A stretch of DNA of 32,000 bases, taken from assembly GCF_000008385.1 (NCBI RefSeq), contig NC_006833.1:210001-242000 (forward strand), written 5' to 3'. The notes beneath the pieces were generated by a model that worked only from the letters and a program-made list of their open reading frames with translations, ran no database searches and was not told the origin of the DNA. This DNA comes from Wolbachia endosymbiont strain TRS of Brugia malayi. GTDB taxonomy: Bacteria; Pseudomonadota; Alphaproteobacteria; Rickettsiales; Anaplasmataceae. Position numbers and translations under genes: made by a program. Each line of letters opens with the position of its first letter. Within the stretch, counting starts at the first letter, position 1. Positions 1-32,000 of this stretch are shown here, one piece after another.

Positions 1-262
1 AAGTATTAAGTAAGCCTCTTCTGATTTTTGAATACCTAGGAGCAAACGCACAGTTATATACAACCCAACATCATTTTTACAAATTTTATAATATTGCCTA
101 TAGGCTCACCAAGATTGTGCTGCCAGAGAAGCTTTATCTCATTTTTGTTCAAATTCTCTTTAAATGCTCCAAACAAGATTAGGTCACTTATTTATCGACT
201 ATATTAAAGACACTCGCATAACCAGAAAATACGCCGTTTTCTCCTATATTTTTTATTAACAA
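1..262 (-). pseudogene. HK97-family phage prohead protease, partial and frameshifted (runs off the left edge)
   Basis: The minus-strand translation gives ...LLIKNIGENGVFSGYASVFNIVDK*, then in other frames GAFKENLNKNEIKLLWQHNLGEPIGNIIKFVK and DVGLYITVRLLLGIQKSEEAYLIL. The GYASvFn and LLwqHn..ePIG motifs are typical of prohead proteases. At least one in-frame stop and two frame changes are visible. Confidence 0.65.
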
Positions 263-504
263 TGGGATGAACAGAGAAATTTCTTATCCTCATAAAGCCT
301 CCTTGTAGATTATGCTATTGGGGATTTTATTTGAAGTAACTTGCAATATACTGCGAAACAACCTTATTATATACAGTACTCTAAAAGAGGGAAGCATTTT
401 TAATTACAAAATAGAAACTATGGAAGCAACAAAGCCATCCCAACGTCACACAAACAACTTATGAGCATTTGTGATTTGATAAGCTAAAGATAGCTCACAG
501 AAGT

Positions 505-810
505 ACAAAAAATTACTTGATAAACCTTGCTAATTTCCATAGTACTGAAGGTATTCAGTTATCTTCAATCTATGCAGATTAAATGACAAAGTATCACGTA
601 GTTAGCGTCTTATGTTTAATTTTTTGTACTATATGTACTCTTATGTCTTTACAACATCTCTGGGGGGGTTTTTACCTATATAAGCTAGAACGTGCTTTAT
701 AAAGCATTTAAGACAGTATAGTGCGCCAATTTATAGGATTAGAGAGTAAACACTATCTGCCAGGGAATATCTTTTACCTTTTTTCTATTTAATAAATTTC
801 TTGCTACTTG
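505..810 (+). repeat. Large modular non-coding repeat, copy A (head plus one tail module)
   Basis: Aligns by eye along its whole length with 29675-29975 (roughly four fifths identical), and with 6845-7160 and the reverse complement of 18040-18385. Shared blocks are AAATTACTTGAyAAAC, GCAGATTAAA, ATGTTTAATTTTTGCACTATATGyAC..TATGTCTT, TTTTTACCTATATAAGyTGAA and CTTTTGCCTTTTTT..AAATTTCTT. Confidence 0.85.
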
Positions 811-915
811 TTAGCGGGGTCTAGAGATACCGCAGATGAGTTGCGCCAACGTCTCCGCTGGAATGACATAAGAAGGAGGCTACTTGAACGATAAGAAAGG
901 AGTACTGGAATGACA
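809..915. repeat. Short palindromic mini-elements (a TGTTAGC..GAGATACCGC unit followed by CGCTGGAATGACA / GTACTGGAATGACA units)
   Basis: 809-833 TGTTAGCGGGGTCTAGAGATACCGC matches 7334-7361 and the reverse complement of 15014-15042. The region 860-914 resembles the elements inserted in addA (GCACTGGGATGATAGGAAAGGA). Confidence 0.7.
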
Positions 916-1324
916 ATAAATTTCTTCGAAAAAAAGTTACTTGAAATGGCAACTGTATAAAACTGTTACTTCCAGCCTATCTCTATCAGTTTTTTTCTCC
1001 TTTTGCTTCTTCCACTTTAGAGTTGTAGTACTTCATCTGTAACACAATCATCTTGAATCTAAGAGTTCTTTAACTCCTTTAAACAGCATAAAGGGAATAC
1101 CTATACATACTTATAACTAAAGCACTGGTTACCGCTATTTTTGTTATAGCTATAACTGCTGTTAAATAGCTATATCGATAGTAGTTTCCACCACTAAACT
1201 TAATAATATCTTGATTATCATATACCATAATAAAAAAGTCAAATCCATACGCTAAGGTTGTAGCTTTACTAAATACTAAAAAACAGTCACAATGAAGTAA
1301 GCAAACATTTACAAATTAAATTTA

Positions 1325-2596
1325 GTGTGCAATCAACAAACAAGGGTGTTGATATCAACAATTCTCTGTAGAATCGCAATATGGTATGATCACATGCTCT
1401 TTATTGATCTGGTTAACATAATCAGTAGAGAGTTTTGTTCTGCAAAAGATGTCTACTACAACATACTGCAATTGTTTGGAATTGCAGGGCTGGGTGCTAT
1501 GGTAAGGCCACTTGGCGCATCTGTATTTGGTCACATTGGCGATAGATATGGAAGGAAGATGGCATTAACAATTGCTATTTTGCTAATATCAATCCCGTCT
1601 AGTCTCGTTGCATTTATTCCAGGCTATAGTCGAGTAGGTATAACCTCTACTATATTGCTTTTTGCAATCCATGTAACACAAGGAATTGCACTAGGCGCCG
1701 AACAAGGAGGAAGTTCTGTTTATCTCATAGAGCATTTATCCAATAAGAAAAAACTAGGAATGTTTTTTGGGATAATAAGTTTTGGTCGCTCCATTGGTGT
1801 CCTGCTTTTTGTAATGATAGTGATCATATGCAAAAAAATCACTGATTTTAACGCATGGGGCTGGAGAATGCCGTTTACTTTTTCGGCCATTTGGGGATTA
1901 ATGAGTGCATATAGTATATACACATTAGGAGAAACTCCGGCATATGAAAAAAATCGAGAACAAAGAAATTTGCCTAATTTACCAATAATAGAGCTTGTAA
2001 AGCGCTATAAGAGAGCTCTGATACTTGCCGTTTTAATATCCGTACCTGTTAATGTTGCTGTTGGATTTACCATATTTCTTCGAACAATTGCAAAAGAAAT
2101 AGTGCAAGTTGAGATGTATGTAACAACATATGTCAATGAAATTGTGTTGATTATAACCAGTATATTAATACCGATATCTTCAATAGCGCTCGGAATGTTA
2201 GCTGATAGAGTAGGGAAAGAGCGCATTGCAATCTTATTTATAATAATTACGATAATACTGTGTTGTCCTATGTTATCTATTGCATATTACTATAAAAGTT
2301 ACCTTATAATTATGTTGAGTGTAATGGCTCTCTCTATAATAGAAAGGGGTATCAATCCTATAGGAATAGTTGCATCTGAACTTTTCCCCCCCAATGTTAG
2401 ATTTAGTGGAGTGAGTTTATCACGCAATATTTCTTTTGCCTTGCATGGTGGATTTACCCCCATGATATGCACTTGGCTTACTATAACGTTCCCTCAAATA
2501 AATTTTGTTGCTGGGCTTTATATAATCTTCTGCTTATTGATCAGTTTGATAGCAATACTGCAAATAAAATCACAAGATAAAAATTTTGATTGGTAA
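1325..2596 (+). CDS. MFS transporter, ProP-like (proline/betaine-type) permease
   Basis: 423-aa ORF with many hydrophobic segments. It carries the MFS loop motif GHIGDRYGRKMAL and an N-terminal ..IWYDHMLF.. region that resembles the EWYDF motif of the ProP family. The start is GTG. Confidence 0.75.
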   Translation: MCNQQTRVLISTILCRIAIWYDHMLFIDLVNIISREFCSAKDVYYNILQLFGIAGLGAMVRPLGASVFGHIGDRYGRKMALTIAILLISIPSSLVAFIPGYSRVGITSTILLFAIHVTQGIALGAEQGGSSVYLIEHLSNKKKLGMFFGIISFGRSIGVLLFVMIVIICKKITDFNAWGWRMPFTFSAIWGLMSAYSIYTLGETPAYEKNREQRNLPNLPIIELVKRYKRALILAVLISVPVNVAVGFTIFLRTIAKEIVQVEMYVTTYVNEIVLIITSILIPISSIALGMLADRVGKERIAILFIIITIILCCPMLSIAYYYKSYLIIMLSVMALSIIERGINPIGIVASELFPPNVRFSGVSLSRNISFALHGGFTPMICTWLTITFPQINFVAGLYIIFCLLISLIAILQIKSQDKNFDW

Positions 2597-2729
2597 AAAT
2601 CCCGGTATAAGCCACACACATTAAGTTAAGCTTAAAATTGTAAGTTAAAAAATATAGTTGAATATTTGGAAAAAATAGTGTATTACTATTAATACCATTT
2701 AAGTTAATTTATTATAGCACTTTCTAAAT

Positions 2730-3577
2730 TCCTTACCAAAATTGGACCTGACTTTCAAGAAGATCTTTGGCACGGAAGAAATAAGAATATTCTTGTCCAT
2801 TTTTGAGCGATGTTTTAGGGTATACTGAAGTTAATACTATGCAAGAAATAGAATTCATCAGCGTCATTATGAATTCTAAATTTGCTTCTGAGAAACAAAG
2901 CATGGTTGGTGTTCTCTGCAAGGATTCTGTTGGTAATAAGTTTGTGGTTGAAGTGGAGCTCACTCGTGACAAGGACTTTGAAAAACGTATTCAATATTAC
3001 GTTGCCAAAGCTTCTCAAGGCAATCTGGTGGATATCATAATTTACACAAAAGATTTTCTTTATTACAATATCAAATTGTACTTTATTTCCCGATGAGTCC
3101 AATTATATATCTAGCCATACCATAAGAGACGATGAAACTAATGAGCATGATTTACAAGATTTTCAATTCGTATTCATTGAACTATCTAAATTTCCTAAAG
3201 GTAAAGTAGACCAATTAACAAGCATAGTAGAACGCTGGTGTTTCTTTATTTAAGTATGCAGAAGAAACAACAGATAAAAATTTAAAGAAGATAGCAGGAG
3301 AAGTATTAATAATAAATTAAGCATATGATGAGTTAAACAAGTTTCACTGGGATGAAAAGGACCTAAACAGCGTATGAAGAAAGAATAATGGATCTGTACA
3401 AAGAGGAAGCTATCCTTGAACAGAAACTTGGAAGGTATAGAAGAAGGAAAAATTGAAGTAGCAAAGGCAATGCTGGCTGATAATGTTGACACCAACACTA
3501 TTGTCAAGTTTACTGGTCTTTCCATTAGTGAAATTGAAAGGATTGCAGGATTAGAAGACGCTCATCAATTAACCTAA
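2730..3577 (+). pseudogene. Rpn-family recombination-promoting nuclease / PD-(D/E)XK putative transposase, fragmented
   Basis: Pieces lie in different frames: LDLTFKKIFGTEE, ILVHF.SDVLGYTEVNTMQEIEFI...VGVLCKDSVGNKFVVEVELTRDKDFEKRIQYYVAKA, DDETNEHDLQDFQFVFIELSKFPKGKVDQLTSIVERWCFF, and the C-terminal EEGKIEVAKAMLADNVDTNTIVKFTGLSISEIERIAGLEDAHQLT*. There are multiple stops and frameshifts. Confidence 0.8.
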
Positions 3578-3626
3578 CGCGGGCAGAATGACAGAATGCT
3601 ATTAGGTGTATGGTTATACAAGAAAT

Positions 3627-4076
3627 CTAATAATAATTGGTAGAGTCCCTCAATTTCTCAAAAAAATCTTTTAACAAAAAAGAGCACTCTGTTTCTAATA
3701 CCCCACCATAAACTTCAGGTACGTGGCTGCAAAATTGAAATATTTTAGCACCATTTTCAATTCCTCCACCTTTTGAATTATAGGCTCCAAAGTACAATCG
3801 TTTAATTCTTGCAAAGGAAATAGCTTGAGCACACATCGGACATGGCTCTAATGTTACGTACATGTCAGCATTACAAAGTACTGACGTTGAAAGCAATTCG
3901 CATGCTTGTCTGATCACTAACATCTCTGCATGTGCAGTTGGATCATTGGATATATTATGTGCAAAAGAAATGATATTGTCTCCACTAACTATCACAGCTC
4001 CTATGGGAATCTCATCATTTTTTTTGGCAAGCTTAGCTTGCTCTACGGCAAACTCCATATATTGACACTTAAACAC
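3627..4076 (-). CDS. tadA: tRNA-specific adenosine deaminase (CMP/dCMP deaminase fold)
   Basis: 149 aa with the zinc-binding motifs HAEMLVI and PCPMCAQA. The size and its position after pyrG fit TadA. Confidence 0.85.
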   Translation of the reverse strand: MFKCQYMEFAVEQAKLAKKNDEIPIGAVIVSGDNIISFAHNISNDPTAHAEMLVIRQACELLSTSVLCNADMYVTLEPCPMCAQAISFARIKRLYFGAYNSKGGGIENGAKIFQFCSHVPEVYGGVLETECSFLLKDFFEKLRDSTNYY

Positions 4077-4085
4077 TTTCCCTTG

Positions 4086-5708
4086 TTAACCTTCTGTTTT
4101 TTTAACTTTATTAACTACTGCCTTAATGAATGATACAAAGAGAGGATGAGGAGAAAATGGCTTAGATTGGAACTCTGGGTGAAATTGAACACCAATAAAC
4201 CATGGATGGTTTTCTAACTCCACTGCTTCTATATATGTTCCATCTTCTGACATGCCACTGCATATCAGTCCATTCTTTTCTAAATCATCTTTATAATCTA
4301 AATTAATTATGTATCTATGCCTGTGTCTTTCTGAAATAATAGTATCGCTATATGCACCCGCCATTTTAGAATTTGGACTTATATTACATTTGTATGCCCC
4401 AAGTCTCATGGTTCCACCAAGATCAACGTTTTTATCACCAGCTAGCTTAATGATTGGGTGTTTACAAGTATAAAACTCTTCAGAATGTACATCTTTAAAC
4501 TTAATAACGTTGCGAGCAAATTCAATAACCGCAAGCTGCATACCAAGGCATATTCCAAAAAATGGGATATTATTTGTGCGAGCGTAACTTATCGCTAACA
4601 TTTTACCTTCTATTCCATCGTCACCAAAACCCCCTGGAACAAGAATTGCATGAGAATTCTTTAGTTTATCCCCCATAAACTTTTCATTTATAGGTTTTCC
4701 GCTCTTCTCTCTTGAGTTAACCCAATTTATCTTTACTTCGATTCTATTACTAATTGCACTATGACTTAATGCCTCAACTAGTGACTTATACGTATCAGGA
4801 AATTCAGTGTATTTCCCTACTATAGATACAGTAACTTCCTGCATTGGGTGCCTCATAGAATGCACTATTTGATTCCACCCAACCAGACTTGGTTTTGGTT
4901 TACTTAAATGAAAATGTTCCAAAACTTGTGTACCAAGTCCACATTGATTATATAAGACAGGTAGCTCATATATATGACTTACATCAGGAGCGGATATTAC
5001 ATTAGATAAAGAAACATTACAAAGATTGGCTATTTTCCCTCTCTGATTATCAGAAATTTCTTTTTCACTACGACATAATATAATATCTGGCTGTAGCCCT
5101 ACAAAATTTAGCTCTCGAACTGAATGCTGTGTTGGTTTTGTCTTTAATTCTTGCGCTACAGCAAGATATGGCACCAAGGTTAAGTGAATAAGAATAACTC
5201 TTTGTTTTCCGAGTTTATAGCTAATTTGGCGTATGGCTTCCAAAAATGGTTGACTTTCGATATCACCTACAGTCCCGCCAATTTCACATATCACAAAATC
5301 TAAGCCTTCCGTACCATTAAAAATAAATGACTTGATTAAATCCGTTACATGAGGAATGACTTGTACAGTTTTGCCCAGGTAATCACCACGTCTTTCCTTT
5401 TTCAATAACTCATGATACATCTTACCAGTTGTTATATTGTCGTCTTTAGTTGCTTTAATTCCAGTAAAACGCTCATAATGCCCAAGATCCAAATCAGTTT
5501 CGGCACCATCTTCGGTAACAAATACCTCTCCATGCTGGGTTGGGCTCATTGTTCCAGGATCAATATTTAGATATGGATCAAGTTTTCTAATGCGAACTTT
5601 AAAGCCGTGAGCTTGAAGAAGTGCACCTACACTTGAAGCGACTAAACCTTTGCCAAGTGATGAAACAACCCCACCTGTTACAAAAATAAATTTAGCTTCT
5701 TTCATCAA
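4086..5708 (-). CDS. pyrG: CTP synthase
   Basis: 540 aa. The N-terminus [16 protein letters not shown], the glutamine amidotransferase motif GICLGMQ and the C-terminal [10 protein letters not shown] are diagnostic of PyrG. Confidence 0.97.
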
Positions 5709-6070
5709 TTCTCAAAGGGAACAGAAGTAGATTCATTTTCTTGTTGTTTTTCCAATATAATTTTCTCTGCTATCGATTTTTTATGTACATCTTTTGAACA
5801 CAATCCTGACAATAGTAATGTATTCATAATAAACAATCCAGCAACTATGGCTGTTATTTTGTTAAGCGGATTCGCAGAAGATTTTACTGGAATTATTGAA
5901 TTGAATCCTTGCTGCGAATTGCTAAAGCCGCTTAGTGAGCTACTTCCTGGTGGCTGCAAGAGTACTAAAATTACTAATATAACAACCAATATTATTTGAA
6001 ATACACTTAATACCATTATTAACATTATAAATAGGGTTGAAAATAAAAATTCTAGGAACATAAAGCACAT
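5705..6070 (-). CDS. secG: Preprotein translocase subunit SecG (the true start is probably internal, near 6025)
   Basis: Small membrane protein with a ...[18 protein letters not shown].. core (the SecG LLQxGKG-like region) and a second TM segment. Its stop overlaps the pyrG start by 4 nt. The first ~15 codons look like an ORF-track extension. Confidence 0.75.
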
Positions 6071-6092
6071 AAGTCAAGTTCTTATACGCACC

Positions 6093-6126
6093 TGTCATTC
6101 AAGTAGCCAGCATTGTGCGCTGGAAG
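6093..6126. repeat. Short palindromic element (TGTCATTC..GCGCTGGAAG)
   Basis: TGTCATTCAAGTAGCCAGCATTGTGCGCTGGAAG resembles TGTCATTCCAGCGTGTGGCGCTGGAATC at 10620-10647. Confidence 0.6.
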
Positions 6127-6181
6127 AAATTTATTAAATATTTTACTTATAGATCTAATTTCTTATTATAAGAGATACGCA

Positions 6182-6770
6182 ATGAGCGATTTATTAATGG
6201 TTAAAGATTATAAAAAGGGGCGCAAAAAGCGCCTGAGAGAGAAAATTGTTTTAGATAATAGACAATCACTACTCGACTACTATGAAGTTTTAGAGTACAT
6301 TTTGTACTCAACATACAGTAGAATTGACGTAAAGCAGGTAGCAAAGAGTTTGATAGAAAATTTTGGCAGTTTAAAAAGGATCTGCCTATAATCAATAATT
6401 AGAAAAAACTGCTTGATTACTTAAGAATAAGTATAGGAAGCCTCAATGAGAAAAACTTTCATGTCATTTACACGAATAAAAAATACCACCTAATAGCGGA
6501 AGACCTGCAAAACATTAGTACAATAGATCAAACTTCTCTCTATGTCAAAGATATTATCAAGCGTGTTCTTTTGATTGGTTCAACATCCATAGTAATATCC
6601 CACAACCATTCAAGTGGAAATACACAACCTTCAAGTAGAATATATCCCTCACTAGGTAGCTAGCAGAAGCTTGCAAAAGCGTAAGAATAGAACTAATAGA
6701 CCACATGTTGTTACATTCAGTAGCTACTTTAATTTCAAGGAAAATAGGTTATTGTGAAAAACTTTTATAG
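6182..6770 (+). pseudogene. radC: DNA repair protein RadC (JAB/MPN domain), fragmented
   Basis: The N-terminus MSDLLMVKDYKKGRKKRLREKI...LLDYYEVLEYILY...VKQVAKSLIENFGSLKRI is intact up to a stop at 6391. The JAB core reappears in other frames (IVISHNHSSGNTQPS; ELIDHMLLHSVATLISRKIGYCEKLL*) and is interrupted by several stops. Confidence 0.8.
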
Positions 6771-6844
6771 CTACAGTAGCTTAATTATCGTCATTCGCTA
6801 TCAGTAGTGTAAACTCTTCAAATAACATAAAATGAAGTAGATGG

Positions 6845-7275
6845 CTGTAAAATTACTTGACAAACTTTGCCAGCTCTCTTACCATGGTAGTGGAGCTATT
6901 TTATATGGCTTTCCAAGCTTGTGTAGATTAAAATGACAAGAAAGTTTTGTATTTGGTGTATTGTTGTCTAATTTTTCGCACTATATGCACTGTATGTCTT
7001 TATAAAATTCTAGGTTTTTAGTTATACAAGCTGAAACGCGCTTATAAAGTGTTTAAGGCATTACCCAACGCCAAATTTTTAAAATAAAGAATTAGTGATT
7101 AGCTACTACAGGGGTTTCTTGTCTTTTTTTTCTGCTTGGCAAGTTTCTTAAATATTTAAGCCCCAATTAGTTGTTTTGAAAAGCAGCTAAATTGTAGCGT
7201 TTAAGACTTAAAAACGCCAATAATGAATAATGACCGGGGTTTCTTTTGCCTTTTTTCTGAATGGCTAAAAATTCA
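6845..7275 (+). repeat. Large modular non-coding repeat, copy B (head plus two tail modules)
   Basis: Has the same block order as copies A, C and D. The tail motif GGGGTTTCTTGTCTTTTTTTT (about 7122-7142) is repeated as GGGGTTTCTTTTGCCTTTTTT (about 7236-7256), each preceded by a GCGTTTAAG..AACGCC unit. Confidence 0.85.
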
Positions 7276-7302
7276 ATCTACTTCGTTATGGAACTTCTTG
7301 CC

Positions 7303-7390
7303 TGTCATGAAAGTAGCAGACAGAGCCGTTACGTGTTAGCGAAATTTATGTGAGATACGGCAGCAACTAGCTATTCATCACGAATGACAA
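7303..7390. repeat. Short palindromic element bounded by TGTCAT...ATGACA
   Basis: The ends are TGTCATGAAAG...CACGAATGACAA. The core TGTTAGCGAAATTTATGTGAGATACGGC is shared with 809-833 and 15014-15042 (reverse complement). Confidence 0.7.
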
Positions 7391-7475
7391 ACCAATTATA
7401 GTGTATACTAAATTTTTAATAATTTATTAACACAGGTACTTAAAACCCTCTTCACATACTCAGTAACTTTTATTA

Positions 7476-7504
7476 TTGAAAAATTAAAAAAAATGCTATA
7501 TACT
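7476..7504 (+). promoter_or_regulatory. Sigma70-like promoter candidate upstream of the degraded TA pair
   Basis: TTGAAA (7476-7481), a 17-nt spacer, then TATACT (7499-7504). Matches like this can arise by chance in AT-rich DNA. Confidence 0.3.
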
Positions 7505-7526
7505 AACTATAGTAGTAGATTTTGGT

Positions 7527-7749
7527 AAAATTTATAGCAGATTCAAGTACTAATATAGCTTTCAGCAAAGAAATTTTACAGCACCTTACTGAACTATCTG
7601 AACTTACCAAGTAGTCTGCTCAAGAATTAGCAGATAAATTACTCAGAGAAGCAGTTAAGCATGAAGAGGAAGGTATTTTATTATCTGTGGTTGCTGATGA
7701 ATATGATATTGGAAGTGCAAAAAAGACTAAAAGCAAGGACGTAGATTGA
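7527..7749 (+). pseudogene. Type II antitoxin (RelB/RHH-like), with an in-frame stop
   Basis: The frame reads ..ISFSKEILQHLTELSELTK*SAQELADKLLREAVKHEEEGILLSVVADEYDIGSAKKTKSKDVD*. A TAG interrupts it near 7612, and the TGA stop at 7747-7749 abuts the start of the toxin gene. Confidence 0.55.
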
Positions 7750-8031
7750 AATACACTATTATCTTCTTAGACAATATTCTTAAGAAAGATCTTCTAGATC
7801 TTCTGAAAACAGTGGTTAAGGGTTGTAGATGCAATAAATGAGCGGCCTATAGTTAGTCCTACTAATCTTGGTAAAGCTTTCACTGCAGCCTCAAAGGATG
7901 GAGAAGATTAAGAGTTGGTGATTACCGCATATATATTATGTAAACACCTTAGGATATGAAGTAACCATGGTTACATTAGGTGCAGAGATAATATTTATGA
8001 GAAGGCTAGGAAAATACTTCATAGACATTAA
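7745..8031 (+). pseudogene. RelE/ParE-family toxin, frameshifted
   Basis: Pieces lie in three frames: KYTIIFLDNILKKDLLDL, VVDAINERPIVSPTNLGKAFTAA, RVGDYRI and RDNIYEKARKILHRH*. The RVGDYRIiY motif and the terminal R..iY motif are characteristic of RelE/ParE. Confidence 0.7.
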
Positions 8032-8133
8032 ATATATAACTAGTAGCTTTAAAAAAAAGAAAAATTAATAATGCTCGTAGCACATACACCAACTAGCAAG
8101 GCTTCAATCACATTCTCTTGCAATCAAGTTCCA

Positions 8134-11100
8134 TCAAAAGTCAGATTGAATGGTTAAATCTTCCACCCAAATAACCATGCACTCTACCTGCTTGTTTGGA
8201 CATATCTCTTGTACTAAGGTTTTATAGATCAACATCTGTTTTTTTATTTCATTTAATGAGGAAACAGAAACATTACGGTGTGATTTATAGTCAATTATAA
8301 TTGCTTTATCCTGCGTTATGCATAGCTTATCTAATCGTACTAATACCGGTTTGCCATTGATTGTTCCACTCAGTGTAATTTCTGACTTACCATCTAAGTC
8401 AAACAGGTAATCATATTTTTCATTAAAGGCTAATATTTTTCTGTAAATTTCATCCTTATTTTTCCTGATGTTTATATTATCAAGATATTTTCCTATCCAA
8501 TTTTTTCTCCTGTCTTTCTCTATCTTAGGCATATACTGCAATATGCTATGAATTATTAAGCCTCTTGTGTAGCCATCTGTCATCCAGGTGTTCCTTTTTT
8601 TGTCATCCCAGTGTGTGACACTGGAATCTAGTGGAGAAAAAGAATGGATCCCAGTATCAAAGCACTGGGGTGATAGGAGAGGATACTGGGATGGTGAAGG
8701 AGAGTGCTGGAACAAAATTGATAAATTCGGTGGGGGCAAAACAGCAGGAATGTTAAAATAATCACGTTTTTTATAAATGTAAGGATAGTTTGCATTTACA
8801 CATAATACCTCAACTTTTTCTTTAAATATTTGGTGTAACTCCATGTATTTCTTCTCATACGGCTCTCCATATTTAGTGATTATATCATACCAAGAGCCCT
8901 TTTGTACTGGCTCTTTACCTAAAATGTATAACTCATCCTCAGCACGCGTGAGTGCCACGTATAACAAACGCAAATACTCGTTATAATCCTCCAGTTTTTT
9001 TTCCCTTTTCACTTGGTCACAATAAGCGTTGTTGTTTTTTCCACATAAAAATGGTGCTCCCATCGCATCAAGAACAATGCTTTCACTGTTTTTTGGTACT
9101 GTATTCGTATCAACCAAAAATACTATGGGAGCTTGCAGACCTTTTGATTTATGAATTGTCATTATTCGCACAGCATTGCGTTCTGATTGCATATCATTTT
9201 TAATCTCTGGGTTATTTTCCTTTATCCACTGAACAAACGCTTGAAGAGATGGGTTTTCAAATTGTAACACAAGGTTCATAAATTCATCTAGGACCTCAAA
9301 GCATTCAAGACCTAGCCTTGCAGCGAATTTCTTCTTACCTGTACGAAGTATATGTGTGAATAACGTAAGAGGTGATTCTATGTGAGATAAGTTAATGAGA
9401 TCGTTTAACTTACTATAGATATCTTCAGAATAATTCTGGAGTCTTTCCCATAACGACTGTTCTTTACGATCATATGCAATATTAAATAAATCATCTTCAG
9501 TGAAATTAAATAGTGGCGATTTTAAAGCATTTGCAAGAGCCAAATCATTTGTTGGAAGAAGTAAAAATTCAGTCAAAGCTATCAAGTCTTGCACAGCTAT
9601 GTAGTCCATAATTCTAAAATAGTCCCGTCCTACAACTGGTATATTTGCTTTTTTAAGTTCACTTATTACGTAATCAACTAGCATATTTCGCTGTCGTACC
9701 AGAATCATAATGTCTCTTGGTTCTATATGGCGATTTTTAGCGACTAAAATTCGCCCCTCATTTAACCAGTTGTGAATTTTGTGAGCTATTGCCTGGGCAA
9801 GCAATCGATCTGTTATTATATAATCTTTCCTATGCATCAAATGAATTTGTAAAGCTTGCTGTTCTTCCTCTTTACATCTTGGCAACAACGGCCAGATTTC
9901 AACGTATCCCTGATCGTTTTCTCTATATGGAATATGTTTTATTTCACTATCAACAAAAGATATCTCTTCACGGAAGTTGTTAAATAACCTATCTACAAGT
10001 GTTAAAGTTTCCGGAGTTGAGCGAAATGACTTTTCAAGCTGACATGATATCCAATCTTTGCCACCAGATTTTGTATGAAAGTATTGTTGCATGCAGTTGA
10101 ATAGGTGAGGATTTGCCCCCTGAAATCTGTAAATGGATTGTTTTACATCACCAACAACAAACAAGGTTCGTTTTTCATCATTACGGATAAAAAATTCATC
10201 GCAGAGATTTGCTATAATTTTCCATTGACTGATGCTATTATCTTGTGCCTCATCAACAAGAATGTGATCTATTTTTTGATCTAAGTTAAACAATACCCAA
10301 TTTTTATAATCTGGATTGCTGAGAAGATTTGTTGCTAAATCGATTATATCATTATAGTCAAGCAGTGCATTCTTTGACTTTTCACTATTATATAAATCAA
10401 TATATACTTTAAATATATCCAGAAAACTACTGGTTCTTTTGAATATTTGATAAGAGTTTATATCTCTTACATGAGTAAATACTGCATTCTGAATATTTTC
10501 TATTACTTGCTCTGCACCTGGAAATTTCTCCAAAGTACTCTTCGTTATAATGGATGATATGCTTTTTTTCTCGCACGATTCTGACTTTAAAAACACTTTG
10601 ACTAAGTTTTCTATACTGATGTCATTCCAGCGTGTGGCGCTGGAATCTAATTTTTGAATCCTAGTATCAGCTACTTGGATGAAAGAGGAAGATGTAAGAT
10701 CAAGCATCTTGCTATAATTCCGATCTCGTTTACTGCCTTTACTTAATATTTCGGCTAATCTTTCTATTTGCTCAGTCGCTTCACTCTGTAAACCATGAAT
10801 TTCATCTGGAGCACTCAGTTTACCTTTGACATATTCTAGATTGTTTGCTGACACAGATCTTTTTATGCACAAAGTATAAAGCAAATCGCGTAACTTATTT
10901 TCATCAACTTCAGCTGCAATAAATTTTATACTATCTTGCACAGCTTCATTATGAAGTAATTTATCAAATACAATGGAGTGTAATTCCTTACATTCGCTCA
11001 GCGTACAATTTGGAACAATGCCAGCTTCTGCAGGAAAGCTAGAAATTAACTTATAACAAAAGGCATGTACAGTCTGTATAGTTAAATCAAGATTTTCCAG

Positions 11101-11493
11101 TTCAGAGAAAAGCCTCCTTGCTTGGATTAAATAATGATTAAATACTTCACTATTTTTTGTCTGCGGCCATCTAGATCTCAGTGTCAAGCACTGGGATGAT
11201 AGGAAAGGATGAGATGGCGGATAGTGGTGCTGAAGCAACAGTAAAGAGAGGTCTAGCTGTTCTAAAGATGCGATTAGTTCGTTATCTGAACAAACTGCCC
11301 ACTTACTGAGTATATTATGAATGCGACTTTCCATCTCATTTGCTGCAGCATTGGTAAATGTTAAGCAGAAAATATTCCTTTTATTTTCTAATAAAAGTCT
11401 TAATACTCTATCTATTAAGATTTTCGTTTTGCCTGTACCAGCGGATGCATTCACCCATACAGAAAAATTAGGATTTATGATATCTGGTTTCAT
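8134..11493 (-). CDS. addA: Double-strand break repair helicase-nuclease AddA (UvrD/RecB-like), intact ORF
   Basis: 1119 aa containing Walker A ASAGTGKT, TFTNAAANEM, TVHAFC, VDEAQDNS, GDVKQSIYRFQGA, TIHKSKGLQ, YVALTRAEDEL and a C-terminal PD-(D/E)XK motif IIDYKSH. Confidence 0.9.
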   Translation of the reverse strand: MKPDIINPNFSVWVNASAGTGKTKILIDRVLRLLLENKRNIFCLTFTNAAANEMESRIHNILSKWAVCSDNELIASLEQLDLSLLLLQHHYPPSHPFLSSQCLTLRSRWPQTKNSEVFNHYLIQARRLFSELENLDLTIQTVHAFCYKLISSFPAEAGIVPNCTLSECKELHSIVFDKLLHNEAVQDSIKFIAAEVDENKLRDLLYTLCIKRSVSANNLEYVKGKLSAPDEIHGLQSEATEQIERLAEILSKGSKRDRNYSKMLDLTSSSFIQVADTRIQKLDSSATRWNDISIENLVKVFLKSESCEKKSISSIITKSTLEKFPGAEQVIENIQNAVFTHVRDINSYQIFKRTSSFLDIFKVYIDLYNSEKSKNALLDYNDIIDLATNLLSNPDYKNWVLFNLDQKIDHILVDEAQDNSISQWKIIANLCDEFFIRNDEKRTLFVVGDVKQSIYRFQGANPHLFNCMQQYFHTKSGGKDWISCQLEKSFRSTPETLTLVDRLFNNFREEISFVDSEIKHIPYRENDQGYVEIWPLLPRCKEEEQQALQIHLMHRKDYIITDRLLAQAIAHKIHNWLNEGRILVAKNRHIEPRDIMILVRQRNMLVDYVISELKKANIPVVGRDYFRIMDYIAVQDLIALTEFLLLPTNDLALANALKSPLFNFTEDDLFNIAYDRKEQSLWERLQNYSEDIYSKLNDLINLSHIESPLTLFTHILRTGKKKFAARLGLECFEVLDEFMNLVLQFENPSLQAFVQWIKENNPEIKNDMQSERNAVRIMTIHKSKGLQAPIVFLVDTNTVPKNSESIVLDAMGAPFLCGKNNNAYCDQVKREKKLEDYNEYLRLLYVALTRAEDELYILGKEPVQKGSWYDIITKYGEPYEKKYMELHQIFKEKVEVLCVNANYPYIYKKRDYFNIPAVLPPPNLSILFQHSPSPSQYPLLSPQCFDTGIHSFSPLDSSVTHWDDKKRNTWMTDGYTRGLIIHSILQYMPKIEKDRRKNWIGKYLDNINIRKNKDEIYRKILAFNEKYDYLFDLDGKSEITLSGTINGKPVLVRLDKLCITQDKAIIIDYKSHRNVSVSSLNEIKKQMLIYKTLVQEICPNKQVECMVIWVEDLTIQSDF
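8579..8710. repeat. Composite palindromic element inserted in frame in addA (site 3)
   Basis: TGTCATCCAGGTG...TGTCATCCCAGTGTGTGACACTGGAATCTA...GGATCCCAGTATCAAAGCACTGGGGTGATAGGAGAGGATACTGGGATGG. It is read on the minus strand as ..HSPSPSQYPLLSPQCFDTGIHSFSPLDSSVTHWDDKKRNTWMTDG.. Confidence 0.8.
10620..10685. repeat. Palindromic element inserted in frame in addA (site 2)
   Basis: TGTCATTCCAGCGTGTGGCGCTGGAATCTAATTTTTGAATCCTAGTATCAGCTACTTGGATGAAAG. It contains the hairpin CCAGCG/CGCTGG and encodes ..IQKLDSSATRWNDISI.. Confidence 0.75.
11165..11232. repeat. Palindromic element inserted in frame in addA (site 1)
   Basis: AGATCTCAGTGTCAAGCACTGGGATGATAGGAAAGGATGAGATGGCGGATAGTGGTGCTG is near-identical in layout to 8647-8710. 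It encodes ..LLLLQHHYPPSHPFLSSQCLTLRSRWP.. between helicase motifs Ia and TVHAFC. Confidence 0.8.
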
Positions 11494-11573
11494 CAGAAGT
11501 ATGAAAACTGTAAAAAGTTGACTAAAATAGCATTATACGTATAATATTATAAGGTGTTAGTGAAGATATATAA

Positions 11574-12440
11574 ATGAAAAGTTTTTGTGTAAAGGCTCCT
11601 GCAAAGATTAACCTTTTTTTGCATGTTGTAGAAAAAAAAGAAACAGGGTATCATTTGATCGAAGGCTTATTTGTCTTCGCTAATCTTTCCAACTTCTTGG
11701 AAATAAAAGTAGGTGAAAAGGATTTCAGGTATGACAATCCTATAGTCGAATTTGTAAATTCTGAGCTCAAAATAAGTAACAAATACAATACCGTAATGAG
11801 AGCAGTTAATCTATTACTTAGGCACGCTCCTGTACGTACTAAAGTCACTGTAAAGGTTGTAAAAAACATACCAACTTCTGCAGGCCTAGGTAGTGGTTCT
11901 TCAGATGCTGGAGCTGTGATACGTACGCTAGGAAAATTATGGAAAATTGATAGACCAATCCTAAACGAAATAGCTTTAAGCGTTGGTGCTGATGTTCCTG
12001 CAAGTATAGATAGTAAGCCAGTTTTGGTCAGAGGTATTGGTGAAGAATTATGTTATATTAATAAATTCTCCCTGCCTACAAATATAGTACTTGCAAAACC
12101 GAAAAAAAAGTTCTTGAGTACACCAGAAGTATTTTCTAAATATGGAGGGAACTTTTCCAAGCCAATTGAATGGAGAGATGACACTGAGAAAGATTTGTTA
12201 AAACTCCTTAAAGAGACAGAAAACGATCTTCAAGAAATAGCAATAAGTCTTGTCCCTGAAATTAGAGATGTGATATTAGCATTAGAGTCACAAGAAGGTT
12301 CCATACTTTCTCGTATGTCAGGTAGTGGTGTAACATGCTTTGGAATATTTGATAGTGAAGAAAATGCAAAAACCGCTGCAGTTAATATCAGAGAAAAGCA
12401 GCCAGAATGGTGGGTATGTGACGCTCAATTAATAGTTTGA
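11574..12440 (+). CDS. ispE: 4-diphosphocytidyl-2-C-methyl-D-erythritol kinase (MEP pathway)
   Basis: 288 aa with the N-terminus KAPAKINLFLHV and the GHMP kinase motif PTSAGLGSGSSDAGA. Confidence 0.93.
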   Translation: MKSFCVKAPAKINLFLHVVEKKETGYHLIEGLFVFANLSNFLEIKVGEKDFRYDNPIVEFVNSELKISNKYNTVMRAVNLLLRHAPVRTKVTVKVVKNIPTSAGLGSGSSDAGAVIRTLGKLWKIDRPILNEIALSVGADVPASIDSKPVLVRGIGEELCYINKFSLPTNIVLAKPKKKFLSTPEVFSKYGGNFSKPIEWRDDTEKDLLKLLKETENDLQEIAISLVPEIRDVILALESQEGSILSRMSGSGVTCFGIFDSEENAKTAAVNIREKQPEWWVCDAQLIV

Positions 12441-12443
12441 TTT

Positions 12444-12809
12444 ATGGATATAACTCCTTTAGTTTCTAAGAGTAAAAACTTTATAAATGGCTACAGCGAA
12501 GGAAAATTTTTGGTGAATGATCAAGAATATCATAGCTCAATTATAATTTTTCCTGAAAAGGTGATTAAGTTAAAAGAAAGTGGTATAAATAGCAAGGAAC
12601 ATTTTAAATCTTTTTTAACAGAGGAAATAGAAATTTTGTTAATAGGTACTGGTAAAACACGCAATATACCAAATTCTTCAGTGAAGTCCTACCTTATAGA
12701 ACAAAAAGGTTTAAATTTTGAATTTATGACAACTGACGCAGCATGCAGGACCCATAATGTTTTGATATCTGAAGACAGGTTTGTTGTTACTTATCTAAAG
12801 ATAATATAG
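12444..12809 (+). CDS. Mth938-like (DUF498 / NDUFAF3-like) domain protein
   Basis: 121 aa with EILLIGTGKT and a C-terminal MTTDAACRTHNVLISEDRFVV pattern typical of this family. It starts 4 nt after ispE. Confidence 0.7.
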   Translation: MDITPLVSKSKNFINGYSEGKFLVNDQEYHSSIIIFPEKVIKLKESGINSKEHFKSFLTEEIEILLIGTGKTRNIPNSSVKSYLIEQKGLNFEFMTTDAACRTHNVLISEDRFVVTYLKII

Positions 12810-12810
12810 C

Positions 12811-13620
12811 ATGTTTGAAATATTTACACAGGACTTCTTCATCAATAGCCTAATTGCGATAGTAATAATTAGCTTAGTAACAGGTGCTTTAGGGTCATTT
12901 ATGATATGGCAAAGATTATCATATCTGGGTGATAGTTTATCTCATTCTTCATTGCTTGGCATTGCATTGGCTTTAATCTTTAAGATTAGCCCATCAATAA
13001 GCATAATGCTTATTGCAATTGTATTTGCTATACTACTTTCCCTTAATTTTAATAGGCTATATTCTGTTGATACAATATTGAACATCGTTACTAATGTAGT
13101 TTTATCATCAAGTTTAATACTTATGTCCTTTCTTCCATCAAGCAATAGTAGCATTATTAGTTCACTATTTGGCAACATATTAACACTGGAACAGAGTGAT
13201 ATAGTATTAATTTCTTTAACCTCAATAGTAGTCGTCCTGATATTAATATTTAGATGGCGTTACTGGCTAATAATCTCAATTAACCAAGATTTAGCAATAG
13301 TTGAAAAAGTTAATGTAAATTTGGTTAGGCTAGAATTTTTAATTACTCTTGCCATATTTATAGCAGTGTCTGCCCAACTAATAGGAATACTACTCATTGC
13401 TGCGTTCTTGTTGATACCAGCAGCATCTTCAAGGCTTATCTCAAAAACTCCAATGCAGATGATTATCGTTGCAACAGTTTTTTCTTTGATCTCTGGAATA
13501 TCAGGACTTATATTATCTGCAAGTTTTGACTTATTGACAGGACCTGCAATTATACTTACTGCAACTACATATTTAATTATTGCTTATTTTATAAGGTTAA
13601 TGTTAAATAGATTGGCTTAA
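12811..13620 (+). CDS. znuB: Metal (Zn/Mn) ABC transporter permease, ABC-3 family
   Basis: 269 aa, highly hydrophobic with about 8 TM segments. The motifs LGDSLSHSSLLGIA and LLIPAASSRL are typical of ZnuB/MntB permeases. The metal specificity cannot be told from sequence. Confidence 0.8.
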   Translation: MFEIFTQDFFINSLIAIVIISLVTGALGSFMIWQRLSYLGDSLSHSSLLGIALALIFKISPSISIMLIAIVFAILLSLNFNRLYSVDTILNIVTNVVLSSSLILMSFLPSSNSSIISSLFGNILTLEQSDIVLISLTSIVVVLILIFRWRYWLIISINQDLAIVEKVNVNLVRLEFLITLAIFIAVSAQLIGILLIAAFLLIPAASSRLISKTPMQMIIVATVFSLISGISGLILSASFDLLTGPAIILTATTYLIIAYFIRLMLNRLA

Positions 13621-13964
13621 TTTCATTTTCAAGTATTGATGATTTTGTAATGCATTAGTTATATGATACGGCTACTTTAGGATTAAATAGTTTTTGCTAT
13701 ATTATCCTTAGTATGATAGTGATAAATTTTTAATTTTATGGAGTAAACAATATGGCTGAGGAAGGTTTTTTTTCAAAGTATGTATCTCAACCTATGAAAA
13801 AGTTTTACCGCAAGTATATTCTCAGGGAAATAGATGTATCAAATGACACTCAGAATACGGAGTGACACACATAGTGCTGTACAAGAAGATTCAGAATCTT
13901 TAGCTTACATACAGCAAAATGAATTAGTCACTCATACACATGACAATGATATTATATAGAGTAC

Positions 13965-14975
13965 ATGAAGGTCACACCGTCTAAGGTCAAAAAATTCCTA
14001 GAGAAACCAGATATTTTAAGTGGTGTGTTAATTCATGGAAATGATAATAGCAAAGTTGATTTTTTTACGCAAGAAATAGTTGCCAGTCTGAGTGAGTATT
14101 CAGTTCAGATGATGGATTTTGCAATGGTGAATAAGTCACCTGGTCTATTATTTTCTGAGTTGGCAAACATTTCGATGTTTACTAGTAAGAAACTAATTAA
14201 GCTAATAAATGTAACTGGGAATATATCCAAAGAGTTAAAAAATGTATTGGATTACAATGCAGGCGGTCATTATGTAATAATGATAGCAACTGATCTTTCA
14301 TATAATTCCACAATTAAAAGTTACATAGAAAGCTCAAAAACTTTCGGCGTAATTGCTTGTTACAAGAATAGTGGTAGTAACCTTTACGATATTATATCAA
14401 GCTACTTGAAACGAAACGATATAAAATATACAAATGAGATAATTTACCACTTACAGTCCTACTTCAATTATAGCAATCTACCTATACATTCAGAACTTGA
14501 GAAATTAGTTTTATATCTAGGAGAGAGAAAAGATCTCAAACCAGCTGATATAGAGCTGTGTCTTTCAACTTTTAGCAATGATTATGTTACACCTGATAAT
14601 TTGTGTTCTGCTATAGCAAACAAAGATATGGCAAATTTCATCAAAATTTCCGATACATTGATATTACAAGAAAATTTCTCACCAATAGGACTAATCCGTA
14701 TTATATCAAATTATTTCCTAAGCCTTGAGAAGGTCTTGCTGTCAATACAAGGTGGAATGAATGAACAGGTTGCGATTGATCAGCTAAATCCTCCGTTATT
14801 TTTTAAACAATTGCAAAGCTTTAAGTCCCACCTGAAAATTTTTCAACTTTCAGAACTCAAGAAGATCCTAGAAAGCTTAATAAGCTTAGAAATTACCTGT
14901 AAAAAAACTGATTTAGATCATAGAATGATTTTTCAACATGCACTACAAATGGCTGACATTGGAACCTATAGCTAA
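13965..14975 (+). CDS. holA: DNA polymerase III delta subunit
   Basis: 336 aa. The N-terminal ..L.K.....VLIHGND.. pattern, the size and the helical C-terminal region fit HolA. The call is family-level only. Confidence 0.7.
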   Translation: MKVTPSKVKKFLEKPDILSGVLIHGNDNSKVDFFTQEIVASLSEYSVQMMDFAMVNKSPGLLFSELANISMFTSKKLIKLINVTGNISKELKNVLDYNAGGHYVIMIATDLSYNSTIKSYIESSKTFGVIACYKNSGSNLYDIISSYLKRNDIKYTNEIIYHLQSYFNYSNLPIHSELEKLVLYLGERKDLKPADIELCLSTFSNDYVTPDNLCSAIANKDMANFIKISDTLILQENFSPIGLIRIISNYFLSLEKVLLSIQGGMNEQVAIDQLNPPLFFKQLQSFKSHLKIFQLSELKKILESLISLEITCKKTDLDHRMIFQHALQMADIGTYS

Positions 14976-14992
14976 AATAAGTAAGGTTTCCC

Positions 14993-15066
14993 TCGTCATA
15001 CTGCAATTCATTCGTGGTATCTCATCATAGATTCTGCTAACAAATAGCAGAATGATGGTTGTCAGT
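14993..15066. repeat. Short palindromic element with a perfect 9-bp hairpin
   Basis: CGTCATACTGC...ATTCTGCTA-ACAA-TAGCAGAAT (15031-15053)...GATGGTTGTCAG. The reverse complement of 15014-15042 matches the TGTTAGC..GAGATACC core at 809-833 and 7334-7361. Confidence 0.7.
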
Positions 15067-15213
15067 GAACCCAAGCTAATTTAGTTATGTTTTTCTCTTA
15101 TAATTTCATCAAAACATTATATTTTGACACAAAATAGCTTTTGTACCCATCAACTTCAGTGTGCTCTCTGCGTTTTATGCTATTACTAATAGGATATTTT
15201 CGGATACAATCGA

Positions 15214-16296
15214 ATGCAATTAGATAAAAATACGAATAGTTTGACATTTCAAAAGTGTAATAATACCTGAAATGCTGAAACTAATTACTGAAATTGATGA
15301 ATTTAAAGGAGCATGGCAACTATTTGGTAATTTAGCTCCAGAATGTTTACAAATGTTCAAGAAAATTGCAACGATCGAAAGCATTGGTTCTTCTGCTTGT
15401 ATTGGAGGGGTAAAGCTATCAGACCATGAGGTTGAGCAACTACTATCCAAACTTGATACACACTCATTCCGTTCTCGAGATGAACGAAAATAGCCGGATA
15501 TGCGTATGTGTGAGGAAAAGTATTTCAAAATTTTGAAAATATGCCATTTACAGAGAGCATTATAAAAACAGTTTCATATTTGGCTTTTACAATTTTCACA
15601 TAAAGATCAGAGGTACATGGGAGAATGTAAGAAATTTTCCAATCATGTTAAAGCGTTTAATGAATCTGGAAAGAGCTTAGGCATAATTTTTGAAATAGCT
15701 TCTCCATTTAAACAGTGATACAAACGCAAGAACTTACTTATTGGACTAGCCAGCAATTAGAAGAGAAACCATTACAACCTCTATTAATTAGAGAGAGTCA
15801 TCTTTATAGTTACTTTTTTAGCTATCCATCCTTTTCAAGATGAAAATAGCAGGTTGTCATGTACTCTTACAACTTTCTTGTTGCTAAAGTTAGGATATAC
15901 CTACGTACCTTATAGTTCTCTTGAGAGTATAATTGAAAGTAGTAAGGAGAGTTATTACTTAGCTTTGCGTCGTACTCAACAATCTTTAAAGGCTGGTAGC
16001 TATGACTTTAACCCATGGCTTATGTTTTTCTTAAGGTCACTACAAAAGTAAAAATCTCACCTCGAGCAAAAGGTGTCAACATAAAAAAATGTTAAATTTC
16101 TGTTTACTGTCACTTTCAGCTTAAATATTGGCTTTACTTAGCAAACATGAACGTCTTACAATGCAGGATTTAGAAAATATTACTAAAGCAAATCGAAGGA
16201 CCTTAAAGAAGCATGTATCCAGTCTTGTAAAGAGTAATCACATCACTCAGCATAGAAAAAAAAGAAGGCAGAGCAACTTGGTATTTAGCTCAATAA
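15214..16296 (+). pseudogene. Fic/DOC family protein, fragmented, with a degenerate catalytic motif
   Basis: The pieces are KLITEIDEFKGAWQLFGNLAPE..ATIESIGSSACIGGVKLSDHEVEQLL..FRSRDE, then SPFKQ*, then FLAIHPFQDENSRLSCTLTTFLLLKLGYTYVPYSSLESIIESSKESYYLALRRTQ, and a C-terminal winged-helix piece with a frameshift in an A-run (..QH/GRATWYLAQ*). The Fic motif HPFxDGNGR reads HPFQDENSR here. Confidence 0.8.
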
Positions 16297-16354
16297 GAAA
16301 ATTTTATATCTTATAAAAATGACAAAGCTTTAAAAAAAGCCTAATATAAGCTTT

Positions 16355-17149
16355 ATGAAAATCAAGGTTGGAGTAATAGGCTGCTCAGGTAGGATGGGCA
16401 AAAGGATACTCAATGAATTAATTACAAATACCCAAGTCGAAATAGCAGGTGCTGTTGCCCGTTTAGGCAGTAAGTATATAGGTTCAGATATTGGGTCAGC
16501 TGTATACCACAGTTCCAATTTAGGAATCAAAGTTACAAGTTCTATTAGTGATGTATTTGAGTCATCTGACGTTGTAATAGATTTTACAACCAAGGAATGT
16601 ATGTTAGCCTGCCTTAAGGCGGCTATGAAATTTAAAACACCTCTGGTTAGTGGTACAACTGGAATAGAAAGTATCAATTTAAAAAAGTATGCCGCTAAAA
16701 TTCCGATATTATGGTCGGCAAACATGAGTGTTGGAGTTAATGTACTGCTGAAATTGGTAAAAAAAGCTGCTGAGTTTTTGGATAATGAATATGACGTTGA
16801 AATTTGGGAGATGCATCATAACTTAAAAAAAGATTCACCATCTGGAACAGCTATGGAATTTGGCAAAGCAATTGCCAACGCTCTAAAAGTGGATTTTCAA
16901 CCCTACCAACATTCACATAATAGTTCAAACATAAGAGAAAAGGGGAAGATAGGTTTTGCAGTATCTCGTGGAGGTGGAGTGGTAGGAGACCATAGTGTAA
17001 TGTTTATCAATTCCGATGAACGAATAGAGTTAAATCACAAAGCAATTGATCGCACAACATTTGCTAGAGGGGCTGTTCGAGCAGCAATATGGCTATACGA
17101 AAATAAAAGAGAAACTCCAGGGCTCTATTCAATGCAGGACGTGATATGA
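16355..17149 (+). CDS. dapB: 4-hydroxy-tetrahydrodipicolinate reductase
   Basis: 264 aa with the N-terminal Rossmann motif [12 protein letters not shown], plus E.HH..K.D.PSGTA and the C-terminal [10 protein letters not shown]. Confidence 0.92.
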
Positions 17150-17904
17150 ATAATACACACGCTTCTGTTAAAAATTTAAGTCTCTGGTATGGCTCTAAGC
17201 AAGCTTTATTTGATATAAATTTGGATATTTGCAAGAAAAAAGTTACTGCTTTTATCGGGCCATCCGGGTGCGGTAAATCGACATTTTTGCGTTGTTTTAA
17301 TCGTATGAATGACTATGTACCGGGGTGCAAAGTTGCCGGTAAACTAGATATTGACGGACTAGGTGATATATATTCACGCAACGTGGATGTTGTGCTACTT
17401 AGAGCAAAAGTTGGTATGGTATTTCAAAAGCCAAATCCTTTTCCAAAATCAATATATGACAATGTTGCTTATGGGCCAAAATTACACGGCATGGTAAAAA
17501 ATAAACAAAAATTAGATGAAATAGTGGAGAACAGTTTAACTAAGGTTGGTTTATGGGAAGAGTTAAAAGACAGATTGCAAGACAGCGCACTAGATTTATC
17601 TGGTGGCCAACAACAAAGGCTATGCATTTCCCGTGCTATTGCAGTGAAGCCAACTATTTTGCTAATGGATGAACCATGCTCTGCACTTGATCCAATGGCA
17701 ACTAATGCAATCGAAAATCTCATACAAGAGCTGAAATTAAGATTCACCATAATTATGGTAACTCATTCAATGAAACAAGCTAAAAAGTTATCTGACAGCA
17801 TAATTTTCTTTTGTAATGGCAAAATTGTTGAATCCGGAAGTGTTCAAGAGATATTTGAAAATGCTCGATCTCCTTTAACAAAAGAGTATATCCTGGATCA
17901 TTAA
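17146..17904 (+). CDS. pstB: Phosphate ABC transporter ATP-binding protein
   Basis: 252 aa with [37 protein letters not shown] and [11 protein letters not shown]. The ATGA at its start overlaps the dapB stop. Confidence 0.93.
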
Positions 17905-18040
17905 AATCTACCATTTCCATCATCCAAGTGGCTGAACAGGAAAACGCATTGGTATAATACCTTATTTCTGTTATCCTAGTTTCCTTCTCCTGTTGTCCAT
18001 ACCCACTTCTTATCATGCTAGTGTGTGACACTATTTTCGT
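17905..18040. repeat. Degenerate copy of the GTCAT..CAGTGTGTGACACT palindromic element family
   Basis: CATCATCCAAGTGG...GTTATCCTAGTTTCCTTCTCC...TATCATGCTAGTGTGTGACACTA parallels 8579-8710 (TGTCATCCAGGTG / TGTCATCCCAGTGTGTGACACTGG). Confidence 0.6.
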
Positions 18041-18385
18041 TTGCTCCTAAATTGCTTCAGCTACAAATTTTAAGAAATTTACTAAGTAAAAAAAGGCAAG
18101 AAAGCCCGTTAGTAACTAGTTATTTATATTAACTTTATAAATTGGCATTTTTTACTGTTTCAAATGCTTTAACAAGCGCACTTCAGCTTATATTAGGTAA
18201 AAACCTTAAAAATTTATAAAGACATACAGTGTATATAGTGCAAAAATTAAACATGGAACGCTAAGTACATCGAGTTTTTTATTATTTTATCTGCACAGAC
18301 TGAAGCTAAATAAATATCTTTGATGTTACGACAAGGGGGCTGGCGTAGTTTGTTAAGTAAATTTTCGCTTCTATCAGCTACCATG
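18040..18385 (-). repeat. Large modular non-coding repeat, copy C (inverted orientation, one tail module)
   Basis: The reverse complement reads AAATTTACTTAACAAAC..GCAGATAAAAT..ATGTTTAATTTTTGCACTATATACACTGTATGTCTTTATAAA..TTTTTACCTAATATAAGCTGAAGTGCGCTTGTTAAAGCATTTGAAAC..GGGCTTTCTTGCCTTTTTTT..AAATTTCTTAAAATTTGTAGCTGAAGC. Confidence 0.85.
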
Positions 18386-18434
18386 ACAGTTTAAGAATTC
18401 TAACTGCAAACGCATTTTGGCAAGTCCAGTTACT

Positions 18435-19604
18435 TTAGCTATACGCAAGAACTTTATTTTTGATAATTTCTTTTGCAATAGCACGGCTTTCAAGATCAAT
18501 GTTTATTATATCGGATAATGAGTTAATGTCAGTGTAACTATCAAAATTCTCTACTGTTAACTTTACTACTTTTATTATCTCCAAAAAGTCAATTCGTGAT
18601 TTTAAAAATTTATCAACAGCTACCTCATTTGCAGCATTAAGTACTATGCTATTTGTGTGTGGAGAGGAGGAATTTAACACTTCCATACTAAGCTTTAGCG
18701 CAGGAAAGCGCTTATGGTCCGGTTCTTGAAAGGTCAATTTCTGCTTTGTTAAATCTAATTTATAACTTAAAGCTGACCTTTCTGGCCAAGACAGAGCATA
18801 TGAAATGGGAATTGCCATATCAGCCTCTGCAAGTACAGCAAAATTAAAACCATCCTTATAAATTACAATTCCATGTATTATCGATTCGGGATGCACTATT
18901 GCTTCAATTCTGTTTGGGCTAATATTAAATAAATTATGTGCTTCTATTATCTCCAGCGCTTTGTTCATCATAGTTGCACTATCAACTGAGATTTTCTTTC
19001 CCATGTTCCAAGTAGGATGACTAAGTGCTTGACCTACTGTAACGTTTCTTAATTGCTCAAGGCTATAATTCAAGAATGACCCACCAGAAGCAGTGAGTAT
19101 AATCTTTTCTACACATTTATTGCCATTCTGCAAAACTTGAAAAATTGCATTGTGTTCAGAGTCAATAGGAACTATCTGTACGTTTTTTTCTTCGGTTTTC
19201 TTAAGTAATAGTTTTCCACCACAAACAATACTTTCTTTGTTTGCTAGTGCAATGACTTTAGTACCACTTTCTATGACGTGCATTACTGGCTCAAGGCCTG
19301 CAATACCAACTACTGCAACAACTGAGAGATCAACGGGCAGAGAAGCAACATTCATTAGACCCTCAGTACCAACTTCTACTTTGATGCCCGTACCAAGTAG
19401 ACTTTCTTTTAAATCTTTATAAAACCTTTTATTAGAGATAGCAACATACCTTGCATTTAGCAGTTTTGCTTGGCATGCCAGTAGAGCAAAATTCGAACAG
19501 GTACTGAGTGCTTCTACTTGATATTCTTCTTTTCTCTTTAATAGTAAATCTACAGTCTTTTTTCCAATACTTCCTGTCGATCCTAAAACTGAAATCTTTT
19601 TCAC
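18435..19604 (-). CDS. dxr: 1-deoxy-D-xylulose 5-phosphate reductoisomerase (MEP pathway)
   Basis: 389 aa with the N-terminus ISVLGSTGSIGKKT, plus LANKESIV, PIDSEHNAIFQ and LSHPTWNMGKKISVDSATMMNK. Confidence 0.95.
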   Translation of the reverse strand: MKKISVLGSTGSIGKKTVDLLLKRKEEYQVEALSTCSNFALLACQAKLLNARYVAISNKRFYKDLKESLLGTGIKVEVGTEGLMNVASLPVDLSVVAVVGIAGLEPVMHVIESGTKVIALANKESIVCGGKLLLKKTEEKNVQIVPIDSEHNAIFQVLQNGNKCVEKIILTASGGSFLNYSLEQLRNVTVGQALSHPTWNMGKKISVDSATMMNKALEIIEAHNLFNISPNRIEAIVHPESIIHGIVIYKDGFNFAVLAEADMAIPISYALSWPERSALSYKLDLTKQKLTFQEPDHKRFPALKLSMEVLNSSSPHTNSIVLNAANEVAVDKFLKSRIDFLEIIKVVKLTVENFDSYTDINSLSDIINIDLESRAIAKEIIKNKVLAYS

Positions 19605-19702
19605 TAAAACAAACTCGCGTTAATTATAACAAATTAAGGAAAGGAGAAGTGTCCCTTCTCAACTATTTACAGTTATTCAGCAATTTCTAAGATTAAATTC
19701 AT

Positions 19703-20200
19703 TTAACCACCAAGTTCATATCCATGGTCGTCACCAACAGATGGTGAAGGACTAGGTGAAAAAGACTGACCATAGTGATCACCTGCATTATGCATGTTGT
19801 GTAAGCCATCAGCATCATTAGCAATCTGATCACTAGCATGTGGAAAATCATCTTGATGAGGTCCATCTTCACCATGAGCCATATCCATTCCTTCTGATAG
19901 CATATCTTCTTCATCTCCGCCTGAAAAATATTCTGCAAGACTCTCAAAAAATTTTATGCCAAACATATTGCCTGACTTTCCAAACAACGTTGCAAGATTA
20001 CCACTTACCAAACTTTCAAACACGTTGCTGTAAGCAGGAATTGCTCCCTCATGAAAGTTGAACAACCACTTCATTCCATCTACAATTGTTGCAACAGAGT
20101 CACTGTGACCAAGACCAAAACCGCTCTTTTCTCCTTGGTGCTCTTGGTGGTGTTGTTGAGCTTGCCACTCTGCAATGTTTGTACCTTGAGCTTCAGTCAT
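19703..20200 (-). CDS. Hypothetical acidic His/Asp/Gly-rich protein with no recognisable family
   Basis: A 165-codon ORF is long for AT-rich DNA. There is no TM segment or signal peptide. The middle is hydrophobic (VATIVDGMKWLFNFHEGAIPAYSNVFESLVSGNLATLFG) and the tails are low-complexity (QAQQHHQEHQGE; GEDGPHQDDFPHASDQIANDADGLHNMHNAGDHYG; SPSPSPS). Confidence 0.6.
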   Translation of the reverse strand: MTEAQGTNIAEWQAQQHHQEHQGEKSGFGLGHSDSVATIVDGMKWLFNFHEGAIPAYSNVFESLVSGNLATLFGKSGNMFGIKFFESLAEYFSGGDEEDMLSEGMDMAHGEDGPHQDDFPHASDQIANDADGLHNMHNAGDHYGQSFSPSPSPSVGDDHGYELGG

Positions 20201-20391
20201 AAGTTTTTATTCTAAACCTTAGAATATTATTCTACCACAAATATCGCAAAATATCAATAAGGCTCTTGAATAACCATGTTTTAATGTATGTAGAAAACCA
20301 TGACACTTATTGAGTGCTTGCAGCGTGTATGGCTTCTACGCAGTCAATATCAAGCAAAAAAATAACCAGACAAATTTCAACATAAAAAATA

Positions 20392-20421
20392 CTTGACGAG
20401 TCTTGGTTACAGCATATTAAC
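20392..20421 (+). promoter_or_regulatory. Promoter candidate upstream of clpB (sigma70-like, also partly sigma32-like)
   Basis: TTGACG (20393-20398), a 16-nt spacer, then TATTAA (20415-20420), about 185 nt upstream of the clpB ATG. It can also be read as CTTG-N17-CATATTA, a partial match to the alphaproteobacterial RpoH box. Confidence 0.3.
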
Positions 20422-20605
20422 CTTAAGTTTTTGCAACTTTTGGGTCTTTATGGTAAAAAATGGTAATTATACATACAGGTATAAAGTATTAGTTGTATTA
20501 TCAAGGACAACGATCATAGATTTTTACCTGATAGTGAACAATTTCTAGTTTTAAATTAAGAAAATAATTGCTATATATACCAGGAAATATGCGTTAAACT
20601 TTATT

Positions 20606-23167
20606 ATGGACTTAAATAAATTTACCGAAAAAGCAAAAAGCCTAATTCAAAGTGCCCAAATGAAAGCATTGGGAACTGGGCATCAGGTTTTTATGCCTGA
20701 GCATTTACTAAAGGTGATGCTTGAGGATGAATCAGGTTTAGTTCAAGATTTAATAGGCGCTTGTGGTGGAAATGCGCAAAGTATTTCTGACGCTGTGAAT
20801 AATGCAATAAAAAAGTTTCCAATAGTCAAAGGTCCAGGAAGCAATAGCCTTCAACTCTCAAGAGAAGTAGCAAAAGTCTTTGAAGATTCAATTGGTATGG
20901 CTAGAAGGAACAAAGATTCATTTGTCACCGTTGAGCGTTTACTGCAGGGATTGACTGCACAAAAAAATGATACTGTAGGTAAAATTCTGGCAGAGAACGG
21001 CATCACACCACAAAAATTAAATTCAGTTATTACAGAAATGAGAAAAGGTAGCAGTGCAGATTCGCCTAACAGTGAGGAAAATTTAAACGCAGCGAAGAAA
21101 TATACAAAAGATGTTACGGAGCTTGCTATGCAAGGCAAGCTTGATCCCGTGATTGGTCGTGATGAAGAGATCAGAAGAACCATGCAAGTATCACTGAGGC
21201 GAACAAAGAATAACCCAGTGCTGATAGGTGAACCTGGTGTTGGAAAAACCGCGATAGTTGAAGGGCTTGCAAATAGAATTGTTGCAAATGACGTGCCACT
21301 TGGTTTACATGACGCAAAAGTTTTAGCCTTAGATCTTGGTGCATTAATTGCTGGGACAAAATTTAGAGGAGAGTTCGAGGAAAGACTAAAAGCTGTTATC
21401 AATGAGCTTGCAAAAGCAGAGGGAAAAATTATCTTGTTCATAGATGAGCTTCATACTTTAGTTGGAGCAGGAGCAACAAGTGGTGCAATGGATGCTTCAA
21501 ATCTGTTGAAGCCTGCTCTTGCACGCGGAGAAATTCGCTGCATAGGAGCCACAACTTTAGATGAGTATCGTGAACATATAGAAAAAGATCCTGCACTTGC
21601 AAGGCGTTTCCAACCTGTGTTTATTTCTCAACCAACTGAAACTGATACCGTCTCTATACTAAGAGGTTTGAAGGAAAGGTATGAAGTACATCATGGTATC
21701 AGAATCACAGATGGTGCAATAATCGCTGCCGCAATGTTATCCAATAGGTATATAACAGATAGATTTTTACCTGATAAAGCAATTGACTTGATTGATGAGG
21801 CGGCAAGCAGGGTGAGAATTGAAATGGATAGCAAACCTGAGATTATTGATGAACTTGAAAGAAAGATTGTACAGCTAAAAATTGAGTCAGAAGTTCTGAA
21901 AAAAGAACGTGATGAAAATTCTAAGCAGCGCCTAAAGAAGATAAATGAGGAAATCGAAAACCTAAACAGTAAATTTACTGACTTAAACAGTAAATGGCAA
22001 ATGGAAAAGAATAAAATAGCTAGAATACAAGAAACAGCTGAAAAACTAGATAATGCGAGAAAAGAGCTGGAGTTAGCTCAGCGCAGTGGAAAATTAGAAA
22101 AAGCAGGAGAACTGATGTATGGTGTAATTCCTCATCTTGAAAATGAATTAATGAATCAGGAGAAAGTTACCGATAGCTTCTTAAAAAAAGAAGTTACTGA
22201 AGATGATATTGCAAATATTGTTTCAAAGTGGACAGGAATTCCAGTTGATAATATGATGCACAGTGAAAAGGAAAAACTCCTTAGCATGGAAAATGAGATA
22301 GGAAAAAGGGTGATAGGACAAAAGGATGCAATAGAAGCAATAAGTAATGCAGTTAGACGCTCCCGCTCTGGTGTTCAGGATACTAATCGACCTTTTGGTT
22401 CATTCTTATTTTTGGGCCCAACCGGAGTTGGAAAAACGGAACTTGCGAAAGCCCTTGCTGAATTTCTGTTTGATGATCAATCAGCACTTCTGCGCTTTGA
22501 TATGTCAGAGTACATGGAAAAACATTCCGTTTCAAAGTTAATTGGTGCACCCCCAGGATATGTTGGCTATGAGCAAGGTGGAAGATTAACTGAAGCAGTA
22601 AGAAGAAGGCCATATCAGGTAATCTTGTTTGATGAAATAGAGAAAGCGAATCCAGATATATTTAATCTATTGCTGCAGATTTTGGATGAAGGCAGGCTCA
22701 CCGATAGCCATGGAAAATTAATTGATTTCCGTAATACTATACTAATTTTAACTTCCAACCTTGGCGCTGAGATAATGCTTAAAGGAGTTGCTGACTTTGT
22801 AAAAAGCGAAGTGATGCAAATAGTTAAATCAGCATTTCGTCCTGAATTTTTAAACAGACTTGACGAAATTATTATATTCCATAGTTTAACCAAGGACGAC
22901 ATTTATAAAATAATAGATGTTCAATTCCTCTATTTACAAAAAATAATTGTTAAGCGTAAGCTAAGTATAAGTTTATCGCAGGAAGCCAAAGAACTAATAG
23001 CACAAGCTGGCTACGATCCCGAATATGGGGTAAGACCACTAAAAAGGGTAATACAAGAATGCATTCAAAATAATCTAGCTAAGTTAGTTTTATCGGGAGA
23101 AGTAGCAGAAGGTGATAAATTAATAGTGTACGCTTTTAATAATGAAATCTTAGTTAAAAAGGTTTAA
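20606..23167 (+). CDS. clpB: ATP-dependent chaperone/disaggregase ClpB
   Basis: 853 aa with two AAA+ modules ([15 protein letters not shown]; [15 protein letters not shown]), a long coiled-coil middle domain and the N-terminal Clp_N repeats. Confidence 0.97.
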
Positions 23168-23193
23168 GTTCACTGTGTATTTACGTTAAAAAA

Positions 23194-26100
23194 ATGTGTG
23201 TAGATTATAACGTTAACACTGAGTCTTTATTTAAGCTAGTTAATCAAGAAAACCAGAAAGAAAAGGCAAAAATTAAAGAATTTATCAGATACTTTTATAA
23301 TTTTGTTTATAATAGTGACTTAAAGATCAATGATAAATTCCTTTTATACGTCGTAGAAGATGCATATAACTTCATTTTCAAAAAAGAAAAAGAAGAAAGC
23401 AAATTGATGGTAAGTAATGTAAATGACATACCGGGAATAGAAGGCGATTTTACTACAATTAAGATAATAAATAACGATATGCCTTTCTTGGTTGACTCTG
23501 TTATTGCTACCATCAAGTCGCACGACCTAACCATATGTTACTATAGTAATAGTGTAATTAATATCCAAAGAAAAAGTGGCCTTATCAACGAGATTTGTAA
23601 TTTGGAAGAGAATAATGGTACCAAGGAGTCAGTGATATATGTAATTATTAAAGGCATAAGTAATAGTTTTGTTGATACACTAAGAAAGTCCCTGCAAAAA
23701 ACATTAAAGGCAGTCAATTATGTTGTAAAAGACTGGCCATTGATGCTCAAGAGGCTTGATGAGGCAAAAGATCTTCTTTCCATTGCCCAAGCAGTTGACA
23801 CTGAGATCCAACCAGCACCCTACACTGGAATGATATCAGGTAGAGATTTTCTGGTATGGCTGAAAAATAATAACTTCGTATTTTTAGGTTATCAAGAACG
23901 TATTGCCGACAAAGATGGAAAGCTTGTTCCTAATGATGAAGAAAATCTTGGGTTAATGAAAGCAAGCAGAGAGTATCAGAACTCATCGATTTCCTCTAAG
24001 GGCTTATATCCTTTATATATATTAAGATCAGATCTAACCTCAATAGTTCATAGGCGTACATACATGAATTGTATAGGTGTAAAAGAATCTAATAAGCAAG
24101 GTGATGTAGTAAAGGAACGGCATTTTTTCGGGTTATTCACTTCTGTAGCAGAGGTTCAAGACATTCGAACTATTCCATTAATAAAGGATAAAGTTAAAAC
24201 AATAGAAAAGAGAGCAGGGTTTTTACCTGGTGGCCACAACAATAAAGCTTTAATTTCTATTTTACAAGCATTCTCCTGTGGTGAGCTATTCCAATCAAAT
24301 GAAGATGAGTTATTTAAGGTTTGTATTTCAATTATGTCTCTTGCAATTAGGCCAAGAGTCAAATTATTTTTAAGAAAGGTAGGAGACTTTATTAGTTGCA
24401 TAGTGCTGATACCGATGCGTTATGCAAGTGCAAGGTTAATGTTCAAGATACGCGATATATTAAAGGATGAAATAAACGCAGCAAGTTCAGATATTTACAA
24501 CAATCACATTATCAATGAATATGATTTAATGAAGTTGCACGTAGTGCTAAAGGTTAAGGATGCTCGTGTTTTTGACGATGAAGTTTTGTGCATCGAAAAC
24601 AAATTAAGAAATATTACGGAAAAATGGGAAGACCGTTTTATAGATAATTTATATAACACTCTTAGCACCGTTGAAGATATATTCATCCTTTATTGCAAGG
24701 CATTTCCGATAAGCTATCAAGAGAGTTTTGAACCTCACGATGCATATTATGATATGAAAAAATTGGAAATAGTGAGGAAGAAAGGAGCTAGTGAAGTTGA
24801 TTTAAGGCTTACTCGTGATAATCTCAATTACCAATTAAAAGTTTACACTCCGGGTAATGGAGGCCTTGAATTGTCGAAGATATTAAGAATCACTAAGAAT
24901 TTGGGAGCAAAGATTCTATCCCATAATGGTTATTATATAGAAATCAATGGTGGAATATGGATACACCATTTTGTGTTGTCAAGAGTCGACAAATTGATAG
25001 ACAACATTACTCTAAAAGAACAATTTGAAATAACGCTTGCGAAAGTGTTTAGAATGGAAATTAAAAATGATCATTTCAACAGCTTAATCATTATTGCTGG
25101 TCTGGAATGGAAAGAAGTGCTTTTAGTGAGAGCGCTAAGTGCTTACCTAAAGCAGATGTCATTTAACTATAACCCAGAATATATTCAAAAAGTAGTCTCA
25201 GAATATCCAAAAATAGTAAAGTATTTGATACAGCTATTTCATGTAAGATTTGATCCTAGCATAGACATTGATAGAGCAGAAACTACAGACATTTTCAGAG
25301 AAAAAATCGAGGAACTCTTAAAAGAGATCAGTAACGTTTCACATGATTACGTTCTGCGCTCAATATTTAACTTGATAATGGCTATTTTAAGGACCAGTTA
25401 CTATCAAGACGATAAACCCCGCTTATCTATAAAATTTGATTCAAGTAAAATAAATGGTCTGCCCGATCCGCGTCCATACCGCGAATTGTATGTTTATTCA
25501 AACCTTTTTGAGGGAATACATTTAAGAGGAGGGAAATTAGCACGTGGCGGTTTAAGATGGTCAGATAGGACAGAAGATTTTCGTACTGAAGTTTTAGGCC
25601 TTATGAAGGCTCAGATGACGAAAAATGCAGTCATTGTCCCTGTCGGTGCAAAGGGTGGATTTGTAATAAAGAAAGTGTATAGAGATAAAGATATCTTAAG
25701 AGAGAAAGGCGTTGAGTGCTATAGGGATTTTATCAGAGGCATGCTTGCTATTACTGATAACATAGTTGATGGTAAAATAATTCCACCAGAAAACGTAGTT
25801 AGATATGACGAAGATGACCCATATTTAGTAGTTGCGGCGGATAAAGGCACTGCCTCATTTTCTGACTATGCTAACCAGATAGCCCATGAGTATAATTTTT
25901 GGCTTGGTGATGCATTTGCATCCGGTGGATCAGCAGGTTATGACCACAAAAAGATGGGTATTACGGCTAGGGGAGCGTGGATTGCAGCACAGAGGCACTT
26001 TTGGAAGATGAATAAGGACATTTATCAGAATGTAGCTGTTGTTGGAATTGGAGACATGGCTGGTGACCTATTTGGGAATGGTATGCTGCTTTCAAAAAAT

Positions 26101-27927
26101 ATACGTTTAATCGGTGCATTTAACCATATGCATATTTTTGTTGATCCAAATCCTAGTGCAGAAAAGAGTTTTGCAGAACGTAAACGCCTTTTTGAGTTAC
26201 CATTTTCAACTTGGATGGACTATAACAAAGATCTGATTTCCCAGGGCGGGGGAGTATTCGAACGCAGCAGCAAGCAAGTAAATGTCTCTCAAGAAATGAA
26301 AAAGTGCTTTGATATAATGGAAGATACGTTATCTCCGAGTGATTTGATTCGATATCTGTTGAAAGCAAAAGTGGATTTCATATGGAACGGAGGAATTGGT
26401 ACTTTTGTTAAAGCAAGGAGTGAAAGCCACGATATGGTTGGTGATAAAGCAAATGATGAATTAAGGGTGAATGGTGAGAACATTAGAGCTTCTATGTTTA
26501 TAGAAGGTGGTAATCTTGGTTGCACGCAGCTTGGAAGAATAGAATATGCTGAAAGAGGCGGATATATTAATGCAGATTTTGTTGATAATTCAGCAGGAGT
26601 AATATGTTCTGACCTTGAAGTTAATATCAAAATCGCATTCGTCTCAGTTATGAAGGGAGGTAGTATTTCTTTGGAAAAAAGGAATGAAATACTGGCTAGC
26701 ATGGTGGATGAAGTTGCATCTAAGGTACTTGAAGACCATAACAGAATTGAAACAAAAGCATTACTTTTTGAGTGTTTGCAAGCTAAAGAGAGGTTGGAGC
26801 AGCACCACAGGTTACTACTCAGTTTGGAAAAATCTGGACTATTAAACCGAAGTGTAGAGTTTCTTCCAACAGATGAGGAAATAGCAAGAATGTTAACTGG
26901 AGCGGGAGGTTTTAGCTCTCCCCAGCTTTCCGTTTTAATGTCCTATTCTAGAACAGCAATAAAAAATGAAATTATACATTCTGACTTGCCTGAAAAAGAT
27001 TTCTTGTGCCACGATTACTTATTAAATTACTTTCCACAAAAGATGGTAACGGAGTTCAAGGATTTCATATTAAAACACCAACTTCGCAGAGAAATCATTT
27101 CCACTTGTATTGTAAATGATGTAGTGAATAGAATGGGATGTATATTCATTAATAATCTAGTTGAAAGTACTGGAATTAAAGTGTATGAAGCGGTAAATGT
27201 GTATATTGTTGTTAACCACTTATATGGTTTAAATAGCCTATGGCAAGAAATTGATAAACTGGATGGAAAGATTAATATTGACTCATACTTGCAAATAGTG
27301 AGAAATGTACAGAAATTTATTGGTAGAGTATCATTTTGGTTAGTAAAAAACCTCGGCAAACTTAGCTTTGTAGAGCTAGATGATGTTACAAAATTTAAAG
27401 ATGCAATTGAAACTTTAGGCCAGAATTTAACTGACGTTCTAGACGAACATCTATTAAAAACCTATAACCATGGATCTTCTTTTTTAGTAGAGCTCAATAT
27501 AAATAAAGATCTAGCAAGAAAAGTTGCTGACCTATGCGTTCTTGCTTACGCACTAGATGTTATATCCATTGCTGAGCAAACGTCCTTATCTATCCTTGAC
27601 GCCGGTAAAATATACTTTGAGTTAAAATCGCTGCTGAGGTTCGATCTGATTAGGACAATTGCTATTAAGATAAAAAGTTATTCTTCTTATTGGGATCGTA
27701 GTTTAATTAACGATTTATTGGATGATTTAAGCAATTACCACTATAAGCTAGCTGTCAAAGTTATAAGGGCAACTGATAATTACGAAAATAAGGTTCAAAC
27801 CTGGGCTTGCAATGATAAGGATTACATAGAACGTTACAACAGTTTTTTAGATGAAATGATTGCTTCCAAACTTGATTTAAGCAAATTAATATTTATAATT
27901 AGAAGAATTAAAGTACTTGCCTTATAG
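23194..27927 (+). CDS. NAD-specific glutamate dehydrogenase, large (about 180 kDa) class
   Basis: 1577 aa. The hallmark core is [40 protein letters not shown], with [16 protein letters not shown] and [13 protein letters not shown] also present. Confidence 0.93.
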   Translation: [1577 protein letters not shown]

Positions 27928-27932
27928 GAAAA

Positions 27933-28241
27933 ATGTTTAGTATAGGTCTTTCAGAAATTTTAGTTGTAGTTTTAGTTAGTATAATTGTTCTTGATAAAAA
28001 TAAGGTACCTGTATTCATTGACCTTATTAAGAATATATATAGGTATCTTACGATCATAAAATCAAAAGCTAGAAGATTATTGAAAGATGCTGGAATTGAA
28101 GAGTTATATAAAGAGTATAACACCGAGAAAGTAAATTACATAATTGGTAAAGATGGTAAACTTTATCCTACTTACAATATAGATAATACGCCTAAAGATA
28201 ATGACAGCGAGGATTCTAGTAGTAGACGACGTGCCATCTAA
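27933..28241 (+). CDS. tatB: Tat (twin-arginine) translocase TatA/B-family subunit, TatB-like and divergent
   Basis: 102 aa. The N-terminus MFSIGLSEILVVVLVSIIVL is followed by an amphipathic basic helix, which is the TatA/B architecture. The usual GP hinge is replaced by DK. The 3' end overlaps pleD by 41 nt. Confidence 0.6.
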   Translation: MFSIGLSEILVVVLVSIIVLDKNKVPVFIDLIKNIYRYLTIIKSKARRLLKDAGIEELYKEYNTEKVNYIIGKDGKLYPTYNIDNTPKDNDSEDSSSRRRAI

Positions 28242-29577
28242 TGTTAAGCTTTTAGAAGCTCGACTAAAAGCAGAGTACTACACGGTTATTGTAGCTCATG
28301 ATAGTGAAGAAGCTATAGATTTAGTGGCAAAGCAACAGCCTGATATTATATTACTCGATATCATGATGCCAAAAATAAACGGCTTTAAAGTTTGTAAGAA
28401 CTTAAAGAGCACCCCCCTGACAACCCATATTCCAATAATTATGGTGACTGCGCTGCATGACACTCACGATAGAGTGCAAGGCATTAACGCCGGCGCAGAT
28501 GATTTTCTAACTAAACCAATAGATGAAACTGCCTTATCTGCGAGAATTAAGTCTCTCACACGCCTAAAGATGGTTATAGATGAACTACGTTTAAGAGGAG
28601 AAACTAATGCTGAGATTTGTGGGGTAGCAGGAAGCAGTATTATGGATTATTCTAATCAGATCTTTGACTCTAATATACTTGTTGTAGATGAGGATATCTT
28701 TCAAGCAGAGCAGATACATAATGTACTAAAGCAACGCTTTAAGTTAATTAACATACTGAACGATCCAATGGAGGCATTGAAGGTTGGTATTGAGGATAAC
28801 TATGATCTAATTATCTCTGACATGCAATTTTCAGAAACTGATGGCCTACGCTTATGTTCTGAGTTTCGTAGTAAAGTAGAAACACGCTATACACCAATTC
28901 TAATCCTTTCTGAAGATTATAATAAAAACAACTTAGTAAAAGCACTTGACGTAGGAGCTAATGATTACTTAACAGTGCCCCTGGATGAAAGTGAATTAAT
29001 AGCAAGAGTCAATTTACAAGTGAAACGCAAGAGATATCAAGATGCTTTGAGAATGAATCTATTCAACAATGCAGAAATGTCTATAAAGGATCCACTTACT
29101 AACTGTTACAACAGAAGATATTTTGATACACACTTAAGAAACATTATTAAAGACTCTGTAGAAAAAAATAGAAGATTATCTCTTATGATACTAGATATAG
29201 ACTATTTTAAGATAGTAAATGACGATTTTGGACATAGTGCCGGAGATGAACTTTTAAAGCAGATACAGAAGAGAATTTCTGAAAATATCAGAGTGACAGA
29301 CTTGTTAGCTAGGTTTGGCGGTGAGGAATTTGTTGTTGTAATGCCAGATACCAATATATCAGATGCATACATTGTTGCAGAAAGGATACGCGAAATTATT
29401 GCTACAGAACCTTTTATACTCTCGGATAAAAACACAACACACAATGTGACTGTAAGCATTGGGGTTGTAGAAATGCAAGAATCTGATCTTGATAATATTG
29501 AAAAATTTATAGTACGTGCTGATAGATATTTATATAAAGCAAAAAATAGTGGCAGAAATAGGGTGGTTACTAGCTAA
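28201..29577 (+). CDS. pleD: PleD-type response regulator diguanylate cyclase (REC-REC-GGDEF)
   Basis: 458 aa starting MTARILVVDD. REC1 has DD, D in ILLDIMMP, T in VTAL and K in LTKP. REC2 is degenerate. The GGDEF domain has the active site RFGGEEF, with an RxxD I-site (RVTD) five residues upstream. Confidence 0.93.
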   Translation: MTARILVVDDVPSNVKLLEARLKAEYYTVIVAHDSEEAIDLVAKQQPDIILLDIMMPKINGFKVCKNLKSTPLTTHIPIIMVTALHDTHDRVQGINAGADDFLTKPIDETALSARIKSLTRLKMVIDELRLRGETNAEICGVAGSSIMDYSNQIFDSNILVVDEDIFQAEQIHNVLKQRFKLINILNDPMEALKVGIEDNYDLIISDMQFSETDGLRLCSEFRSKVETRYTPILILSEDYNKNNLVKALDVGANDYLTVPLDESELIARVNLQVKRKRYQDALRMNLFNNAEMSIKDPLTNCYNRRYFDTHLRNIIKDSVEKNRRLSLMILDIDYFKIVNDDFGHSAGDELLKQIQKRISENIRVTDLLARFGGEEFVVVMPDTNISDAYIVAERIREIIATEPFILSDKNTTHNVTVSIGVVEMQESDLDNIEKFIVRADRYLYKAKNSGRNRVVTS

Positions 29578-29674
29578 CTAGGAGTGCGATGTCATAGAAT
29601 TACCATTAACGAAATTTACAATAGGCTTCTTGCAAACCATACAATTTTTGCCTGGCCATCATTTAGGTAAGCCG

Positions 29675-30145
29675 AAAAAACTACTTGACAAACCTCGCTA
29701 GCCCCCTTATCCCGATACTGGAGGTATTAAGTTACCTTCAATCTGTGCAGATTAAAATAATAAAGTGTTATATAGTTAGCATCTTATGTTTAATTTTTTG
29801 CACTATATGTACCTTATGTCTTCACAATATTTCTAATTTTTTACCTATATAAGTTGAAACTCGCTTATAAAGCGTTTAGGACAGTATAATATACTAATTT
29901 GCAGGATTAGAGAGTAAATACTATCACCATAATATATCTTTTGCCTTTTTTTTGCCTAGTAAATTTCTAAAACATTTATGACTAAAGGTTAGTTGCAATA
30001 AAAAACAACTAAGTCGCGATTACTAAGTATTTAAAACATAAAAAAACGCTAGTGTTTTTAAATAGATATTAACTAGGGCTTCTTTTGTCTTTTTCTTACT
30101 TGGTGGATTTCTTAAATATTTGTAGCTGAAGCGATTCAAGAGCAC
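29675..30145 (+). repeat. Large modular non-coding repeat, copy D (head plus two tail modules)
   Basis: Closest to copy A through about 29975. A second tail module follows (..AAAAACGCTAGTGTTTTT..GGGCTTCTTTTGTCTTTTTCTTACTTGGTGGATTTCTTAAATATTTGTAGCTGAAGCG), and its end matches the end of copy C. Confidence 0.85.
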
Positions 30146-30458
30146 GCGACTTAATGTCAAGCCTTTAGTTCAAGTTATGCAAGAGACCTATTTATAATGG
30201 AGATTAAATTATGGAAGTACAGAGTTACAAACGACATAAATCCATAACAGGAGCAGAAGTTGCTGTAGGTATTAGCTCTTGGTTATATTAAATTTCATTG
30301 AGAAAGATAGGCATCTTATAAAAGCTTACAACAAAAATTTCATATAGTTATTACTATAGATAGCTATCTTATAAATAAGTAAAAAAAGGTTATGAAAAAT
30401 AATAGACTATTATAAAATCTTATGGTAAGGTATATATTTATTTATATAAGAGAGCAAT

Positions 30459-30944
30459 ATGAGCAACTCTAATGATAGCGATGATAAGAAGCATTCTGAT
30501 TCTTTAGGCTACAAAGTAGGATAAAGAGTGAAATATTGGAGCGAGGATATACTCAGAAGGATTTAGCAAAAAAGATCGGGGTAAAATACTGGAATAATAA
30601 TTCAACATGAGAAAGGAAAGCGCAGAATACCAATTGAAAGGTTATATGACATAGCAGAGATGTTGTCAGTAAGTATTATGGATCTAATCCCTATACAAAG
30701 AGGGCCAAAAAATTGGCTTAAAGACAAAGGAGAAGAAATATTAAATCTAGTAAGAAATTATAAAAAGATTAGTGATCAAAAATTACGTAAGATATTTTAT
30801 TTGTTAATTAAATCTGCCCAGCTTAGTAAAAAAAGTAGTAGAAAAGTAGAGATAATAGAAATAGCCAAGAATCTGTTCAAAGCAGGAATTTCTATTAACA
30901 TTATCTCCCAAATAACTGGCTTATCAACTGATAGAATTGCATGA
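30459..30944 (+). pseudogene. XRE-family helix-turn-helix regulator, frameshifted; the C-terminal 94-codon ORF is still open
   Basis: MSNSNDSDDKKHSDSLGYKVG* is followed in other frames by ILERGYTQKDLAKKIGVKYWNN and IQHEKGKRRIPIERLYDIAEMLSVSIMDLIP..., the canonical HTH_3 pattern split over three frames. ORF 30660-30944 continues to ..IEIAKNLFKAGISINIISQITGLSTDRIA*. Confidence 0.75.
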
Positions 30945-31050
30945 CTTGAAGTGTTTAACTGTAAAGAAACAAAATTTAGTATGATCCAACCACGGAATAA
31001 ACTAGTGAATCTTTTGAAAAGTATATAAAATTCAAGTTTGAGTAAAGAAT

Positions 31051-31932
31051 ATGGCAGTTAGGCTCATTCCAGACAATCTCAATATTAAATTTAGTAAATA
31101 TAGAAAATTGACTGCATTAATTAGCATTATTCTTGTCATTTTTTCACTTTTTATTGTCGTGTTACGTGGAGTGAATTTAGGCATAGACTTCACAGGTGGA
31201 ATTTTGATGGAAATAAAATCTTCAAGCGAAGACCATGCTGTCCTTAATATATTGAAAGAAAATGGTTTTACGATACAGAGTTCAAAGGCTGGTAATAATT
31301 TAGTCATGTATTTTAGAGAGGAAGGAAATGAAGGTAAAATTAAGAAGATCAAAAGTGTACTGGAAGAAAAGCTGGGTAGCTCAATAAGCTACCGTAAAAT
31401 AGACTATATTGGCCCACGAATAAGTTCAACACAGATACTTGAAGGAATCTTGTCCATGTTTATTGCAATTGTTGGAATATTTTTTTATGTTTGGTTTAGA
31501 TTTAATTGGCAATGTGGATTTGGTGGAACAATAGCACTAATTCATGACGTGATTTTAACTGTTGGTTTTGTCAGCCTGACTGGTATTAAATTTAATATTT
31601 CATCGGTTGCAGCTCTCCTTACTGTGATTGGTTATTCAATCAATAATTCAGTAGTTATATACGATCGGATTCGAGAATATCAAAAGAGTGGTAAAAATAG
31701 GCAGATGAGTGATATAGTAGATGCAAGTATTAATGTTACATTGTTTCGCACTGTCTTAACCTCAGGTACAACCCTTCTTGCTACTATTCCTTTGACATTA
31801 ATTTGTACAGATACAGTCAGGGACTTTAGCTTGATCATCTTTTTTGGTATTTTAATTGGCACTTGTTCTGCAATATTTATCTCTGCTCCTATATTAACCT
31901 GTAAAGTCTTAATAAGTAGAATTGCAGTATAA
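31051..31932 (+). CDS. secF: Protein translocase subunit SecF
   Basis: 293 aa with an N-terminal TM segment, the periplasmic loop start [11 protein letters not shown], and the C-terminal six-TM SecD/F domain ([24 protein letters not shown]). Confidence 0.92.
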
Positions 31933-31978
31933 TATCAGCTTATTACCTCTTATAGTAAAATGAAAATATTTTAAAAAA

Positions 31979-32000
31979 CTCATTCCAAGCAGTGAATGAG
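31979..32000. repeat. Hairpin / start of another palindromic element at the window edge
   Basis: CTCATTC-CAAGCAGT-GAATGAG is a perfect 7-bp inverted repeat about 45 nt after the secF stop. It resembles the TCATTCCAGCG..CGCTGGAATGA family and is truncated by the window end. Confidence 0.45.

Follow-up and report, generated by a model that had tools for sequence, protein, structure and literature searches.

The sequence analysed here (the window) is a 32 kb stretch of the genome of wBm, the Wolbachia of Brugia malayi, and it contains four full copies (A to D) of a modular intergenic repeat of about 310-440 nt each, which were located using a family profile HMM and nhmmer. The only matches of this HMM in the 32 kb are the four copies themselves and the extra tail modules of copies B and D. 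All four lie where the original prediction had placed them, and the ordered blocks that it had described are present. Their features are listed below in the order in which the repeat is read.

500-908, plus strand: copy A (nhmmer 275 bits, E 9e-84)
517-522, plus strand: decayed -35 element of copy A, TTGATA, from promoter dissection
769-803, plus strand: single tail of copy A, from tail coordinates
about 811-908, plus strand: degenerate palindrome modules of copy A, 3' of the tail
6847-7269 by HMM, to 7276 with tail 2, plus strand: copy B (nhmmer 336 bits, E 3e-102)
6857-6862, plus strand: -35 element of copy B, TTGACA, followed by a 17-nt spacer
6880-6885, plus strand: -10 element of copy B, TACCAT, from promoter dissection
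6892, plus strand: start G of copy B, predicted by homology
7111-7152, plus strand: tail 1 of copy B
7167-7190, plus strand: linker hairpin of copy B
7236-7276, plus strand: tail 2 of copy B
18370-17975, minus strand: copy C (nhmmer 276 bits, E 5e-84)
18356-18351, minus strand: -35 element of copy C, TTAACA
18333-18328, minus strand: -10 element of copy C, TGTCGT
18321, minus strand: start-equivalent base of copy C
18107-18069, minus strand: single tail of copy C
18007-18032, minus strand: palindromic unit after the tail of copy C
29619-30152 with the optional module, 29671-30114 by HMM, plus strand: copy D (nhmmer 316 bits, E 3e-96)
29619-29642, plus strand: optional upstream module of copy D, recurrent in the family
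29685-29690, plus strand: -35 element of copy D, TTGACA, preceded by an A-tract
29691-29707, plus strand: spacer of copy D
29708-29713, plus strand: degenerate -10 element of copy D, TATCCC
29720, plus strand: start-equivalent G of copy D
29720-29739, plus strand: 5' hairpin of copy D
29936-29972, plus strand: tail 1 of copy D
29989-30012, plus strand: linker hairpin of copy D
30076-30116, plus strand: tail 2 of copy D

A canonical copy of the family consists, in this order, of an A-tract, TTGACA, a 17-nt spacer, TATCAT, 6 nt and G(AAG), followed by an AU-rich body of about 270 nt, the T-tract tail 1, a linker of about 90 nt, tail 2 and GC-rich palindromes. As the original prediction had it, the tail module is present twice in copies B and D (start-to-start distance of about 125 nt in B and 140 nt in D) and once in A and C. 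The 5' boundary of copy D arguably lies about 50 nt before the start first given for it, considering the recurrent upstream module, and similarity between copies C and D extends to about 30149 in D. Copy D had been taken as the best preserved of the four, which is not the case: B has the higher score (336 bits, vs 316 for D) and is the only wBm copy in which a plausible -10 box (TAnnnT) survives.

nhmmer searches, as suggested along with the original prediction, recovered copies across many Wolbachia. The family is present in wMel, wRi, wBp, wLs, wDimm, a Paracimex strain and insect and termite metagenomes (32 contigs with family copies), with E values down to 1e-130 for copies in wMel, wBp, wDimm, other complete Wolbachia genomes and these contigs. 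Matches are weaker or partial in wLs and in the Wolbachia of Paracimex, and the wRi copy is a head alone. Many contigs end within the repeat, the interior of which is a frequent contig break point. Scored with a family HMM that was trained on the copies of the window and of the metagenomes, the RACE sequence of IGR-1047 and the loci of wMel located at 290.2 kb and 293.4-293.8 kb reach 347-429 bits. wBp and an insect strain have in common a conserved alternative body, flanked by the usual head and tail. Some copies inside wMel are near-identical, which shows recent spread or gene conversion in that genome.

The head of the unit has the layout of a sigma-70 promoter. Among 41 heads (copies from many Wolbachia), the -35 element is TTGACA in 35, the spacer is 17 nt in nearly all, and the -10 element is TATCAT, TATTAT or TACCAT in 33, its variation being mostly at positions 3 and 4, as a TAnnnT element would predict. 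Mean column identity is 0.97 in the -35 element and 0.92 in the -10 element, whereas the spacer reaches 0.80 and the discriminator 0.68. Two published wMel 5'-RACE clones, IGR-1047 and IGR-1021 (Supplementary Table C, PMC4349823), match the family from end to end, and directly after the shared adapter the 5' end of both is GAAGC/GAAGG, with the G located 7 nt past the -10 element. Since both 5' ends sit at this conserved G, the head is considered as a working sigma-70 promoter; the TTGACA box initially described as -35-like is accordingly its -35 element, as indicated by the layout and by the two wMel ends. The published RACE used TAP without a minus-TAP control, so that a processed 5' end is formally possible. 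Private mutations within one subfamily, counted by hand, affect the hexamers (roughly 3%) and the spacer (5%) about equally often, so that conservation of the promoter may reflect selection on source copies and not on every copy. For wBm, the predicted start sites are transferred from the wMel paralogs, and the promoter is decayed in three of the four copies, copy A having also lost the 17-nt spacing through a 5-nt deletion in the spacer.

The RACE clone of wMel IGR-1047, which was primed downstream of tail 1, runs past tail 1, and about five of the 13 wMel intergenic regions that Woolfit et al. 2015 selected as highly transcribed overlap the repeat (Table S1 coordinates, PMC368164). In fly Wolbachia, the repeat is transcribed from its own promoter into a non-coding RNA with a predicted length of roughly 300-450 bases. 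IGR-1021 of wMel is co-transcribed with its downstream gene (PMC4349823), so that some copies may act as a promoter plus leader and not as a stand-alone RNA. The U-tract end proposed initially for the transcript is unsupported, because no stem-loop precedes the T-tract and the IGR-1047 clone crosses tail 1; a terminator scan of 29500-30700 detected no intrinsic terminator. In the proposed mechanism, the A-rich stretch and the sigma-70 promoter (TTGACA, 17 nt, TATCAT) would fire at the G 7 nt past the -10 element, a start that RACE shows in wMel and homology predicts in wBm. The product would be AU-rich and at least about 290 nt long, extending through the first T-tract tail, with a 3' end probably in or after tail 2 or in the GC-rich palindromes that follow; this RNA would encode no conserved protein and would have few conserved helices.

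The repeats of the window are probably paralogs of one another, four copies of a modular repeat of ancient origin that is spread through the intergenic DNA of Wolbachia, each canonical copy being a self-contained non-coding transcription unit. The repeat is a real non-coding transcription-unit repeat. A small multi-copy RNA gene family, one of the two readings offered at first, is the better of them because the promoter layout is conserved and two wMel RACE products start at its G.

In wBm, the copies are old. Their identity to each other is 58-68%, vs 81% between copy D and a wMel copy and 84% between copy B and a metagenome copy; as they are closer to copies of other supergroups than to each other, they are considered as old lineages and not as recent insertions. 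In wBp, B, C and D have orthologs at the corresponding positions (98.8% identity for B and 96.8% for D), and copy C, which is eroded in wLs, follows dxr in both. Divergence between wBm and wBp is 3.2% for D, 2.7% for C and 1.2% for B, vs about 1.1% at third codon positions, and by this comparison C and D change at or above the neutral rate. Given these rates and the loss of the promoter consensus in three of the four copies, the wBm copies are considered as mostly relics; copy B may still be transcribed. Colinearity between wBm and wBp stops at 30104, within tail 2 of copy D, the gene that follows pleD is different in all four filarial strains examined, and the one that follows addA is different in wLs. 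The main present-day effect of the wBm copies would be to supply dispersed homology where the chromosome has rearranged. The second of the initial readings, a recombination or packaging element, holds only in a passive sense for recombination, as copies coincide with rearrangement breakpoints, and nothing supports packaging.

For RNA structure, a model of 7-8 helices has 87-90% of its cells paired. Cells changed on both sides number 15, vs 7.5 +/- 2 expected, a value reached by none of 500 shuffles; 8-9 pairs are changed on both sides and covariation beats all or nearly all (497-500) of the 500 shuffles, but the model comes from the same sequences, which are related to each other, and such a shuffle control can be beaten by related sequences even without structure. 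The best-supported helix, TTGGCGT/ACGCCAA, corresponds to TTAGCAT/ATGCTAA in the ortholog of copy D in wBp, and wBm copy D itself reads ATACTAA, which leaves one mismatch; an alternative helix, GCGTT/AACGC, had less support. The covariation term of RNAalifold is small (-0.53), and folding energy shows no excess stability over shuffles (MFE z -0.7 and -1.2). Covariation for a few helices is only suggestive, and of the conserved pairing first claimed there remains moderate support from covariation and none from folding energy. The suggested Rfam search gave zero matches across the window with Rfam 15 at gathering thresholds, and only chance-level matches on copy D and on a canonical wMel copy at E up to 10. 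The only Rfam match near a copy, WsnRNA46 (RF02625; 23 bits vs a gathering threshold of 65, E 0.05, both strands), sits in palindromic units downstream, outside the element, and the window itself has none. No tRNA or tmRNA genes were found.

The likeliest of the alternatives, which we regard as rather doubtful, is that the copies are sRNA or lncRNA genes kept under selection and form a family of functional regulatory RNAs, trans-acting or host-directed, in which conserved single-stranded blocks (UAUGUCUUUAUAAAA, AACUAGCUAC and the pyrimidine-rich tail) would pair with targets. Conservation of the promoter and start argues for it, as do the subfamilies common to several supergroups (81-84% identity in non-coding DNA), some compensatory changes, the occurrence of the repeat in several wMel intergenic regions that rank among the most transcribed, and the retention in wBp and an insect strain of the alternative body with the same head and tail. 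However, no target, terminator or special stability was found, the wBm and wBp copies decay at the neutral rate or faster and the family is eroded in wLs, the hexamers show no clear protection within a subfamily (hand count), and dozens of divergent copies per genome are unusual for such a regulator. Under this reading, Wolbachia would have no larger non-coding RNA gene family than this one, and its conservation across supergroups would be due to an action of the RNA on bacterial targets or, after export as for the Wolbachia small RNAs already reported, in the host, a claim we consider no less doubtful. The same rather low probability applies to its further terms: each insect-strain genome would encode dozens of 300-450-nt RNAs driven by such promoters, the bodies of which would fall into at least two subfamilies with a common head and tail, and the filarial strains would be losing the family. 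Between an RNA that serves the bacterium and a selfish mosaic repeat, we lean towards a transcribed repeat whose action in trans is putative.

Copies are intergenic, typically starting 17-230 nt past the stop of a same-strand gene (copy C starts 67 nt past the stop of dxr) or back-to-back with a divergent gene, and their orientation relative to the next gene is random. Genes common to the flanks of the window copies and of the metagenome copies, sought as a sign of positional orthology, were not found. This neighbourhood was considered with respect to a portable promoter and leader cassette (a "mobile promoter"), which would drive or insulate the downstream gene after rearrangement and of which the 300 nt or so would be a 5' UTR. 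The wMel IGR-1021 transcript does run on into the downstream CDS, a same-strand gene lies 270-530 nt downstream of two copies outside the window, L049 (ahpC) and L031 (prsA), and of window copies A and D, and copies are found at the edges of synteny blocks. We nevertheless find this quite unlikely, as about half of the copies face a convergent gene or nothing near (including window copies B and C and wMel copies L047 and L048a), the unit usually adjoins the upstream gene rather than the downstream one, and the tails and palindromes intervene before any downstream gene.

Mobile-element signatures were searched for at the ends and inside the copies. Local alignment of the consensus left end to the reverse complement of either tail end gave no better score than shuffles (p 0.22 and 0.58), and thus no significant terminal inverted repeats. 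There is no transposase in or beside the copies, which have no conserved ORF and whose peptides have no Pfam or NCBIfam match. The left edge is a mosaic (two alternative left flanks plus the optional upstream module), and no flanking direct repeat can be defined in these old copies. The unit was thus correctly described at the outset as devoid of terminal inverted repeats and transposase, as different from a classic IS or MITE and, with units of 310-440 nt that are 6-12 kb apart, as different from a CRISPR. A phage or plasmid origin was also rejected: there was no plasmid match, and the phage collection yielded only the head-only wRi copy, which is chromosomal DNA in a WO phage record. Downstream of the element, a wmk-like fragment matches WO phage regulator genes.

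A non-autonomous transposon (MITE-like, or of the IS200/IS605 or REP/BIME type and lacking terminal inverted repeats) that is mobilised by an enzyme encoded elsewhere, and in which the promoter is incidental, is in our view very unlikely. It would account for the dozens of dispersed copies beside gene ends, for the near-identical copies within wMel and for the mosaic association with GC-rich palindromic units, and the novel multi-copy repeat families of wMel were called likely mobile in the repeat survey of Wu et al. 2004 (PMC368164). It fits poorly with the results above, in particular the left edge, which is not sharp, and the lack of a definable target-site duplication. In addition, no empty orthologous site was found, none being cleanly available since rearrangement in other strains has affected the sites that follow pleD and addA, and the wBm copies have been fixed since at least the wBm/wBp ancestor, copy C since the supergroup D ancestor.

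Across 19 copies, no reading frame is conserved, as initially stated: the ATG is missing in six, and the other 13 give ORFs in differing frames (12, 12, 12, 12, 13, 23, 23, 23, 33, 34, 35, 38 and 39 aa). Gene callers place sporadic "hypothetical proteins" of 41-110 aa on repeat copies, WD_0310 being an example of a spurious one. Type I toxin loci are multi-copy and intergenic, with their own promoters. A decayed gene for a small hydrophobic peptide, for instance one of about 34 aa resembling a type I toxin (MTKKL...CLIFCTMCTLCLY), is close to refuted, for although ATGACAA is a frequent start, hydrophobic peptides of 33-39 aa are encoded by a few copies and some are annotated "putative membrane protein", the ORF varies in frame and length and is missing from both RACE-verified wMel copies, and no Shine-Dalgarno sequence can be read before the ATG.

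A transcribed non-coding repeat, the preferred reading, invites comparison with other bacterial repeats. The Correia elements of Neisseria, the BIME/REP sequences of E. coli and the pneumococcal BOX elements are dispersed intergenic non-coding repeats located beside gene ends and are substrates of recombination; BOX (A-Bn-C) and BIME are modular with a variable number of internal modules, and Correia elements can carry functional promoters. The likeness is one of kind only, with zero sequence similarity. At 300-450 nt, the Wolbachia unit exceeds these elements in length; it lacks terminal inverted repeats, and a full consensus sigma-70 promoter at one end fires inward.

The DNA of the family is already catalogued in wMel, but no earlier account treats it as an RNA family. 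Classes 11, 4, 29 and others of the wMel repeat table (Wu et al. 2004, Table S1, PMC368164) are the same DNA family, which the exact-repeat finder used for that table splits into several classes. Class 11, the most abundant one (89 fragments at about 30 loci), covers the IGR-1047 copy, classes 4/54 cover 290.2 kb, and classes 29/10 cover 293.4-293.8 kb. The table lists coordinates only and, as a listing, comes without anatomy, promoter, transcript or strain-to-strain comparison; the same survey reports 19 larger wMel repeat families (PMC368164). The transcribed intergenic regions IG-1021 and IG-1047 described by Woolfit et al. 2015 (PMC4349823), the source of the experimental start, are both family members, and were dropped there as sRNA candidates, one being co-transcribed with the next gene and the other allowing no specific primers to be designed; their paralogy and repeat membership went unremarked, and the sRNAs ncrwmel01 and ncrwmel02 of that study are unrelated in sequence to the family. 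A full-text literature search with conserved sequence strings and descriptions of such a repeat retrieved no matching account, and the repeat is not described in the wBm genome paper, the wOo transcriptome paper or the Cappable-seq paper.

A link with known Wolbachia VNTR loci (Riegler 2012, PMC3287509) is suggested by coordinates and description. The intergenic region of VNTR-105 holds a class-11 segment, class 29 includes the VNTR-141 region as well as a verified copy of the family, and tandem module duplication is common to the VNTR loci and the repeat. The 23-nt hairpin with a 9-bp stem in the VNTR period (PMC3287509) matches ATACCGCGAATGAATCGCGGTAT, located 3' of tail 2 in wMel copies. 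Equivalence of the tail module (period of about 125-140 nt) with the VNTR-141 period was not established, as the VNTR hairpin fits the module after tail 2.

Little of the non-coding transcription of Wolbachia has been mapped, and RNA-seq and start-site studies usually mask repeats or leave them out. If the repeat is a defined promoter and RNA unit, a large share of the "intergenic expression" of Wolbachia has one common source that can be modelled, counted and tested. The head of the repeat offers a native promoter, both compact and strongly conserved, of use in bacteria where genetic tools are absent. For gene annotation, repeat copies are a source of spurious "hypothetical proteins" such as WD_0310, and on the chromosomes of filarial Wolbachia the copies mark sites of rearrangement.

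Repeat finding, four-way alignment and profile searches all agreed that the window holds four full copies (A to D) of one intergenic repeat, as the original prediction had proposed. In the profile search their E-values ranged from 1e-84 to 1e-102, and no fifth copy was found in the whole window, which carries pyrG, an addA-like helicase gene, ispE, dapB, pstB, dxr, clpB, the NAD-glutamate dehydrogenase gene, pleD and secF at a G+C content of about 34%. By its PleD protein the window belongs to the chromosome of Wolbachia of Brugia malayi (wBm; CP034333.1, about 648-655 kb for that stretch), with which this set of genes is consistent.

Copies of the repeat by profile search, with the gene upstream of copy D
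500-908 (+), copy A
6847-7269 (+), copy B
18370-17975 (-), copy C
28201-29577, PleD gene
29671-30114 (+), copy D

Over their full length these copies are only 58-68% identical. The tail was correctly seen to be doubled in B and D, where a second, partial 3' module lies about 125 nt (B) or 140 nt (D) past the first. The top-ranked explanation, which we consider probable, is a transcribed, modular and largely relic repeat; the ratings given to it and to its alternatives are separate confidence ratings and were not intended to sum to one. The larger alignment gave the following canonical order.

Canonical unit, 5' to 3'
Upstream module (optional): about 25-45 nt, consensus about CAATAGACTTCTTGCATAAC, directly past the preceding stop codon
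A-tract: between the optional upstream module and the promoter
Promoter and start: CTTGACA, 17-nt spacer, TATCAT, 6 nt, GAAG
Body: about 270 nt
Tail 1: GGGGTTTCTTTTGCCTTTTTTTCTGCTTAGTAAATTTCTTAA
Linker: about 90 nt, with the hairpin TTAGTTGC-N8-GCAGCTAA and a partial 3'-body duplicate GCGTTTAAGAC...AACGCCAAT
Tail 2: after the linker
3' flank: clusters of GC-rich palindromic units, after tail 2

Since the linker and second tail belong to this layout, B and D, with their two tails, have the standard form; A and C are devoid of both, and their body and tail 1 lead directly into degenerate palindromes. Modularity is underlined by a second, largely different body type, which shares the promoter head and the T-tract tail and is conserved between a filarial strain (wBp locus L044, 19363-19691) and an insect-type strain (metagenome contig L025, 8956-8630). 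A recurrent short module (CAATAGRCTTCTTGCAWAMC...), which in about half of the copies separates the head from the stop codon of the preceding gene, was observed at window 29619-29642 and at two further loci (L049, about 9905-9930; L050, about 10035-10060). Short palindromic units of the form TCATCCCAGTGT...CACTGGGATG occur at window 8603-8629 and 11173-11199, in ORF 8134-11493 (-), and also at 10616-10641 and 18007-18032. Those within the addA-like helicase gene are in frame, a placement like that of Rickettsia palindromic elements, and none would be expected by chance; AddA length among Wolbachia is 1073-1195 aa.

The family search in related genomes proposed with the original prediction recovered copies widely across Wolbachia. 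Using a strict pattern and one genome per species, a full copy was found in a Rickettsiales MAG and an extra-tail copy in the Wolbachia of Paracimex; a looser pattern yielded about 45 heads on 32 metagenome contigs, many of which terminate within the repeat, as is typical when a high-copy repeat breaks assemblies. Further copies came to light in the regions around orthologous genes and around spurious ORFs called on the repeat. Among filarial strains, wBp has four copies in 21 kb, wDimm also has copies and wLs has eroded pieces; the fly strain wMel and two other complete genomes have copies at 347-429 bits, a wMel-like draft-assembly contig has one at 416 bits, and in wRi the head alone is present, between ruvA and rnhB. 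A 97-aa spurious ORF of the repeat (P0130, 87% identity) also occurs on a 4.06-Mb contig labelled Rickettsia endosymbiont of Ceutorhynchus assimilis, which may reflect mislabelling, co-assembly or transferred Wolbachia DNA.

Across 41 heads, the -35 box is TTGACA in 35 and the -10 box is TATCAT, TATTAT or TACCAT in 33, varying mainly at positions 3 and 4 of TAnnnT; the spacer is 17 nt long in nearly all heads and widely variable in sequence (column identity 0.97 for the -35 box, 0.92 for the -10 box, 0.80 for the spacer and 0.68 for the discriminator). Because private substitutions in the commonest subfamily, counted by hand, amount to about 3% in the hexamers versus about 5% in the spacer, promoter conservation may stem from selection on source lineages and not on every copy, which is the pattern expected of a propagating repeat.

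Five wMel 5'-RACE inserts are printed in Supplementary Table C of Woolfit et al. 2015 (PMC4349823). Two of them, from intergenic regions IGR-1047 (ispH/WD1275) and IGR-1021 (WD1243/WD1244), align over their whole length with the repeat family; past the adapter prefix GCGCGAATTCCTGTAGAA...TAGAAGAAA common to all five clones they begin GAAGCTATTG... and GAAGGCATTC..., and the G at which they start is found 7 nt past the -10 box in all canonical copies, true wMel copies included. In this RACE, performed without a minus-TAP control, a primary start site is much more likely than a processing site, because two paralogs share one start site whose spacing from a consensus promoter is the textbook one. 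Since the primer for IGR-1047 lay downstream of tail 1, its clone shows transcription through the first T-tract; a scan of window 29500-30700 found no intrinsic terminator. The promoter-plus-RNA reading of the original prediction is largely upheld by the promoter layout and the wMel starts, and its placing of the transcript end at the U-tract is not. Woolfit et al. (PMC4349823) found IGR-1021 to be co-transcribed with the downstream gene and set both regions aside, their kinship unnoticed. By homology we infer that the wBm copies were formerly transcribed from the homologous G, B perhaps still; transcripts probably end in or after tail 2 or the palindromes.

A family of functional regulatory RNAs, ranked second and judged unlikely, differs from the relic-repeat explanation mainly over whether the RNA functions.

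Support for a conserved secondary structure is moderate. A hand-built model (5' hairpin at +1 to +21; long-range helix TTGGCGT/ACGCCAA; small hairpin AGGT-TTTT-ACCT; AAGC/GCTT; AAACGC/GCGTTT) has 87-90% of cells paired, with both-side changes in 15 cells against 7.5 +/- 2 in shuffles (0 of 500 as high), a control known to be beaten by related sequences and here applied to a model derived from the same sequences. Compensatory variants include TTAGCAT/ATGCTAA for the long-range helix in the wBp ortholog of D (one mismatch in wBm D), GGGT/ACCC, GGGC/GCCC and AGAT/ATCT for the small hairpin, and AAATGC/GCATTT in five copies. The RNAalifold consensus is weak (-10.6 kcal/mol, covariation term -0.53), and single sequences do not fold more stably than their shuffles (z -0.7 and -1.2). 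The Rfam search proposed with the original prediction was run against Rfam 15, from which the family is absent. Its sole weak match, WsnRNA46 (RF02625; 23 bits versus a gathering score of 65, both strands), falls in the palindromic units downstream of a wMel copy (L048 10602-10689, AE017196 about 290.84 kb), which suggests that the published Wolbachia 'sRNA 46' model resembles this palindromic repeat.

The upstream neighbour could be scored for 35 copies. Of these, 22 begin 17-230 nt (mostly under 110 nt) past the stop of a same-strand gene, as do C after dxr and D after pleD, and 13 are back-to-back with a divergent gene. On the downstream side, convergent and co-oriented neighbours are about equally common, and they lie farther off than the upstream ones; this speaks against a promoter dedicated to the following gene and is consistent with a stand-alone unit within intergenic DNA. 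The promoter/leader cassette, ranked third, is a doubtful explanation. Directly upstream of B lies a radC pseudogene remnant with an HNHSSG motif (about 6440-6700, +; ORF 6571-6663), and a 65-aa RadC fragment is annotated at the orthologous place in wBp. Just downstream of D lies a fragment of a wmk-like helix-turn-helix regulator of WO-phage (30505-30944; ORF 30660-30944, +), which matches NCBIfam NF047948 over profile positions 57-149 of 300 (E 8e-28) and whose DNA is 67-75% identical to WO phage 'transcriptional regulator' genes; the wBm genome is described as prophage-free.

The copies in the window are mostly decaying. D had been wrongly taken for the best preserved; B is the one retaining its promoter.

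Promoters of the window copies
B: TTGACA, 17 nt, TACCAT; predicted start 6892
D: -10 box TATCCC
C: TTAACA and TGTCGT, the same in the wBp ortholog
A: TTGATA, 5-nt deletion in the spacer

Divergence between wBm and wBp (99.0-99.3% identical over the compared regions)
D (window 29669-30104): 14/436, 3.2%
C (window 18201-18385): 5/185, 2.7%
B: 5/423, 1.2%
Third codon positions (clpB, gdh, pleD, addA): about 1.1%
Other long intergenic stretches: 1.2-1.8%

Compared with third positions, C and D are therefore free of constraint; their roughly threefold faster change could reflect relaxed constraint with extra mutation, or gene conversion among copies. Two of the five changes in B fall in the -10 box (TACCAT to TACAGT, still TAnnnT).

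A classic IS or MITE was rightly discounted at the outset: the ends are not inverted repeats (p 0.22, 0.58), the left edge is a mosaic and the copies have no associated transposase. A non-autonomous transposon, ranked fourth, is improbable. Each wBm copy has its closer kin in other supergroups, the wBm paralogs being more distant: identity to a wMel copy is 81-82% for D and A, and identity to a metagenome copy is 84% for B. These lineages therefore predate the supergroup split, and there is no sign of recent transposition in wBm. In wMel, the copy sequences at 290 kb and at 1,230 kb hardly differ, and spread or gene conversion is ongoing in that strain.

The two strains wBm and wBp are colinear (99.3% over 11.9 kb) up to window 30104 (L044 11903), within tail 2 of D, past which wBp has an ankyrin gene and wBm the wmk-like fragment and secF. 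The gene after pleD differs among wBm, wBp, wLs and wDimm, with a copy or remnant in the gap each time, in either orientation; the gene after addA differs in wLs, which is without B. This agrees with an older remark in the literature on repeats at wMel/wBm rearrangement breaks and supports a passive role of the repeat as dispersed homology. On Logan contig SRR5099220_13441 (L005), whose PleD is identical to that of wBm, positions 3145-3278 follow D for the first 134 model positions only, and an ankyrin fragment and then recO come next; this junction has three possible origins: chimeric assembly through the repeat, a genuine rearrangement, or Wolbachia DNA inserted in a nuclear genome.

A decayed peptide gene, ranked fifth, is scarcely credible: as originally predicted, no reading frame is conserved, the commonest ATG being missing in 6 of 19 copies and giving ORFs of 12-39 aa in at least three frames in the others. 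A protein-coding gene was likewise rejected, the mini-ORF peptides matching no family in Pfam or NCBIfam; database 'proteins' on the repeat (41-110 aa) are labelled hypothetical.

The repeat DNA was already catalogued in wMel. The IGR-1047 copy is listed under class 11, the most abundant (89 fragments, grouped here into about 30 loci), in Table S1 of the wMel genome paper (PMC368164), and two copies fetched from AE017196 are covered by classes 4/54 and 29/10; evidently the family was divided among several classes by the exact-repeat finder. Judging by repeat class, the repeat is present in five of the 13 strongly transcribed intergenic regions chosen for RACE by Woolfit et al. (IG-151, IG-292, IG-921, IG-1021 and IG-1047); of these only IG-1021 and IG-1047 are verified by sequence, and both were RACE-mapped unknowingly. 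A literature search found no published account of the unit as a promoter-bearing element or RNA family. The finding holds up and is of more interest than a generic repeat would be; what is new is the recognition of a single promoter-driven non-coding unit across Wolbachia, with its anatomy defined.
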